Shown piece after piece: positions 1-64,000 of a stretch of DNA of 64,000 bases. Positions within the stretch are counted from its first letter, which is position 1. The number at the start of each line of letters is the position of its first letter. The translations under genes were made by a program, and so were the position numbers. The stretch comes from Bacilli bacterium (GTDB taxonomy: Bacteria > Bacillota_I > Bacilli_A > RF39 > UBA660). The stretch spans positions 36,945 to 100,944 of the forward strand of contig JAFZKH010000009.1 in the NCBI GenBank assembly GCA_017553685.1, in the 5' to 3' direction. The notes beneath the pieces were generated by a model. That model saw only the letters and a list, made by a program, of their open reading frames with translations. It was not told the DNA's origin and did not search any database.

Positions 1-477
1 TTTTATTTCTCTATATTTAGATTTAAGTTCTACTATTCTTTCTCTATTCTTTTCTTCACTTAAAGTAAGTCCTTGAATTTCTGAAAGAATACCATTAGTT
101 CTTTCTTTCAATCTATATATATCTAATTCTATTTCTACTAATTTAGATCTTAATTCTTTATAGTTTTTCTTTTCAAGTAAACCATCAGCATCTAATATCA
201 TATCTGATATTTTAGGAAGTTCATTCTTTCTAATATCCTCAAATTTATCTTGCCATTCTGTATATTTAACCTTTAATTTATCATCTTTAACTAAAGATTC
301 TACTTTACCTAGTTCACTTAATATAGGAGCACTTATAATAAGATTTTTTTCTTTTTCTAGATTTGCTATTTGTTCTTTAAGTTTCTTTTTTCTTCTAGCA
401 TTTTTTAATAAAAAGATACCTACAAGAATAGAAATAACAACAATATAAACTGTAATATATAATAGTGTACCTTTCAT
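1..477 (-). CDS. ezrA: Septation ring formation regulator EzrA, 5' part (runs off window)
   Basis: Hand-translated: ATG at 477 after GGAGG gives MKGTLLYITVYIVVISILVGIFLLKNARRKKK, a single TM then coiled coil (ILSELGKVESL..WQDKF). Divergent from rpsD as in Bacilli. Confidence 0.8.
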   Translation of the reverse strand, partial: MKGTLLYITVYIVVISILVGIFLLKNARRKKKLKEQIANLEKEKNLIISAPILSELGKVESLVKDDKLKVKYTEWQDKFEDIRKNELPKISDMILDADGLLEKKNYKELRSKLVEIELDIYRLKERTNGILSEIQGLTLSEEKNRERIVELKSKYREIK

Positions 478-549
478 ATATACTCCTCCATATTATATAT
501 AACATTATATCACAGGTAAGTATAAAATTATATAGTTTTTAAAAAAATG

Positions 550-578
550 TTGACTATTCCCTTATTTTTAGGTATTAT
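550..578 (+). promoter_or_regulatory. SigA-type promoter for rpsD
   Basis: TTGACT-17 nt-TATTAT. Confidence 0.75.
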
Positions 579-584
579 TATACA

Positions 585-747
585 TGCAAACAAATTGTGC
601 TGATTTTATGTATATAACGTGCTATGTTACTATAGTTTTACGAGTAATGTGTTCCTCTAAAGCGCACACATAAAAGTATTAAAACATACACCCTTTATAT
701 ATAAGGTCTTACTTAAGTTTGAAATATAAGTAAAGGAGGAAAAATTT
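585..747 (+). promoter_or_regulatory. Long rpsD 5' leader, possible S4 autoregulatory RNA
   Basis: ~165 nt UTR with pairing segments (ttttatgt/acataaaa; cttactta/taagtaaag next to the SD). S4 leaders are known in Firmicutes. Confidence 0.4.
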
Positions 748-1347
748 ATGTCAAGATATACTGGATCTGCTTATAAGAAAAGTAGAAGAGTTTCATTCTC
801 AACATTAGAAAATGGTAAAGATTTAGCTAAAAGACCATATAGACCTGGTACTCATGGTCAAGATAGAATTAAACCATCTAACTATTCTGCTCAATTAACT
901 GAAAAACAAAAAGTTAGATTTATGTATGGAATGAATGAAAAACAATTCCACACACTATTCTTAAAAGCTGGTAAGATGGAAGGTATTCATGGTGAAAACT
1001 TCTTAAAATTACTTGAATCTAGATTAGATAATGTAGTTTATAGAATGGGATTAGCTACTACAAGAAGAGCAGCTAGACAAGTTGTTAACCATGGTCATAT
1101 TCTTGTTAATGGTAAAAGAGTTGATATTCCATCATACAATGTTAAACCTGGTGATAAGATCTCTGTAAGAGAAGCTTCTAGAGATCATAAAGCTATTCTT
1201 GCTTCACTTGAAGCAGTTAATAGTATTCCTGAATATGTTACTTTTGATAAAAAGAACTTTGAAGGAACTTATGTTAGATATCCAGAAAGAAATGAATTAA
1301 ATGCTGATATTAACGAAGCATTTATCGTTGAATTCTATAACAGATAA
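748..1347 (+). CDS. rpsD: 30S ribosomal protein S4
   Basis: MSRYTGS..., [27 protein letters not shown]. Confidence 0.98.
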
Positions 1348-1351
1348 TAAT

Positions 1352-1377
1352 AAAAACTAGTCAATTGACTAGTTTTT
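1352..1377. terminator. Bidirectional intrinsic terminator between rpsD and tyrS
   Basis: Perfect palindrome aaaaactagtcaattgactagttttt. Confidence 0.85.
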
Positions 1378-1380
1378 TTA

Positions 1381-2613
1381 TTATTCAAATATAACTAAAT
1401 GATATTTCTTTTTACCTCTTCTTACTACTAGGTACTTGTTATATAAACAAGTATCTTTATTTATAGTTAATTCAAGGTCAGTTATTCTTTCTCCATTTAA
1501 ACTAATAGATCCATTAGTTAAGAATTCTCTTGCTTCTCTTTTACTAGATAGTATTCCTGTATTAACAAGCATATCTACTATATTTACTTCTTCAGAAATA
1601 GTACTAGTTTCAACACCACTTAAAGCTGCCTTTAATTCGTCTTCATCAAGAGATTTAATGTCTCCTGAGAATAATGCTTCTGTTATTTTTAATGCTTTAT
1701 TAAAGCTTTCTTCTCCATGTAAATCAGTAATAATTTGCTTAGCTAATTCTTTTTGAGCTATTCTTTGTTCAGGAACTTCATTATGTCTTTTCATTATGTC
1801 TTCAATTTCTTCTTTAGAAAGGAATGTAAATACTTTTAAATATTCTTCTACTTTTGCATCATCAGTATTAATTAAATATTGATATAACTCATAACTAGAA
1901 GTTTTACTTTCATCAAGCCATAAAGCATTGCCTTCACTCTTACCAAATTTATTTCCAGCAGAGTCTAATATTAAAGGCATAGTAAATGCATTTAATGATT
2001 TACCAATTTTCTTGTTAATTAAATCTATACCTGTTGTAATATTACCCCATTGATCTGAACCAGCACATTCAAGTACTACATTCTTTGTTTCATGTAAATA
2101 TAAGAAGTCATATCCTTGCATTAAAGTATAAGCAAACTCAGTAAATGTAATACCAGTTTCTAGTCTTCTATTAATAATATCTTTAGCAAGCATATAGTTA
2201 ACATTTATATATTTACCTACATCTCTTAAGAAATCTATCCAAGAAATATCTTTAAACCAATCATAGTTATTAACTATTTCTGCATTACCATCAAATATAT
2301 CTAATACTTGTTTTTTAATAGCTTCTACGTTACCATCAATTATCTCTTTAGATATTATTTCTCTTTCTGCAGTTGGTCTTGGGTCTCCAATTAAACCAGT
2401 AGCACCACCTACTAATAGTATTGGATGATGTCCAGCTTTAGCAAGTCTTTTTGCAGTTACTAAACTAGAATAATGTCCTAAATGTAAACTATCTGCTGTT
2501 GGATCAGTACCCCAATAAAATGCAATTGGTTCTCCATCTAAAACTTTTTCTAAGTTTTCTGAAGCAACATCTTTTATTAAACCTCTATACATTAAATCTT
2601 CATATAATTTCAT
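1381..2613 (-). CDS. tyrS: Tyrosine--tRNA ligase
   Basis: GTDPTADSLHLGH, GSDQWGNI, KFGKS, C-terminal S4-like domain. Confidence 0.97.
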   Translation of the reverse strand: MKLYEDLMYRGLIKDVASENLEKVLDGEPIAFYWGTDPTADSLHLGHYSSLVTAKRLAKAGHHPILLVGGATGLIGDPRPTAEREIISKEIIDGNVEAIKKQVLDIFDGNAEIVNNYDWFKDISWIDFLRDVGKYINVNYMLAKDIINRRLETGITFTEFAYTLMQGYDFLYLHETKNVVLECAGSDQWGNITTGIDLINKKIGKSLNAFTMPLILDSAGNKFGKSEGNALWLDESKTSSYELYQYLINTDDAKVEEYLKVFTFLSKEEIEDIMKRHNEVPEQRIAQKELAKQIITDLHGEESFNKALKITEALFSGDIKSLDEDELKAALSGVETSTISEEVNIVDMLVNTGILSSKREAREFLTNGSISLNGERITDLELTINKDTCLYNKYLVVRRGKKKYHLVIFE

Positions 2614-2624
2614 TTTTTACCTCC

Positions 2625-2825
2625 TATAAAACAAAAAATACCCATGATGTAGGGACTATTAATAGCGGTACCACCCTACTTCATAGATATTACTATGCAC
2701 TTTAATTCTTAACGCGAATCTTCGTTTTAATTCATAACAATGTATCTTCATATTTTACTTGTATAAGTTTCCACCGTACTTATATCTCTATGTTTCAAAT
2801 AAAATACTACTTTGTTGTTAATCAC
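2625..2825 (-). promoter_or_regulatory. T-box riboswitch upstream of tyrS
   Basis: Minus strand shows AGAGA and GGTGGAA stem-I motifs, AGTA/GAA bulge with a TAC (Tyr) specifier candidate, T-box AGTAGGGTGGTACCGC, and a terminator with U-run. Confidence 0.9.
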
Positions 2826-2871
2826 AATTAATTAAATGTATTTTAATATAATACTAATACTATGTCAATGA

Positions 2872-3675
2872 TTATTCATCATCGTCATCGTATTCATCAG
2901 ATTCCATATTATCAAGTAAATTAAATAATTCATTAGTATCTGCTTTTACTTCATCAGATTCTGATTCTTCTACTACTTTTTTGTTCTTCTTTACTCTTGT
3001 TTCAGGTATTTCTACTTCCTTAGCTTCAGCATTTTCTTCACCATAAGAAATAGGAACATCTTCTTCTTTTTCATCTAGATTATAGAATATAGATTTTCTT
3101 TCATTTAAAGTTTTTTCTAATTCTTCATCCATTTCTTTATAAGCTTTATTTCTAACAGTATCATAATCACTTATTTTTTTATTAAGACTATGATCATCAC
3201 CTTTATTAATTTCTTCTACATCATCAACATTATAGTCTTTATCTAGAATACCATATACAGGAGAAATAACAGGACTAGGTCTAAATCTAGTCTTTAGTTC
3301 TTCACTAGATTCTTTTCTTACAGGTTCATCAAATCTTAATCTCGAAGTAGGTCCAAAATATTCATCTTTTTCTTGTTCAGTAAATCCACTTGATGTTTCT
3401 TCCTCTTCATCATCTACATCTACAGGAAAATTAAATGTTCTTTCAGATCTAAATAATTCTCTTTCACTAAGATCAGAATTAGTTTTTTCTTCTTCGTATT
3501 CGATATCTATTCTTTGAGTTTTTTCCTCTACAGGTTCTCTTTTAACAATTTCTTCTTTCTTTTCTCTTATTTTAAATGGATTCTCTTTTTTAGGTTTATC
3601 AGGTTTTATAACAACATCATTTGTTCCATCTTCATCTTCATAAAAGAAATCTTTTACTTTATCTAAAAATCCCAT
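2872..3675 (-). CDS. Highly acidic hypothetical protein with SftA/FtsK N-terminal-like motifs
   Basis: N-terminal MGFLDKVKDFF, internal FRPSPVISPVYG, otherwise E/D/K-rich low complexity. Confidence 0.6.
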   Translation of the reverse strand: MGFLDKVKDFFYEDEDGTNDVVIKPDKPKKENPFKIREKKEEIVKREPVEEKTQRIDIEYEEEKTNSDLSERELFRSERTFNFPVDVDDEEEETSSGFTEQEKDEYFGPTSRLRFDEPVRKESSEELKTRFRPSPVISPVYGILDKDYNVDDVEEINKGDDHSLNKKISDYDTVRNKAYKEMDEELEKTLNERKSIFYNLDEKEEDVPISYGEENAEAKEVEIPETRVKKNKKVVEESESDEVKADTNELFNLLDNMESDEYDDDDE

Positions 3676-3684
3676 ATGTCCTCC

Positions 3685-4371
3685 TTAGTCTTCATTTTTT
3701 GCATCTACTTCATCATGCTCTATTAAACTATGTGCATCTTCTTCTGCATCATATACGTCATATTTTTTAACTTCTTCTAGATAATTACTACTACCAGTAT
3801 CACTATCAATATTAAATAATGTATATTCTTTATTCTCACTTAAATCATATTTTTCACTACCAAGTATTTCTTCTATAATTGTATCATTATATTTAATAGA
3901 AGACAAAGTATAAAATATTTCAGGTAAAGCATCATTTAGTTTTTTCTTACTAACATGAGCTTCTATTTTAGAATAATTATACATAGCTTTAACATAATAA
4001 TAATCTTTTTTATCAATTACTTCTAAATAACCAGTATTATTTTTGTAATTAATCATTTCAGAAATATATGAATCCTCATCTGGTGTATAATCTTTACTTG
4101 TTTTATGATAATAACTAACAAGATCTACATACATATAATAAGTTCCATTAGCACTTCTAAGTACTTGGTTAAACTCATTACCTTCTTTTTTAGTTATACC
4201 ATTTAATAAGTAGTATTGATAACCAACTGAGTTAGTATTTACTTTATGAGTTTTTCTTTTTAATACATTATTTATGTTTTTAATATTATTTTTAGTATTA
4301 ATTCTAACTACAGAACAACCACTTAATACAAACACACATAATAGTAATAAAATAATCTTTTTTAACTTCAT
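3685..4371 (-). CDS. Hypothetical lipoprotein
   Basis: Signal peptide with lipobox VLSGC. Confidence 0.75.
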   Translation of the reverse strand: MKLKKIILLLLCVFVLSGCSVVRINTKNNIKNINNVLKRKTHKVNTNSVGYQYYLLNGITKKEGNEFNQVLRSANGTYYMYVDLVSYYHKTSKDYTPDEDSYISEMINYKNNTGYLEVIDKKDYYYVKAMYNYSKIEAHVSKKKLNDALPEIFYTLSSIKYNDTIIEEILGSEKYDLSENKEYTLFNIDSDTGSSNYLEEVKKYDVYDAEEDAHSLIEHDEVDAKNED

Positions 4372-4428
4372 TTTCTTACCTACTTTGTTCTTTTATTATA
4401 TCAAAAATTAAAGAATAATTAAAGTATT

Positions 4429-5055
4429 TTATTTATAAGCCTCTAATCTATTAATTTTAATTCCTTTAGAACTAAATTTCTTTTCATATTCAGTTTCAAC
4501 ATTTTCTATATCTTCTGAATGAAGATCTAATGTTACATTTTTTAATTTATATCCATAATTAGATAAAGATTCTATTGAGAAAGCAAATAATTTAATATTA
4601 TCTGTTTTCATAAATATTACTTTGTCTTTTTTAAAGACATTATCATATTTAGATAATAATCTTTCATGAGTTAATCTTCTTTTAGCATTTCTATTTTTAG
4701 GCCATGGATCAGAAAAGTTTAAATATATAAGAGATACTTCTTTTTTAAAAACTTTATCTATATCATTAGCATCCATTCTAATTAATTTTAAATTTGGAAT
4801 ATCTAATTTATCTAGTTTTTTAACAGCATGCATAAGTACACTATCATACATTTCTATTCCAATAAAATTAATCTCAGGATGTAGTTTAGCCATTCCTATA
4901 ATAAAGTCTCCTTTACCCATACCAATTTCAATATGAATAGGATTCTTATTACCAAAAAGTTTACTCCAAGAAGATATTTGATCTTCTGGATTTAATACTA
5001 CATACTTTGAATTATTAATAATATCTTTAGCATTTTTATTATTTCTTAATCTCAT
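4429..5055 (-). CDS. trmB: tRNA (guanine-N7)-methyltransferase
   Basis: IEIGMGKG, LNFSDPWPK, KTDN, TEYE. Start adjusted to MRLRNNK. Confidence 0.95.
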   Translation of the reverse strand: MRLRNNKNAKDIINNSKYVVLNPEDQISSWSKLFGNKNPIHIEIGMGKGDFIIGMAKLHPEINFIGIEMYDSVLMHAVKKLDKLDIPNLKLIRMDANDIDKVFKKEVSLIYLNFSDPWPKNRNAKRRLTHERLLSKYDNVFKKDKVIFMKTDNIKLFAFSIESLSNYGYKLKNVTLDLHSEDIENVETEYEKKFSSKGIKINRLEAYK

Positions 5056-6703
5056 TCTTTTCCCCTGATTTTTTAAATATTTTTTTAATTTTACCCAATA
5101 ATTCTTTAGCAATTACTGTTTTAAATAATGGTTTATATGTAAATATAAAGTATACTATCATACCTACTACTGCATATATAGCTATTATTATAATTGCATT
5201 ACTTCTAGATGTTGGAACTATATCTATAAACATTCTTAGGATAAATAAACTTGCAAGCATAGCACCAGATCCAAATAATATCCAGAATAATCCTTTAAAT
5301 GTATCCTTCATACTTATTTTCATTTTCTTAATCATATAAATAATTGAAATAATATATGTTGATGAAAGTGATATAAGAGTACCAGATATAGTACCTACAT
5401 ATGGAGGTAATCCTAGTTTATATGCTCCAACCATAAGTGGATATTGTAATCCTGCTTTTAATATAAGTTCTACTATTAAAGCTATAAATACTATTTTATA
5501 TTTATTAACAGATTGCATTATTATAAGTGTGATAGTATATAAAGAAGATGCTATAGCAGCAAATATAAATATACTAAACACTGAAGCAGCAAGTCCATGA
5601 TTTTGGTAGAATACTTCCCAAACTGGTTTTGCTAAAAATGATAATCCAATAGTCATTGGAACACCAAAATATAATAATATTGTATATGCTTCATTAACTC
5701 TTTTTCTAACTGAATCCATATCATTTTTAACATAACTAGATGTTATATGTGGAAGTAAACTAGTAACTAATCCTGTAGCTATTGCAATAATAATTTGGTT
5801 TAATTTAACACCCCAAGTAGTTAATACTCCCATAACAGTTTCAGCTTTGGTGATTGTATAACCTGTATAATTAACGAGTATCTTAACTACTGTAAACATA
5901 TTTATTAATGCACATGCATTACCTACTGCATCTATTAATATAAATGGAACAGCATATTTAATAATCTTTAACCATATTTCTTTTGTAGAAATATTTTTTT
6001 CTTCGTCTTTTGGTTTTTGATTAACTAAGAATATATCTTTATTAGTTTTAATCTTAATTAATAAATAAAATAATGCAAATAAACCACCAATAGTAGCACC
6101 AAAACAAGCGACAGCTACAGATGTTCTAACATCATGAGATAATTTCATAGCAAAATAACTACCAAATACTACTATGGCTACTCTAAATAATTGTTCTACT
6201 ACTTGGCTAAGTGATGACTCAGTCATATATTTATTACCTTGTAAGTATCCTCTTGATACTGATAATGGAGGAATAACAAGTATAGCTGTAGCAATAACTC
6301 TAATAACATATACTATATCTTCAATAGTATTTCCACCTTCAATATCTCCAATTATCATTTTTGCAATTGGTTCTGCAAATATAAATAATAAAGCAAATAT
6401 AACAACAGCAAAAGCCATTATTACTCTTCTACCTTGTTTATAAACTCTTTCTCTTGTATGGTAATAACCAAGTGCATTGTATTCACTAACAAGTTTTGAT
6501 ATAGCAAGCGGAATACCTACAGTAGATATAGATAAGAAAGTAGCATATATAGTATATGCATAACCATATAATGCTCCTCCTTGTTCTCCTATTACTTTAT
6601 AAAATGGTACTACATAAATAATACCTATAATTTTAGTTAAAATAATCGCAAAAGTTGCTATAAAGGCTCCTTGTTTAAAGGAACTTTTTTTCATTTTTCC
6701 CAT
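5039..6703 (-). CDS. murJ: MurJ/YtgP-type lipid II flippase (polysaccharide biosynthesis family)
   Basis: ~14 TMs, GIPLAISKLVSEY, RGYLQG, SQVVEQLFR. Confidence 0.8.
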   Translation of the reverse strand: MGKMKKSSFKQGAFIATFAIILTKIIGIIYVVPFYKVIGEQGGALYGYAYTIYATFLSISTVGIPLAISKLVSEYNALGYYHTRERVYKQGRRVIMAFAVVIFALLFIFAEPIAKMIIGDIEGGNTIEDIVYVIRVIATAILVIPPLSVSRGYLQGNKYMTESSLSQVVEQLFRVAIVVFGSYFAMKLSHDVRTSVAVACFGATIGGLFALFYLLIKIKTNKDIFLVNQKPKDEEKNISTKEIWLKIIKYAVPFILIDAVGNACALINMFTVVKILVNYTGYTITKAETVMGVLTTWGVKLNQIIIAIATGLVTSLLPHITSSYVKNDMDSVRKRVNEAYTILLYFGVPMTIGLSFLAKPVWEVFYQNHGLAASVFSIFIFAAIASSLYTITLIIMQSVNKYKIVFIALIVELILKAGLQYPLMVGAYKLGLPPYVGTISGTLISLSSTYIISIIYMIKKMKISMKDTFKGLFWILFGSGAMLASLFILRMFIDIVPTSRSNAIIIIAIYAVVGMIVYFIFTYKPLFKTVIAKELLGKIKKIFKKSGEKNEIKK

Positions 6704-6715
6704 AAGGACCTCCCT

Positions 6716-7279
6716 TTATTCTTCTTCTGTATATTTAGATTCATATAGATCTTTATCATCTAATATTTCTATATCAGTAGTATCTATTTCAGGTAATTTA
6801 GATAAATCTGGTAAATTAAAATAATCTAAGAAATAATCAGTTGTTTTATATAAATTTGGTCTACCAGGTAAATCTGATTTACCAGCATTCATAATTAATC
6901 CCTTAGCAATTAAATTTCTAACCATTTGAGAAGAATTAACTCCTCTTATTTCATCTATTGATACTCTTGTAATTGGTTCATTATAAGCAATAATAGCAAG
7001 TGTTTCTAGGGCAGCTTCTGATAAATTATTACTTACTTCTAAAGATATCTTCTTTAAATATTTAAGATTATCTTCTTTAGTAACTAATTTATAAGAATTA
7101 CCAAGAACTTTAATATCTAGTCCTCTATCTTTTTTACTATATTCACTTTTTAAATCATTAATTAGTTTTAATGTATCTTCTTCATTAAGTTCTAGTATAC
7201 CTTCTATTTCTTCTAGTTTTAATCCTTCTTCTCCTACAGCAAATAGTATACTTTCTAAAGCACTAATCAAGTTCTTCAC
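6716..7279 (-). CDS. scpB: SMC-Scp complex subunit ScpB
   Basis: LESILFAVG, LETLAIIAYNEPITR, GRPNLYKTT. Confidence 0.95.
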   Translation of the reverse strand: MKNLISALESILFAVGEEGLKLEEIEGILELNEEDTLKLINDLKSEYSKKDRGLDIKVLGNSYKLVTKEDNLKYLKKISLEVSNNLSEAALETLAIIAYNEPITRVSIDEIRGVNSSQMVRNLIAKGLIMNAGKSDLPGRPNLYKTTDYFLDYFNLPDLSKLPEIDTTDIEILDDKDLYESKYTEEE

Positions 7280-7985
7280 CTTCTTTATAATTAACAGTTA
7301 TATTATTAAAATTATTTTCTTGAGTAATAGTTATTTCTCCTTCTTTAGCCATTTCTAAAATAGATAAGAATGTAACTACTACATACTCTTTAGTTCTTAT
7401 TTCAAATAAATCAAAGAAAGATATTTTCTTTTTCTTCTTTAATAAAGATCTTATTTCATTAGTTCTATCAGTAACTAATATTTCTTTTCTAGCAATCTTA
7501 GTTTCAAGAGGTTTTTCATCTTCTTTTCTTTGAAGAAATTTATTTAAAGCATCTACTAAATTCTCTAAAGTAATATCTCCATCATTTTTAATTGGATCAC
7601 TATATTCATATAGATTCATAGGATCTTTAGTAAATATATCTTTTCTATCTCTTTCTAAAGATTTAAATTCATCTATCATATCTTTATATCTTTGATATTC
7701 TACTAATCTATTAACTAGATTTTCTCTAGGATCTTCTTCCTCTTCTTCTTCATTATTTCTTGGAAGAAGCATCTTTGATTTAATTAATGTAAGTTCAGAA
7801 GCCATAACTAAATATTCAGATGCAACATCTAAATTTAATTCTTGCATTTTATTAATAAAATCTACATATTGCTTTGTTATTTCTTCAATTTTTATATCAT
7901 AAATATCCATCTTAGATGTTTTAATTAAATGAAGTAAAAGATCTAATGGTCCCTCAAAGTCATTTATAATAAAATTTGCTTCCAT
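7263..7985 (-). CDS. scpA: Segregation and condensation protein ScpA
   Basis: FEGPLDLLLHLI, IKSKMLLP, FLSILEM. Confidence 0.95.
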   Translation of the reverse strand: MEANFIINDFEGPLDLLLHLIKTSKMDIYDIKIEEITKQYVDFINKMQELNLDVASEYLVMASELTLIKSKMLLPRNNEEEEEEDPRENLVNRLVEYQRYKDMIDEFKSLERDRKDIFTKDPMNLYEYSDPIKNDGDITLENLVDALNKFLQRKEDEKPLETKIARKEILVTDRTNEIRSLLKKKKKISFFDLFEIRTKEYVVVTFLSILEMAKEGEITITQENNFNNITVNYKEGEELD

Positions 7986-8070
7986 TTTTTCACCCACATA
8001 TCATAATAATTATATCATTTTTTTATATATAATAAAAGCATTTATGGTATAATTTTCTTAGAGGTTTTAT

Positions 8071-8370
8071 ATGAAAAGATTTAATATGATTGATGAAGAA
8101 TTTATATGTGAACATTGCTCTAAAGAAGTTCCTAAATTAGAATATTCTGCTAGAGATCATTGTCCATATTGTTTATATTCTAAACATGTAGATATTAATC
8201 CTGGGGATAGATCTAATACATGCATGGGATTACTTAAACCTGTTGGAATAGAGAAATTTAAAGATACATATAAAATTATTTATAAATGTGAAAAATGTCA
8301 TGAATATCATAAGAATATAATGGCTAATGATGATAATTATGACTTGATAATAGAACTGTCAAAAAACTAG
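8071..8370 (+). CDS. RNHCP domain-containing protein
   Basis: CEHC..RDHCPYCLYSKHVD..PGDR. Confidence 0.9.
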   Translation: MKRFNMIDEEFICEHCSKEVPKLEYSARDHCPYCLYSKHVDINPGDRSNTCMGLLKPVGIEKFKDTYKIIYKCEKCHEYHKNIMANDDNYDLIIELSKN

Positions 8371-8424
8371 TATACAAACTAGTTTTTATTTTTTATATGA
8401 TATAATTTATATAGAGGTAAGCAT

Positions 8425-9510
8425 ATGAAAAAGAAAAGGAAACCTAATTATAAACTTAGAAGAACTATTGCTAAGATAATAATTGCTCTTTTAATTATAG
8501 TTCCTTTAGTAATAATATTTAAAACTAAGATTATTAATGCTCCTTTATATATAAAATATCATAAGAATACTGAAGTATTAAATGCTCTATTTGATTCTAA
8601 ATTTACAAGAGAAGAAGTTAAAGAATTTATGCCTAAATTAAAAGAAAAAGGCATTAATAGTTATACTGATGACTATATAATTAGTTTAAGTAATAAAGGT
8701 TATAAACCTAGTACTATTGAATATATTCTACTTAATTTTAAAATGGGAGATACTAAATATTTAATTAATACAAAGTATGATGAAGATGTAGAAAAAATGA
8801 TAGTAAATAAATTATTTGATTATAGTAAATATGATAGATATATTAATGCTAGAAGCGATGATGAAGATATTGATAGAACTATTCTTAGAGTTACTTTAGA
8901 TATTGATAAAGATAATTATACAGATACTGTTGAAATAGAAGATCCTAATTCATTAACTACATTCATTAATAAACATAGATATGTTAATGAAGACTATGTT
9001 CCAGATGATTTAGTAGATATGAGTGATGATTATGCTAACAACTATTATGGACAATTACAATTAAGAAGTGAAGCATATGAACAATTTAAAAAGATGGTTG
9101 ATGATGCTAACAAAGAAGATTTAGAAATATATGCTGATACAACATATAGATCATTTAAATCACAAAAATCAATTTATAATAATTATGTATATGAAAATGG
9201 ATATGATAAAGCAAGTTTATATGCTGCAAGAGCAGGATTCTCTGAACATGAACTTGGAACTGCTATAGATATATCTAATGGATACTTAATTGAAAAAGGA
9301 GATCCTGAATATAATTGGCTTATGCAATATGCTTATAAATATGGATTTATATTTAGATATACTGAGGATAATATTGATTTAACTGGATATGCTGCTGAAC
9401 CATGGCATATTAGATATGTAGGTGTTGAAGTAGCTACTAAAATGCATAAAGAAAACCTTACATTTGAAGAATATTGGATAAAATATGAATATAAAAAAGA
9501 AGCTAAATAG
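8425..9510 (+). CDS. Membrane-anchored D-Ala-D-Ala carboxypeptidase, peptidase M15B (VanY/LdcB-like)
   Basis: N-terminal TM, YRS, SEHELGTAID, EPWHIRYVG. Confidence 0.9.
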   Translation: MKKKRKPNYKLRRTIAKIIIALLIIVPLVIIFKTKIINAPLYIKYHKNTEVLNALFDSKFTREEVKEFMPKLKEKGINSYTDDYIISLSNKGYKPSTIEYILLNFKMGDTKYLINTKYDEDVEKMIVNKLFDYSKYDRYINARSDDEDIDRTILRVTLDIDKDNYTDTVEIEDPNSLTTFINKHRYVNEDYVPDDLVDMSDDYANNYYGQLQLRSEAYEQFKKMVDDANKEDLEIYADTTYRSFKSQKSIYNNYVYENGYDKASLYAARAGFSEHELGTAIDISNGYLIEKGDPEYNWLMQYAYKYGFIFRYTEDNIDLTGYAAEPWHIRYVGVEVATKMHKENLTFEEYWIKYEYKKEAK

Positions 9511-9517
9511 CTTCTTT

Positions 9518-10069
9518 TTATTGTGCTCTTCTTCCAGTAATAAATGTACATTTATTTGTTGTTGTAGAGAATGTACCATATAAGTAATTATTACTAGCAC
9601 TATACCATAAATATTTTTTACTATAAGCACTCTTTTCAACTAAAGTACCTTCTACATTACCAACCATTTCATTAAACTTAGAAACAGTCATTTCACCTTT
9701 TTTAATAGCATTTTGAATATCTTCATAGTTAGTTAAATCAACTTTATTATTTGCAATCTTTTCTTTGTCAAATTCTATTGTTATATTTGATTTACCACCT
9801 TCATTAAATTGAACTTTAATTGATGAATCTTTAGTTACTTCCCAAACATAAATAGTATAACTATCTTTGCTTTCTTTCTTTTTACCATCAAATCCCATTT
9901 TTTCATTAACTGTTTCAAGTGAATCAGTTACTTCAATATTCTTAATGCATTCAAATACTGTACAATTTCCTTTAATCTTTTCTTCTTCTGGTTTAACATT
10001 CTTTTTACCACATCCTGCTAATACTACAACCATAGTAAGAACTAATAAACCTGCTAAAATCTTTTTCAT
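9518..10069 (-). CDS. Lipoprotein with two BLIP/DUF3862-like repeats
   Basis: Lipobox LAGC and two repeats of pattern helix-G..G....Y.W......(V/G).F. Confidence 0.6.
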   Translation of the reverse strand: MKKILAGLLVLTMVVVLAGCGKKNVKPEEEKIKGNCTVFECIKNIEVTDSLETVNEKMGFDGKKKESKDSYTIYVWEVTKDSSIKVQFNEGGKSNITIEFDKEKIANNKVDLTNYEDIQNAIKKGEMTVSKFNEMVGNVEGTLVEKSAYSKKYLWYSASNNYLYGTFSTTTNKCTFITGRRAQ

Positions 10070-10282
10070 TATTATTCCTCCTAATATGATTATAACACAT
10101 TCAAATAAAAATATTTTTTAAAACTTCAAATTTAACATTTTATAAATATATATTTTTCAAAAAGTATTCTTTTATCTAACAAAAATCATTTTTTTAAAGG
10201 AAAAATACTATTACTACTCTATTTTCATCATTTGATTATATATATCTAATACATAAAATATATGCATGAAAGGAGAAAAAAG

Positions 10283-10618
10283 ATGTTAAATCAAATTGTT
10301 ATTATTGGAAGACTAGTTAGAAATCCAGAAATTAAAGAATCAGAAGGAGGTCATAAATATACTAATATTACTTTAGCAGTTCCAAGAAACTATAAAAATA
10401 GTAATGGTGAATATGAATCTGATTTCATAGATTGCAAATTATGGAACGGTATAGCAGAAAATGCTTCTGAATACTGTCATAAAGGAGATCTACTTGGTGT
10501 TAAAGGAAGAGTTGAAACTAGAGTCTATGAAAAGGAAGAAGAAAAGAAATATATTACTGAAGTAATAGCAGAAAAGATAACTTTCTTATCAAGTAAAAAA
10601 GAAAAAGCAGATGAATAA
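10283..10618 (+). CDS. ssb: Short single-stranded DNA-binding protein
   Basis: LNQIVIIGRLVRNPE, DFIDCKLW, GRVETR. Start adjusted to follow the GAAAGGAG RBS. Confidence 0.92.
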   Translation: MLNQIVIIGRLVRNPEIKESEGGHKYTNITLAVPRNYKNSNGEYESDFIDCKLWNGIAENASEYCHKGDLLGVKGRVETRVYEKEEEKKYITEVIAEKITFLSSKKEKADE

Positions 10619-10686
10619 TCTGCTTTTTTAATGATATTGACCCCCAATATAAAATAATATATAATATTCTACTAAAGGAGGAGTTT

Positions 10687-11469
10687 ATGATATTTGTAGT
10701 AGGTGTAATAATATTTGTATTATTTATTTTACTAATCTCAATTAAACAAATTTCAGAATATGAAAGAGGAATCAAATTTAGATTTGGTAAATTCAAGAAA
10801 ATCTTAACACCTGGTTGGAAAATAGTTCTACCTATTTTTGAATCATATAAAAAAGTAGATATTAGAACTAAAGCTGTTGACGTTCCAGAACAAGATGCTA
10901 TAACTAAAGATAACGTATCTATTAGAATTAATGCAGTTATATACTATAAAGTATTTGATGCATCTAAATGTATCTTAGCAGTTGAAAGATATCAATATGC
11001 TGTTGGACAATTAGCTCAAACAACTATGCGTAATGCAGTTGGTGCTGTTTCACTTGATGAACTATTATCTGAAAGAGATAAGATTTCTACAGAAATTTGT
11101 AATGTAATTGATGAAGCAACTGATCCATGGGGAATTAAAGTTGAAAATGTTGAATTAAAAGACATTAAACTTCCTGATGAGATGCAAAGAGTTATTGCTA
11201 AGGTTGCTGAAGCCGAAAGAGAAAAAGAAGCTGTTATTACTAAATCTCGTGGTGAAAAAGAAGCTGCTGATAATTTAGCTAAAGCTGCTGAAGTTCTAAG
11301 TGCTGCACCTGGTGCACTTCACTTAAGAACTCTATCAACTCTTAATGATTTATCTTCAGATCAATCTAATACAATTATATTTGCAGTTCCTATTGAAGTT
11401 CTAAGAGCTTTCGATGGAACTAATGTTGTTGAAACAGTAAAAAAGATAAAAGAAGCAAATAAAAAATAG
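10687..11469 (+). CDS. SPFH/stomatin (slipin) family protein
   Basis: ITKDNVSI, LAQTTMR, WGIKVENVELKD, AEAERE. Confidence 0.93.
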   Translation: MIFVVGVIIFVLFILLISIKQISEYERGIKFRFGKFKKILTPGWKIVLPIFESYKKVDIRTKAVDVPEQDAITKDNVSIRINAVIYYKVFDASKCILAVERYQYAVGQLAQTTMRNAVGAVSLDELLSERDKISTEICNVIDEATDPWGIKVENVELKDIKLPDEMQRVIAKVAEAEREKEAVITKSRGEKEAADNLAKAAEVLSAAPGALHLRTLSTLNDLSSDQSNTIIFAVPIEVLRAFDGTNVVETVKKIKEANKK

Positions 11470-11490
11470 GCACTAGCCTATTTTTTTATT

Positions 11491-12039
11491 TTAATAATTT
11501 TCAGATTTTACTTCAAAGAAGCTTTGTGGATGATTACATACTGGACATACATCAGGTGCTTTCTTACCTACTACTATATGACCACAGTTTCTACAAATCC
11601 AAATCTTATCTTCATCTTTAGAGAATACTACTTCATCATCTATATTCTTAAGTAGTTTTCTATATCTTTCTTCATGATGTTTTTCTATTTCTCCTACTTG
11701 TCTAAATTTAATAGCAAGTTCAGTAAATCCTTCTTCTTCTGCTTCTTTGGCAAATGTTTCATACATATCTGTCCACTCATAGTTTTCACCATCAGCAGCT
11801 GCTTTTAAGTTATCCACAGTAGATGGTACTTCACCATTATTTAGGTATTTAAACCATAGTTTAGCATGTTCTTTTTCATTACCTGCTGTTTCTTCAAATA
11901 TAGCAGCTATTTGTTCATAACCATCTTTTTTTGCTTTAGATGCAAAATAAGTATATTTGTTTCTAGCTTGACTCTCTCCTGCAAAAGCAGTCTTTAAATT
12001 TTCTTCAGTTTTAGTTCCTTTTAATTTTGAATAATCCAT
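11491..12039 (-). CDS. rbr: Rubrerythrin
   Basis: [34 protein letters not shown]. Confidence 0.95.
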
Positions 12040-12051
12040 AATTTTTCCTCC

Positions 12052-13416
12052 TTAATTATTATCTATCCATTTTTGAACAGTTTCATGATCATCATAATGA
12101 ATTTTTTCTTTACCTAATATTTGATAGTCTTCATGACCTTTACCAAGTATAAGTAATATATCATTATCTTCCATCATATCTATACCTTTAAATATAGCTT
12201 CTACTCTATCAAATATTATTTCAAAATTATCATATTTTAAATCCTTAGTTATATCATTCATAATATTCTTTGGATCTTCTGTTCTAGGGTTATCATTAGT
12301 AAATATAACATGATCACTTAATTTACATGCTATATCACCCATTATAGGTCTCTTTAGAGGATCTCTATCTCCACCACATCCTATAACAGTAATAACTCTA
12401 TTTTCTTTTATTTCATTAAATGAATTAATTACTTTTTCTACAGCATCTGGAGTATGAGCATAATCTATAACTGCTACTCCCTTACCTGCTTTTATTAATT
12501 CACATCTACCTTTTGGAGGTTTAATATCTTTTGTAATATTAATTATATCTTCGTCTTTAATACCTAAACTACTAAGTATTAAGAAACAAGTTAAATAGTT
12601 ATATACATTAAATCTAGATGTTAAATTGGTATTAACCTCTAATAACTTATTATCTTTTTCAAATTTAATATTAGTCCCTAATGCTGTAAATTTTGCATCT
12701 TTAATTACTACATTAGAATCTTCTTTATAACCAAAAGTAATTGTATTACCTTTAATAAAATTAGATGCATAACTATCATCATTATTAACAATCATAGTTC
12801 CATTATCTTTTAGATAATTAAATATCTTTAATTTAGCATTTAAATAATTATCCATTGTTTTATGAAAGTCTAAATGATCTTGAGTAAAATTAGTAAATGC
12901 ACATGTATCAAAATGAAGACCTGCTATTCTTTCTTCTTCTAATGAATGAGAACTTACTTCCATAACAACATATTTACATCCATGTTCTTTAGCTTCCATT
13001 ATTAATTTATATAATGTTAATTGTTCTGGTGTTGTATTAGGTAATTCTCTTTTTACATCATCATAGTAAAAACCAATAGTACCTATATAAGCAGTTTTAT
13101 ATCCTAATTCATTTAAAAATTGATAAGTTAAATAACAAGTAGTTGTTTTACCATTAGTACCTGTAACTCCTATTAATTTCATATCATCAAATTCTTTAGA
13201 ATAGTTTTCTACTAATTGTTCTTTTAAATATTCTTTAGAACTATCCACTTTAATATATGGTACTGAGCATTCAATATCTTCTTCTCCTACTACTTTAGTA
13301 GCACCATTTTCAATAGCACTATTTATATAATCATGTCCATCAACAGTATGACCTTTAATAGCCACAAATGTTTGACCTGTTTTAACATTTTTTGAATTTG
13401 TTTCAAATTCTATCAT
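12052..13416 (-). CDS. murE: UDP-MurNAc-tripeptide synthetase (meso-DAP type)
   Basis: GVTGTNGKTT, MEVSSH, DHLDFH, DYAHTPD, DNPR, GKGHE. Confidence 0.95.
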   Translation of the reverse strand: MIEFETNSKNVKTGQTFVAIKGHTVDGHDYINSAIENGATKVVGEEDIECSVPYIKVDSSKEYLKEQLVENYSKEFDDMKLIGVTGTNGKTTTCYLTYQFLNELGYKTAYIGTIGFYYDDVKRELPNTTPEQLTLYKLIMEAKEHGCKYVVMEVSSHSLEEERIAGLHFDTCAFTNFTQDHLDFHKTMDNYLNAKLKIFNYLKDNGTMIVNNDDSYASNFIKGNTITFGYKEDSNVVIKDAKFTALGTNIKFEKDNKLLEVNTNLTSRFNVYNYLTCFLILSSLGIKDEDIINITKDIKPPKGRCELIKAGKGVAVIDYAHTPDAVEKVINSFNEIKENRVITVIGCGGDRDPLKRPIMGDIACKLSDHVIFTNDNPRTEDPKNIMNDITKDLKYDNFEIIFDRVEAIFKGIDMMEDNDILLILGKGHEDYQILGKEKIHYDDHETVQKWIDNN

Positions 13417-13593
13417 ATTCTACCCTCCTTAATATAATTATAACATAAAAAACTAGTCATTAAACAATGACTAGTCTTTAATTAACACATCTATTCTTTA
13501 TTACAACTATATTATAACATATATATTTAAAAAATTAAAGACTTGTATTATAATTTAATAAAAGATAAAATGCTACTAGGAGGGGTGATATAT

Positions 13594-15324
13594 ATGAAGG
13601 AATTCTTTAGAAATTTAAAATTTGTATGGAAATACGCTAAAGGTGAAAGAATTAAAATATTCTTATTCTTTATACTTAGTATAGTAGGAATTGGAGCAAG
13701 TATTATTGGTCCATTTATATCTGCTAAATTAATAATTAATTTAACTGATAATCAATTAGTTCAGTTTATAACTGTGGGCGGTATTTGTGTAATTATTTAT
13801 CTTATTTCAGATTCATTTGAATATGTTAGAACACGTTTATATCAAAAAATAATTAAAAAGATACATTTAAATATACAATCAAATCTAGGTGCTGAAATAT
13901 TAAAACTTAATAATAAAACTCTAGAAGAAAATGGATCAGGAATATTTATCCAAAGATTAGTTGGAGACACAAGACAAATTTCAACTATATTTACTGATTC
14001 AATTAAATATTTAAATGATATTATTTCTAATGTTGGTATCCTAGTTACATTCTTTGTCTTAAGTAAAATTATATTCTTATTTGTAATATTTTCATTTTCT
14101 ATTAGATTAGTATTAGAAATAATAAGAATAAATAGATATAATAAGAACGAAAAAGAATATAGAAAAACAAATGATAGTATTACAGGTTTCACCGGAGAAA
14201 TAGTTCGTGGTGCTGAAGATATAAAAATGCTTAATGGTGAAAAAAGTTTTCTTAAAGAACTAAAAGATAGATTTGAAAAACTAAATGATGAAAAGTTAAA
14301 AATGGAAAAACAAAATATGAACTTTTTAGCAATAAGATGGATTTGGGCAGAAGTAAGTTGGTTTATTCTTTTATGTTTAATAGCATGGTCTGTAGCATAT
14401 AATGGAATGGCTATAGCAATCGGTGTTGTAATATATAACTTTGGTAATAGATATAATAGATTAGTAGAAGCTATTACAGGTTTCCATGAATTAATTAAAA
14501 GATTTAATCTATCTGCTACTAGAATATTTGAAATATATACAGATGATAAATATGAAAAAGAATCCTTTGGAGACGTTCATTTAGATAAAGTAAAAGGTAA
14601 TTTTGAATTTAAAAATGTATCATTTAAATATGATAAAAACAATGTATTAAATAATCTAAGTTTTAAAGTTAATGCAAATGAAACAGTTGCATTTGTAGGT
14701 AAAAGTGGTGCTGGTAAAACTACTATATTTAGTTTACTATGTAAAATGTATGATAATTATAAAGGTAATATAACAATAGATGGAGTTAATATAAAAGAAC
14801 TAGATAAAGACACTATAAGAAGTAATATTACTATAGTAAGTCAAAACCCATATATCTTTAATATGAGTATTAAAGATAACTTAAAATTAGTAAAAGGCAA
14901 TTTAACTACTAAAGAAATGAAAGAAGCATGTAAGATGGCTTGCCTAGATGATTTTATAGAATCTTTACCTAAAAAGTATAATACTATAGTTGGTGAAGGA
15001 GGAATAACATTATCTGGTGGACAAAGACAAAGACTAGCAATAGCTAGAGCATTTGTTCAAAAAACAGAAATAATATTATTAGATGAAGCAACATCAGCAT
15101 TAGATAATGAAACACAAGCTAAAATACAAGAAGCAATTGATAATTTACAAAAGAAACATACAATACTAATAATAGCTCATAGATTATCTACTATTAAAAA
15201 TGCAGATAGAATTCTAGTTTTAAATGATGGTAAAATAGTAGCAGAAGGTAAACATAAAGATCTATTAAAGAATTGTAAATATTATAAAGAATTATATGAT
15301 ACAGAAATAACAAAAAGTAGCTAA
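13594..15324 (+). CDS. ABC exporter, fused permease and ATP-binding protein
   Basis: 6 TMs, GKSGAGKT, LSGGQRQR, ILLDEATS. Start adjusted to follow the GGAGG RBS. Confidence 0.95.
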   Translation: MKEFFRNLKFVWKYAKGERIKIFLFFILSIVGIGASIIGPFISAKLIINLTDNQLVQFITVGGICVIIYLISDSFEYVRTRLYQKIIKKIHLNIQSNLGAEILKLNNKTLEENGSGIFIQRLVGDTRQISTIFTDSIKYLNDIISNVGILVTFFVLSKIIFLFVIFSFSIRLVLEIIRINRYNKNEKEYRKTNDSITGFTGEIVRGAEDIKMLNGEKSFLKELKDRFEKLNDEKLKMEKQNMNFLAIRWIWAEVSWFILLCLIAWSVAYNGMAIAIGVVIYNFGNRYNRLVEAITGFHELIKRFNLSATRIFEIYTDDKYEKESFGDVHLDKVKGNFEFKNVSFKYDKNNVLNNLSFKVNANETVAFVGKSGAGKTTIFSLLCKMYDNYKGNITIDGVNIKELDKDTIRSNITIVSQNPYIFNMSIKDNLKLVKGNLTTKEMKEACKMACLDDFIESLPKKYNTIVGEGGITLSGGQRQRLAIARAFVQKTEIILLDEATSALDNETQAKIQEAIDNLQKKHTILIIAHRLSTIKNADRILVLNDGKIVAEGKHKDLLKNCKYYKELYDTEITKSS

Positions 15325-15327
15325 TTG

Positions 15328-15905
15328 CTACTTTTTTATTTTCAATAATAATTCATCAACTTGTTTTAATAATTCTTCTAATGTACCATTATTATATATA
15401 GTATATTGTGATTCATATCCATGTTCATTTAATGATGTTGAATTAATTCTACCTAATATTAAACTATCAGTATTCCACTTTTGAATATGATTAGTATCTA
15501 ATAGTCTTTTCTTTAATCTATCTAATTTAATATCCACATTTGCATTTACACTAATAGTTATATTGCATTTATTATATATATCCATCATAGGTAAAAGGCA
15601 AAAGTCCACTATTAAATAATCATATTTTTTAGAATAGTCATTAATAATAGTGTTTATTTCTAAATCTATATTTTCTTTGCAAATATTCATCCACTTTTTA
15701 ATGGACTCAAAACTATCAAATAAATAATGTGTTTTAAACTCTTCTAAACCCAATTTCTTTTTTATTTCTTCTGTATATATTTCATTAGTGTTCTTTTTCA
15801 TAATATTATCTACACATACAATAACTGAATTATCTAGTTTAGAATTTAAATAATTTGAGACAGTGGATTTACCAGAGCCTGACCCCCCGTTATACCTATT
15901 AACAT
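15328..15905 (-). pseudogene. Dephospho-CoA kinase-like P-loop kinase with a frameshift in a G6 run
   Basis: ATG at 15905 (RBS GAGGTG) gives MLIGITGG. The next frame gives GGSGSGKSTVS...IVD..LLP. One extra G at 15883-15888 joins the two. Confidence 0.75.
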
Positions 15906-16013
15906 GGCTTCACCTCATGCTTATAAAATACATGATAACTATAAGTATGTCAATATTTGACAGAAATAAGGTCATAATTTATAATATATACCACAAAAAG
16001 AGGGGGTGATATT

Positions 16014-16712
16014 ATGGAAATAATATATCATACTGCAGATATTACTAAAGATGCAGAAAATCTTAATACTGTATTAAATAGCGGTGTCAAAACTGTAGAA
16101 ATTGACTTTGTTATGACTGAAGATGGTGTGCCTGTTTGGACTCATGAATTGTTTCCAACTATAATATCACACTCTACTGATGCATATAAAAAAGGTCAAC
16201 TAACATTATTTGATGTATTAGATATAAATAATCATCGTTGTAAACTTATGTTAGATTTAAAATATATTCCTAGACATGTTTTATATTCTTCTAAATTCTT
16301 TGAATTAATAGAAAAATTAAATGCATATGATGAATTTCAAATTCAAAGTTTAGATTTAACATTTCTTACTAGATTAAAAGAAGCTAAGTTTTCTAATATA
16401 GAAATAGGTTTAATTATAAATGTATTAACAAAATGGTATATTACAACATTTAAAAAATTACCTAATTTTGATTTTATGTCAATTTCTTCAGAACTATGGG
16501 AAAAAGATAATGGTTCTTATATAGAAAAATGTAATGCTATAGATCCTAATGCTAAAAAATATGCATGGACATGGGCAACAAGAGTCGAAAATGAATATAA
16601 AATAGATACATTTATTAATAAAGGAGCAGATGGTATTATTACAGGTACTCCTGATTATGTAAAAAAACTAGCTAATAGAGATATATATTCAAGAAAAATC
16701 AGTTTAAACTAA
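16014..16712 (+). CDS. Glycerophosphodiester phosphodiesterase family protein (divergent)
   Basis: YH..ENL..GVKTVEIDFVMTEDGVPVWTH, YAWT, GADGIITG. Confidence 0.8.
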   Translation: MEIIYHTADITKDAENLNTVLNSGVKTVEIDFVMTEDGVPVWTHELFPTIISHSTDAYKKGQLTLFDVLDINNHRCKLMLDLKYIPRHVLYSSKFFELIEKLNAYDEFQIQSLDLTFLTRLKEAKFSNIEIGLIINVLTKWYITTFKKLPNFDFMSISSELWEKDNGSYIEKCNAIDPNAKKYAWTWATRVENEYKIDTFINKGADGIITGTPDYVKKLANRDIYSRKISLN

Positions 16713-16757
16713 ACTGATTTTTATATTAAAAAAAGAACTAATTACTTAGTTCTTTTA

Positions 16758-17390
16758 TTATACTAAAATCCATAGGGTTACCATGATTCCATCGCCATAA
16801 CATGTATACATTATTAAACTAGACTCCATATCATAAAATGAATTACCATTAGTATCTATTAAATCTGGTCCTGTATTATAACCCTTCTCTTTTTTTATTA
16901 ACTTATATGTAATTGTTCTTCCATCCTCTAATTTAATATATGCAGTATTTCCTTCAGATAAACTAGTTAAAACTCTAAATCCTTGATTATCATGATCTGC
17001 TATAACTAATCTACCTTTATTTGCATAAAATGCCGCACTATCATAATTATCTACTAATTGTTGAAGTGAAGAACTAGATGATGTATAAACATTATAATCA
17101 TATAAAGCAACATCATACCATGAAACATATAATCTACCATAAGTACCATAGTTTATACTATGAGTTTCATAAACAGTATTAGTTTCTTTTACATATTGAG
17201 TATTTACAGATGTTTTAATAGTAGAATTTACTACTTCTTTTGGTTCCTCTTTCTTTTTTTCAAGTCTAGTTGCTGTTTCATATTTATCTAATACTCTATC
17301 ATCTATTTCTTTAGCATTTATATTAAAAGTACTAAAATTATTAAATAAAATAATGAATGTACATAATAGTACAATAACAAATTTTTTCAT
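16758..17390 (-). CDS. Exported sortase-like domain protein
   Basis: Signal peptide, IADH..QGF..L..L..G motif, LIMYTC motif. Confidence 0.6.
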   Translation of the reverse strand: MKKFVIVLLCTFIILFNNFSTFNINAKEIDDRVLDKYETATRLEKKKEEPKEVVNSTIKTSVNTQYVKETNTVYETHSINYGTYGRLYVSWYDVALYDYNVYTSSSSSLQQLVDNYDSAAFYANKGRLVIADHDNQGFRVLTSLSEGNTAYIKLEDGRTITYKLIKKEKGYNTGPDLIDTNGNSFYDMESSLIMYTCYGDGIMVTLWILV

Positions 17391-17493
17391 AAACCCAAAC
17401 CCCTTGAATTGCGGTTTATTAAAACATAATAGGTTATATTTGTCAAATTTTTTGCATAAAAAAACTAGTCATAAGACTAGTTAAGTTTTTACA

Positions 17494-17568
17494 TGGAGCA
17501 AGTGAGGAGAATCGAACTCCCGTCTCAGCCTTGGCAAGGCCACGTACTAACCGTTGTACTACACCTGC
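17494..17568 (-). tRNA. tRNA-Gly (GCC)
   Basis: GCAGGTG..CACTTGC TCCA acceptor, loop TTGCCAA, TTCGATT T-loop. Confidence 0.95.
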
Positions 17569-17741
17569 AAATAACATGGAGCGATTGGTTAAGTTATTTA
17601 CAACTTTCCCATCACATTTAGGAATCAATACATATTTGTATCAATTTCTATATACATCTTACCACAAATTTATAATAATTCAAATAGAAATGATAAAATT
17701 TCTTATTTTAATGATATAATTATATATAGGTTGGTGATTCG

Positions 17742-18929
17742 ATGAATTATATTGATATTTTAGATAATAGTAAAGTTATTGAAAATTATAATAAGATAGA
17801 TGAAATTAATCCATATCCGTTTAATCATGGACTTAAACATGTTAAAAATGTATGTAAAATAATGAATAAATTGTGTGATTCACTTAATATTGGTGGCGAA
17901 AAGAAAGAGGCATTATTAATTGCTTCAGCTCTTCACGATATTGGTCAAGTAGATGGAAGAGAACATCACGGAAGAAAAGCTAAAGATTTTTTAATTAATA
18001 ATTTTGAAAACGAATTGAAAAGTCAAGAATATTACAACGATATTTTAACTGCTATTGAAAAACATGATAATAACTGTGTTGTTGATAATTCTTTGTTTAC
18101 CATACTAGTTCAATTTTGTGATAAAATGGATTTTTCCAAAGAAAGATTAGAAGATAATTATAGAGAAAAATTTAGATATTATTGTTGGGAAGATGTAGTT
18201 AAGGTTGATTTTATATTTGAAAATGATAATTTTGGAATAAATATAATAACAAATAATATTGATAATTTTGATGAGTTGTTCTCAAAAGAAAACTTTTCTA
18301 GAAAAATTGTAAATGCAGTTGAAGTATTGGCAGAAAAACTCGGGAAGAAATCATTATTATTAAACAATGGAAAGCCTATGAAAATAACTATTAGTAATTA
18401 TATTATACTTCATGGTAGTTTTGGTTCAAAGGATGGAAATTGGTTTCCTTGGTTAAAAGAACAACTTGAAGATAAAAATTATAAAGTTGATGTTCCACAA
18501 ATGCCAGTTGGGGTTGGAAATCAAAACTATGATAATTGGAGTAAAGAGTTAGACAAATTATTAATTAATGAAAATACAATTATAATAGCTCATAGTATAG
18601 CACCAGTATTTGTATGCAAATATTTAATAAATAATAAAATAAAGGTAAAAAAACTTATATTTGTATGTGGTTTCAATAATTATTTAGGAATAGATCCTGA
18701 CTTTGATGCTGTTAATGAACCAATGTTTTTAAATAATTTGGAAGATATAAAGAATTATTGTGATGATATAGTTTGTTTCTATTCAGATAATGATCCATAT
18801 GTTAAATTTGAAGTCGAGAAATCATTTGCTGATAGTATTTCAAATGAACAACACATTATAGCAAGTGGAGGGCATATAAATGCCGAAAGTGGTTATACAG
18901 AATTTAAAGAAATACTAGAATATTTGTAA
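17742..18929 (+). CDS. Fusion of HD domain and RBBP9/YdeN alpha/beta hydrolase
   Basis: HGLKH..LHDIG..D in the N-half. LHGSFG..WFPWL, AHSIA, SDNDPYV, GGH in the C-half. Confidence 0.85.
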   Translation: MNYIDILDNSKVIENYNKIDEINPYPFNHGLKHVKNVCKIMNKLCDSLNIGGEKKEALLIASALHDIGQVDGREHHGRKAKDFLINNFENELKSQEYYNDILTAIEKHDNNCVVDNSLFTILVQFCDKMDFSKERLEDNYREKFRYYCWEDVVKVDFIFENDNFGINIITNNIDNFDELFSKENFSRKIVNAVEVLAEKLGKKSLLLNNGKPMKITISNYIILHGSFGSKDGNWFPWLKEQLEDKNYKVDVPQMPVGVGNQNYDNWSKELDKLLINENTIIIAHSIAPVFVCKYLINNKIKVKKLIFVCGFNNYLGIDPDFDAVNEPMFLNNLEDIKNYCDDIVCFYSDNDPYVKFEVEKSFADSISNEQHIIASGGHINAESGYTEFKEILEYL

Positions 18930-18938
18930 ATATGAGGA

Positions 18939-19472
18939 GTGATAAATATGTTATTAATTAATTGTTCCAATAGAGAAAAGAATTGTTTTAATATTTTAAA
19001 AAATATAATGAACGATAATGATACACTTATATCTTTATCAAATAAGGATTTGAAGTTTTGTTTAGGATGTGAGTGTTGCCAAAAAGATTTAGAAAGACAT
19101 TGTGTTTTAAACGATTATATTACAAATAATGTTTATGATGAAGTTCTTAAAGCTGATACTATTATTTTAGCTAGTCCAATGTATATGAGTAATATAAATG
19201 GAATACTTAAAAATTTGTTAGATAGATTTAACACTTTTTATAATCACCAATTACTAAAAGGTAAAAAAATATATTTGCTTATGTGTGGTTATGCAACAAA
19301 AGAAGAAAATTCTGAAGAAATACAAGCTATCATTGATTATTTTAATAGTATTAAAGAATACTTATATTTTGAGTTTGAATTTTTAGATTATTTCGTTGAT
19401 TCAGATAGTCAAGAAGTAAAAGAAGAAAATAGTAAAAAAATTGAGACAATTAAACAAAGATTTAGTAATTAA
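18939..19472 (+). CDS. Flavodoxin-like / iron-sulfur flavoprotein (NADPH-dependent FMN reductase family)
   Basis: CLGCECC..C, ILASPMY, LKNLLDR. Confidence 0.85.
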   Translation: MINMLLINCSNREKNCFNILKNIMNDNDTLISLSNKDLKFCLGCECCQKDLERHCVLNDYITNNVYDEVLKADTIILASPMYMSNINGILKNLLDRFNTFYNHQLLKGKKIYLLMCGYATKEENSEEIQAIIDYFNSIKEYLYFEFEFLDYFVDSDSQEVKEENSKKIETIKQRFSN

Positions 19473-19484
19473 TTGGAGGTTGCA

Positions 19485-20051
19485 ATGAAAATATTAATCT
19501 TAAGTTTTAGTAATAACATTGTGAATGAAGATAGTTTTATACCAAATAAAATGGGACTTACATTTGCATGTGTTGAAGAATGTGAAAAAAATTTAAAAGA
19601 AAAAGGTCATGATGTAGAACATATTTGCATGAATAAAAAACACATAAATAGATGTCTAGCATGCGGAGCTAGAGGTTGGGGAATTTGTGGAAATAAAAAT
19701 ATCTGTATTCAAAAGGATGATTTTAATGACATTTATAATCATATGAGTGAGTTTGATATGTATGTATTTATTACACCAGTTTATTTTCACGAAATGAGTG
19801 AATCAGCAAAAGCGTTTTTTGATAGATTAAAAAGATGTGATGCATTCAATGATAATTCTAAAATAAAAGGTAAAAAGACTATATGTATCGCTTGTGCAGG
19901 CGGAAGTGGCAAAGGAACAGATGAAACTTTAAATTCATTTGATACATTAAATCATTTCTTAGGTACAAAAATGATAGGAAGAATACCTGTAACAAAGTTT
20001 AATTTTGAAGAACAAAAATTAGAAATAAAAAAAGCAATTAATCAACAATAA
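19485..20051 (+). CDS. Flavodoxin-like / iron-sulfur flavoprotein family
   Basis: CLACG..C..C, QKDDF, ITPVYF, KAFFDRL, AGGSG. Confidence 0.85.
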   Translation: MKILILSFSNNIVNEDSFIPNKMGLTFACVEECEKNLKEKGHDVEHICMNKKHINRCLACGARGWGICGNKNICIQKDDFNDIYNHMSEFDMYVFITPVYFHEMSESAKAFFDRLKRCDAFNDNSKIKGKKTICIACAGGSGKGTDETLNSFDTLNHFLGTKMIGRIPVTKFNFEEQKLEIKKAINQQ

Positions 20052-20068
20052 TTATTAAAGACGATAGC

Positions 20069-21394
20069 TTATAGTTCAAAGCCATCGTCTTTTTCTTTAT
20101 CTTTTTTATCGTTATAAAATTCTTCTGCATATTCATCCATTTCATCATTAATATGCTTGGTTGCTTTTTCAATTTCTTTTTTATTAAATAGATTAAATCC
20201 TTTAAATCTACTTTCTTCTTTTCTTTTAACTTCAGGATCGTATTGTTGTTTAAAATATTTTAAATCTAAACTACTATGATTAAATAATCTTTCAACAATG
20301 TTTTGAATAAATTCAGGAAGTTTTTTTAATATTTTATTTAAATGATAAATAAGATAATCAGTTTTTTCTTTCAAACTTTTATATTGATTTTCATATTGGT
20401 AGTTTAATCTTTTTAAAGCTTCATTTTCTTCTTTTAATTTTTCATTCTCATCCCAAAGTTGATTTTTAGATTTAATAATAATTTTATTATTAATTTTTTT
20501 CTTTTTATCAATTTCATCACTTATATCGCTTTTATCTTTATTAAGTTTGGTTATTTGTTTATTAATAGATTCTTTATTATCTTCTAAATTAGATACTTCA
20601 TTTTCAAGATTAGAGATTTCTTGTTTAAGACCCTTAACTTTTTCATTATAGACTTTTCTTTCGAATGGAGTAATATCTCGATTTTTTCCTTTTTGTTTTT
20701 CTTTAAGTTTTGAATCCATACCATAAGCAATATTAAATTCATTAATACATCTTTCTCTCATTTTATCTTGAATAACAACTAGTGATTCTTTTGTGAAGAT
20801 AGATGTTTTACCAACTTGTCTTGATAAACCAGTTTTGCAATTTTCTTTAACTGGAACTCCAACTATATGCATATGAGGAGAGTGTTCATCAAAATGTATA
20901 GTAGCATTTGCTATATAAAAGTCTGGAACTATTTCTTTTAAATCTTCTAATTGTTGTTCAAATACTTGCGTCATCTGATATTTATATTCTAAATTTTTAT
21001 CATCCCAATAAACCATATCTCCAAGTTCAATAACTATCTCACAAGCCAGATCATGTTTTGTATCATCACTTATCTTATTAAAGTAATTATCTATTTTTCT
21101 ATCATCTCTAGTTTGTTTATTATTATATTCTAATCTTGCTTCATCAAATAAATCTAAATATAATTCTTTAACATCTTTTGTAATATCATTTGAACCCCTA
21201 ATAGTTTTAATTAGTTCTTGTTTGTTATCGTATAATCTTAAATTATGATGATTAACTTTTCCAAGTTGTCTTACATTTTGAATAGCATTATTACTTTTAT
21301 TAGTTGTTCCTGATAGAGTATTTTTTGCTTCTCGTCTTGCTTTAATAGTTTTATTACTATCATTACCTAAATGAAACGAATAAGATAATTCCAT
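20069..21394 (-). CDS. MOB_V (Mob_Pre) relaxase / plasmid recombination enzyme
   Basis: HNLR, HFDEHSPHMH, C-terminal coiled coil. Start adjusted to MELSYSF after AGGAGG. Confidence 0.9.
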   Translation of the reverse strand: MELSYSFHLGNDSNKTIKARREAKNTLSGTTNKSNNAIQNVRQLGKVNHHNLRLYDNKQELIKTIRGSNDITKDVKELYLDLFDEARLEYNNKQTRDDRKIDNYFNKISDDTKHDLACEIVIELGDMVYWDDKNLEYKYQMTQVFEQQLEDLKEIVPDFYIANATIHFDEHSPHMHIVGVPVKENCKTGLSRQVGKTSIFTKESLVVIQDKMRERCINEFNIAYGMDSKLKEKQKGKNRDITPFERKVYNEKVKGLKQEISNLENEVSNLEDNKESINKQITKLNKDKSDISDEIDKKKKINNKIIIKSKNQLWDENEKLKEENEALKRLNYQYENQYKSLKEKTDYLIYHLNKILKKLPEFIQNIVERLFNHSSLDLKYFKQQYDPEVKRKEESRFKGFNLFNKKEIEKATKHINDEMDEYAEEFYNDKKDKEKDDGFEL

Positions 21395-21454
21395 ACTTTT
21401 ACACCTCCTTAAATTATGAATATTGAAATGGCACGAAAGTGGCTTTGTCATTAT

Positions 21455-21515
21455 TCATAACTTCCTATATATCTTGTCAGAGACAAGATATGGAAGCTAA
21501 GGTTTACCACCTTAG
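21455..21515. other. Candidate oriT region (inverted repeats upstream of relaxase)
   Basis: atatcttgtc-aga-gacaagatat and ctaagg-tttacca-ccttag immediately 5' of the relaxase gene. Confidence 0.45.
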
Positions 21516-21739
21516 AAACCGTTTATACTTTATTTCGTAATAACTATAAATAGTTAAAACTACATAAAGTATTGATAAAATAGAAAGCACTGCTTTTTAT
21601 TTTATCTATGTAAATTATTCAAATAACAATAATTATTTTCATAATTTATTTAAACAAACTTTTCCCACTTTCATTGAACGGAGTTCAACAAAACGTGTTC
21701 GTTTGTTATTACTTTTTTAGAAAAAGTAAACAAAAACTT

Positions 21740-23668
<1,929 letters not shown>

Positions 23669-23687
23669 TCAATCACTCCTTTTTACT

Positions 23688-23739
23688 AAAAAAGAGGAGA
23701 CAATAGTATTTAATAAAGTCTAAATACTACTGACTCCTC
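23688..23739 (-). terminator. Hairpin plus U-run directly upstream of the recombinase RBS
   Basis: gaggagtcagtagtattta / taaatactattgtctcctc followed by tttttt on the minus strand. Confidence 0.7.
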
Positions 23740-23787
23740 AATTAATTCAATATTATAATTTTTCGATATATTATGTTTTATCTTCAT
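23710..23787 (-). CDS. Putative 25-aa leader peptide MKIKHNISKNYNIELIEESVVFRLY
   Basis: GGAGGT RBS, and stop codon lies in the hairpin. Not in the ORF track. Confidence 0.45.
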   Translation of the reverse strand: MKIKHNISKNYNIELIEESVVFRLY

Positions 23788-23832
23788 AGATGTACCTCCA
23801 TTTCTAGAGCATACCTCTTTCATTGGTTATAT

Positions 23833-23860
23833 ATAATATCATTTTTTAAAGATTTGTCAA
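23833..23860 (-). promoter_or_regulatory. Promoter for the recombinase leader
   Basis: TTGACA-16 nt-TATTAT with extended -10 TG. Confidence 0.7.
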
Positions 23861-23908
23861 TTCCCTGATTAGGGAATAGTAGTATTAGTGAAGTTGATAT
23901 TATACTAA

Positions 23909-24184
23909 TTATTTAAGTTTCTTTATATAATCTTTTAAATCTTTTATCTCAATAGAGTTTGATAAATTACCGATATATAATGTTTTAGAATAATTAAATG
24001 CTAGAAAAGTTATTCCTTTAATAATAACTCTATGTGGTTCAATATAAGATAGATTGCTATGTTCTATATTTCTTATGTTTCCATTAATTATCTTTGGTTT
24101 AGTATTACAAAAATCACATATAAACTCAATTTTTCTTTTTAATTCATCTTCAAACTCTAATGGTTTAGTAATAATATTAATCAT
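23909..24184 (-). CDS. Hypothetical 91-aa protein with CxxC at the element end
   Basis: RBS GAAAGGA and CDFC motif. Confidence 0.65.
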   Translation of the reverse strand: MINIITKPLEFEDELKRKIEFICDFCNTKPKIINGNIRNIEHSNLSYIEPHRVIIKGITFLAFNYSKTLYIGNLSNSIEIKDLKDYIKKLK

Positions 24185-24208
24185 AAAATCTGTCCTTTCT
24201 CAAACAAA

Positions 24209-24241
24209 AAAATATCAACTTCATTTAGAAATTGATATTTT
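24209..24241 (-). terminator. Terminator downstream of tRNA-Cys
   Basis: aaaatatcaa..ttgatatttt stem followed by a U-run on the minus strand. Confidence 0.65.
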
Positions 24242-24283
24242 CTATGTTAAGTTCAAACATAAAAGTTCGAACAGATTTCCCAA

Positions 24284-24357
24284 TGGAGGACCTAGTCGGA
24301 TTTGAACCAACGATCAGGGAGTTGCAGTCCCGTGCCTTACCACTTGGCTATAGGTCC
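24284..24357 (-). tRNA. tRNA-Cys (GCA)
   Basis: GGACCTA..TAGGTCC TCCA, anticodon loop CTGCAAC. Confidence 0.96.
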
Positions 24358-24404
24358 ATCGCATGTTTAATTATACCAAAAGAATTGTTTAATTACAACA
24401 ATTT

Positions 24405-24917
24405 TTATTCATCTTTATATGGTTTTTCATCGTCTTGATCAAAACTATATGAAAGTGTTGTTTCTTCTGCTTCTGTATAATCTTTCTTACCATACTTTTC
24501 TTTAATACGAAGTAAATACTCAGAAAGATTTGTTTCTATTTCAGGTAATGCTTTTGGATCAATATTAGATAATGCTATAAACTCTTTAACAGTATCTATA
24601 TATGCTTTACCAAATATAATTCCCTTATAAATAGAAAAGTCATTAAATAAATCTGGAGTAATTGATTTTAAATTATATCCAGGAATAACTCTTTTTTGAG
24701 CAATTAATATTCTCTTATTTGTAAGAGCTACTATACATGAAGAAAATATATCAAATGGATTTGGGTTCTTTTGAGCCGCAAATAAATAGAATATTTCTTC
24801 ATCTGGATTTAAATGTTTTTCCATTACTTTAGCATGTTGTGAAACTCTCCATACTATTGTTAATGGATACTTTGATAAAAAATCATTTACTTGTTTATCA
24901 ATGTTATATTTTTCCAT
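24405..24917 (-). CDS. Bacterial PH-domain protein (bPH/YokE-like)
   Basis: LNPDEEI, IVALTNKRILIAQK. Confidence 0.7.
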   Translation of the reverse strand: MEKYNIDKQVNDFLSKYPLTIVWRVSQHAKVMEKHLNPDEEIFYLFAAQKNPNPFDIFSSCIVALTNKRILIAQKRVIPGYNLKSITPDLFNDFSIYKGIIFGKAYIDTVKEFIALSNIDPKALPEIETNLSEYLLRIKEKYGKKDYTEAEETTLSYSFDQDDEKPYKDE

Positions 24918-24928
24918 AATAGTACCTC

Positions 24929-25438
24929 CTATTTTACTCTATTTAAAACTTCTAAAGTTTCTATAGCTAAATATTTAGCTTTTTCATCATCTTCATTATA
25001 TTCTTTTAGAAGTTCTATAGCTTCTTCTTTATCTATAAAGAATCCTCTTAAACTATCTTGTTTTTCTAATTTAGTTTGATGAAAATATTCTATATCATCA
25101 GATCTAGTAACACCTGTAAAATAATAAGTATTAACTAATCTATTTTGAATAGTTCCATCTACTATATCATAATCTCTAAGATAATTTTTAACTAATAAAA
25201 ATGGTTCATCACTATCTAGAACTACATCTATATTAGTTTCTTCTTTAACTTCTCTAATAATAGTGTCTTTTGGAGTTTCACCTTGTTCCATTTTACCACC
25301 TGGTAAAAAGTAAACTCTATTGAATCTGCAAAGAACAAATTCACCACTAGTATTTCTAAGAACAATTCTAGCTTTATCTAAAACCTCTGTAATTTCATCT
25401 GGTTTTAATCTTGATTTATTAAATACTACTTCTTCCAT
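24929..25438 (-). CDS. NUDIX hydrolase
   Basis: GGKMEQGETPKDTIIREVKEET. Confidence 0.92.
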   Translation of the reverse strand: MEEVVFNKSRLKPDEITEVLDKARIVLRNTSGEFVLCRFNRVYFLPGGKMEQGETPKDTIIREVKEETNIDVVLDSDEPFLLVKNYLRDYDIVDGTIQNRLVNTYYFTGVTRSDDIEYFHQTKLEKQDSLRGFFIDKEEAIELLKEYNEDDEKAKYLAIETLEVLNRVK

Positions 25439-25471
25439 ATTGTTCCTCCTACTTTAAGTATAACATATATA

Positions 25472-27130
25472 TTAGATTAAGTTAAATCTTTCTTTTATTT
25501 TTTCTTTACCAATTAACTTTAATAATTCATATAGGTCTGGAGTCATAGATCTAGTTGTTAAAGATACTCTAATAACAGTAGATACATCTGCTACATTACC
25601 TTTATAATTATCTGGATTTTCTTTATAATCTTTCATATTTGATGCATAACCTAGTTCATCACATAATTTTTGAATATTACTAAACCAAGTTTCTTTATCA
25701 TCATTATCATTATAATATTTATCTATATAAGTATTAATTATATTTCTAATTTCATCTTTATCAGTAATTGATTGATAATCATATCCATATTCATCTTTAT
25801 ATTTAGTAAATAATTCATCATACATATACCAAATTTGACCTTTAACATCAGAATACTTTTCATAGTCTTTTCTTGGTTTCTTTTGTTCTCTTTCTATGTT
25901 AAAGATTGCTTTAGAATAATCAGGATATTTAACTAATACATCTTTTAATTCTTCATCAAATTTAGTAGCATAATCTAAAGTAGCATCATATACTTCATCT
26001 TTAGTAAGTCTACTAATATAATTTTTAGAAATATTATATAACTTTGGTAAATCAAATAACGATCCAGATGATGCAGAACATTTTTTAAATTCAAATTTAA
26101 AATCATCTATATTACCATTTGGATTTTGATCTAACCAACCTTCAAAGTTAGAATTAGCTACAGTAGCTAAATATAACATAATAGCTTCTTTAGGTACACC
26201 TGCATTAGTAAAATAATCTACTGATGCTTCTGGATCTTTTCTTTTACTTAATTTTCTAATAGTACCATTATCATTTTTAGTAAGTGGTGCTATATGAGCA
26301 TACTTAACTGGTTTAAATCCTAACATTTCAAATAATTGAATATGTTTTGGAAGTGATGATAACCATTCGTCTCCTCTAATAACATGAGTAGTTCTCATTA
26401 AGTGATCATCTATAGCATGTGCAAAATGATATGTAGGTATTCCATCACTCTTAATAATAACTTCATCAATATCATTTTCAGGCATTTCTAAAGTGCCTTT
26501 GATTAAATCATTAACTTTTATTTTATTAAAAAAATTACCTGGAGATTTTATTCTAATAATATAACTTTCTCCATTATTAATTCTATTTATAACTTCTTCT
26601 TTAGAAAGATTTCTATCTTTAGCATATCTACCATATATACCAAGTCTTTCTTTAGATGCAGATTGTCTTGCTCTTATTTCTTCTAATTCTTCTTTTGATA
26701 AGAAAGATGCATAAGCTTTATCTTCTTCAATTAATTTTTTAGCAAATGCTTTATAGATATCTTCTCTTTTTGTTTGAGTATATGGTCCATAACTACCCTT
26801 TTCTTCAGTTTCAGATATAGGTCCTTCATCAAATGTAACACCAAAAGAAATTAAACTATTAATAATAGATGATACTCCATTTTCAATACTTCTTTCTTGA
26901 TCTGTATCTTCTATTCTAAGAAAGTTTATACCTCCTGTTTGTTTAGCAAATCTAGAACAAAGAAATGATACTAGTAAAGCTCCAATATGTACAAATCCTG
27001 TAGGACTTGGTGCATATCTAGTAACTATTGCTCCTTCAGGTAAATTTCTTTCTGGATACATTGCCTCATATTCTTCCCAAGTATGTTTTACACCTGGTAA
27101 TAGAAAATCAGCATATTCTTTATTTGTCAT
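25472..27130 (-). CDS. gltX: Glutamate--tRNA ligase
   Basis: RYAPSPTGFVHIG, LRIEDTD, HVIRGDEW, KLSKR. Confidence 0.96.
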   Translation of the reverse strand: MTNKEYADFLLPGVKHTWEEYEAMYPERNLPEGAIVTRYAPSPTGFVHIGALLVSFLCSRFAKQTGGINFLRIEDTDQERSIENGVSSIINSLISFGVTFDEGPISETEEKGSYGPYTQTKREDIYKAFAKKLIEEDKAYASFLSKEELEEIRARQSASKERLGIYGRYAKDRNLSKEEVINRINNGESYIIRIKSPGNFFNKIKVNDLIKGTLEMPENDIDEVIIKSDGIPTYHFAHAIDDHLMRTTHVIRGDEWLSSLPKHIQLFEMLGFKPVKYAHIAPLTKNDNGTIRKLSKRKDPEASVDYFTNAGVPKEAIMLYLATVANSNFEGWLDQNPNGNIDDFKFEFKKCSASSGSLFDLPKLYNISKNYISRLTKDEVYDATLDYATKFDEELKDVLVKYPDYSKAIFNIEREQKKPRKDYEKYSDVKGQIWYMYDELFTKYKDEYGYDYQSITDKDEIRNIINTYIDKYYNDNDDKETWFSNIQKLCDELGYASNMKDYKENPDNYKGNVADVSTVIRVSLTTRSMTPDLYELLKLIGKEKIKERFNLI

Positions 27131-27144
27131 TTTTATTCCTCCTT

Positions 27145-27345
27145 AAAACGGAAAAAATACCTACGATGTAGGGACTAATAATAGCGGTACCACCCTACTT
27201 CATAGATATTTCTATGCTCTTTTTAGTTATAACGCTCTCCTAGCGAATAAACTCCAAAGTTTCTTCAAATAAATATCTTAACTTATTTTCACCAACCATA
27301 AGTTCTCTACATAAGTATTTATTTTACTCTTCTTCTTCCTCGTTT
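27145..27345 (-). promoter_or_regulatory. T-box riboswitch upstream of gltX
   Basis: AGAGA/GGTGAAA motifs, GAA-GAA-A bulge (Glu specifier candidate), AGTAGGGTGGTACCGC, terminator. Confidence 0.9.
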
Positions 27346-27367
27346 TTATACATGTATTTTAACATAG

Positions 27368-30300
27368 TTAATCTAATTTAACAAGAGATTTATTATATAT
27401 AGAATATAAATAAATGTTAACTGTTTTATCTTTTACTGATGATATATAATCTTTATACTCTTTTAATTATTTATTATATTTTTCATCATCTATGTTACTT
27501 AATTTATAATCAATTATATCTATATGATCAGAGTACTCTATCATAAGGTCTATTACACCATTAATAATTTTATTATCCTTTTCATAAGAGAACTCTAATT
27601 CTTTATATACTGTGGATTTAGGATCATAATTATATACACTTAAGAAGTCTTTAACTCTGTTATCCTGTGAATTATTAAAGTCTTCATATTCAAATATCTT
27701 GTGGATTTTTGTTCCTTCTTCCATAATATATTGTTCTTCCTTAGATAATATTTTAATATCTTTAGATGCTTTCTCTTTAGATAATAAACTTGAATTATCA
27801 TTTACTTCTTTTACATCTATTACATCATTATTCTTACTAATAGATAATACTTTAGATGTCTCTATTTCATAGTCTTTAGTTAAACTATAATCCTCTATAT
27901 TAATCTCTTTAATATAATCTTTTAAACTAAATGATATTGAGGATAAAATATCTTCAAAAGACCTATAATTAAATCTTATTTCATTTTTTACAAGACCATT
28001 ATCGGAAGTTTTATTTCTTTCCTCATCTTGGTTCATGTCACATAAGATAATCATTTTCTCTTTTGCTCTAGTAAGTGCTACATAGAAAAGTCTAATTCTT
28101 TCAGATATTTCTTCTTTTATATAATTATCCTTTATTAATCCTTTTACTATAGTATCCTTTATTCCATCTTTATATACAGGAATATATATACCATATGTTT
28201 CATCATAAGATATTTTTTCACTTAAATCACTTAGATTAAATTTAGAATATAATCCAGAGTAATAACATATGTTATATTCAAGTCCTTTTGATTTATGTAT
28301 AGTCATTAATTTAACTGAATTACTATCTTCTTTCTTAGAGTCTATAGTAATACTTATTTTTTCATCTATAAGATTATCTAAATAAGTATTAAATGATAAA
28401 ATTGTATGATCTTTTAAAGTCTTAGAAAAGTTAATAATATACTCTAAAGAAGCTAGTTTATTATCTATGTCTCCTACTCTAGGAAGTTTATTAATTATAT
28501 CTAATTTATCTATTATTAATTCAATAATAGAACATATTGATAAACTACTTATTTGATTTGAGATCTCTTTTAATAGTTTAAATGAATCATCTTCAGTAAA
28601 TGAATTATTACTAATTAAATCAAATATCTTTTCATCATCATATTCAAATAAAAAACTTCTTAAAATAGAAACATATCTATGTTTAAATCTATTATCATAA
28701 TTATTAGCAGTTATACTAATTAATACACTAATAATATTCTTAATTAATATAAATATTTCGTCATCATTTATTTCATCATCTTTATATATATCTAATGGAA
28801 CATTAAAATAATTAAATACCTTTTTATATAAATTAAAGTTAGTAGATCTATCCATTAAGATAACAAAGTCTTTATAAGTAGCATCTCTTAGTTCATTATT
28901 ATCTTTATCATATATCTTATATTTATTATTAACTTTATTCATAATATCTTTAATTATTATGAATGCTTCATATTCTTCTTTCTTAAACTTTAATTCTTTT
29001 TTAAAGTCATAATTATATATTTCAAAATTATTATTTTGATCTTTTACTAAGTTTTCAGAATATAATGTATTACCAAATGATAATTGGTTTTCTAAATAAT
29101 TAGTGCCTCCAATTACATTATCCATTATTAAATTAAATATAAGATTAATATTATTTAGGGTTTCTTCTCTTGATCTAAAGTTCTTATTTAAATCAATAGC
29201 TATTCCACCATCATTATTCTTATATTTATCATATTTGTTTTTAAATAATTTTGGATTAGCATTTCTAAATCTATATATAGATTGTTTTAAATCACCAACC
29301 ATATATGCATTATTATTTTCTATTAAAGATATAAATTCTTCTTGAAGATTATTAGTATCTTGATATTCATCTATCATTATTTCTTTAAATGAACTCTTGA
29401 TTTCATTTCTAACATCTTCATTTTCTTTAACTAATTTAATAGCTAATTTTTCTATATCATTAAATGTATATAGATCATTTTGAAATTTATGTTTATCTAG
29501 GTATTCATCTAGTTTTATTAAAATGGAAATAATACATTCAATATAATCTTTAGTATTTATTATTTCTTCTTTAGCTTCATCTAAAGAATTATATTCACAT
29601 ATATTTTTAATATCGTTATAACAATCATTAATATTCTCTTTAATTCTTTTAGCATCATCTTCTAATTTAATAGATATATTCTTTTCAGATGAATTTCTTC
29701 TTATATCTTTATATGTATTAGAGTTAATTAATGGACTATAGAATTCATAAATCTTATCATATACTTCTTTTTCAGTGTAATAAGATAAGTCCTCTAATAA
29801 ATCTTTTAATACTTGGACTCTTCTATTTAATAGATTCATAAATGAATCTATTAAGAAGTTATAATTATCTTCATTATAATAATTAGATATATATTCATTT
29901 AGGAATTTATTCTTATCTGGAACTAAATCTAATTTAGATGATAAATCTAATATTAAAGATTTAATATTATCATCATCTTTAGAACAAAAATCATTTATTA
30001 ACTTTATAAATTTAGAATCATTATTACCATATAATTCATCAAATATAGCACCAACAATATCTTTTTTAACTAAAGTTAAACTAGATGAATCTAATATGTT
30101 TACATTAGGACTAACATCAAGTAAATAATGATATTTTTTAAGCACAGTTAAAGAATAACTATCAAATGTAGTTATATATGATGAATCTATTAAATTATAT
30201 TCATCCATTAAGCCTTCTTTTTTAAGGTTCTTTTTAATTCTTTCTTTCATTTCTTTAGCAGCTAAATTAGTAAATGTAAGAATTAGTAGTTCATTTATTT

Positions 30301-30436
30301 TAGTACCTTCTTTTATCTTACGAATAACTCTATTTGTAAGAACTGCTGTTTTACCTGAACCTGCTCCTGCAGAAACAATTATATTTTTACCTTCTTCATT
30401 AATAGCTAATAATTGTTCATTAGTCCATGTAGGCAT
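27368..30436 (-). pseudogene. addA: AddA helicase-nuclease with in-frame TAA at 27467-27469 (32 further sense codons follow)
   Basis: SAGAGSGKT, IDEYQD, VGDLKQSIYRFR, MTIHKSKGLE, LFYVALTRA, DYK..YNK*LKEY. Confidence 0.85.
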
Positions 30437-30454
30437 ATTAGTTCACCTCCTATT

Positions 30455-30961
30455 CTATATAATTATATTTTCTCCTTTTTCACAATGTTTATAGAATTCA
30501 CTTACTGATATTCCATACTCTGGTTTATCATATTTATAAATACATAAATTCTTATTTATATAATTATTATTTAATTCACATTTAATAAATTTTTCTTTTA
30601 TATCTTTTAAGGCATCCTCTTCAGTATCATATTCATGAATACCTTTAAACTTTTCCCATGCATGTTCAAACCAATAATATTTATTATTATCTTCATATAT
30701 TAAAAATGTATGTGTAGGACATTTATCATTATCATAATGAACAATAAAATAAGTGGTATTCTTTATGTTTTGCTTATCAAGTAAATATCTTTCATACTCT
30801 ACTTGATCCCAACATACTCCAAGTTTACTTTCTTCTATTTCGCTTGGTGATTGTAATCTATAATTATCAGAAAAATCATTATCTACTGAATTATGATATT
30901 TATTATTAACATCTTTATAACCATATTCTATTTCTTCTAAAAGAAGCATTATATTATTCAT
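30455..30961 (-). CDS. Hypothetical protein, transglutaminase/Cys-His-like fold
   Basis: GVCWDQVE, PTHTF, WFEHAW. Confidence 0.6.
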   Translation of the reverse strand: MNNIMLLLEEIEYGYKDVNNKYHNSVDNDFSDNYRLQSPSEIEESKLGVCWDQVEYERYLLDKQNIKNTTYFIVHYDNDKCPTHTFLIYEDNNKYYWFEHAWEKFKGIHEYDTEEDALKDIKEKFIKCELNNNYINKNLCIYKYDKPEYGISVSEFYKHCEKGENIII

Positions 30962-33284
30962 TAGAACCTCCCAAAAATTCTTTATAATCTTTTTTATCTA
31001 ATATTTTATAATCTTTTTCTTTTCTAAAACATACATCTTTATATTTACAATATGTACATGATACATCTTTATAATCTATCTTTTTAGGATCTATTTCAAA
31101 TGAAGATGATAATATATCATTAATCATATTATCTATTTTATCTTTTACTAATTCTTTAAGATTATTCATTTCTGTATCATCTAATACTTTAGCATTAGCA
31201 GATAAATCACCATCTTTTTTAGTAGACATACCATATATTATTTCACTCTTGTTAAATGAAGAATCTACTAAAGGAATCTTATCCATATTAGATGTTGTAT
31301 ATCCTTGTAGTTTTAAATTATTTTGTTTTATTTCATCTATAGATTTATTCTTATCATATGCTGGTATTCCATGTAATATCTTTTGAATATAGAATCCTAA
31401 AACTTCTACATTCTTGATATCTTTTAAATTATCAGATAGATATAAATAAACTGGTAATTGTAAATTAAGTCCATAATAACACTTACTTAAATCAAGTTCA
31501 GTATTACCTGTTTTATAGTCTATTATTATCATTATAGTTTTATCATTATCTTCTTTATATAATGCTTTATCTATAAATCCTTTAAATGTTATTTTTATAT
31601 TTTTGTCTAGATTAACTTCTACTCTTTGTTCTTCTAAAGATTTATCAAATGACATATATTTATATTGTTTATTAATAGTATCTATAATAAACTTTAATTC
31701 ACCCTTTAATTTTTTAATAAAGAATTTATCTTTATTAGTATAAATAATAGATTTAGATATCTCATCATACTCTTTATCAAAATCAAAGTCTTTATTATTC
31801 ATTTTAGATAATACTTCATGGAATAATTTACCTATTTCAATAGCACTAGTTTCTTCATCTTCCCTTATTTTAAGAACATTATCTAAATAATATTTAAATT
31901 TACATTCATAGAATTCATTCATAGATGAATAACTAAGATTTAACCCTTTAGTAAATGAATTAATAATCTTATTTGAATCTATCTTCTTGTATGAATTATC
32001 AAATCCATCTTTATAATATTCCTCATAATTAGAATATAAAGTTATTAATTCATTACTCTTTTCTCCATATTTAATATATCTATCTATATCTTTATATAAA
32101 AGAAGTACATTATATAAATTAGAACATTTATAATCATATATACTATCTTTTATTACTTCATAGTTTAATTCATCTATTAAGCTAGATGGATAGTACACAT
32201 TAAATGAAGATGATAATGAATAAGATATAGTTAGATTCTTTTTTGATTTAATATTATTTATTAGATTATCTTTATTAATCTTATTTATTTCATCTGATGT
32301 TTCTATTCCTAAAATAGTCTTTTCTTTATCACTAAAATAATCATCATCTTTGTATTTTGTATAAGCTAGTTCTTCAGTAAATCCTAGGAAGAATCCATAT
32401 TCATCATCATTTAATTCAGATAAATTAATGATATCCACAGCATTATCATAAGTGTCACTATCTGTATAAGTATTTTTAGCTTCACTATGAATCATATTAA
32501 TTCTATCCATTTTATCATCTATAAAATTACACTTATTAATTATTCTTATAAATGAATCTAAAATAGTTTTATTCTCACATATTAATTCTTCTTCATTAAT
32601 ATATTTGATTAATAAACTATTAAACTCCAATGTTTCAAAAATAGATCTATCACTTTTAAAATTAATTCTTATATTAAATAAACTAGATAAATATTTTAAA
32701 CTAAATAAATAATCATCACTTACATTAATAAGTTTTATTTTATTAATATCTACTCCATCATTTATTAATTTATTAATAGATGATAAAACAAATACTACTT
32801 CATTTTCTACTTTATTAAATGCATATATTTTATGATCATAATTATCTTTAGGATTATCTATTATTTCATAATCATAATCCTTTAAAATACCTCTTTGATA
32901 ATTATTTATATAATCATATCCATATATACCTATTCTTTTATTCTTTATATAATTAATAAACTCATTATCATATATTAGATCATCCTTTACTAATTCTTTT
33001 ATTTCTTTTAATTTATTCATTTTTGGATTATCTAATTTATCATTTATATATTTCAAATTATTTAAATATACCAAAGCATTATCATATTTAATATTATATT
33101 CTTTCATAATATGATAAATGGATTTTTGGTCAAAAGAAAAAGATAATGAACATAGAAGTTCATCTAATGACATGAATTTAACGTTTAATAACTCTTTTTC
33201 TTCACTTAGTTTTCTTAGTATTCTTTTTTTATTAGAATTACTAGTAACAACTAAATTATAATTTGTTAAATTCATCGTCATCAC
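30954..33284 (-). CDS. addB: AddB-like PD-(D/E)XK nuclease subunit
   Basis: LSYSSMNEFYECKFKY, GFIDK, IIDYKTG, LQLPVY, CTYCKYKDVC; precedes addA. Confidence 0.88.
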   Translation of the reverse strand: MMTMNLTNYNLVVTSNSNKKRILRKLSEEKELLNVKFMSLDELLCSLSFSFDQKSIYHIMKEYNIKYDNALVYLNNLKYINDKLDNPKMNKLKEIKELVKDDLIYDNEFINYIKNKRIGIYGYDYINNYQRGILKDYDYEIIDNPKDNYDHKIYAFNKVENEVVFVLSSINKLINDGVDINKIKLINVSDDYLFSLKYLSSLFNIRINFKSDRSIFETLEFNSLLIKYINEEELICENKTILDSFIRIINKCNFIDDKMDRINMIHSEAKNTYTDSDTYDNAVDIINLSELNDDEYGFFLGFTEELAYTKYKDDDYFSDKEKTILGIETSDEINKINKDNLINNIKSKKNLTISYSLSSSFNVYYPSSLIDELNYEVIKDSIYDYKCSNLYNVLLLYKDIDRYIKYGEKSNELITLYSNYEEYYKDGFDNSYKKIDSNKIINSFTKGLNLSYSSMNEFYECKFKYYLDNVLKIREDEETSAIEIGKLFHEVLSKMNNKDFDFDKEYDEISKSIIYTNKDKFFIKKLKGELKFIIDTINKQYKYMSFDKSLEEQRVEVNLDKNIKITFKGFIDKALYKEDNDKTIMIIIDYKTGNTELDLSKCYYGLNLQLPVYLYLSDNLKDIKNVEVLGFYIQKILHGIPAYDKNKSIDEIKQNNLKLQGYTTSNMDKIPLVDSSFNKSEIIYGMSTKKDGDLSANAKVLDDTEMNNLKELVKDKIDNMINDILSSSFEIDPKKIDYKDVSCTYCKYKDVCFRKEKDYKILDKKDYKEFLGGSNE

Positions 33285-33287
33285 CTT

Positions 33288-34235
33288 CTATTTATTATCT
33301 TTAGTTTCTATAAATAATTTATTAACATTATATTCAGGTAGTACTGCATATACATCTTTATTAATTGTAAAATGAAATACTTTTTCTTTTGATTTTAATT
33401 CTTCTCCATCAATACCCCATGATTTATCAGGTAAATGATCAAACTCTATAGTTAATTCAGATAATCTATAATATTCACAACCAGGAATATTATCTAAATC
33501 ATTACTATTCTTTAATATAAATAAAGACTTAACTATAGCAGGTTTAGATGTTAAAGAACAAAGTAATACTTCAAACTTATTATCATCTAATTTAGCATCA
33601 GGATATAAATTATTAACACCTGCTACTCTAGAACTATTAGTTATAAACATAAATGAATAATCTCCTTCATGTGTTTCACCATTTTGAGTAATCTTTAAAT
33701 GATTTGTTTTAATTTCTTCATTTATTTCTTTAGTAGCAAATAATAAATATCCAATTCTACCTAAAAACTCTTTTAGTTTTCTTGGAGTCTCATAAGAAAC
33801 ATTTACAAGGTTACCATAAGCTGCACAATATACAAAAGGAATACCATTTACCATAATTACATCTATATTCTTCTTAACACCTGTAAATATCCATTCTAAA
33901 TCTACTTCTATATTCTTAGAAAAGCCATACATAGTTCCAACATCATTAACAGTTCCTATAGGAAGATGTGAAAGAACTAATTTTTTCTTTCTTTTAAGAT
34001 TTCCTGTTACTGCTTCATTAAATGTTCCGTCTCCACCAGCAGCTATAACTAAATCAACATCATCTGGAAGTTCTTTAACAATATCAATTGTATGTCCTTT
34101 TCTTCTTGTCTTTTCAATAATCATAGAATATCCATAAGAATATGCAATATCTATAACTCTTTCATATGGAATTTTATTAACACCAATCCCACTTTTACTA
34201 TTATGAATAAGAACGCATTTTTTAAGTTTATCCAT
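33288..34235 (-). CDS. Diacylglycerol kinase family lipid kinase (YegS/BmrU)
   Basis: HNSKSG, AAGGDGTFNE, LPIGTVND, IDGE. Confidence 0.92.
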   Translation of the reverse strand: MDKLKKCVLIHNSKSGIGVNKIPYERVIDIAYSYGYSMIIEKTRRKGHTIDIVKELPDDVDLVIAAGGDGTFNEAVTGNLKRKKKLVLSHLPIGTVNDVGTMYGFSKNIEVDLEWIFTGVKKNIDVIMVNGIPFVYCAAYGNLVNVSYETPRKLKEFLGRIGYLLFATKEINEEIKTNHLKITQNGETHEGDYSFMFITNSSRVAGVNNLYPDAKLDDNKFEVLLCSLTSKPAIVKSLFILKNSNDLDNIPGCEYYRLSELTIEFDHLPDKSWGIDGEELKSKEKVFHFTINKDVYAVLPEYNVNKLFIETKDNK

Positions 34236-34260
34236 ACTATCACCAAGTTAATTATAACAT

Positions 34261-35733
34261 TTATAAAGAAATAAATTCAATATACTTTTTGCTATCTAAC
34301 AAGAGTTCCCTAACAAATATAGATGGTTTATTTTTATTAACAAAAAGATATACATTATTCTTAGTTCTAGTAAGAGCAACATAAAAGAGTCTTCTTTCTT
34401 CAAAAATGGAATTATCTTTAGCATCTATATATTTAAATATTTTAGGATTCTTCATTTTATTAGGAAAACCTACTACATCATCTTCTAAGTTTAATATAAG
34501 TACATTATCAAACTCTAATCCCTTTGATTTATGAATAGTCATATAATCAATCTTTTTATCTTTATATATAATTTTACTAGATTTGATTTTTATATCAACT
34601 GATTTAAGTTTATATATATCTTTAGAGTTCCTAATAAGAATAGTTATATTAGTATTTGCCGTATCTAAAAATCTTTTTAAGATTATATCTTCGTTATTGT
34701 TATAGTAAATAATCTTAATTGGTTTAGATAATCTCTTTGTAGATATAATCTTCTTTCTTATTTGAGTAATATTCTTTAAGATAAATTTAGTACTAACATT
34801 AGATAACTCTTGACTATATCTATATGTTCTATTTAATTTAATAATCTTAGAATAACCAAAGTATCTTTTAAATTGTAAAAACATTTTTATATCTGAACCT
34901 GAAAAAGCATATATAGATTGAAAATCATCTCCTACTGCAAATACTTTACTATTACAAATATCTTTTATAGTTTTAATTAATAAATATCTCTCATATGAAA
35001 TATCTTGATATTCATCAATAATAATATATTTATAGAACCTTTTTAATCCTAATTCTTTAGTTACATTAGTAGCTTTATTAATCATATCGTTAAAGTCTAT
35101 TAATCCCTGAGAATATAATTCATCTTGATAAATTAGATATATCTTATATATAAGTTTAAGAAGTATATTTCTTTTAGAAATCCTATTCATTAATTTATAA
35201 TCTATATTCTTTTGCTTATATAAATTTATAAATGATAGAATCACTTTTTTAAAATAATCTAATTCATAATTATAAAAGATTTCATCAATAATATATTCTA
35301 AATAATCACCAGATATACCATAAAAATAATTATGATCATCTAATAAAGATAATGATAATTTATGAAAAGTATATATATCCACAGGATACTTAATTCTTTC
35401 TTTTAAATCATCCACAGTATTATTAGTAAATGATATACATAATATATCTTTTGGGTCAATATTCTTATTCTCTATTAGATAATTAATCTTGTTAATAATA
35501 GTAGTAGTCTTACCTGAACCTGCTCCTGCTACTAAAAGTGTATTATCATCTATTAAAATAGATTTCTTTTGATAATAGTCTAATCTATCATCTAAATAAT
35601 TTATATTTTCTTTAATAAATAATTTATTATTTTTATCTATTTTATATCTTAAAATTATATTAAAAAATATATTAAATCTCTTTTTATTATTTAAATAATA
35701 ATTATAGTCTAAATATATATTTCTCATATACAT
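34261..35733 (-). CDS. Compact UvrD/helicase IV-like SF1 helicase
   Basis: AGAGSGKT, IIIDEYQD, VGDDFQSIY, TIHKSKGLE, EERRLFYVALTR. Confidence 0.9.
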   Translation of the reverse strand: MYMRNIYLDYNYYLNNKKRFNIFFNIILRYKIDKNNKLFIKENINYLDDRLDYYQKKSILIDDNTLLVAGAGSGKTTTIINKINYLIENKNIDPKDILCISFTNNTVDDLKERIKYPVDIYTFHKLSLSLLDDHNYFYGISGDYLEYIIDEIFYNYELDYFKKVILSFINLYKQKNIDYKLMNRISKRNILLKLIYKIYLIYQDELYSQGLIDFNDMINKATNVTKELGLKRFYKYIIIDEYQDISYERYLLIKTIKDICNSKVFAVGDDFQSIYAFSGSDIKMFLQFKRYFGYSKIIKLNRTYRYSQELSNVSTKFILKNITQIRKKIISTKRLSKPIKIIYYNNNEDIILKRFLDTANTNITILIRNSKDIYKLKSVDIKIKSSKIIYKDKKIDYMTIHKSKGLEFDNVLILNLEDDVVGFPNKMKNPKIFKYIDAKDNSIFEERRLFYVALTRTKNNVYLFVNKNKPSIFVRELLLDSKKYIEFISL

Positions 35734-35815
35734 TTTATTAACTCTTTACATATGAACTACCTTTGACTTTTAATTATTTTTTTAATATAATTAAAATATA
35801 ATAGGAGGGGATTGT

Positions 35816-36367
35816 ATGAAGAGCAAATTCTCTAAAATGATGAATATTTCATTTATAACTTCTGTCTGGTTTATAATACTAGGAGTAACTATGTTTATTC
35901 TTAGAAATAATAAAATAGATAGATTAGCATTAATAACAGCAGGTATATTTATATTCTATGGTGGTGCTAATATGATTGATGATTATAAAGCATTTAAGCC
36001 ATTCTATTTCTTTGACGGATTTACATCTGGATTATTATCTATAATACTTGGTGTAATAATTGCTATTAATAGAGAATCTATGATTGTATTACCAATAATA
36101 ATTGGACTTTGGTTTATTATTAGTTCTACATTTAAACTAAGAATGAGTTTGGCTTTAAAAGATACTAATAATAAAGCTTGGGTACCTACTTATGTGTTAT
36201 CATTAGTAACTATAGTAATTGGTTTATATTTAATAGTATATTTATCTATTAGTAATATTACTATATTTATGCTTGGTATATCATTTATACTATTTGCAAT
36301 TGTAGATATGATTGAAGTATTTATATTTAAGAAAAATATAAAAGCTATAGTAAGAGTATTTGAATAA
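35816..36367 (+). CDS. HdeD/DUF308 family membrane protein
   Basis: 6 TMs with GLLSIILG and IIGLWFII repeats. Confidence 0.75.
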   Translation: MKSKFSKMMNISFITSVWFIILGVTMFILRNNKIDRLALITAGIFIFYGGANMIDDYKAFKPFYFFDGFTSGLLSIILGVIIAINRESMIVLPIIIGLWFIISSTFKLRMSLALKDTNNKAWVPTYVLSLVTIVIGLYLIVYLSISNITIFMLGISFILFAIVDMIEVFIFKKNIKAIVRVFE

Positions 36368-36379
36368 AAAAAAGAAGAT

Positions 36380-36721
36380 TTAATCTTCTTTTTTTATTTT
36401 GTCTATTAAACTATCTATATTATTACCATATTCCATTGAATTATCATATATAAATTTTAATTCAGGCATTATTCTTATATCTAGTTTTCTTTTTTTAAGA
36501 ATTGCTCTTATAAATCCAGAGGCATCATTTAATTCTTTAGTTATTTTTTCTTTATCTTCATTTAAAGTAGTAAAGTATACTTTAGCATAAGATAAATCAT
36601 TAGCAAGATTCATAGATGTAATAGTAACAAACTTTAGATCTTCATCTTTAGCTTCAGTCATAAGTATATTACTTATTTCACTAATAAGCATACTTTCAAG
36701 TCTTTTTGTATGTATACTCAT
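36380..36721 (-). CDS. rbfA: Ribosome-binding factor A
   Basis: DLSYAKVYF, MPELKFIYD. Confidence 0.95.
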   Translation of the reverse strand: MSIHTKRLESMLISEISNILMTEAKDEDLKFVTITSMNLANDLSYAKVYFTTLNEDKEKITKELNDASGFIRAILKKRKLDIRIMPELKFIYDNSMEYGNNIDSLIDKIKKED

Positions 36722-38868
36722 TATCTTTTTACCTCTTGCATTTCATATGCTTCAATTATATCGTTTACTTTAATATCAGAGTAGTTTTCTAATGTAATAC
36801 CACATTCAAAACCTTTTTTAACTTCTTTAACATTATCTTTTTCTCTTTGTAAACTATTTATTTCTCCATCGTATACTACTACACCATCACGGATAAGTCT
36901 TGCTTTTGCATTTGACTTAATTACACCATTATATACTTTAGAACCTGCAATAGTTCCAACTTTAGAGAACTTAAATAATTGAAGTACTTTAGCAGATCCA
37001 ATTACTACTTCTTCATATTCAGGATCTAACATACCTTTCATAGCGTCTTCTAGTTCTTCAACTAGTTTATATATAACATTATATAATCTAATATCTACAC
37101 CATATGATTTAGCTATTTCAGTTACTTTAGAATCAGGTCTAACATTAAATCCAATTACTATAGCATCAGATGCTGATGCAAGTACTATATCAGATTCAGT
37201 AATAGCACCTACACCGCTTCTTATAACATTTACTGAAACATCTTCTACTTTAACCTTAGTTAATGCATTCTTAACAGCTTCTTCAGTACCATTAACATCA
37301 GTTTTTAGTACTACATTAATTTCTTTAGCACCTTCTTTAATTCTATTAAAGATATCATCTAAAGATACTGCAGAACCTGCTTTATCTTTTTTAAGTTTTT
37401 CTTTTTCTTTTCTATTTTCAGCAATAGCTTTAGCTTCTTTTTCATTTGAATAAGCCATAAATCTATCACCTGCTGTAGGTACATCAGATAATCCTGTTAC
37501 CTCTACTGGAGTAGATGGTAGCGCTTCAACTATTTCATTACCTAAATCATTTTTAAGAGTTCTTACTCTACCAAATGAAGTACCTACTACTACTGGATCA
37601 CCAATTCTAAGTGTTCCATTTTGTACAAGTAATGTTGCTGTAGGTCCATAGTTCTTATCTAATCTAGATTCAAGAACAGTACCTAAAGCATATCTATTTG
37701 GATTAGCTTTTAATTCTTTTACTTCTGCGATTAATTCTATATTTTCAAGTAATTTATCTACGCCTTCACCAGTTTTAGCAGAAATAAGAACATATACTGT
37801 ATCTCCGCCCCAAGCTTCTGGAATAAGTCCTTGTTTAGAAACTTCTTCAATTACTCTATCTGGATTAGCATCAGGTTTATCTATTTTATTAACTGCTACT
37901 ACTATAGGAACATTAGCAGCTTTAGCATGGTCTATTGCTTCAATTGTTTGAGGCATTACACCATCATCAGCAGCTACAATAATAATTACTATATCTGTAA
38001 TAGAAGCTCCTCTTGCTCTCATTTCAGTAAATGCAGCATGTCCTGGAGTATCTATAAATGTTAATTTTTTACCATTATGATCTATTTGATATGCACCAAT
38101 ATGCTGAGTTATTCCACCAAATTCTCCTTCAATAATAGAACTATTTCTAATATAGTCTAATAATGAAGTTTTACCATGGTCAACATGTCCCATAATAGTT
38201 ATAACTGGTGCTCTAAGTTCTAGATCTTTTTCATCATCAGTTATTTCTAATTTTTCAAAGTTAGTTATATCTTGAGATTCAAAACTCTTTAAAGTTTTAT
38301 CATAATCTATACATACTAGTTCTGCATCATCAAAAGATACAGTGTTATTTAAACTAGCCATAACTCCAAGACCCATTAATTTTTTAATAATTTCTACAGC
38401 TGGTACATTTAATTTTTCTGCTAATTTATTAACAGTCATACCATCTTCATAAACTATTACATTATCATCTTGAGTAGCAGTATTCTCTTGAAGTTTAGTT
38501 TTATTTTTATACATTGCTTTTTTCTTAGCACTAATATCTTCCCCTTCTACTACTTTCTTTTTAACTTTTTGAACTTTACCTTCGTCTTTAAATTTTAAAT
38601 TAGATGCTGAAGCTAAAACTTCTGCTTTATCATCTAATTCATCTTCTAATTCGTAGTCTTTTTCTTCATTATTTTCTTCCATATATACTGTTTCTTCTTC
38701 AGTATCTTCTTGATTATTCATTGTTAAAACAGTATCTAGGTCAATAACAGCGTCTTCAGATAAAATATCATCTTCATTTGATACTTCATAACCAAGTTCA
38801 TTTGCTTTTTTGATTATTTCTTCAACTGATCTATTAATATCTAAAGCATATTCTTTTACGCTCATCAT
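36721..38868 (-). CDS. infB: Translation initiation factor IF-2
   Basis: [24 protein letters not shown]. Confidence 0.98.
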
Positions 38869-38876
38869 AATTATCA

Positions 38877-39134
38877 CTACCCTTCTATTATATTTTTTAT
38901 TTGTTCATATATCTCGTTAGGTATTTTACATTCTAAATGTCTTTCAAGAGCATTAGTTTTAATTGCTTTATCAAGAACCTCTAAATCTTTTTTAATATAG
39001 GCCCCTCTACCATTTGCTCTTCCAGTCTCATCAACGAAAACTTCCCCTTCATTATTTCTTACTATTCTAACTAGATCTTTCTTTTCTAATTTTTCTCTAG
39101 TTATAACACATGTCCTAAGTGGTACTTTCTTCAT
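38877..39134 (-). CDS. ylxR: YlxR/RnpM (DUF448) RNA-binding protein
   Basis: PLRTCV, LVRIV, GRGAYI. Confidence 0.93.
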   Translation of the reverse strand: MKKVPLRTCVITREKLEKKDLVRIVRNNEGEVFVDETGRANGRGAYIKKDLEVLDKAIKTNALERHLECKIPNEIYEQIKNIIEG

Positions 39135-39144
39135 AATTACCTCC

Positions 39145-40251
39145 TTATTCTTCAGTAGCTTCTTCCTCTACTTCATAGTATTTATAAAGGTTAATTCCTT
39201 CTTCTTCTACTTGCTGTCTAGTCATAACATCAATCTTACATTTAGTAAGTCTAGCTGCTAATTTAACATTTTGTCCTTTTTTACCAATTGCTAAAGATAA
39301 ATTATCTCCTTCAGCAACAGCAATAGCTCTTTTATCTTTTTTATCTACTATATAAACTTCAACTTCTTTTGCAGGACTTAATGCATTCTTTATGAATTGT
39401 ACTAGATCAGTATCATATTTAACAACGTCTATTTTTTCACCATTTAATTCTTTAGAAATATTATTAATTCTAATACCTTTTTCACCAATACAAGCTCCAA
39501 TAGCATCTACTTTATCATTTTCTGAATAAACAGCTATCTTACTTCTTGAACCTGGATCTCTAGCAATAGAATAAAGCATAACTATACCATCTGATAATTC
39601 TGGTATTTCTACTTCTAATAATCTCTTTACAAAACCATAATGAGTTCTAGATAAGAATATAACAGGACCTCCCTTATTACCTTCTTCAATCTTAGTAACA
39701 TATACTTTAACTTGAGAACCCATAACAAGTTCTTCTCCTGGAATAATTTCTTTCTTTGGAAGTATTCCATGAGCTTTACCTAAATCTACATAATAGTTAG
39801 ATACGTCTTCTCTAGAAAGTGTACCAACAAGTAATTCTCCTTCTTTATCTTTAAATTCTTCCATGATACTTTCTCTTTCAGCTTCTCTAACTTTTTGAAC
39901 TAATACTTGTTTAGCAGCTCCAGCAGCTACTCTACCAAAATCTTTAGGAGTTACTTCTTCTTCTATTTCGTCTCCAACTTTTAGACCTTCTTTATTGTCT
40001 CCTAATTCTTCTAATAATACTTGTGAATCTTCATCTTCTTCTGGATTTATTTCTTCAACTACTTTTTTATAAGAAAATACTTTTATATCTCCAGTATCTT
40101 TATCAATTACTACTTTACTATTAGTAGCATTATATTCTCTTTTATAAGCAGCATTTAAAGCAGCTTCAGTATAAGATAATAATTCATCTTCAGATAAACC
40201 TTTTTCTTCAGATAAAACTGCTAATGCTTTTAATAATTCTTTACCATTCAT
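39145..40251 (-). CDS. nusA: Transcription termination factor NusA
   Basis: FGRVAAGAAKQ, ARDPGSRSK, LSLAIGKKGQN. Confidence 0.97.
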   Translation of the reverse strand: MNGKELLKALAVLSEEKGLSEDELLSYTEAALNAAYKREYNATNSKVVIDKDTGDIKVFSYKKVVEEINPEEDEDSQVLLEELGDNKEGLKVGDEIEEEVTPKDFGRVAAGAAKQVLVQKVREAERESIMEEFKDKEGELLVGTLSREDVSNYYVDLGKAHGILPKKEIIPGEELVMGSQVKVYVTKIEEGNKGGPVIFLSRTHYGFVKRLLEVEIPELSDGIVMLYSIARDPGSRSKIAVYSENDKVDAIGACIGEKGIRINNISKELNGEKIDVVKYDTDLVQFIKNALSPAKEVEVYIVDKKDKRAIAVAEGDNLSLAIGKKGQNVKLAARLTKCKIDVMTRQQVEEEGINLYKYYEVEEEATEE

Positions 40252-40496
40252 TATTCATCTTCTCCCTTCGAACATACATTAAGTATGTAACTTTCACTAA
40301 TTAAATCCGCTTCATCAAGAATTGGATTAATAATATGAGTTGCTTTAACACAAGTATTTAAATCAACATATGGTTTAGTATCAATTACTATAACTAAATT
40401 CATAGCACCATCAATATCTTCATAAGAAACAGATACTACTTCTATCTTTTCTTTAGATAATGGTTCCTCAATAAGTTTTTTAACCTTTTCTAGCAT
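40251..40496 (-). CDS. rimP: RimP, N-terminal domain only
   Basis: LVIVID..VDLNTC..INPILD..YILNVCSKG, positioned upstream of nusA. Confidence 0.85.
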   Translation of the reverse strand: MLEKVKKLIEEPLSKEKIEVVSVSYEDIDGAMNLVIVIDTKPYVDLNTCVKATHIINPILDEADLISESYILNVCSKGEDE

Positions 40497-40632
40497 ATTT
40501 CCTCCATACAAATATTAAAGAGTGAGGATCACCTCACTCTTCTTCGTTGTTAACATAGATTATAACAAAGATATTATATAATGTAAACACTTTTTATATA
40601 ATAATGTGATATAATTATATAGAGGTAATAAT

Positions 40633-41331
40633 ATGAAAAAGTATAAAGATTTGTTTATAGCACTTTTAACATTCTTATTATATTTTTTATTTAGTCCATT
40701 AATTGAAGAAATACTTCATTTATTTAATATAAATATTAAGAATTTAAATATAATTCCATTAAATATAATTTTAATAGTAGTAGATTTATCATTTATGGGA
40801 ATAGTATTCTTAATACATAAGAATGAAATAATAAAAGATTTTAAAGAGTTTATAGGTAATAAAGGTAAATGGTTCTTTAAATATATAGGATTATTTATAG
40901 GTTCAGTAGTTGTTATGGGAGCACTTAATCTAATACTATCTAAAATAACTAATATGAGTTCTAGTGAAAATGAAGAACTAGTTAGAGAGTTAATTAAAAA
41001 GTTCCCTGTTTATATGGCTGTGTCTACAATTTTATATGCGCCTTTTGTAGAAGAAATACTATTTAGAAAATGTGTTAGAAAAATAATACCTGGTAATGAT
41101 AAATTAGTTAAAATAGCATATATTTTAATTAGTGCAATTATATTTGGTTTAGTACATGTTATATCACTAGATGCTACATTTAATGACTTTTTAATGGGTA
41201 TACCATATATGGTTGTAGGTTTATCTCTTGGTTATATATATATTAAAACTGATAATGTATTTGCTACTATGCAATTTCATTTAATGCATAATACTATATT
41301 ACTTATATTACAGTTAGTAATGAGAGGTTAA
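40633..41331 (+). CDS. CPBP (CAAX/Abi) intramembrane metalloprotease
   Basis: EEILFR, FGLVH, HLMHN. Confidence 0.92.
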   Translation: MKKYKDLFIALLTFLLYFLFSPLIEEILHLFNINIKNLNIIPLNIILIVVDLSFMGIVFLIHKNEIIKDFKEFIGNKGKWFFKYIGLFIGSVVVMGALNLILSKITNMSSSENEELVRELIKKFPVYMAVSTILYAPFVEEILFRKCVRKIIPGNDKLVKIAYILISAIIFGLVHVISLDATFNDFLMGIPYMVVGLSLGYIYIKTDNVFATMQFHLMHNTILLILQLVMRG

Positions 41332-41332
41332 T

Positions 41333-42190
41333 ATGAAAAAAAGAATAGAAGAAGATTTAGAAGAGAAAAAGAGTCATAAACTTAGAATATTTATTTTTAT
41401 ACTTATAGCTATTATTTCATTTATTATTGTTTATGGTAGATTTATAGAACCTAGTTTTATGTTAGTAAATGAAATAAATATAGAAGATAATAATCTTAAT
41501 AAATCATTTGGTACTTTAAAAATAGTACATTTTACAGATATATTATATGGAAGTACTACTGATATAGAAACTATTAAAAAAATAGTTAATACTATTAATG
41601 ATAAAAAAGGAGATATAGTTATATATACTGGAGACCTAGTATATGAAGATACTTCTTTAGATGAGAAAGCTATTAATGAAATAGAAGAAGAATTATCTAA
41701 AATAAAAGCTAAGTATGTTAAATATTATGTTAGTGGTGATAATGATTCTAAGTTTGCTAGTTATGATACTTTAATGGCTAATGCAGGATTTGTATCATTA
41801 AATGATGATTATAAAATACTATATAATGAAGAAGCAGATTCTATATTAATTAGTGGTATTAAATATAACTCTAAATTAACATTCTTAGATGATATTCATT
41901 ATGATGGGTTTAAGATTAATATAATGCATACTCCAGATACAATGGATAAGATAGATCATTTAAACTATAATTATGTGTTTGCAGGGCATTCTTTATATAA
42001 CCAAATAAATATACCTGGAATAGATAAATTACTTCTTAAAAAGGGTTCTAATATGTATTATAAGAGTCATTATAAGACTAATGATACTAATCTATATATA
42101 AGTAATGGATTTGGTTCTGATACATTTAAATTTAGACTTAATAGTATTCCATCTATTAATGTATATAAAATTAAAAATACATCTAAATGA
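41333..42190 (+). CDS. Membrane-anchored metallophosphoesterase (YkuE-like, divergent)
   Basis: HFTD, YTGDL, GDND, MHTPD, AGHS. Confidence 0.88.
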   Translation: MKKRIEEDLEEKKSHKLRIFIFILIAIISFIIVYGRFIEPSFMLVNEINIEDNNLNKSFGTLKIVHFTDILYGSTTDIETIKKIVNTINDKKGDIVIYTGDLVYEDTSLDEKAINEIEEELSKIKAKYVKYYVSGDNDSKFASYDTLMANAGFVSLNDDYKILYNEEADSILISGIKYNSKLTFLDDIHYDGFKINIMHTPDTMDKIDHLNYNYVFAGHSLYNQINIPGIDKLLLKKGSNMYYKSHYKTNDTNLYISNGFGSDTFKFRLNSIPSINVYKIKNTSK

Positions 42191-42199
42191 TGTATTTTT
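42173..42199. terminator. Bidirectional terminator (copy 1)
   Basis: aaaaatacatc-taaat-gatgtattttt. Confidence 0.8.
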
Positions 42200-42226
42200 T
42201 GTTATAATTATATTAGAGGTAATAAT

Positions 42227-43240
42227 ATGAAAAAATATATAATTGGAATTATGTTTTGTTTAGTTCACTTCATACTAGAAGTAACTTGTTTTTATACATT
42301 AGCAGCTTATACAAGTAGTAATTTATTTCCAATAATAGCTTTAATGTATGATTTATTTGCTTTTGTTCCACAAGGTTTAATCGGAGCATTTAGTGACAAA
42401 TTTAGAAAAGTACATATAGGTATTATTGGTTTAGTTTTAACTTTATTTGCTCTTATAAGTTTAAAGTTTAATTTACCAGTATATGTAATATTTACATTAC
42501 TTACTATTGGTAATGCATTAGTACATGTAGAAGGAGCAGAAAGTACACTTAGAACTTCTGAAGGAAAAATGTTTCCGAGTGCTCTATTTGTAGCAGGAGG
42601 AGCCTTTGGTATTATTACAGGTAAATTATTATTTCAAAATAATATAAGTGTAGAGTTTATTATGCTTGCAAATGTAATTGCTTTATTAATAGCAATAATT
42701 GCATATAGATTTAGAAAAGATGAAGATAATAAATTAGAAGAATATAACTATGATAATACTAAAATTAATACTGCTATACTAATAATACTTGCAGTATTTG
42801 TAGTAGCAGTTAGATCATATTCTAGTTATGGTATACCTACAGGATGGAATAAGACTACTCTTCAAACAATATTATTATTCTGTTTTATGGGTATAGGTAA
42901 AGCTTTAGGAGGTCTATTAATAGATAAAACAAATATTAAAGTTACATCTATTGTAAGTACTGTTTTAGCTCTACCTTTCCTATTATTTGGTAATCATAAT
43001 ATGTATCTATCATTAATTGGAATAATGTTATTTAGTATGACTATGCCAGTAACATTAGCAATATTAGTTTCTAGATTAAAAAAGAGTCCTGGTATAGCAT
43101 TTGGATTAACTACTATAGGACTATTTATAGGTTGTTTACCTGCTTTCTTATTTACAATTGATTCACTGCTTATAAATGGTATAGTATTTACTATTCTTAC
43201 AATTCTTTGTACAATAATATTAGTAAAGATAGAAAAATAA
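42227..43240 (+). CDS. MFS-like multi-pass membrane protein
   Basis: ~11-12 TMs, GAFSDKF and GLLIDKT loop motifs. Confidence 0.7.
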   Translation: MKKYIIGIMFCLVHFILEVTCFYTLAAYTSSNLFPIIALMYDLFAFVPQGLIGAFSDKFRKVHIGIIGLVLTLFALISLKFNLPVYVIFTLLTIGNALVHVEGAESTLRTSEGKMFPSALFVAGGAFGIITGKLLFQNNISVEFIMLANVIALLIAIIAYRFRKDEDNKLEEYNYDNTKINTAILIILAVFVVAVRSYSSYGIPTGWNKTTLQTILLFCFMGIGKALGGLLIDKTNIKVTSIVSTVLALPFLLFGNHNMYLSLIGIMLFSMTMPVTLAILVSRLKKSPGIAFGLTTIGLFIGCLPAFLFTIDSLLINGIVFTILTILCTIILVKIEK

Positions 43241-43252
43241 GGAGGTATATAT

Positions 43253-43420
43253 ATGTTTAGATTTTTAGATGTTATTGACCCAGATTTTCCAAGAAATACA
43301 CCTACTGTTAATAATGGGGATCCTAAAACATTAATTATTATAATTACATCTGTGGTTGTAGTTTTAGTAATTGCAGTTTTAGTTACATTACTAATTAGAA
43401 AAAATATTAAAAAGAAATAG
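43253..43420 (+). CDS. 55-aa single-pass membrane peptide 1
   Basis: Hand-translated MFRFLDVIDPDFPRNTPTVNNGDPKTLIIIITSVVVVLVIAVLVTLLIRKNIKKK, RBS GGAGGT. Confidence 0.85.
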   Translation: MFRFLDVIDPDFPRNTPTVNNGDPKTLIIIITSVVVVLVIAVLVTLLIRKNIKKK

Positions 43421-43429
43421 GAGGATAAT

Positions 43430-43555
43430 ATGTTTTTAGATATAGCAAGACCATCTGATACTCCTACTACTTTAGCTATTATAATAGCTGTTGCAATAGT
43501 ATTAGTAATAGGAGCATTAGTAACTCTAATCATAAAATTAAAACATGCTAAATAG
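43430..43555 (+). CDS. 41-aa single-pass membrane peptide 2
   Basis: Hand-translated MFLDIARPSDTPTTLAIIIAVAIVLVIGALVTLIIKLKHAK, RBS GGAGG, stop overlaps the next start. Confidence 0.85.
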   Translation: MFLDIARPSDTPTTLAIIIAVAIVLVIGALVTLIIKLKHAK

Positions 43556-43895
43556 TATATTACAAAGTTTATTATTAACTTTATTAATTGAATTATTTAT
43601 ATCTTTAGTACTAGGTATAAGAGGAAAAGATTTACTAAGAATAACACTTATAAATATATTAACTAATGTACCATTAAATATATTAGTTAGTTTATTATAT
43701 ACTGTTATAGATAATAATATTGTCTTTTATGTAATAGTACCTGTATTAGAAGTATTAATAGTATTAATTGAAGGAACATACTTTAAAAAACTTAATAAGA
43801 GTATTATAGGTCCATATAAATTATCTTTATTATTAAATGGATTTTCTTATAGTTTTTGTTTTGTATGTTTATTATTAGAAAAAATAATAAAATAA
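43545..43895 (+). CDS. 4-TM hypothetical membrane protein with repeated E...N motifs
   Basis: LTLLIE..LINILTNVPLN and EVLIVLIEG..LLNGFSY. Confidence 0.75.
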   Translation: MLNSILQSLLLTLLIELFISLVLGIRGKDLLRITLINILTNVPLNILVSLLYTVIDNNIVFYVIVPVLEVLIVLIEGTYFKKLNKSIIGPYKLSLLLNGFSYSFCFVCLLLEKIIK

Positions 43896-43920
43896 AAAAT
43901 ACATCGTTTGATGTATTTTT
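43895..43920. terminator. Bidirectional terminator (copy 2)
   Basis: aaaaatacatc-gttt-gatgtattttt. Confidence 0.8.
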
Positions 43921-44239
43921 ATTTTTTTAAATCATCTATATATTTTTCTAATGTTTTAGCATTAGGTCCAAGTATTATCTTTAATTGATTATCTATTTCT
44001 ACTATACCTTTAGCACCCATCTTTTGAATACCTTCTTTATTAACAATAGATACATCTCTTAAAGTTACTTTAAATCTAGACATATTAACTTCCATACTAA
44101 TAATATTGTCTTTTCCACCTAGATAATCTACTAACTTATTAGCTTCTACATGGAAATCTTTTTTAGTAGCTTTTAATACTATTAATAATATAAATATAAG
44201 TATAAAACCTATAATTAAATATTGCATCCAATATTGCAT
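43919..44239 (-). CDS. Stand-alone membrane-anchored PTS EIIB-like domain lacking the catalytic Cys
   Basis: LGGKDNI..NMSRFKV..GAKGIV..IILG. Confidence 0.8.
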   Translation of the reverse strand: MQYWMQYLIIGFILIFILLIVLKATKKDFHVEANKLVDYLGGKDNIISMEVNMSRFKVTLRDVSIVNKEGIQKMGAKGIVEIDNQLKIILGPNAKTLEKYIDDLKK

Positions 44240-44278
44240 ATTTTATCACCTAAATAAATTATACACTATAGAATACTT

Positions 44279-44755
44279 TTAGTAAACTATTTTATCTTTA
44301 TCTTCTTCATATCTTTTAAAGACTTCTAAAGCATCTTCTCTATTCATAGATTTTAATTTTAATACAGAATTATCCTCTATATTATTAGTTAATTTTTCTA
44401 AATAATCATATATAAAATCATCTCTAAATCCTATATTTGCTGCATCTTCTTTTGTATTGGCATAATATACCTTTTTAATATTAGACCATATAATAGCAGA
44501 TAAACACATAGGGCATGGATAACATGATGTATATATTTCACAACCTGTTAAATCATGAGTACCTAATTCTTTACAAGCATTTCTAATAGCAATTATCTCA
44601 GCATGTGCAGTAGGATCATTATCCTTTATTACTCTATTTATTCCTTTACCTATTATCTTTCCATCTTTAACTACGCAGGCTCCAAAAGGACCTCCATAAT
44701 TCTTATCAAAATTATCATCTGATAAATCAATTGCAACATCCATAAATTCGTTCAT
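44279..44755 (-). CDS. Nucleoside/guanine deaminase (GuaD-like)
   Basis: GGPFGA, DPTAHAE, PCPMC. Confidence 0.9.
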   Translation of the reverse strand: MNEFMDVAIDLSDDNFDKNYGGPFGACVVKDGKIIGKGINRVIKDNDPTAHAEIIAIRNACKELGTHDLTGCEIYTSCYPCPMCLSAIIWSNIKKVYYANTKEDAANIGFRDDFIYDYLEKLTNNIEDNSVLKLKSMNREDALEVFKRYEEDKDKIVY

Positions 44756-44830
44756 TATTATCACCTATAATAATTATAACATGTATATAAAAAATAAAAA
44801 AAGAACCATACGGTTCTTTTACATTTCAAA

Positions 44831-44906
44831 TGGTGGACCCTAGGGGGTTCGAACTCCTGACCTTCTCGGTGCAAGCGAGATGCTCTACCAGCTGAGCTAA
44901 GGGCCC
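44831..44906 (-). tRNA. tRNA-Ala (TGC)
   Basis: G3:U70 acceptor pair, loop CTTGCAC, CCA end. Confidence 0.96.
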
Positions 44907-44986
44907 ATTTCAAATAAGCAAATAAATTATAACATAACACTTTTTTATATGTCAACATATTTATAAAAAAAATAAAGGTATAACCT

Positions 44987-45256
44987 TTATTCTTCTTCGT
45001 CTTCTAAACTTTCTACTATTTTAGCTAATCTATTGAATTCTTCTTCAGATTCAATACTAATTAGTTCATCTCCATCTTCATGTGGAATTAATTGTAGAAT
45101 ATAAGCTTCTTCTTCATTATCCATGTTGTCTGCTACTACATATGATTTTCCACCATCTTCAAATAGTCTAACTATTTTAACTTTTACTTTTTCTCCGTCT
45201 TCAGCTTCCATCTCTATTTCTAGAGGATCTTGATTTGTATAAATATCTTGTTCCAT
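44987..45256 (-). CDS. DUF1292 family acidic protein
   Basis: Acidic, ending ELISIESEEEFNRL. Confidence 0.75.
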   Translation of the reverse strand: MEQDIYTNQDPLEIEMEAEDGEKVKVKIVRLFEDGGKSYVVADNMDNEEEAYILQLIPHEDGDELISIESEEEFNRLAKIVESLEDEEE

Positions 45257-45340
45257 GACATATCTCCTTTCTTATATTTTATCAAAGTATTTATTTAAAT
45301 ACAATTTTAATTACATTTAGTATACATAAAAGGAATACTA

Positions 45341-45841
45341 TTAGTATTCCTCGTCTTTATACATTACTATTTCACCTTTTTTAATAGTTTCTTTTATATC
45401 TATTACTCTTTGATTAGAGGATCCTCTCCATCTTAGTTTAGGTGAAAATAATTCAGTTTTAAATTGTCCATCTACAAGAACATCTATATAATTAAATACT
45501 TCTTTATTTTTAATACCTTCATAGGTAAATCCAGTCCAAACCCAAAGACTTTTATTAGGAAACTTCTTTTTAAACTCTTTTGCAAGTTTAGTTGTTCCCT
45601 CTATATTTATTTCATGCATTGGTTCACCACCTAAAATAGATAAACCTGTTACATGATCATAATCACATAGTTTTAATATTTCTTTAATAGTATCATCTGT
45701 GAATTCATTACCACATTTAAAATCCCACGTTTCAGGATTAAAACAATCTTTGCAATGAAATTCACATCCTTGAACAAATATGGATACTCTGACACCAGGA
45801 CCATTAGATATATCCATTTTTCTAATTAAATTATATCTCAT
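45341..45841 (-). CDS. nrdG: Anaerobic RNR activating radical SAM protein
   Basis: NGPGVRVSIFVQGCEFHCKDCFN, LGGEP, RGSSNQR. Confidence 0.96.
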   Translation of the reverse strand: MRYNLIRKMDISNGPGVRVSIFVQGCEFHCKDCFNPETWDFKCGNEFTDDTIKEILKLCDYDHVTGLSILGGEPMHEINIEGTTKLAKEFKKKFPNKSLWVWTGFTYEGIKNKEVFNYIDVLVDGQFKTELFSPKLRWRGSSNQRVIDIKETIKKGEIVMYKDEEY

Positions 45842-48027
45842 GCTTCTTTATTATCTATGTGCATTACTCTGTCTTTAATTTCTTGAGTTCTTCCTCTATT
45901 CCAGAAGTTATTTCCTATATAACCACAAGTTCTTCTAGCAACATTTAGTTTAGAATGATCTCTATTACCACATTGTGGACAATACCATTCTAAGTTTTCA
46001 TCTATTAATATTTCTCCAGTATAACCACATTCCCCGCAATAATCAGATTTAGTATTTAGTTCTGCATACATGATATTATCATATATAAAACTAATTACAT
46101 CCATTACTACATCTAAGTTATTTTCAAGATTTGGAGTTTCAATATATGATATAGCTCCTCCTGGAGATAATGCCTGAAATTCACTTTCAAGTTTTAATTT
46201 AGTAAATGCATCTATTTCTTCAAATACAGGTACATGATATGAATTAGTTACATAATCTCTATCTGTAATACCTTTAATCTTACCAAATCTTTCTCTTAAA
46301 CATTTAGCAAATTTATATGTAGTAGATTCAATAGGAGTTCCATATACAGAATAATCTATATCTTCTTCCTCTCTCCACTTTTTACATAAATCATTCATAT
46401 GCTTCATAACTTTTAGACCAAACTCTTTACCTTCACCATTATCAGTATGAGAATGACCTGTCATATATTTAACACACTCATATAAACCAGCATATCCAAG
46501 AGATATAGTTGAATATCCATGATGTAATAATTCATGAATAGATTCACCTTTTTCAAGTCTTGCTAGTGCTCCATGTTGCCAAAGTATTGGTGCTACATCA
46601 GATGTTGCTCTAGATAATCTTTTATGTCTTATTTGAAGTGCTCTATGGCATAGTTCTAGTCTTTCATCAAATATTTTCCAAAATAAATCCATATCTTTTC
46701 CAGAAGATAAAGCTACATCTGGTAAATTAATAGTAACAACTCCTTGATTAAATCTACCATAGTATTTACCTTTACCCTCTTTATAGTTCTTAGCTTTAGC
46801 TATATTACCTAAACTAATAGATCTATCAGGTGTAAGAAATGATCTACATCCCATACAAGGATAACAATCTCCTTCACCGTATTCATTTTTCTTAAGTTCC
46901 TTCATTATCTTTTCTGATATATAATCAGGTACCATTCTTTTAGCAGTACATTTAGCTGCTAATTTAGTTAAATAATAATATTTACTATCTGGATGAATAT
47001 TATCTTCTTCTAGTACATATAATAATTTAGGAAATGCAGGAGTAATATATACACCTTGTTCATTTTTCATACCAAGTAATCTTTGATTTAAGAACTCCTC
47101 TATTATCATAGCAAGTTCTTCTTTATATTCATCAGTTTCTCCTAAATACATATTTACACTTAGGAATGGTATTTGACCATTTATATTATCCATAGAGTTA
47201 ACTTGATATTGGAAAGTTTGTACACCATCAGATATTTCTTTTTTAGTATCTTCTTTAGCAAACTTTTCACAGTCTTCTTTAGAAAGTCCTCTATCTTTAT
47301 ATTTCTTTAAATATTTTTTATAACTTAATCTAACAAATGGAGCTAGATGTGTTAAAGAAATAGTACATCCTCCATATTGGCTACCTGTAACTACTAATAT
47401 AATTTGAGTAGCTATAGTCATAGCAGTTAAGAATTTATGTGGTTTTTCAATCATTATTCCATTTAATACTGTTCCATTTTGAAGCATATCATCTAAGTTA
47501 ATTAAATCACAGTTATGAAGAGCATTTTGTGCAAAGTAATCTGCATCATGGAAATGAATAATACCTTCATCATGAGCTTTTACTATATCTTCTGTTAAAA
47601 GGAATCTTCTTGTGATATCTGTTGATGTAACACCTGCTAAGTAATCTCTTTGAGTAGTAACTACCATAGCATTCTTATGGGAGTTTTCAGTATTCCAATA
47701 CTCATTCTCACCATTAATTAATTCTTTAATAGATTTATCTGTTGTATTACTTCTTCTTACTAATTCTCTTGTATATCTATATGTAATATATGCTTTAGCT
47801 AAAGGATACTTACCTAAAGCCATTAATCTCATTTCTATAATATCTTGAATGTCTTCTACTAACATTCTTTTCTTTTTAAGACCTTCAATATATTTAATAA
47901 TATTTTTAATTTGTGCTTCAGTTACTCTATCTTCTTCAGGAACATCAGCATTAGCTTTACTAATAGCTATTTCAATTTTCTCTGGGCAATAATCAACAAT
48001 ATGTCCGTCTCTTTTAATTATCTTCAT
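45838..48027 (-). CDS. nrdD: Class III anaerobic ribonucleoside-triphosphate reductase
   Basis: ATP-cone, PCMGCRS, YGTPIES, CPQCG, RRTCGY. Confidence 0.96.
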   Translation of the reverse strand: MKIIKRDGHIVDYCPEKIEIAISKANADVPEEDRVTEAQIKNIIKYIEGLKKKRMLVEDIQDIIEMRLMALGKYPLAKAYITYRYTRELVRRSNTTDKSIKELINGENEYWNTENSHKNAMVVTTQRDYLAGVTSTDITRRFLLTEDIVKAHDEGIIHFHDADYFAQNALHNCDLINLDDMLQNGTVLNGIMIEKPHKFLTAMTIATQIILVVTGSQYGGCTISLTHLAPFVRLSYKKYLKKYKDRGLSKEDCEKFAKEDTKKEISDGVQTFQYQVNSMDNINGQIPFLSVNMYLGETDEYKEELAMIIEEFLNQRLLGMKNEQGVYITPAFPKLLYVLEEDNIHPDSKYYYLTKLAAKCTAKRMVPDYISEKIMKELKKNEYGEGDCYPCMGCRSFLTPDRSISLGNIAKAKNYKEGKGKYYGRFNQGVVTINLPDVALSSGKDMDLFWKIFDERLELCHRALQIRHKRLSRATSDVAPILWQHGALARLEKGESIHELLHHGYSTISLGYAGLYECVKYMTGHSHTDNGEGKEFGLKVMKHMNDLCKKWREEEDIDYSVYGTPIESTTYKFAKCLRERFGKIKGITDRDYVTNSYHVPVFEEIDAFTKLKLESEFQALSPGGAISYIETPNLENNLDVVMDVISFIYDNIMYAELNTKSDYCGECGYTGEILIDENLEWYCPQCGNRDHSKLNVARRTCGYIGNNFWNRGRTQEIKDRVMHIDNKEA

Positions 48028-48080
48028 AGTTATCCTCCCCACATTATAATTATTTTACCATAATTCATATTTAGACATTA

Positions 48081-48096
48081 TGTTGCAGTTGCAACA
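48081..48096. promoter_or_regulatory. CRP/FNR-family (HcpR-like) operator
   Basis: Perfect TGTTGC-N4-GCAACA between the divergent nrdD and Crp-family genes. Confidence 0.7.
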
Positions 48097-48138
48097 AATA
48101 TAAAAATATGATAAAATTTTACATAGGAGTTGACGAAC

Positions 48139-48768
48139 ATGGTAAAACCTTTTGATAATATTTCTGAAAAAAATAAATATAAGTTATTTCAAGCATTTCA
48201 TACTCATATTATGTCTTATAATAAGGGTGAAGACTTATCTAAGATGTTAATGGATAGAAATTCACTTGGTATTATTATAACTGGATATGTACAAATAATT
48301 AAAAAGAACCTTAATGGTACTAGTTTAATAATAGATGAATTATATGAAGATGATATTTTAAGTATTAAAACTATATATGTACAAGACTCTGAATATGAAG
48401 TATTAGTTAAAGAAGAAACTAAAATAGTATTCTTTGATTTAGAACAACTACAAAACTTTGAAGAAAACTCTAAACAATATTATAATCAGTTTATTAAGAA
48501 TTTATTCTTAATTATTAATGATAAACTAAATGAAAAGAACGAAAGAATACAAATACTAACTAAAAAAACAATTAGAAATAGATTACTTGAATACTTCAAT
48601 ATGGCTAAAACTAAGAGTGGATCAAATAATATATATTTACCATTTAGTTTTATGGCCTTAGCAGATTATCTTGGAGTAGATAGATCTGCTATGAGTAGAG
48701 AACTAAGTTATCTAAAAGATGAAGGTTTTATTGAAATAAAGGGTAAAAGAATTAAATTAACATTTTAA
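48139..48768 (+). CDS. Crp/Fnr family transcriptional regulator
   Basis: cNMP-like domain and HTH LADYLGVDRSAMSRELS. Confidence 0.92.
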   Translation: MVKPFDNISEKNKYKLFQAFHTHIMSYNKGEDLSKMLMDRNSLGIIITGYVQIIKKNLNGTSLIIDELYEDDILSIKTIYVQDSEYEVLVKEETKIVFFDLEQLQNFEENSKQYYNQFIKNLFLIINDKLNEKNERIQILTKKTIRNRLLEYFNMAKTKSGSNNIYLPFSFMALADYLGVDRSAMSRELSYLKDEGFIEIKGKRIKLTF

Positions 48769-48776
48769 AAAAAGGA

Positions 48777-49787
48777 TCAAATTGATCCTTTTTTATTTAT
48801 ATAATCTTTTATCTCTTCTTTAGTATTATCATCATTTATTAATTCGATATATTTATCAAATTTAGCATAAAGTAAATATCTAGTAGCTTCTTCCTTAGAG
48901 AATCCTCTAGTTTCTAAATAGAATAATTCTTCTTCATTTATCTTACCATTAGATACTCCATGAGAACCTATTACATCTTCCTCATGACAAAGTATCATAG
49001 GAAGTGATGATGATATAGCATCATCAGATAAAGATATAACATTTTCATATACTCTACCTATAGATTTTTTAGAACCTTCTACAAAATCTATTGTTCCCTT
49101 AAATGATTTCTTAGACTTATCTTTCGTGCATCCAAGTACATTTATAGAACTATAAGAATCTATCCCTTTATGTTTAATATGATAATTCATATCTAATATA
49201 TCTTCATTCTTGGTAATATACATATTATTAATACTTTCTTTTATATTAGGTTCATTGTCATGGTTTTCATAATTATATATTCTAAGTTCACCACATAAAT
49301 CAAATAAATTGTATGTAGTATATGAATTACTACTAGATGTCTTATTAAAGGATACTAAAGAATTACCTTCATTCATATTAATATAATTAATAGTTAATTT
49401 ACTATTTTTACCAGTGTAAGAATTAATTACTAACATATTATATTTATTACCCTTGGTTTTAATAATTACATCAGCATTAACATTATCTTTAGTTCCTATT
49501 TTAATAGAAAGCATTACATCATTAGAATCATATTCAAGTATTAAAGGCTTATCTAATGATTCGCTTATGTTAATAGTAGCATCACAAGCATCTGGTAAAA
49601 TAATACCTAAATTACTTTTTACATTTAAACCGTACTTATATTGAATAATAGTTTTATTACTATCTAAATTAGTTACTTTAAATTCTTTAAAGTTAGATTT
49701 AGTAGGTAATTCTAAATCTAATTTAATATCATTAATTCTAAAGTTATTAGAAGTCCTAACAGGAGACTCATTTAATATATATTTCAT
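48777..49787 (-). CDS. sufD: SufD-like Fe-S assembly protein
   Basis: PMILCHEEDVIGSHG, LFYLETRG. Confidence 0.85.
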   Translation of the reverse strand: MKYILNESPVRTSNNFRINDIKLDLELPTKSNFKEFKVTNLDSNKTIIQYKYGLNVKSNLGIILPDACDATINISESLDKPLILEYDSNDVMLSIKIGTKDNVNADVIIKTKGNKYNMLVINSYTGKNSKLTINYINMNEGNSLVSFNKTSSSNSYTTYNLFDLCGELRIYNYENHDNEPNIKESINNMYITKNEDILDMNYHIKHKGIDSYSSINVLGCTKDKSKKSFKGTIDFVEGSKKSIGRVYENVISLSDDAISSSLPMILCHEEDVIGSHGVSNGKINEEELFYLETRGFSKEEATRYLLYAKFDKYIELINDDNTKEEIKDYINKKGSI

Positions 49788-51178
49788 CCTATTGCCCCCT
49801 CTAATTCTAAATCTATTAATCTATTCATTTCTACTGCATATTCCACAGGGAAACTCTTTGATATTGGTTCTGCAAAACCTCTAACTATTAAAGATTTAGC
49901 TTCTTCTTCAGAAAAACCTCTAGACATAATATAGAATATTTCTTCATCAGATAGTTTACCTACTGATGCTTCATGAGAATATGTTACATCTTTGTTTTCA
50001 ATTCTATCTACAGGAATAGTATCACTTCTAGATTCACTGTCTAACATAAGTGATGCACAGTCAAATACTACTTTAGAGTTTTTAGCATTCTTTTTAATCC
50101 ATGTATTAGATCTAAATGTACATATACCACCATCTTTAGAAATAGATTTAGAATTAACTACAGTAGATGTATTTTCTGCATTATGAATTACTTTAATACC
50201 TGTATCTAAGTTTTGCCCTTTACCTGCAAAAGATATACCAGTAAATTCGCATTTAGCTCCTTTACCATTTAATATATTCATAGGATAAAGCATAGATATT
50301 TTAGATCCAAAAGAACCCATTACCCACTCTATAGTTCCATTCTCTTCTACATAACATTTTTTAGTATTTAAGTTATACATATTCTTAGACCAATTTTCAA
50401 TAGTTGAAAATCTAAGAAATGCATTCTTTTTAACAAATAGTTCTACACATCCAGCATGTAAGTTATTAGCATTATATCCAGGAGCAGAACATCCTTCTAT
50501 AAACTCTAAAGAAGCATCTTCATCTACAATAATTAATGTGTGTTCAAATTGTCCACTTCCTTTAGAGTTTAATCTAAAATATGATTGAAGTGGAAATTCT
50601 AGTTTTACTCCTTTTGGAATATATACAAAAGAACCTCCAGAGAATAAAGCATAGTGTAAAGATATATATTTATGGTCTCTTATTGGAACTGCTTTAGTAA
50701 AGTATTCTTTTATTAATTCAGGATACTTTTTAATAGCACTATCAAAGTCTAAATATATAGCACCTGTTCCTTCTAATTTATGATTAACATTATGATAAAC
50801 TACTTCACTATCAAATTGAGCAGAGGCTCCTGATAATGATTTTTTCTCTGCTTCAGGTATACCTAATTTATCAAATATATTTTTAATATCTTCAGGTACA
50901 TCTTCCCACTTATCAGACATATTAGTTTTAGGTTTAACATATGTAGTTATCTTAGATAAATCTAAATCTGATAAATCAGGTCCCCATGTTGGATCTTCTA
51001 ATTCATTAAAGAACTTTAATGCTTTTAATCTTATATCTAGAATCCAATCAGGTTCTCCTTTTAATCTAGATAACTCTCTAATAGTATCTTCATTTAAACC
51101 TGTCAATGTTGTTTCTATAGGACTATCAGTAACTATGTCATAAATATTATTGTTTTTTAATTCAATATTTGTTTTCAT
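49784..51178 (-). CDS. sufB: Fe-S cluster assembly protein SufB
   Basis: GQFEHTLI, IEGCSAP, HEASVG, FPVEYAVE. Confidence 0.96.
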   Translation of the reverse strand: MKTNIELKNNNIYDIVTDSPIETTLTGLNEDTIRELSRLKGEPDWILDIRLKALKFFNELEDPTWGPDLSDLDLSKITTYVKPKTNMSDKWEDVPEDIKNIFDKLGIPEAEKKSLSGASAQFDSEVVYHNVNHKLEGTGAIYLDFDSAIKKYPELIKEYFTKAVPIRDHKYISLHYALFSGGSFVYIPKGVKLEFPLQSYFRLNSKGSGQFEHTLIIVDEDASLEFIEGCSAPGYNANNLHAGCVELFVKKNAFLRFSTIENWSKNMYNLNTKKCYVEENGTIEWVMGSFGSKISMLYPMNILNGKGAKCEFTGISFAGKGQNLDTGIKVIHNAENTSTVVNSKSISKDGGICTFRSNTWIKKNAKNSKVVFDCASLMLDSESRSDTIPVDRIENKDVTYSHEASVGKLSDEEIFYIMSRGFSEEEAKSLIVRGFAEPISKSFPVEYAVEMNRLIDLELEGAIG

Positions 51179-51186
51179 ATTACCTC

Positions 51187-51924
51187 CTAGTCTATATATT
51201 TCTTATAACCATTTTCTTCTATTTCTTTAACAAGAGATTTATCTCCTGTATCTACTATTTTACCGTCTACTAAAACATGAACTATATAATTATCTAGTTC
51301 CTCAAGTATCTTTGATGAATGAGTAATCATTAAAATAGCATTATCATCATTCTTATACATATTAATGCCTTTAGAAACAGTTTTAATAGCATCTATATCA
51401 AGACCAGAATCTATTTCATCTAATATAGCAAGTTTAGGTTTTAACATTAGCATTTGAAGTATCTCATTCTTTTTCTTTTCTCCACCGGAAAAACCTACAT
51501 TTAAATCTCTATGTTCTTTATCTTTATCAATACCTAATTCATCCATAGTAGATTCTAATTCTTTTATATATTCATATAATTGAACTTTCTCTCTAGTATT
51601 AAGAGCACTCTTAATAAAATTAGATACTGATATACCAGGTATTTCTACTGGAGATTGAAAAGACATAAATATACCTAATTTAGCTCTTTCATTAGTTTTT
51701 AATTCATTTATATTTTGCCCATCAAAGTATATATTACCCTCTTTTACTATGTATTTTGGACTATTTAATATAGTATTAGCTAAGGTAGACTTACCTGCCC
51801 CATTTGGCCCCATAATTACATGTATTTCACCATTATTTATAGTTAAATTAAGACCCTTTAATATATTCATACTTTCATCATCAGATGCAATAGTATGTAA
51901 GTTATCTATTTTAAGTAATTCCAT
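51187..51924 (-). CDS. sufC: Fe-S assembly ATPase SufC
   Basis: GPNGAGKST, GFSGGEKK, LDEIDSGLD. Confidence 0.96.
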   Translation of the reverse strand: MELLKIDNLHTIASDDESMNILKGLNLTINNGEIHVIMGPNGAGKSTLANTILNSPKYIVKEGNIYFDGQNINELKTNERAKLGIFMSFQSPVEIPGISVSNFIKSALNTREKVQLYEYIKELESTMDELGIDKDKEHRDLNVGFSGGEKKKNEILQMLMLKPKLAILDEIDSGLDIDAIKTVSKGINMYKNDDNAILMITHSSKILEELDNYIVHVLVDGKIVDTGDKSLVKEIEENGYKKYID

Positions 51925-51933
51925 ATAAACCTC

Positions 51934-52326
51934 CTATAATATATCAATTAGTTTTTTATTTTTAAGAAACTCTGCTTCTATTTCATATAACTCATCCCAA
52001 ATAGGATATGTTTTACAAGTTATTTTAACTTTACAAGCATCATCATCTAAAACGCATTTAATAGGTGCTAAATTGTCTTCAACAGCATTAAGTATTTCAA
52101 AGATAGAGTATTCTTTTGGATCTTTAACTAAAGTATATCCACCTTCTACTCCTCTTTCACTTTTAATTAATTTAGCTTTATTTAATAAAGCTGCAATCTT
52201 TTCCATATATTTAACAGAAAAAGAATCACCAGTTATTTCACTAATAGAAATACTACCTTTACCATAGTTTCTACCTAAATAAACCATTAACTCTAACGCA
52301 TACTTTCCTTTTGAAGATATCCTCAT
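51934..52326 (-). CDS. Rrf2 family regulator with 3 Cys (IscR-like)
   Basis: SERGVEGGY, CVLDDDACKVKITC. Confidence 0.9.
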   Translation of the reverse strand: MRISSKGKYALELMVYLGRNYGKGSISISEITGDSFSVKYMEKIAALLNKAKLIKSERGVEGGYTLVKDPKEYSIFEILNAVEDNLAPIKCVLDDDACKVKITCKTYPIWDELYEIEAEFLKNKKLIDIL

Positions 52327-52343
52327 TTCAATCACCTAAATAT

Positions 52344-52368
52344 ATTCTATACTAATTTAGTAGGAATT
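52344..52368. promoter_or_regulatory. IscR type-1-like operator within the TTGTAA-17-TAGAAT promoter
   Basis: Minus strand AATTCCTACTAAATTAGTATAGAAT with ACT-RWWWY-AGT core. Confidence 0.6.
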
Positions 52369-52395
52369 ACAAGCAAAATAAAAAGACTAATTAAA

Positions 52396-52833
52396 TTAGC
52401 CTTTATATTTAGCATCCTTTGAGCATCCAAGAATCATAAATGCTATAGGTGCAGTTACTGGAATTCCTAGGAATACACCAACAGCAGTAGACTTACCAAA
52501 CTTGTTAGCAATAGCTATACCACGTCTAATAGAAACTACAAGACCATAGATAGGAATTAACATCATAAAGTAATTCCAAATTGGCATATTAGCTGCTTCT
52601 AGTAAAATTACATCATTATATCCACCAATTAATGCATAGTATCCTGGTTTTCCCATCTTAACGAATGTTTTCCACATTCCGATAATATAAAATACTATCC
52701 AAGCAATAAGAAGAATATAATATAACACATAGAAAATTACCATGAAAACTGCCATTGCAGTTCCTGTAGTAGCAGCAGCTGCAGCAGCTCCACTATAATC
52801 ATAACCGCCATAATTATAACCATTTGTATACAT
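52396..52833 (-). CDS. DUF5684-like membrane protein
   Basis: WKTFVKMGKPGYYALI..YN..FGKS. Confidence 0.7.
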   Translation of the reverse strand: MYTNGYNYGGYDYSGAAAAAATTGTAMAVFMVIFYVLYYILLIAWIVFYIIGMWKTFVKMGKPGYYALIGGYNDVILLEAANMPIWNYFMMLIPIYGLVVSIRRGIAIANKFGKSTAVGVFLGIPVTAPIAFMILGCSKDAKYKG

Positions 52834-52933
52834 ATTCCCTATTCTCCTTTCTATAAATAAGTATACTATATTTTAGTAAAAAAATATAGTGTTTATTATA
52901 AAATTTGATATAATAAATTTACAAGGTGTCAAT

Positions 52934-53317
52934 ATGAAAAACAAAGAAGAAAAAGAACAATTAATAATGCAAAATATTAAAAGTGATTATGATTTAATAA
53001 GAGAACTAGATAAATTAAATATAAGACTTTTTTATGTAAAAGGTGCTCTATATGTTACTAGAAAAAACGGAGAGCAAGCACAGTGTAATACTTTTGGAAT
53101 AAAAGAAGGAACTATAAGTATGATTAGTGCAAAAACTAATGAATTTGATCTAGTAATAAATGTAGTAAAAAGAGGCTCTAATTATACATTTTCAAGTATT
53201 TTGTTTAAAACTAGGGATAATAAATATCAAAGAATTGAAAATGAAAAACTTAATTCAAGTAAAGGGTTACTTGAATCTCTAAAATTAAAAATGAAACAAA
53301 AAAAAGATAGACAATAG
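52934..53317 (+). CDS. Hypothetical protein
   Basis: ORF with RBS AAGGTG and its own terminator; no motif recognised. Confidence 0.6.
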   Translation: MKNKEEKEQLIMQNIKSDYDLIRELDKLNIRLFYVKGALYVTRKNGEQAQCNTFGIKEGTISMISAKTNEFDLVINVVKRGSNYTFSSILFKTRDNKYQRIENEKLNSSKGLLESLKLKMKQKKDRQ

Positions 53318-53328
53318 TCTATCTTTTA

Positions 53329-55287
53329 TTATTCTAATATTGTTAATTTTTGTTGTGCTCTAGTACATGATACATAATATAGATTCTTATTCTTATATTC
53401 ATCTTCTTTATATATAATTACATATTCAAATTCTAATCCCTTAGATAAATAAGATGGAATAATAAATACATCTTTATCAAATGTATCTGTATTAAAATCA
53501 ATTAACTGAATATTTTTATCATCTAATTCTTTATATAATTTTCTTGCTTTTTTCATAGTATCTGTAATAATAGCAGTCTTCTTATATTTAGAATTTCTTA
53601 TACATTTCTTTAAATTATCTATTGATAATTTAATTACTTCTACATCGTCTCCTAAAGTATTTCTAACAGCACATACATTATCTAAACCAAGTATTTTATT
53701 AGAGAACTCTACTATCTTTTCAGTAGATCTATATGTTTTATTTAATTCTATATATTTATATGATTTAAATAAGTCTTTATAATCTATTATTTTACTCTTA
53801 TCAAATGAGTTAATATTTTGATTATCATCACCAAGTATAGTAAATGATGCTTCTGGGAACATCTTCTTAATAACATCTATTTCATTAAGTGTATAATCTT
53901 GCGCTTCATCAATAACAACATGTTTTAAAGATAAATCTTTTTTTACTCCATTAACATAAAAATATAGGTTAAGTATATTCATTACATCCTCATACTTAAT
54001 AACTTCATTATTTATTAAGAATGATGATAGTTTTTGAGTGTTTAAGAACTCTTTATATACTTCATATACATCTAGGTTAATATTACTATTACTAATTAAA
54101 TAGTTTTTTACTTTATTATAGAAGTCTTTATTTTTAATACCTAGATTATCACAAATGAATTCTGCTATTCTTCTAAATCTATCTTTAATACATAATCTCT
54201 TATATTTTTCATTAAACATATAATTAATATCTTTAGCATAGAATGTTTCTGTTCCTATAGTAAACTTTCTAGTAAAATTAAATGAATTATAATAATTCTT
54301 AACAAATCTTTTTAATTCCTTAGATGAGTTTAATTTCTTAGGAGCATCTTTAGCTTCATTATCTTCTATTCTAGAAATATATTTAACATATGGTTCTATT
54401 TTATATGAATTTAAATAACTTTCTAAATAACTAGTTAAAGTAAAACATTTAGTATTCTTTTCTCCAAGTTCTGGAAGAACATCTGATATATAATCAGAGA
54501 ATATTTCATTAGGAGATATAATTAGAATATTCTTAGATTCTAGTTTAGCATCTCTATATAGTAGATAAGCGATTCTATGAAGAGCAACTACTGTTTTACC
54601 TGAACCAGCAGTTCCTTGTACTAATAAATTCTTATCATCAACATTTCTAATTATTTGGTTTTGTTCCTTTTGAATAGTACTAATAATATTTGTTAACTTT
54701 TTATCATTAGTATTAGATAACATTTCTTGAAGATATTCATCATCAATATTAATAGATGAATCAAAACATCTAACAAGTTCTCCATCTTTAATTTTAAATT
54801 GAATCTTTCTATCTATATTACATTTTATCTCTTTAGTATCTATCTTATAAGAAGCAGGCCCAAGTTCATAGTTATAGAATAGAGATGCTATTGGACTTCT
54901 CCAGTCATATACATAGAAATTATCATTCTTTTCAACAGATGTTATACCGATATAAATATTTTCTTTATCATTATTAAAATCACATGTAATCTTACCAAAA
55001 TAAGGTATTAAAGCTGCTCTTTTGTAAAGTTCAATCTTATCTATTTTTTTATTAATTTGATCTACTCTAGATTCAACAGCATAAACATTTCTAATAGAAT
55101 CTTGATCATATAAAGAATCATCATTTTTTTCTTCATATATTTGTCTTTTAATATCATTAACTTCAGACATCTTTTTTTGAACATCATCAGTCATTTCAGT
55201 AATTTCGTCATTTAAAATACTTTCTACTGTAGAAAGATATTCTTTTTCATGTTTAATTTCACTATCTAAAAGTTTCAAAATTACCAC
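53329..55287 (-). CDS. helD: RNA polymerase recycling helicase HelD
   Basis: PYFGKI, YDWRSPIASLFY, TIQKEQ, GTAGSGKTVVALHR, IDEAQD. Confidence 0.88.
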   Translation of the reverse strand: MVILKLLDSEIKHEKEYLSTVESILNDEITEMTDDVQKKMSEVNDIKRQIYEEKNDDSLYDQDSIRNVYAVESRVDQINKKIDKIELYKRAALIPYFGKITCDFNNDKENIYIGITSVEKNDNFYVYDWRSPIASLFYNYELGPASYKIDTKEIKCNIDRKIQFKIKDGELVRCFDSSINIDDEYLQEMLSNTNDKKLTNIISTIQKEQNQIIRNVDDKNLLVQGTAGSGKTVVALHRIAYLLYRDAKLESKNILIISPNEIFSDYISDVLPELGEKNTKCFTLTSYLESYLNSYKIEPYVKYISRIEDNEAKDAPKKLNSSKELKRFVKNYYNSFNFTRKFTIGTETFYAKDINYMFNEKYKRLCIKDRFRRIAEFICDNLGIKNKDFYNKVKNYLISNSNINLDVYEVYKEFLNTQKLSSFLINNEVIKYEDVMNILNLYFYVNGVKKDLSLKHVVIDEAQDYTLNEIDVIKKMFPEASFTILGDDNQNINSFDKSKIIDYKDLFKSYKYIELNKTYRSTEKIVEFSNKILGLDNVCAVRNTLGDDVEVIKLSIDNLKKCIRNSKYKKTAIITDTMKKARKLYKELDDKNIQLIDFNTDTFDKDVFIIPSYLSKGLEFEYVIIYKEDEYKNKNLYYVSCTRAQQKLTILE

Positions 55288-55357
55288 CCCGTTTTTTTAA
55301 ATCATATAATATTATATAACAAAAACAAGATAATAACAATAAAAAAGTAGGCAATGC

Positions 55358-55957
55358 CTACTTTTTACTTATACCAATTAATTTTGGAACTTTTGTTAGT
55401 CTATTAACAGTATAAACAACAGAATCTTCATCTCCTACTTGATAATCACTTTCATCACCCATTGGATCAAAGAATAATGATTTTCCTCCACGAAGTGTCC
55501 AAGATTGTAATTCAGATAAATGCATATCTACTAATGTATTACCTGTAATAGCAAACCCTTCACTCATTATATCTCCAAAGTGTTGTTCTTCTTTTGATTC
55601 ATCTATGATTTCTTGGCCTTCCTTTTTTATAGGAATAGTATATGGTTCACCTTCATATCCATACTTTTCAAGAATAGCTTTCCATGCTTCTTTTTCTCTA
55701 TCACATAGAGTTTTAACTACAACTACAAACTCTCTATATGCTCTTATAGCATTTAAAGAATCCATATTATTAAATGTATTCCAAAAGCATATATTCTTAT
55801 ATTTTTTATACCAATCTATAGAATTTAAAAACTCTTGTTCATTAAGGTTATCACCCTTTTTATACGCACTACGGATAGATGCTATAACTTGTTCTCTATA
55901 ATCTCTTGTTCCTGCAAATACACAATCAGTACTTACAAATATTTTCTTTACTTCCAT
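55358..55957 (-). CDS. Hypothetical protein
   Basis: ORF with RBS GGAGAG and terminator at stop. Confidence 0.65.
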   Translation of the reverse strand: MEVKKIFVSTDCVFAGTRDYREQVIASIRSAYKKGDNLNEQEFLNSIDWYKKYKNICFWNTFNNMDSLNAIRAYREFVVVVKTLCDREKEAWKAILEKYGYEGEPYTIPIKKEGQEIIDESKEEQHFGDIMSEGFAITGNTLVDMHLSELQSWTLRGGKSLFFDPMGDESDYQVGDEDSVVYTVNRLTKVPKLIGISKK

Positions 55958-56025
55958 TTTATCTCTCCTAAAAGTGAATATATTTTAACACTTTTAAATA
56001 ACCATTGTCAATTGAAAAAACAGGA

Positions 56026-56541
56026 TTAATCCTGTTTTTTAGATCCTGGTTTTTCTCTATTTTGTTTATATAGTTTTACAAGTGTTTCTCCAAAAAGATT
56101 TCTAGTAATTATATCCCAATCTTCTGCATATTCGTATAGTTTATGAAATAGTTCCTCATCTACAACATCACTATAAGATATAAATGTTTTTAAATCTTCA
56201 TATGATGTTCCTTTTTGTGCTTCTTCCATTATTATGCCTGCAACTTCATATGCTTGTAAATGACATTCAATTTCTGAGTCATCAATAGATTGAGAACCAG
56301 TTCCATATACTATAACTCTAATATGATTTGTCCAATCATCTTTTTTATCTTCTCTACAATATTTAGCATATTTAGACATATCACTAATAAATTCTTCAGC
56401 CATATGACTATAAATATGTTGATCTTTTGTTAAATGCATTACTCTTGCCATTCTAACATTTTCCATTACTTTTTCAGTTCTTAAATCAAGTTTTTCTTTT
56501 AATGGTATAACAAGTGTTGATGTTTTACTCATATTATTCAC
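56026..56541 (-). CDS. Hypothetical protein
   Basis: ORF with RBS GAGGTG and terminator at stop. Confidence 0.65.
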   Translation of the reverse strand: MNNMSKTSTLVIPLKEKLDLRTEKVMENVRMARVMHLTKDQHIYSHMAEEFISDMSKYAKYCREDKKDDWTNHIRVIVYGTGSQSIDDSEIECHLQAYEVAGIIMEEAQKGTSYEDLKTFISYSDVVDEELFHKLYEYAEDWDIITRNLFGETLVKLYKQNREKPGSKKQD

Positions 56542-56593
56542 CTCAAAACATGATATATATTATATATTACAATAAAAAAATAAGCAATAATGC

Positions 56594-57028
56594 TTATTTA
56601 ATTATTTGAATAATACCTAAATCAATACTATTATTATTTTTTGCTTGAGTAATTGCATCTATTATTAAATCATCTGAACGAAGTTCATCTTTCATATTTA
56701 AGATTTCTTCATAAGTAAACCATTTAATATCTAATATTTCTCTAGGATCAATTCTGATTTCTCCACCAACTATATTAGTACTAAATACTACTCCCAAAAA
56801 TTCATCATCAGTCATTACTCTATTTTCTATTCTTAGTATACCAGTTAAATCAACATTTAAACCAGTTTCTTCAAAAACTTCTCTCTTAGCTCCTTCAAAT
56901 ATAGTTTCATTAGGATCTAAATGACCAGCAGGTATATTCCATTTACCTCTGCATTTTTCTTGTGCTTCTTGAACTAATAGATATTTATTATCTTTTTTAA
57001 TTACTCCACCTACAATTATTTTTCCCAT
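56594..57028 (-). CDS. NUDIX hydrolase
   Basis: PAGHLDPNETIFEGAKREVFEET. Confidence 0.92.
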   Translation of the reverse strand: MGKIIVGGVIKKDNKYLLVQEAQEKCRGKWNIPAGHLDPNETIFEGAKREVFEETGLNVDLTGILRIENRVMTDDEFLGVVFSTNIVGGEIRIDPREILDIKWFTYEEILNMKDELRSDDLIIDAITQAKNNNSIDLGIIQIIK

Positions 57029-57074
57029 TTATATCACTCCAAAAAAATTATAACATAAAAAATAGACATTAAGT

Positions 57075-57485
57075 CTATTTTTGTTTATATGTTTTAATAT
57101 AACTTTCTATTATAGGAATTCTTTTTATATCTTTTTCTCTAGTACTAGATATTAGAAAATTATAATAATCTAATATGTTTTGTACATAATAACCGGATTC
57201 TAATAATTCAGGTTGAAATTTTAAATTAGATTTACTACCATCATTGAATCCTTCAATTCTAGAATCCTTTATACACCAGTGATTACCCTTTATTATCTCT
57301 ACATCATAATTATCTCTTAACATAGATAATCCTTTATCAGTTACACCAATATCTAAATCACCAGCATCTTCTAAAATACCTCTAAGTACAAGTGCACCAG
57401 ATGACAATACCCAGAATTCCTCTCTAACAATTTTAAGTGTTCCTAATAACTCTAGAAGTTCTTCTTTGTTCATTCTTTTTTCCAT
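57075..57485 (-). CDS. Small nucleotidyltransferase-like protein
   Basis: SSGALVLRG..GDLDIGV; start codon uncertain. Confidence 0.5.
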   Translation of the reverse strand: MEKRMNKEELLELLGTLKIVREEFWVLSSGALVLRGILEDAGDLDIGVTDKGLSMLRDNYDVEIIKGNHWCIKDSRIEGFNDGSKSNLKFQPELLESGYYVQNILDYYNFLISSTREKDIKRIPIIESYIKTYKQK

Positions 57486-57546
57486 AAAAAACCTCCTTAT
57501 TTTACCCACAAAAAAACTTAGATAAATCTCTAAGTTGTTTTTTAAA

Positions 57547-57622
57547 TGGTGGCTCCAGGTGGGATCGAACCACCGACACCAGGATTTTCAGTCCTGTGCT
57601 CTACCTACTGAGCTATAGAGCC
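57547..57622 (-). tRNA. tRNA-Phe (GAA)
   Basis: Loop CTGAAAA, CCA. Confidence 0.96.
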
Positions 57623-57633
57623 ACATAAAAAAA

Positions 57634-57709
57634 TGGCGGTTCCGAAGGGACTTGAACCCTCGATCTTCTGCGTGACAGGCAGACGTGTTAACCACTACAC
57701 CACGGAACC
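57634..57709 (-). tRNA. tRNA-Asp (GTC)
   Basis: Loop CTGTCAC, CCA. Confidence 0.96.
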
Positions 57710-57712
57710 AAT

Positions 57713-57789
57713 TGGTTGCGGGGGTTGGATTTGAACCAACGACCTTCGGGTTATGAGCCCGACGAGCTTCCAGACTGCTCCACCCCGCG
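57713..57789 (-). tRNA. Initiator tRNA-fMet (CAT)
   Basis: C1:A72 mismatch, GGG/CCC anticodon stem. Confidence 0.96.
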
Positions 57790-57809
57790 ATATAACAAAT
57801 AATTTTAAA

Positions 57810-57902
57810 TGGCGGAGAAGAAGGGATTCGAACCCCTGCGCCGGTTACCCGACCTCCCGGTTTTCAAGACCGGTCCCTTCAGCCAGACTTGGGTACTTCT
57901 CC
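57810..57902 (-). tRNA. tRNA-Ser (TGA)
   Basis: Long variable arm, loop CTTGAAA. Confidence 0.95.
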
Positions 57903-57906
57903 ACAG

Positions 57907-57995
57907 TGGTGCTTCAGGCCGGACTTGAACCGGCACGTGATTTGACTCACGCAGGATTTTAAGTCCTGTGCGTCTACCAATTCCGCCACTAAAGC
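57907..57995 (-). tRNA. tRNA-Leu (TAA)
   Basis: Long variable arm, loop CTTAAAA. Confidence 0.95.
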
Positions 57996-58111
57996 ACGTG
58001 TGCCAATTTGCTTGGACTTCTTAATTGTAATATATTTTTGTTTATTTTGCAATACTTTTTTTACAATTTTAACAACAAAAAAACTAGGTAAAACCTAGTA
58101 TTTTTTTAAAA

Positions 58112-58187
58112 TGGTGTCTCGTATGCGACTTGAACGCATGACCCCTTGATTAAAAGTCAAGTGCTCTACCGACTGAGCTAACGAGAC
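58112..58187 (-). tRNA. tRNA-Lys (TTT)
   Basis: Loop CTTTTAA. Confidence 0.96.
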
Positions 58188-58202
58188 ATATAACAAAAAC
58201 AT

Positions 58203-58277
58203 TGGCTGCCTTGGGTAGATTCGAACTACCGCATGTCAGAGTCAAAGTCTGATGCCTTACCACTTGGCTACAAGGCA
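58203..58277 (-). tRNA. tRNA-Gln (TTG)
   Basis: Loop CTTTGAC. Confidence 0.95.
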
Positions 58278-58282
58278 ATCCA

Positions 58283-58366
58283 TGGTGGGAAGAGGTGGAT
58301 TCGAACCACCGAACCCGAAGGAGCAGATTTACAGTCTGCCGCGTTTAGCCACTTCGCTATCTTCCC
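58283..58366 (-). tRNA. tRNA-Tyr (GTA)
   Basis: Loop CTGTAAA, variable arm. Confidence 0.96.
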
Positions 58367-58374
58367 ATAAAAAA

Positions 58375-58450
<76 letters not shown>

Positions 58451-58453
58451 ACA

Positions 58454-58530
58454 TGGTGGACTCTGAGGGACTCGAACCTTCGACCTCCTGCTTGTAAGGC
58501 AGATGCTCTAACCAACTGAGCTAAGAATCC
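58454..58530 (-). tRNA. tRNA-Val (TAC)
   Basis: Loop CTTACAA. Confidence 0.96.
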
Positions 58531-58549
58531 ATAAACATTGACAATTACA

Positions 58550-58578
58550 AATATACCATTGATATCAAGTATTGTCAA
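58550..58578 (-). promoter_or_regulatory. Promoter of the tRNA cluster
   Basis: TTGACA-17 nt-TATATT on the minus strand. Confidence 0.75.
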
Positions 58579-58599
58579 TGTATTTTATCAATTTTTTTA

Positions 58600-58941
58600 T
58601 TATTTATTTTCTAATTCTTCAAGTGTTTCTTCTATCCATTCAGGAAGCATTTTTTCCAAGGTAGCAAAACCCTTTTTTGTTTCATATAATTTATTTTCTT
58701 TTTCGTTTAAATGAAGTCCTAACTCCTTTAAACTTAAAGATATATGCTTATTTTTGTCATCAACTTCTGTTATCTTTGCATATAGTTCTTGTCCTACATA
58801 AAAATAATCATTAATATTTTTAATATAATTACCATTAATCATAGAAACATGGATTAATCCTGTGTAATTACCACTTTTTATAAATGCTCCATAAGGTTTA
58901 ATAGAAGTAACCTCTACTTTTACTATTTCATTAACCTTCAT
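58600..58941 (-). CDS. S1 RNA-binding domain protein (YugI/CvfD-like)
   Basis: IKPYGAFI..GLIHVS..ISLSLK..KGFATL. Confidence 0.9.
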   Translation of the reverse strand: MKVNEIVKVEVTSIKPYGAFIKSGNYTGLIHVSMINGNYIKNINDYFYVGQELYAKITEVDDKNKHISLSLKELGLHLNEKENKLYETKKGFATLEKMLPEWIEETLEELENK

Positions 58942-59030
58942 AAAGCCCGTCCTTGAAAGTATTATAACATATATTTATTATTATTGAATAATTATTTAAA
59001 AAAATGTATAATTTATTTACGGAGGTCTTT

Positions 59031-59276
59031 ATGGAAATAATTGATCATATTAAATATATAATTGAAAAAATAAGACCATTTATGATTAGCGACGGTGGAG
59101 ATGTAAACTTCGTTAAATATGAAGATGGTATTGTATATATAACTATAAGTGGAGCTTGTGCTGATTGTGCACTTGCAGATACAGAAATAACTGATACTGT
59201 GGAAACAATACTTACATCAGAAATACCTGAAGTAATAGCAGTTGAAGTAATTAAAGAACAAAAAAAAGAAGATTAA
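59031..59276 (+). CDS. NifU/Nfu-type Fe-S carrier
   Basis: IRPFMISDGGDV..GACADC. Confidence 0.92.
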   Translation: MEIIDHIKYIIEKIRPFMISDGGDVNFVKYEDGIVYITISGACADCALADTEITDTVETILTSEIPEVIAVEVIKEQKKED

Positions 59277-60064
59277 ATCTTCTTTTTGTTTGGCATTAAT
59301 GCTAGTGTTTTAACCCCAGAAACAACATTTACATAAGCATCATCTATTTTAACAATTAAAGTAGAATCAACACTTACAGCTCTTATTGGTTCTTGAGTTT
59401 TCTTATCAACAATGATTAAATCTATAACAGATTCAATTTTGTTTCCCCAAACACCTGCATAGATATATTCTGCTTCAGAGTGTCTTCTTTCAGTGATTTG
59501 ACCATGTCCATATCCATCAAACGTATGAGAATATCCTTCTATAAATGTTTCATTTTGTCCTTCAATTTCATTTATACCAAAATAAGATACGTCATCACTT
59601 ACTGGGAAACCTATCATTTGACTATTATGAATTCTATCATCCATAGTATCTTGTAATACACCATTATTATAATCATTTGTAGATACTATTGTTGTATCAG
59701 TATGAATATTATCTATATATACTTCTAGATTTTCAGGAAGACCAACTGTATTAATCTTCATGTATAATCTTTTTGTATCTGTAATATGCCATTCATCACT
59801 ACCACAAGTATAATAAATTTTTAATTTAAAGTCTTCACCTTCAACATCTCTTATTTGTGTAACACCTTTACAAATATTATCTGTATTATCATCTCTATCT
59901 ATTACGTCAGAACCTTCAATATTGACTTCTTGTGGAGTACCTTCACAACTTGTTAATACAAATGGACTTATAGATAAAGCCAATACACTAATACCTGCTA
60001 CAGTTTTCCTTAAATTATCTTTACTAACTATGCCAATATTATTTTTTTTGTTAATTTTTTTCAT
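59273..60064 (-). CDS. Hypothetical lipoprotein
   Basis: Basic N-terminus, hydrophobic stretch, VLTSC lipobox. Confidence 0.6.
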   Translation of the reverse strand: MKKINKKNNIGIVSKDNLRKTVAGISVLALSISPFVLTSCEGTPQEVNIEGSDVIDRDDNTDNICKGVTQIRDVEGEDFKLKIYYTCGSDEWHITDTKRLYMKINTVGLPENLEVYIDNIHTDTTIVSTNDYNNGVLQDTMDDRIHNSQMIGFPVSDDVSYFGINEIEGQNETFIEGYSHTFDGYGHGQITERRHSEAEYIYAGVWGNKIESVIDLIIVDKKTQEPIRAVSVDSTLIVKIDDAYVNVVSGVKTLALMPNKKKI

Positions 60065-60137
60065 TTTTAGTTTCCCCTTCAAAAAAGTAGCAATATATTA
60101 TCATATTTTTAATATTTTGTCAAAATAAGAAAGAAGC

Positions 60138-61685
60138 CTATTTGGCTTCTTCTATTGCTCTTGTTTCTCTAATAATAATTACTTTAATAGTACCAGGATA
60201 TTGAAGTTTTTCTTCAATTTCATCTTTAATAGTTCTAGCTAAAGTAACTGAACCAAGTTCATCTATCTTTTCTGGTTTAACAACTACTCTTAGTTCTCTA
60301 CCAGCTTGAACAGCATATGTTTTATCTATTCCATCATGAGAGTTAGCTATTTCTTCTAATTGCTCTAATCTCTTGATATAGTTTTCTAATGAATCATTTC
60401 TAGCACCAGGTCTACTTGAACTAATAGAGTCTGCTATTTGAACTAAAGCAGAAATAATACTAGTTTGAGCACAGTCTCCATGGTGAGACATAATTGCATT
60501 AAGTACTACTGGATCTTCTTTATATTTCTTTGCTAAATCAGCACCAATATCAACATGTGATCCTTCTACTTCAAAGTCTATTGCTTTACCAATATCATGA
60601 AGTAATCCTGCTCTTTTAGCAAGTGTAACATTTTCACCAATTTCACCAGCCATAATACCACAAAGGTTAGCTACTTCAATTGAATGTTGTAATACATTTT
60701 GACCATAACTTGTTCTATAATGAAGTCTACCAACAGTATAAACAAGTTCTGGATCCATAGTACCAAGTTTTAACTTGAATAAAGCTTCTTCACCTTTTTC
60801 TCTAATCTTAGTTTTGAAGTCTTCACAAGTTTTATCATATAGTTCTTCTATTCTTCCTGGATGGATTCTTCCATCTTTAATTAAAGCTTCTATTGTTACT
60901 TTTGCTATTTCTCTTCTAAGTGGATCAAATGATGAAATAACAATAGCTTCTGGAGTATCATCAATAATTAAATCTACACCAGTAACAGCTTCAATTGTTC
61001 TAATATTTCTACCTTCTCTACCAATTAATCTACCTTTCATTTCATCATTAGGTAAAGTAATTACTGATACAGTAGCTTCGTTAGTTACATCTGATGAAAA
61101 CTTTTCCATAGTAGATACTAATAGATCTTTTGCTTTTCTATCAACATCTAATTTAGCTTTGTTTTCTTCTTCTTTAATATAACTAGCTATTTCTTTAGAC
61201 ATAGTTTCTTTAACTTTGTCCATAATCATTTTCTTAGCATCTGATTTAGAAAGTCCTGAAACTTCTTCTAATCTTTGAAGTTCTTCTTTAACTATTTCAT
61301 TTGCTTTATCTTCCAATTTTTGAATTTCTTTTTGTCTTTGAATTAAACTATTTTCTTTGTCTGATAACATTTTTTCACGGTCTTGAAGTAATTGATCTCT
61401 TCTTTCAATACCATTTTCTCTTTGTTGTAATCTATCTTCTATTTCTTTTGCTTCTTCTTTTTTATCTTTTAGTTCTTGTTCAAATTCTTGTTTCATTCTA
61501 TGTTGTTCTTCTTTAAGTTCAAGAACTGCATCCCTTTTATATTTTTCAGCTTCTTTTTTAGCCTTATCAATTATTTTATCAGATTTTTTGTTATTAATTC
61601 TTGAGATTATAAAGCATATAACAGCTGTTATAACTGCTCCTATAAGTAACCCAATAATGGAAGAAATTAAAAATTCCTTATCCAT
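60138..61685 (-). CDS. rny: Ribonuclease Y
   Basis: N-terminal TM, coiled coil, KGRLIGREGRNI (KH), LLHDIGKA (HD). Confidence 0.97.
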   Translation of the reverse strand: MDKEFLISSIIGLLIGAVITAVICFIISRINNKKSDKIIDKAKKEAEKYKRDAVLELKEEQHRMKQEFEQELKDKKEEAKEIEDRLQQRENGIERRDQLLQDREKMLSDKENSLIQRQKEIQKLEDKANEIVKEELQRLEEVSGLSKSDAKKMIMDKVKETMSKEIASYIKEEENKAKLDVDRKAKDLLVSTMEKFSSDVTNEATVSVITLPNDEMKGRLIGREGRNIRTIEAVTGVDLIIDDTPEAIVISSFDPLRREIAKVTIEALIKDGRIHPGRIEELYDKTCEDFKTKIREKGEEALFKLKLGTMDPELVYTVGRLHYRTSYGQNVLQHSIEVANLCGIMAGEIGENVTLAKRAGLLHDIGKAIDFEVEGSHVDIGADLAKKYKEDPVVLNAIMSHHGDCAQTSIISALVQIADSISSSRPGARNDSLENYIKRLEQLEEIANSHDGIDKTYAVQAGRELRVVVKPEKIDELGSVTLARTIKDEIEEKLQYPGTIKVIIIRETRAIEEAK

Positions 61686-61775
61686 TTCTTTCTCCTTATA
61701 TATGGCACATAATTGTCCATACAATTATAGTATAAAATTATTTTTAAAGAATGTCAATGTAATAAAAAAGGAAGC

Positions 61776-63611
61776 CTATGCTTCCTCTTTTATATCAAAA
61801 TATTGTTCATACCAGATAATAAATGTATATATATTCCATACTTTTTTAAAGCAATCTGCTTTACCAGTTTTATGATTATCTAGTATCTTATTAATTCTTT
61901 TTACATTAAAGAATTTATGTGCTATTTCAGAATTAAATTTTTCTTTAATTTCATTATATAGATCATCTTCTTTAACCCATTCTCTAAGAGGAACAGGGAA
62001 TCCTAATTTCTTCTTTTTATAACTTTCATTTGGAATAACACTCTTAGCAGCTTCTCTTAATGCTATTTTAGTATTATTCTTATTAATTTTTAATCTATAT
62101 GGTAAAGTAGATGCTACTTTAAATACTTCAGTATCTAGGAAAGGCGTTCTAGCTTCTAAAGAGAACATCATAGTATTTCTATCTACTGCCATTAAAAAGT
62201 CATTTACTAACCATAAATAATAATCTATTATTTGTCTTTTTATAGTATTTGATTCATTTTTATAATCATCATAATATGGTTTAGTTATTTTTCTAGTACT
62301 AATTTGATTAGGTAGTTTAACTAGTTTTTTAGCTTCTTGGTCAGTAAATACTGCACCAGTACCAATAAAGTAGTTTTCTAGTTTTTGACCTCTTCTATAT
62401 AAGAAATTTAATTTAGGTATTGCTTGAATCCTATAATCACTTAAACATACACTAACAGCATGTCTAATAAAATATGGAATCTTATTATACCAAGCATGAT
62501 CAAAGTCTTCTCTAAATTCTATATATCCACAGAATAACTCATCTGCTCCTTCTCCTGAAGTAACAACTTTAACTTTATTTTCATGAGCTACTTTAGATAC
62601 AAAGTATAATGCAATAGCAGATGGATCTGCTAATGGTTCATCCATATAATACATTATCTTTGGGAATTCTTTTAAATATTCTTCTTTAGTAATTAAGTAA
62701 GATTTATTTTTAATACCTAATTTATTAGATAAATCTTCTGCATAACTAACTTCACTATATCTAGAATGTTTCTCTTCAAAAGCAGCTGTAAATGTCTTAT
62801 TTGGTTTAAATAATGAAACTATATATGATGAATCTACTCCTGAAGATAAGAAAGCTCCTACTTCTACATCTGCTATTTTATGATGTTCAACAGAATCTTT
62901 CATAGCAACTTTTAATTTTTCAATTATTTCTTCATCTGATTCATCAGTAGTACCAAATTCCATCTTAAAATATCTCTTAATAGTTATTTTTCCATTTTTA
63001 TATTTTAAATAATGGCCTGGTTTTAACTTGTATACACCTTTAAAAAATGATTCATCTGATGCTACAGAGTTAAAACATAAATAACTAGCAAGTATATCTC
63101 CATTAAATTCTTTCTTAAAATCTGGATGTGCTAAAAATGCTTTAATTTCAGATGCAAACATAAATGCTTTATCATTTTTATAATAATATAATGGTTTAAT
63201 TCCCCATTGATCTCTTGCAATATATAATTCTTTCTCTTTCTTATTATAAATAGCAAAAGCAAACATACCTCTTAAATGATTAACAACATCTATACCCCAT
63301 TCTTCAAAGCCTTTTAAAAGAACTTCAGTATCAGATTTTGTTTTAAACTTATATTTGCCTTTTAATTCATCTTTTAATTCAAGGTAATTATAAATTTCAC
63401 CGTTAAATATAATAACGTAATCTTTATCTTCAATAGGTTGTTTTCCAGTTTGTAAGTCTATGATAGAAAGTCTTCTATGACCTAAAGCAATATTATCATC
63501 AACATAAAACCCACAGTCATCTGGTCCTCTATGAACTAATTTATCAGTCATAGACTTAATGATATTATCTTTATTAATATTTCTATCTGAAAATCCTGCT
63601 ATTCCACACAT
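61776..63611 (-). CDS. asnB: Glutamine-hydrolysing asparagine synthase family amidotransferase
   Basis: MCGIAG, HRGPD, FNGEIYN, FLSSGVDSS, SGEGADE. Confidence 0.95.
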   Translation of the reverse strand: MCGIAGFSDRNINKDNIIKSMTDKLVHRGPDDCGFYVDDNIALGHRRLSIIDLQTGKQPIEDKDYVIIFNGEIYNYLELKDELKGKYKFKTKSDTEVLLKGFEEWGIDVVNHLRGMFAFAIYNKKEKELYIARDQWGIKPLYYYKNDKAFMFASEIKAFLAHPDFKKEFNGDILASYLCFNSVASDESFFKGVYKLKPGHYLKYKNGKITIKRYFKMEFGTTDESDEEIIEKLKVAMKDSVEHHKIADVEVGAFLSSGVDSSYIVSLFKPNKTFTAAFEEKHSRYSEVSYAEDLSNKLGIKNKSYLITKEEYLKEFPKIMYYMDEPLADPSAIALYFVSKVAHENKVKVVTSGEGADELFCGYIEFREDFDHAWYNKIPYFIRHAVSVCLSDYRIQAIPKLNFLYRRGQKLENYFIGTGAVFTDQEAKKLVKLPNQISTRKITKPYYDDYKNESNTIKRQIIDYYLWLVNDFLMAVDRNTMMFSLEARTPFLDTEVFKVASTLPYRLKINKNNTKIALREAAKSVIPNESYKKKKLGFPVPLREWVKEDDLYNEIKEKFNSEIAHKFFNVKRINKILDNHKTGKADCFKKVWNIYTFIIWYEQYFDIKEEA

Positions 63612-63683
63612 AAATACATCACCACATATTAAATATTATAGCTTAAATAAAACTTAAAAAGAAGACTTATGTCTTCTTTTTTT

Positions 63684-64000
63684 CTATTTTTTAATTTTTA
63701 AATCATGTTTCTCTCTTATTAGGTTTTCTAGTTCAGTACATAACTTTGGATTTTCTTTTAAAACTGCTTTAACAGTTTCTCTTCCTTGCCCAAGTTTTTC
63801 ACCTTTATATGCGTACCAAGAACCACTCTTTTCTAGAATTCCATCTTCTGTTGCAATATCTATTATTTCTCCTTCTTTACTAATACCAGTTCCATACATT
63901 ATTTCGATATTAGCTGATTTAAATGGAGGAGCCACCTTATTCTTAACAATTTTAACTTTAGTATAACTACCTACTATATTTTCACCCATCTTAATAGCTT
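63684..64000 (-). CDS. recA: RecA, 3' part (runs off window)
   Basis: [23 protein letters not shown]. Confidence 0.96.

Follow-up and report, generated by a model that had tools for sequence, protein, structure and literature searches.

The locus at positions 42227-43895 raises the question of what a transporter-like protein, two membrane micropeptides and a small polytopic membrane protein, encoded one directly after another, accomplish together. In the first-pass annotation of the window, which here denotes the whole analysed DNA stretch of 64,000 nucleotides, these genes were described as one unit with its own promoter and terminator, and export, processing, sensing and immunity were listed as conceivable roles. 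According to the ORF list, the plus strand encodes a 337-aa MFS-fold protein (42227-43240), peptide 1 of 55 aa (43253-43420), peptide 2 of 41 aa (43430-43555) and a 116-aa protein with four TM helices (43545-43895), the latter referred to as the 4-TM protein. The tight coupling of the four genes was confirmed. The Shine-Dalgarno sequence of peptide 1 is TAAGGAGG, its GGAGG lying 7 nt before the start and abutting the MFS stop codon, and for peptide 2 the sequence is TAGGAGG, with the GGAGG overlapping the peptide 1 stop codon. Between the 3' end of the peptide 2 gene and the start of the 116-aa gene there is an overlap of 11 nt.

The terminator was also supported. An AT-rich 11-bp hairpin followed by a T-run was located by folding and sequence at 43895-43928 (no strand assigned), and the folding of the hairpin at 43895-43920 with its T-run resulted in a dG of -10.2 kcal/mol and z = -4.05. 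The hairpin had escaped the consensus terminator scan due to its stem with fewer than three G-C pairs. It is likely a bidirectional intrinsic terminator common to the module and the convergent minus-strand gene at 43919-44239. In contrast, the promoter attributed to the unit was not substantiated. The gap between the MFS gene and the preceding metallophosphoesterase gene is 36 nt, the consensus scan of this AT-rich DNA detected 36 promoter-like hexamers versus 41.5 expected from shuffles, and the best plus-strand site, 40550-40577, lies after a terminator at 40518-40541 and upstream of the CPBP gene. Therefore, the module is probably co-transcribed with the two upstream plus-strand genes, which is at least as likely as transcription from a promoter of its own. 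The upstream genes encode a CPBP (Rce1-like) intramembrane protease (40633-41331) and a YaeI/LpxG-like metallophosphoesterase (41333-42190); both were assigned by Pfam and NCBIfam matches and are regarded as context only.

Peptide 1 comprises an MFRF-LDVIDP tag, a spacer of about 20 aa, one TM helix and the basic tail RKNIKKK, and its predicted topology is N-out/C-in. Peptide 2 is built from an MF-LDIARP tag, a spacer of about 8 aa, a TM helix and the basic tail KLKHAK. The two are paralogous and share FLD..P and VLVIxxLVTLxI[KR] in the pairwise alignment; the FLD[VI]xxP motif reported for both is real. The dN/dS values of peptide 1 against the relatives L005 and L006 were 0.13-0.26 and those of peptide 2 against close relatives 0.30-0.45, which indicates purifying selection on the peptides; orthologues of peptide 1 were found in L005-L007, the three closest relatives of the window. 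All four ORFs of the module are real, coupled and under purifying selection. The combination of tag, TM helix and basic tail was detected in 2 of the 335 ORFs of the 64-kb window, just peptides 1 and 2. The micropeptides of the window are minimal clients, i.e., tagged proteins composed of tag, anchor and tail alone.

The AF2 model of the 337-aa protein (pLDDT 89, pTM 0.87) contained 12 TM helices, two of them kinked. The Foldseek search with this model resulted in 222 PDB matches at E <= 0.001, and the best 50 of the 222 were all MFS transporters with TMq values of 0.58-0.75. The top match was a bacterial MCT homologue, 6g9x, and TM values of about 0.7 were obtained with SfMCT, VMAT, FLVCR2, NorA, LmrP and OxlT. 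The window protein had no match to the MFS models of Pfam or NCBIfam. Relatives collected with the family profile (whole-library E of about 1e-34 to 1e-42) scored 34.2-41.8 bits with Pfam MFS_1, the gathering cut-off of which is 33.4 bits, and some distant relatives were labelled by JGI as 'FSR family, fosmidomycin-resistance-like'. By sequence, the putative MFS membership rests on a homology chain through distant relatives. The earlier designation 'MFS-like' is upheld by this chain and by the fold. The 1,438 homologues of the protein include none with a name, and the family comprises 1,843 representatives at 50% identity.

The polar TM residues which had been considered unusual in the MFS-fold protein turned out to be conserved: H14, E18, D42, P48, Q49, H100, E105 and R196 were invariant in 22 homologues. 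Across 120 representatives at 50% identity, H14 and D/E18 (TM1), D/N42 and Q49 (TM2), N96 and H100 (TM4), R196 (TM7) and W207 (extracytoplasmic loop 7-8) were retained. Motif A was present in loops 2-3 and 8-9, as a motif-A-like GxxxDKxRK after TM2 (G53-AFS-D57-KFRK) and GKxxGGxxxD after TM8 (G224-K-A-x-G-G-x3-D233-K), with G53, D57, G224, K225, G228, G229 and D233 being 85-100% conserved in the alignment. The 12-TM 6+6 fold, the motif-A-like loops and the Gly-rich TM5 are shared with the major facilitator superfamily. In contrast to the superfamily, the protein is short, has a central loop of 16 residues and carries invariants of its own, H-x3-[D/E] in TM1, N-x3-H in TM4, R in TM7 and W in loop 7-8. 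To our knowledge, an obligate pairing with a 4-TM protein and tagged single-pass proteins has not been described for any MFS family. The search for fusions (Rosetta-stone) among unusually long family members revealed low-complexity extensions alone.

The 116-aa protein was modelled by AF2 as a four-helix bundle with a pLDDT of 93.4. The predicted topology is N-out/C-out with the basic loops 1 and 3 on the cytoplasmic side. The invariant residues are T12 and E16 in TM1, T40 and N41 in TM2, E69 and E76 in TM3, and N98 and S101 in TM4, and according to the prediction they cluster in the middle-to-cytoplasmic half of the bilayer. The membrane-embedded Glu and Asn residues noticed in the first-pass annotation, E16, N41, E69, E76 and N98, were invariant across 23 and across 44 diverse homologues. 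No match to the model was found in PDB by Foldseek (best E = 1.4), the search of PDB sequences with family profiles, that of the 4-TM protein included, gave only noise (E >= 2), and neither Pfam nor NCBIfam contained a corresponding family. The 116-aa protein represents a new 4-TM family.

Several homes for the 4-TM protein were considered. A conserved His, Cys or Ser nucleophile is absent from the family. The assignment to CPBP/Rce1-like proteases was rejected: there is no conserved His and no match to a Pfam Rce1-like family, the CPBP motifs EExxxR, FxxxH and HxxxN/D were not found in the 4-TM family, and hhalign of the 4-TM profile against the upstream CPBP protein resulted in a probability of 0.03%. 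An internal 2+2 repeat, suggested by eye from E16~E76 and N37~N98, was rejected as well (hhalign of the halves, probability 2%, E 0.022). TRAP DctQ, TTT TctB, SMR/EmrE and GtrA proteins also consist of about 115-125 aa with four TM helices, and DctQ and TctB are paired with a 12-TM partner. With EmrE the 4-TM protein has in common a membrane-embedded Glu in TM1. However, no Pfam match at E <= 1 was obtained with the TRAP DctQ, TTT TctB, SMR or GtrA families, and the Foldseek values of EmrE and Gdx against the model (E of about 4-10, TM of about 0.25-0.3) reveal no similarity of fold.

The association of the genes was followed in a comparison of about 80 loci with unrelated genomic surroundings. 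They originated from Bacilli, Erysipelotrichaceae, Ruminococcus and other Clostridia, and Saccharibacteria; the carriers among Bacilli are small-genome gut and rumen Bacilli. One carrier, 'Ruminococcaceae bacterium P7' (locus L022), is a cultured organism. The co-occurrence of MFS and 4-TM homologues, a check set beforehand, was evident: the 4-TM gene adjoined the MFS gene in 79 of 84 loci, and an MFS gene was likewise present next to each of three distant 4-TM homologues. At least one small TM peptide gene was located between the two genes in most loci, and motif peptides accompanied the pair even at about 30-35% identity and in unrelated contexts. The synteny persisted at deep divergence when searched from the MFS as well as from the 4-TM side. 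The only other recurrent neighbours of the pair were tagged SH3b proteins (33 loci) and tagged acidic proteins (18 loci). The parts of the module are co-inherited across very distant lineages, and the neighbourhood comparison failed to refute the claim of a dedicated conserved module as opposed to a solute transporter with chance neighbours.

The flanks of the module varied, with a ribosomal operon in L001, acetyltransferases in L004 and rimP-nusA in the window; such neighbourhoods consist of housekeeping genes. The CPBP and metallophosphoesterase genes were found beside the module solely in the window and in L005-L007. The upstream CPBP protease, which had been mentioned as a possible component, is a lineage-specific neighbour outside the conserved module. 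ABC ATPases near some loci were also rejected as module parts, being heterogeneous in type and position. No homologues were detected in 72,556 plasmids or in 50,697 phages, and no family covering the peptides or the 4-TM protein was present in Pfam, NCBIfam, PADLOC or PHROGs, which yielded nothing meaningful for the MFS-fold protein either. All components of the module are annotated as 'hypothetical', and the literature searched contained no description of an MFS protein with small membrane-protein partners, or of N-terminal tripartite sorting signals, matching the module. As had been presumed, no named system with this architecture was encountered, and the module appears to be undescribed.

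In its general form, the motif of the window peptides reads [L/A]-D-[V/I/A/M]-x-x-P, and a TM helix and a basic tail come after it. With the tag detected by a regular expression and hydropathy thresholds, this combination was observed in 83 of 2,682 same-strand neighbouring ORFs versus 1 of 5,837 other ORFs of the same loci, far above chance. The tag specifically marks genes next to the module. The strict pattern was failed by 19 of 76 loci, mostly owing to near-variants such as LDL..P and LDV....P. In the position profile around the tag Asp, A or L prevailed at -1 and P at +4. One large subfamily deviated in that its sandwiched peptide lacked Pro and often had Asn in place of Asp, which suggests that 'subunit' and 'client' may differ.

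The tagged proteins were not restricted to micropeptides. A locus carries 1-4 or more tagged genes, the products of which range from 39 to 724 aa. The large clients are type-I membrane proteins with SH3b domains (250-720 aa) or acidic stalks, the tag often following right after a Sec signal peptide. Apart from the SH3_3 domains of the large clients, the clients of other loci had nothing meaningful in the curated families. The first-pass concept of a module for micropeptides holds in so far as tagged micropeptides do exist; its restriction to them does not, as the same tag is found on large SH3b and acidic-stalk proteins, occasionally unlinked. In leaderless peptides the tag is found close to the start, and in the larger type-I membrane proteins at the predicted signal-peptidase +1 position. 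About half of the clients have a classical Sec signal peptide; in these the Asp is at the predicted +1 (...VKA|DMGAP, ...YA|DIPVPP), and the protein ends with a TM helix and KKKK. The tag faces outward in the clients with Sec signals. In the leaderless clients, which include proteins with long acidic stalks in Ruminococcus, the Asp is preceded by a hydrophobic mini-leader which is short and poorly conserved and has A or L at -1. The anchor is a TM helix with a Lys/Arg tail, the helix of the peptides being 20-23 residues long, and the TM segments of the clients are somewhat conserved. The distance between tag and TM helix is not fixed; it varies from 4 to 479 residues with a median of 27.5, indicating that the tag is read independently of the anchor.

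Of the 120 DNA matches to KADMGAP in the metagenome scan, the majority had arisen by chance in unrelated frames, and about 10 represented genuine clients. Seven of the latter were located beside an MFS/4-TM pair, one was unlinked, one was on a too-short contig and one was an array with its upstream end cut. Among the loci, L154 is a client array and L204 harbours a tagged client unlinked to the module.

The short motif, TM helix and basic cluster on varied proteins, some of them very small, resemble the tripartite sorting signals of sortase/LPXTG, exosortase/PEP-CTERM, rhombosortase/GlyGly-CTERM, myxosortase/MYXO-CTERM and MrtJ/JDVT-CTERM (PMC3237569, PMC11980579). As in those systems, many client genes are grouped around the gene of one polytopic membrane protein. 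In contrast to sorting signals, which are placed at the C-terminus immediately before the TM helix and the tail, the tag of the module is N-terminal and 4-479 residues away from the TM helix. With the tag at the N-terminus, the mature protein could not, for chemical reasons, be transferred through an acyl-enzyme. The partners of the tag differ too, being an MFS-fold and a new 4-TM protein and no sortase, exosortase, rhomboid or CPBP enzyme. The enzymes of the last two sorting systems, the myxosortase of MYXO-CTERM and MrtJ/JDVT-CTERM, are of the CPBP type.

Single-TM partners of polytopic transporters are known from bacteria, e.g., AcrZ-AcrB, MgtS-MgtA and KdpF (reviewed in PMC10710835). These, like basigin and embigin with MCT (SLC16), are single-TM proteins encoded with or bound to a polytopic transporter. 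The module resembles them in its gene coupling and in the bacterial MCT homologue being the best Foldseek match of its MFS protein. These known partners bind by the TM helix, have no common extracytoplasmic N-terminal tag and are single dedicated proteins, whereas the clients are 1-4 or more paralogues with interchangeable ectodomains. A peptide acting on an MFS fold is exemplified by hepcidin, which inserts into the outward-facing cavity of ferroportin and blocks it (PMC10030120), and ferroportin TM1 carries an i/i+4 Asp-His pair, D39/H43 (PMC12594662). The pair resembles H14-x3-E18 in TM1 of the module MFS. The N-terminus of hepcidin, D-T-H-F-P, likewise reads D-x-x-x-P. The analogy is one of mechanism only, with no homology to the module: ferroportin was absent from the best 50 Foldseek matches, hepcidin is a soluble vertebrate hormone whereas the module peptides are membrane-tethered bacterial proteins, and there is no evidence for metal transport by the module.

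The module is chromosomal and composed of a divergent 12-TM MFS protein, a new 4-TM protein and at least one tagged client, and the client plan is a Phi-[L/A]-D-[V/I/A/M]-x-x-P tag, a variable ectodomain of about 5 to about 480 residues, a single TM helix and a basic stop-transfer tail. The MFS and 4-TM proteins, encoded by genes which are coupled in translation and nearly always neighbours, may form one complex, which would recognise the client tag at the outer face of the membrane. The likeliest site for the tag would be the outward-facing cavity of the MFS protein together with loop 7-8, where the invariant H14, D/E18, Q49, N96, H100, R196 and W207 are placed. The TM helix and the Lys/Arg tail of the client may pack against the 4-TM protein, the conserved glutamates of which are predicted in the cytoplasmic half of the membrane. 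In the arrangement deemed most likely, the tag would act as a tethered ligand, the docking of which gates or couples the transporter; conversely, docking may hold the N-terminus of a surface protein at the membrane. The peptide encoded between the MFS and 4-TM genes would serve as a resident subunit, and the remaining tagged proteins as exchangeable partners. The explanation as a whole, an MFS/4-TM complex which reads an extracytoplasmic N-terminal tag on single-pass proteins, is tentative, with a probability of roughly 0.4. Against docking, the modelled polar cluster of the 4-TM protein is directed toward the cytoplasm, away from the tag, and its role is a guess. In addition, the variable copy number and size of the clients and the unlinked client suit substrates of processing or sorting equally or better, and the strict cleavage-like position of the Asp suggests that a free N-terminus or cleavage matters, neither of which is needed for pure docking.

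The same observations could also be explained by a processing or sorting system, in which the tag marks the maturation site of the client at the outer face. The leader or signal peptide would be cleaved off immediately ahead of the Asp, and/or a covalent modification, e.g., lipidation, would be placed on the Asp or on the new N-terminus; either the 4-TM or the MFS protein would be the enzyme, and the MFS protein would supply or remove a lipid or small-molecule co-substrate, a case comparable to the Lnt/LplT pairing. The many varied clients per MFS/4-TM pair, including the arrays and the unlinked client, the grammar shared with known sorting signals, the exact place of the Asp at the predicted +1 or after the mini-leader, and the invariant carboxylates of the 4-TM protein, as expected of a catalyst, are in agreement with this. 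Nevertheless, no known sorting-enzyme family is conserved beside the module, the CPBP gene being lineage-specific, and an N-terminal tag is unsuited to a sortase-like transpeptidation which attaches the mature protein. Moreover, the predicted polar cluster is on the wrong side for an outer-face reaction, the 4-TM protein has no conserved nucleophile, and the window leaders of just 2-4 residues make cleavage seem of little use. Processing is considered a possible but doubtful alternative. The module could also be an ordinary hetero-oligomeric solute transporter in which a 12-TM MFS protein, a 4-TM protein and single-pass proteins are the subunits, as in TRAP DctM/DctQ or in transporters that have a micropeptide subunit. 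The tag would then be only an assembly interface, and the tagged SH3b proteins would be ancillary subunits like basigin for MCT. The tight translational coupling, the small TM peptide gene or genes by which the MFS gene is separated from the 4-TM gene in most loci, the MFS signatures with charged cavity-like residues typical of proton-coupled transporters, and the partial conservation of the client TM segments would fit. This is nonetheless unlikely: within a single family, stoichiometric subunits seldom differ so much in copy number (one to four or more) and in length (39 to 724 aa), they are not usually unlinked, and the element conserved here is an extracytoplasmic tag at a variable distance from the membrane, not a membrane-packing helix.

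A dedicated insertase or N-tail translocase, flipping the tagged hydrophilic N-terminus of leaderless N-out/C-in proteins, would combine an MFS protein having a lipid-flippase-like lateral gate with a 4-TM protein forming a hydrophilic groove in the inner leaflet. Many clients without a signal peptide must indeed place 5-200 residues outside, the acidic stalks of Ruminococcus included, and by the inferred topology the 4-TM polar cluster faces the cytoplasmic leaflet like the grooves of the YidC type. As classical Sec signal peptides occur together with the tag in about half of the clients, groove and tag are both acidic and no MFS protein is known to move polypeptide segments, this explanation is highly improbable. 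Small hydrophobic or cationic peptides beside a transporter and a small polytopic protein are also reminiscent of a bacteriocin or toxin-like locus with exporter and immunity protein, and the upstream CPBP/Abi-type protein belongs to a family which includes bacteriocin immunity proteins. However, every peptide has a TM helix and a Lys/Arg stop-transfer tail and would stay in the membrane of the producer, the tag also heads SH3b membrane proteins, the CPBP gene is not conserved with the module, plasmids, phages, PADLOC and PHROGs gave no matches, and the module resides in housekeeping neighbourhoods. A leaderless or class II bacteriocin locus was rejected on these grounds, and unrelated neighbours with spurious small ORFs are excluded by the purifying selection and the synteny across phyla, leaving this group of explanations scarcely credible. 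Every client has a stop-transfer anchor, which speaks against two of the initially listed roles, immunity and the export of free peptides, and also against a bacteriocin function; docking or regulation and processing are not discriminated.

The more general statement, that D-Phi-x-x-P at or near the mature N-terminus of single-pass surface proteins is a new bacterial protein signal which is read outside the membrane by an MFS-fold and 4-TM machine, has an even chance of being correct. Two versions of it stand open. The signal may belong to a pathway of N-terminal sorting or maturation which has no relation to sortases, exosortases, rhombosortases and CPBP enzymes; or, as a bacterial counterpart of hepcidin-ferroportin, tethered peptides and cell-wall-binding SH3b proteins may plug and gate a transporter, so that transport would depend on the state of the envelope.

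With 1,843 clusters at 50% identity for the MFS protein alone, the module is large and old, and the modelled 4-TM protein defines a new four-helix membrane fold in which a cluster of carboxylates is invariant. Should the tag serve sorting or maturation, an N-terminal pathway would be added to the known C-terminal ones, and surface proteins of uncultured gut bacteria would become predictable from sequence. If the tag is a tethered ligand, the module would provide the first demonstrated case of membrane-anchored peptides gating a bacterial MFS, and a function would be assigned to a conserved class of micropeptides. In either case, a tag, a TM helix and a basic tail beside an MFS/4-TM pair provide a small-gene rule for gene callers, Ribo-seq and proteomics.

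The four open reading frames belong to a conserved chromosomal module which consists of an MFS-fold protein, a new four-transmembrane (4-TM) protein and single-pass membrane proteins of a tagged family (clients), and the micropeptides of the window are minimal members of the tagged family. All four genes are on the plus strand: the MFS-like gene at 42227-43240 (337 aa), peptide 1 at 43253-43420 (55 aa), peptide 2 at 43430-43555 (41 aa) and the 4-TM gene at 43545-43895 (116 aa), exactly where the first-pass annotation had placed them. The GGAGG elements which it had reported ahead of both peptides were found in the window DNA as TAA-GGAGG-N7-ATG and TAGGAGG-N5-ATG, respectively, and the overlap between peptide 2 and the 116-aa gene was determined to be 11 nt. 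The two peptides are paralogues with FLD..P and VLVIxxLVTLxI[KR] in common. As judged from their dN/dS values against the closest relatives, 0.13-0.45, which are similar to those of the flanking proteins (0.12-0.22), both peptides are real genes.

The proposed terminator was recovered past the last stop codon as an 11-bp hairpin followed by a T-run (dG -10.2 kcal/mol, z -4.05), and it is common to the module and the convergent gene at 43919-44239 (-). The module's own promoter, claimed in the same annotation, was not supported: promoter-like hexamers were at or below shuffle expectation (36 found vs 41.5 expected, in DNA of about 25% G+C) and a gap of 36 nt separates the upstream gene from the MFS start. 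A CPBP (Rce1-like) intramembrane protease gene and a gene of a YaeI/LpxG-like metallophosphoesterase occupy 40633-42190 (+) and are tightly coupled, with the CPBP stop at 41331 and the phosphoesterase start at 41333. This pair and the module probably share one transcript, the start of which is more plausibly located upstream of the CPBP gene, past the terminator at 40518-40541.

The convergent gene encodes a 106-aa PTS EIIB with an N-terminal TM helix (Pfam PTS_EIIB, 8.6e-9); such a stand-alone, membrane-anchored EIIB without an adjacent EIIC is unusual. ARAGORN and Rfam (64.7 bits) detected a tRNA-Ala (anticodon TGC; 44831-44906, -), and a TadA-like deaminase gene (44279-44764, -) follows downstream of it on the same strand; the 65-aa ORF at 44761-44958 (-) is a mere translation across this tRNA. 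A 179-aa antisense ORF (42994-43533, -) overlaps the two peptide genes as well as the MFS 3' end. Shadow ORFs of this kind cluster in 52 loci, and the ORF is apparently not a gene but a codon-composition artefact.

The 337-aa protein matched no model in Pfam or NCBIfam. The word-indexed search resulted in 1,438 homologues, every one unnamed or "hypothetical", and the exhaustive profile search in 1,843 representatives at 50% identity. The AlphaFold model (22 homologues; pLDDT 89, pTM 0.87) had 222 significant PDB neighbours, the best 50 of which were MFS transporters only; SfMCT, VMAT1/2, FLVCR2, NorA, LmrP and OxlT were among these 50, with TM-scores of about 0.6-0.75. Distant family members exceed the gathering threshold of Pfam MFS_1, and some carry the JGI name "FSR family". 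Because of these best 50 structural neighbours and the members passing MFS_1, the protein, described earlier as MFS-like, is a strongly divergent MFS branch. It constitutes a new family within a known superfamily. Residues that were invariant or nearly so among 120 representatives are H14 and D/E18 in TM1, D/N42 and Q49 in TM2, N96 and H100 in TM4, R196, which lies towards the outer end of TM7, and W207 of the extracytoplasmic loop 7-8; the two motif-A-like loops are conserved as well. The unusual polar TM residues singled out from the single sequence (HFILE, YDLFAFVPQ, GNALVHVEG, VRSY) proved to be this conserved set.

The sequence relatives of the 116-aa protein are solely unnamed proteins of 93-152 aa. 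In alignments of 23 and 44 diverse members, with identities down to 22%, T12, E16, T40, N41, E69, E76, N98 and S101 were invariant, and these include the membrane-embedded Glu/Asn residues pointed out in the first-pass annotation. The very confident AlphaFold model (pLDDT 93.4) is a four-helix bundle with no fold neighbour in the PDB (Foldseek best E = 1.4) and no PDB relative by sequence; the protein has no detectable relative of known function or structure. Loops 1 (GIRGKD) and 3 (YFKKLNKS) would be cytoplasmic by the positive-inside rule, and therefore the polar cluster is predicted in the middle-to-inner half of the bilayer. Identity with a CPBP protease was ruled out, as a conserved His is missing and hhalign against the neighbouring CPBP was negative. 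An apparent 2+2 internal repeat had no statistical support.

About 90 loci with an MFS homologue were gathered, each covering 5 kb on either side, so that unlinked clients were poorly sampled. They originate from rumen and gut Bacilli, Erysipelotrichaceae, Ruminococcus, Acutalibacteraceae, other Clostridia, Anaerovoracaceae, Mogibacterium, several Saccharibacteria and one cultured "Ruminococcaceae bacterium P7"; a sheep-rumen "Bacilli bacterium" MAG shows 91% identity to the window itself. The proposed linkage was borne out with the 4-TM HMM: a member adjoins the MFS gene in 79 of the 84 non-redundant loci, the rest being mostly contigs which end just past the MFS gene. Starting from distant 4-TM homologues (profile E 2e-11 and 4e-16) led again to an MFS gene and small TM genes. 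All-against-all clustering of flanking ORFs gave only two other recurrent neighbours, both tagged clients. The remaining flanking genes vary, e.g. a ribosomal-protein operon (locus L001), acetyltransferases (L004) and rimP-nusA-infB (window). The CPBP gene noted upstream is present in the window but elsewhere lies beside the module only in the three closest relatives (L005-L007), and the same applies to the phosphoesterase. No module homologues were found in plasmid and phage collections, and PADLOC and PHROG gave no match. At the distant locus L090 (2613-3844, +), genes for an ECF-type sigma factor and for a two-TM protein of 196 aa, which may be an anti-sigma factor, directly precede the MFS gene; the arrangement, seen in two near-identical loci (L090 and L091) from one look-up, may connect the module's regulation with envelope stress.

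Complete modules were observed in Saccharibacteria MAGs from ruminant guts (L025, L028, L038, L039, L050, L058, L070) and in an unclassified "bacterium" (L092). Their MFS identity to the window, 45-53%, is comparable with that of Clostridia (about 45-52%), which suggests horizontal transfer between co-resident lineages.

In the peptides, FLD[VI]xxP represents one form of the more general tag Phi-[L/A]-D-[V/I/A/M]-x-x-P. ORFs were counted as tagged by a regular expression and hydropathy thresholds, when residues 1-45 contained the pattern and both a strong TM segment and two or more K/R came after it. In a motif-based call along the suggested lines, 83 of the 2,682 ORFs of the loci that lie on the same strand and side as the module were tagged, vs 1 among 5,837 other ORFs; in the 64-kb window, only peptides 1 and 2 were tagged. 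The 104 distinct tagged proteins are of two kinds. In leaderless clients the Asp is at residue 3-15, behind a short, variable, fairly hydrophobic stretch (MF-LD, MFRF-LD, MNISNIFQI-LD, MFREFVYNT-AD). In Sec-type clients a classical signal peptide ends with V-x-A and the Asp is at the predicted signal-peptidase I +1 position (...FVKA/DMGAP, ...AFA/DVGGP, ...AYA/DIPVPP). The ectodomain behind the tag comprises a few residues in micropeptides, a 100-200-residue acidic or Thr/Pro-rich low-complexity stalk in Ruminococcus clients, and 200-480 residues that include bacterial SH3 domains (Pfam SH3_3) in SH3b clients, and the tag-to-TM distance ranges from about 4 to 479 residues. At the C-terminus, nearly all clients have a single TM helix, then a K/R cluster and a cytoplasmic tail that varies. 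The clients are thus single-pass and N-out/C-in, so that the tag faces outward; this is certain for the Sec-type and predicted by the positive-inside rule for the leaderless kind.

One to four or more tagged genes occur per locus, either between the MFS and 4-TM genes or on one side of them, before or after, and very distant loci keep the tag (LDVAEP, TDVAAAP, FDIPPGP, LDIPPRP, RLDVAVGP, YADIPVPP). In one large subfamily (L066, L067, L076, L077, L080, L083 and about 25 other loci), the peptide between the MFS and 4-TM genes (42-55 aa), of a distinct family, retains only Phi-Phi-[D/N]-x-x-Phi-Phi near its N-terminus, without the tag Pro, and has a conserved [KR]KE[LIV]K just past the TM helix; the full tag is then on downstream SH3b proteins. 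Such a peptide may serve as a resident subunit, or it may be a client that has degenerated. Scanning metagenomes for KADMGAP yielded about 10 genuine Sec-type clients, seven beside an MFS/4-TM pair, one in a client array, one unlinked and one on a contig too short to judge. The unlinked client, a tagged SH3b protein (...FVKA/DMGAP; L204, 5161-6555, -), has jag/yidC/rnpA on one side and mnmE/mnmG/rsmG on the other, and neither an MFS nor a 4-TM gene occurs within 5-6 kb of it. At locus L154 (60-2972, +), four or more tagged clients are arranged in tandem. An 816-aa ORF (L148, 5924-8374, -) has a signal peptide and ADVAGP at its start and a second KADMGAP at residue 383, being either two clients fused in frame or an assembly/read-through artefact. 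Long tandem repeats were seen in the cytoplasmic tails of some clients: units such as NQGGYNQNNYP and PPQYPNNGM in Ruminococcus (L014, L020), and in the tail of a Coprovivens client (L035) about eight DSDATIEHKELVRLLDEAL units that are nearly identical. Such repeats hint that clients also have an intracellular role.

Four readings were weighed, and docking of the clients as tethered ligands ranked first, with a probability of roughly 0.4. The tag would bind the outward-facing side of the MFS protein, where the invariant polar residues and loop 7-8 sit, and the 4-TM protein, with its glutamates near the cytoplasm, would be the packing partner of the client TM helix and basic tail. Processing of the clients, by cleavage ahead of the Asp and/or N-terminal modification, is a weaker candidate: clients vary the way substrates do and the position of the Asp would suit it, but any known enzyme family is absent, the 4-TM polar cluster is predicted in the inner leaflet and the chemistry of N-terminal tags speaks against it. 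That the proteins form a plain multi-subunit transporter is rather unlikely, and an N-tail insertase is improbable, being contradicted by the tag on Sec-type clients. Bacteriocin or immunity roles, or chance, are essentially excluded.

The N-terminus of hepcidin is D-x-x-x-P, like the tag. Docking has a physical precedent, by analogy only, in hepcidin, which blocks the MFS-fold exporter ferroportin by protruding into its outward-facing pocket (PMC10030120); TM1 of ferroportin uses an i/i+4 Asp/His pair (PMC12594662). Sorting systems share with the module a motif, a TM helix, a basic tail and many clients per machine, whereas their known enzyme family and C-terminal motif adjoining the TM are absent here. 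Micropeptide-transporter pairs resemble the module in gene layout, but the shared extracytoplasmic tag is the module's only. The N-terminal tag has no entry in Pfam (2025) or NCBIfam (2026) and none in the literature searched. Since the defining features of sorting systems fail and micropeptide pairs are without a shared tag, the module appears to lie outside the known kinds. As to its function, we infer, entirely from comparative genomics and structure prediction, that the MFS and 4-TM proteins would act jointly on the tag, or together with it, at the membrane's outer face.

Follow-up and report, generated by a model that had tools for sequence, protein, structure and literature searches.

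Two single-pass micropeptides with a putative N-terminal tag, encoded in a conserved cassette between a predicted MFS-fold protein and a 4-TM protein

Results

Two micropeptide genes lie in an operon of membrane proteins

The window, by which we mean the whole stretch of 64,000 nucleotides that was analysed, carries on its + strand an operon that runs from position 40633 to 43895 and is closed by a hairpin and a run of T residues. Two very small open reading frames (ORFs) are found within it, at 43253..43420 and 43430..43555 (both + strand), and the positions given for them in the initial annotation match the ORF list exactly. As read from the ORF list and the sequence, the former encodes micropeptide 1 (55 aa, MFRFLDVIDPDFPRNTPTVNNGDPKTLIIIITSVVVVLVIAVLVTLLIRKNIKKK) and the latter micropeptide 2 (41 aa, MFLDIARPSDTPTTLAIIIAVAIVLVIGALVTLIIKLKHAK). 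The two peptides share a common plan, in which an F-L-D-[V/I]-x-x-P motif (the tag) is followed by a Pro/Thr-rich linker, a transmembrane (TM) helix and a Lys-rich tail. Specifically, micropeptide 1 has the N-terminal tag F4-L-D-V-I-D-P10 (43262-43282, + strand), which is separated by a 16-residue Pro/Thr/Asn linker from the TM helix L27-I48 (43331-43396, + strand) and the basic tail RKNIKKK (43397-43417, + strand). The N-terminal tag of micropeptide 2, F2-L-D-I-A-R-P8 (43433-43453, + strand), lies 6 linker residues away from the TM helix L15-I35 (43472-43534, + strand), and its basic tail reads KLKHAK (43535-43552, + strand). The hydrophobic helix of both micropeptides is 21-22 residues long and ends in LVTL[L/I]I. 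An alignment of micropeptides 1 and 2 spans 46 residues at 48% identity (E 1e-6), and among the 245 window ORFs with 30 aa or more they alone have both the motif and a hydrophobic segment at the C-terminus.

Both genes are preceded by an AGGAGG Shine-Dalgarno sequence. That of micropeptide 1 (43240-43245, + strand) is located 7 nt ahead of the ATG and shares bases with the stop codon of the gene upstream; for that of micropeptide 2 (43419-43424, + strand) the distance to the ATG is 5 nt, and the overlap is with the stop codon of micropeptide 1. The upstream gene (42227..43240, + strand) encodes an orphan 12-TM protein of 337 aa with an MFS fold as judged by AF2 and Foldseek. Downstream, an orphan 4-TM protein of 116 aa is encoded at 43545..43895 (+ strand) by a gene that overlaps micropeptide 2 by 11 nt, so that the two are translationally coupled. 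On the minus strand, a 179-aa antisense ORF (42994-43533) spans the micropeptide region.

The AT-rich hairpin with its T-run at 43889..43928, to which no strand is assigned, has a predicted RNA folding energy of -11 kcal/mol (z -4.4), and none of 200 shuffled sequences was equally stable. This hairpin is likely the operon terminator, possibly a bidirectional one, and it was missed by a consensus scan because that scan demands 3 G-C pairs. At the other end of the operon, the region 40633..42190 (+ strand) encodes a CPBP/Rce1-like intramembrane protease and an LpxG/YaeI-like metallophosphoesterase, both recognised through Pfam and NCBIfam matches. These genes are probably co-transcribed with the downstream genes in the window, and we rejected them as members of the cassette described below since they are kept only in L001-L003, the three nearest genomes.

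The micropeptide ORFs behave as protein-coding genes

Both ORFs are almost certainly real genes, as judged from their strong Shine-Dalgarno sites, coupled starts, dN/dS below 1, the separate retention of the two paralogues, and the profile matches. Nei-Gojobori comparisons with L001 and L002 gave a dN/dS of 0.13-0.25 for micropeptide 1 and 0.30-0.45 for micropeptide 2, at a dS of 0.33-0.47, which is comparable to the 0.12-0.17 of the flanking genes versus the same two loci. With dN/dS at 0.13-0.45 against their nearest relatives, the micropeptides appear to be under purifying selection. Certain pairs of relatives (L001-L002 and L002-L003) reached micropeptide dN/dS values of up to 0.5-0.96 on 3-17 synonymous differences only, and because of these pairs, few as their substitutions are, the linker would seem to be fast-evolving and under weak constraint. 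The two paralogues are separate genes in each of L001-L003, where the MFS proteins are 91-77% identical to that of the window, and L003 has three copies; the micropeptide 2 orthologues in these genomes measure 39-41 aa. The window comes from an uncultured Bacilli member of rumen or gut with a low GC content, and its nearest relatives are sheep-rumen 'Bacilli bacterium' MAGs.

A profile search with 15 such peptides returned 41 further clusters of 39-67 aa, all of which open with x-[F/L]-L-D-..-P and have a TM helix with a Lys run at the other end. The proposal in the initial annotation that the ORFs encode paralogous single-pass proteins is thus upheld by their sequence identity, by dN/dS below 1 and by the persistence of the paralogues as separate genes. 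Its description of them as unannotated is accurate for the ORF track only, since GenBank has entries for close homologues under the name 'hypothetical protein' (MBR4350824.1, MBR2603851.1, MBR2603852.1 and MBP3840488.1); the exact sequences of both micropeptides are also present in public protein collections. Pfam and NCBIfam scans of the two micropeptides gave nothing over cut-off, with sub-threshold, TM-driven matches to Syndecan, EssA, FliL and PEFG-CTERM, and a PADLOC scan gave no match for the cassette proteins or their relatives. We rejected the reading of the region as spurious or antisense ORFs; the 179-aa minus-strand ORF mirrors the real genes.

A three-part cassette is conserved across distant hosts

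To define the genomic context we used 80 loci (L001-L080), one per species, which had been fetched with a peptide pattern from the TM7-TM8 loop of the MFS protein. The order of the cassette is a 12-TM MFS-fold gene, then one to three small bitopic proteins, then a 4-TM gene. A small single-pass protein was found 3' of the MFS gene in 75 of the 77 scorable loci, and in 68 of these 75 its start overlaps the MFS gene or lies within 15 nt of it. The 4-TM gene follows 3' in 72 of 81 loci, most of the others being truncated contigs. Clustering of neighbouring ORFs yielded three conserved families only, namely the MFS protein, the 4-TM protein and, in 34 loci, a secreted SH3b protein. The identical gene order was recovered by the reverse search, in which contigs were fetched from the micropeptide matches. 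It is very probable that the micropeptides are functionally tied to this cassette.

The cassette is found in uncultured Bacilli, Erysipelotrichaceae, Ruminococcus and other Clostridia, Lachnospiraceae, and several Saccharibacteria; one carrier in culture is Ruminococcaceae bacterium P7 (L017). No copies were detected by tblastn of plasmid and phage collections, and a mobile-element origin is therefore unsupported. Full-text literature searching found no account of the cassette or of such partnerships between small proteins and MFS proteins, a negative outcome that counts only as weak evidence.

The two polytopic partners

The AF2 model of the 337-aa protein is compact and has 12 helices (pLDDT 86, pTM 0.85). 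When this model was compared with the PDB by Foldseek, it matched MFS transporters such as SfMCT (6g9x), VMAT1/2, LmrP, NorA and OxlT with a TM-score of ~0.7, E ~1e-6 and a probability of 1.00. According to the model, the protein has an MFS fold of two 6-helix bundles. At the sequence level, the window protein did not reach the Pfam MFS_1 gathering score and had no NCBIfam match over cut-off; one of 18 relatives matched MFS_1 (E 3e-4), precomputed matches were 'faint', and a profile search of the family against PDB sequences found nothing. The more than 1400 homologues are all hypothetical proteins. By eye, two cytoplasmic loops resemble MFS motif A (G53xxxD57KFRK and G228GLLID233K), and invariant charged or polar residues are located on TM1, TM2, TM4 and TM7 (H14, E18, D42, H100, E105 and R196), which fits what would be expected of a working carrier, a putative activity. 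The only conserved extracellular loop is TM7-TM8, which reads Y201-G-I-P-T-x-W-N-K-T and is nearly invariant, a figure that is inflated because L001-L080 were retrieved with this very loop pattern; among independently found loci the loop is kept in three of four and is absent from L081.

The AF2 model of the 4-TM protein is a four-helix bundle (pLDDT 82), for which the positive-inside rule predicts an N-out and C-out topology. Alignment revealed seven invariant intramembrane residues (T12, E16, N41, E69, E76, N98 and S101), most of which are in the half of the membrane nearer the cytoplasm. The protein belongs to no Pfam or NCBIfam family; against the PDB, a profile search gave nothing and the best Foldseek match was no better than E 1.8. 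A weak FraC match in 4 of 48 sequences (best E 8e-5) was set aside as unconfirmed and probably due to TM composition. An exhaustive search delivered 710 representative 4-TM clusters at 50% identity, nearly all of which are stand-alone proteins of 105-125 aa. Among the variants, P0218 has the 4-TM protein fused at its predicted outside end to a PBP_like_2 solute-binding domain (Pfam E 1.3e-9) and is widespread, being indexed in 126 blocks of the collection. In P0229 an 'IFADEVLFEP' tag is fused directly to the N-terminus of the 4-TM protein, and P0262 is a tandem duplication of the latter.

The tag recurs on exported proteins of very different size

Across cassettes the FLD..P motif of the window generalises to [F/L]-[L/A]-D-h-x-x-P. 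A D-h-x-x-P sequence near the N-terminus, combined with a C-terminal TM helix and basic tail, was found in 81 proteins from 58 of 77 loci, while in a control set of 646 unrelated ORFs from related loci the loose motif occurred in 20 (3.1%). The other loci mostly have variant motifs (FLDEPVEP, ILDWYGG, FADVPYSP, ADGAPxY) or are cut short. The residue that precedes the Asp of the tag is A or L in all 81 tagged proteins, which span 39 to 724 aa. In leaderless forms the tag is positioned 3-15 residues after the initiator Met. The smallest of these forms are the micropeptides of the window clade and further Bacilli, from 39 aa upwards; at the other extreme are Ruminococcus proteins of 60-285 aa, whose long linkers are acidic and of low complexity and whose leaderless N-terminal tails contain 90-130 acidic residues.

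In 34 cassette-encoded proteins a classical Sec signal peptide directly precedes the tag. The signal-peptidase site of these forms has A at -1 in 34 of 34 and V/A at -3 in 32 of 34 and reads [V/A]-x-A|D-M-G-A-P, which places the tag at the mature N-terminus. The Sec-form proteins are 250-724 aa long, have SH3_3 as their sole recognisable domains, and likewise have a C-terminal TM helix with a Lys-rich tail. The suggestion that the motif might also follow the signal peptides of larger proteins was thus borne out, in related genomes. The initial annotation had placed the motif outside without a signal peptide by the positive-inside rule; independently of that rule, this orientation is confirmed by these 34 proteins, in which the same D-x-x-x-P directly follows Sec signal peptides and must therefore act outside the cell.

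Some cassettes have tag-less peptides of 41-55 aa in the slot next to the MFS gene ('type B'), which end in K-E-[I/V]-K-K. Wherever the contig continues, a tagged protein is encoded downstream of them, with the exception of L028 and L049. An hhalign comparison of the TM helix and tail of type B and tagged peptides gave a probability of 86% (E 5e-6) versus 4-6% for reversed controls; the N-terminal regions do not align. The motif behaves as a tag common to proteins that otherwise share only anchor and tail. The cassette would encode a family of predicted bitopic proteins with a tag, a variable ectodomain (6 to ~500 residues), and a C-terminal TM helix with a Lys/Arg-rich tail, of which the window micropeptides seem to be the minimal form, tag plus anchor.

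Discussion

Relation to known small-protein and transporter systems

Small single-pass subunits or regulators of transporters are well known, examples being KdpF of KdpFABC, AcrZ with AcrB, MgtS with MgtA/PitA, and SgrT with PtsG. The window micropeptides resemble the KdpF/AcrZ type in being shorter than 60 aa, in having one TM helix and in being encoded with coupled starts between a transporter-like gene and a 4-TM gene. With KdpF in particular they have in common a translationally coupled position in the operon of a transporter-like partner, and by analogy a role in assembly or regulation may be presumed. They differ from the KdpF/AcrZ type in that there is no sequence relationship, in that the cassette has one to three paralogues and a second obligatory partner (the 4-TM protein), and in their extracellular N-terminal tag, which is common to Sec-exported SH3b proteins and for which the known examples offer no equivalent.

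The co-encoding of a 12-TM subunit, a small subunit of about 4 TM helices and an extracytoplasmic protein is reminiscent of the TRAP (DctP/Q/M) and TTT (TctC/B/A) systems, as is the fusion of the 4-TM protein to a PBP-type binding domain in the P0218 variant. Unlike those systems, the large subunit of the cassette has the predicted MFS fold instead of being of the DctM/TctA type, and the 4-TM protein has no similarity to DctQ/TctB in Pfam or NCBIfam. Moreover, in place of solute receptors that are soluble or lipoproteins, the cassette has SH3b proteins with a TM anchor, or micropeptides alone, as its extracytoplasmic partners, and no gene for an extracytoplasmic solute-binding protein is present in the window.

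The logic of the tag can also be compared with C-terminal sorting signals (LPXTG/sortase, PEP-CTERM/exosortase, and MYXO-/JDVT-/Synerg-CTERM with CPBP-type proteases). These likewise combine a motif, a TM helix and a basic cluster, occur on proteins of very different size, and are co-encoded with polytopic membrane proteins; the window, too, has a gene for a CPBP protease, two genes upstream. In contrast to these signals, the signature of the cassette proteins is N-terminal, 6 to ~500 residues away from the TM helix, and all that their C-terminal end shows is a K-[L/I]-[I/V]-N-K-K-like tail. The cassette comes with no sortase, exosortase or rhombosortase, the best NCBIfam scores of the window CPBP protease are far under the MrtJ/MrtS cut-offs, and its gene is not conserved with the cassette outside L001-L003. 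A further parallel is DltX, a ~45-aa single-pass peptide of the dlt (D-alanylation) operon with a C-terminal motif, whose partners are an MBOAT protein, a carrier protein and DltD. Like the cassette micropeptides, DltX is a conserved micropeptide with a terminal motif at the outer face and a co-encoded polytopic membrane protein, and it works in a cell-envelope pathway; unlike them, it is encoded with MBOAT, carrier-protein and DltD genes, which the window does not have, and there is no homology.

Given that there is no profile match, that the signature is N-terminal, that no sorting enzyme is present and that the large subunit has an MFS fold, the cassette is a member of none of the TRAP/TTT, sorting-signal or KdpF/AcrZ families. 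By analogy, the micropeptides would be most like the small membrane-protein partners of a transporter-like complex, with a tag logic that recalls sorting signals.

A candidate role for tag and anchor

We propose that the micropeptides are small subunits or partners of a module made up of the MFS and 4-TM proteins, and that their tag docks at the outer membrane face. In such a scheme, the N-out/C-in single-pass micropeptides would assemble with the MFS and 4-TM proteins, their TM helix and basic tail packing against the 4-TM protein with its invariant Glu/Asn/Ser cluster. A membrane interface between helix, tail and 4-TM protein is suggested by the direction-specific similarity of the TM helices and tails and by the location of the acidic 4-TM cluster near the cytoplasmic face. 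The tag, which in the window peptides is 6-16 residues above the bilayer, would dock to the module from outside, the likeliest sites being the MFS TM7-TM8 loop and the outward-open cavity of the MFS protein. That it would act at the outer membrane surface is suggested because it is near the bilayer in the window peptides and is fused to the 4-TM protein in P0229. In other genomes the tag may tether cell-wall-binding SH3b proteins to the module; in the window genome, which keeps only tag and anchor, the micropeptides would on that account be subunits with a structural or regulatory role in the transporter-like complex.

We consider this statement as a whole to be evenly balanced between right and wrong, a judgement composed of the near-certainty that the genes are real, the high probability of their tie to the cassette, and a specific docking picture that we rate somewhat below even chances. 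A more general, and tentative, formulation, to which we would give a minority share of belief, is that of an undescribed 'tag-and-dock' system, in which the tag would bring bitopic proteins, be they micropeptides of 39 aa or SH3b surface proteins of over 700 aa, to the MFS/4-TM module. The tandem variable ligand array that had initially been considered is unlikely, because in the window peptides the tag is separated from the membrane by 6-16 residues only and the copy number is 1-3. The sorting or modification tag of the initial annotation is unsupported; the CPBP protease, which would have suited sorting, is kept in L001-L003 only.

Several other readings of the same genes have to be weighed against docking. 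In one of them, which we regard as unlikely, the tag marks substrates: the module would cleave before the Asp, or covalently modify or translocate tagged clients, instead of binding them, with catalysis or translocation carried out by the 4-TM protein and a substrate supplied by the MFS protein. The constant A or L before the Asp in all 81 tagged proteins and the position of the Asp at the mature N-terminus of the signal-peptide forms would suit a processing site, just as the seven invariant polar residues within the 4-TM protein would suit an enzyme or ion site, and the one to three tagged proteins per cassette resemble a client list. The long leaderless acidic N-tails of Ruminococcus need some export route and are hard to translocate without a dedicated one, so the module could act on tagged proteins and not merely bind them. 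Yet conservation of the 4-TM protein is no weaker in cassettes whose tagged proteins are already exported by Sec and cleaved by signal peptidase, and a plain leader-peptidase or translocase function is for this reason excluded; moreover, the 4-TM protein matches no known protease or transferase by fold or family, the 'leader' in the window would be just 3-5 residues, and the conserved tag-less slot peptide fits a subunit better than a substrate. A rather improbable reading is that of a tripartite, receptor-dependent secondary transporter, analogous to TRAP (DctPQM) or TTT (TctABC), in which a membrane-tethered receptor docks through its D-tag; as part of this reading, the window micropeptides would be degenerate, receptor-less stubs that hold the complex together. 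The 12-TM, 4-TM and extracellular-protein architecture and the PBP_like_2 domain on the predicted outside end of P0218 speak for it, and tagged SH3b proteins could capture cell-wall fragments. Nevertheless, DctQ/DctM and TctB/TctA homology is absent from both membrane proteins, we know of no MFS carrier that needs a receptor, SH3b domains are binding modules and not classical solute receptors, and the cassette is kept in the window clade and in Ruminococcus, which have no globular ectodomain.

Multi-peptide leaderless bacteriocin loci encode small hydrophobic tandem paralogues near a transporter and a small membrane protein. The window locus, with its copy number of 1-3, resembles them, and the micropeptides might then be membrane-active, either as type I toxins or as leaderless bacteriocins, which the MFS protein would export and against which the 4-TM protein would confer immunity. 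We hold this to be very improbable: the uniformly hydrophobic 21-22-residue anchor with its Lys tail argues for stable insertion and not for an amphipathic cationic helix, and the same tag and anchor frame SH3b proteins of 250-724 aa. The cassette is, in addition, present in very reduced genomes such as those of Saccharibacteria, neighbour clustering revealed no conserved ABC exporter or antisense RNA partner, and neither the tblastn searches of plasmids and phages nor PADLOC lent it any match. That the micropeptides are untranslated chance ORFs in AT-rich intergenic DNA has next to no probability. Short ORFs are frequent in AT-rich genomes, and the 179-aa antisense ORF covers the same region, but the Shine-Dalgarno sequences are canonical, frame, motif and length are kept in dozens of species, dN/dS is below 1, and the cassette is retrieved reciprocally.

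Implications

Should docking of tagged micropeptides on the MFS/4-TM module prove correct, a bacterial micropeptide family, which is usually an unexplained class of gene, would gain a concrete partner and context. A conserved and uncharacterised three-component membrane cassette would at the same time be defined in abundant gut and rumen lineages, with hosts that include genome-reduced Bacilli and episymbiotic Saccharibacteria. The tag would be a new N-terminal recognition tag, common to leaderless micropeptides and Sec-exported cell-wall-binding proteins, and a transporter-fold protein that recruits tethered extracellular partners by means of a terminal peptide would constitute a new coupling between the cell envelope and membrane transport or sensing. 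If the 'tag-and-dock' formulation holds, the cassette would represent a new class, either of receptor-tethered secondary transporters or of envelope sensors, that is widespread among the Firmicutes of gut and rumen and that Saccharibacteria also possess.

Genomic surroundings of the cassette

Directly upstream of the cassette, and on the same strand, lie two genes (window 40633-42190, plus strand), whose products are an intramembrane protease (CPBP/Rce1-like) and a metallophosphoesterase (LpxG/YaeI-like), a pair whose synteny with the cassette was found in the three closest relatives only. On the minus strand, a 179-aa ORF (42994-43533) lies antisense to the micropeptide pair and to the final part of the MFS gene. 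Equivalent antisense ORFs cluster across loci, solely because such ORFs mirror real genes, and the 179-aa ORF was therefore rejected as a gene and regarded as an artefact of AT-rich coding sequence. Also on the minus strand, a 106-aa protein combines an N-terminal TM helix with a stand-alone PTS EIIB domain (43919-44239; Pfam E 8.6e-9), next to which no EIIC was seen within the window. A lone tRNA gene (44834-44906, minus strand) adjoins a CMP/dCMP-type deaminase gene, and an array of 11 tRNA genes occupies 57550-58530 (minus strand). Elsewhere, a T-box leader (27167-27349, minus strand) precedes a 552-aa gene, the product of which carries the HIGH-type motif of a class I aminoacyl-tRNA synthetase.

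Variation and distribution of the tagged proteins

Micropeptide copy number turns over among the nearest relatives of the window. While L003 has three micropeptide paralogues, all of them intact (5023-5463), L001 has between its two micropeptides a 31-aa ORF (5203-5298) that consists of the TM segment only, lacking both the tag and the basic tail, and that looks like a decaying third copy. Tagged proteins of the Ruminococcus type (L008-L027, L041 and L050; for example L010 5290-6144 and L015 5048-5905) have no leader. They carry an acidic or Pro/Thr-rich N-terminal linker of 90-130 residues ahead of the TM helix, and Q/N/P/G/Y-rich repeats (e.g. NNYPNQGGY) beyond the basic tail.

The entire cassette was also present in seven loci from Saccharibacteria/Nanosyncoccus (CPR) MAGs (L019, L022, L032, L033, L048, L057 and L069), the MFS proteins of which share 45-53% identity with their counterparts in Bacilli and Clostridia. 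These complete cassettes at such identity suggest that the cassette has moved horizontally between lineages of the rumen and gut, with mis-binning of the CPR MAGs being a possible alternative.

The 4-TM family and its fusions

Four of the 48 4-TM proteins in the family alignment weakly matched FraC, a cyanobacterial filament-integrity protein, by NCBIfam (best E 8e-5), and two family members did so by Pfam (best E 0.0027). These weak matches may stem from TM composition or else from a very remote relationship.

In the fusion P0218 (L081 6001-7029), the C-terminus of the 4-TM part, which is predicted to lie outside, is joined to a solute-binding domain of the PBP_like_2 family (Pfam E 1.3e-9). 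The collection lists the identical sequence in 126 blocks, which marks P0218 as a genuine and frequent variant. The P0218 cassette additionally encodes a second, diverged 4-TM paralogue and a 92-aa tagged protein of the signal-peptide form (YADVIFGP). In P0229 (L082 2830-3288), the N-terminus of the 4-TM protein directly bears an 'IFADEVLFEP' tag. This fusion is known from one 3.3-kb contig only and is possibly an assembly or gene-calling artefact; if it is not, it would physically tie the tag to the module.
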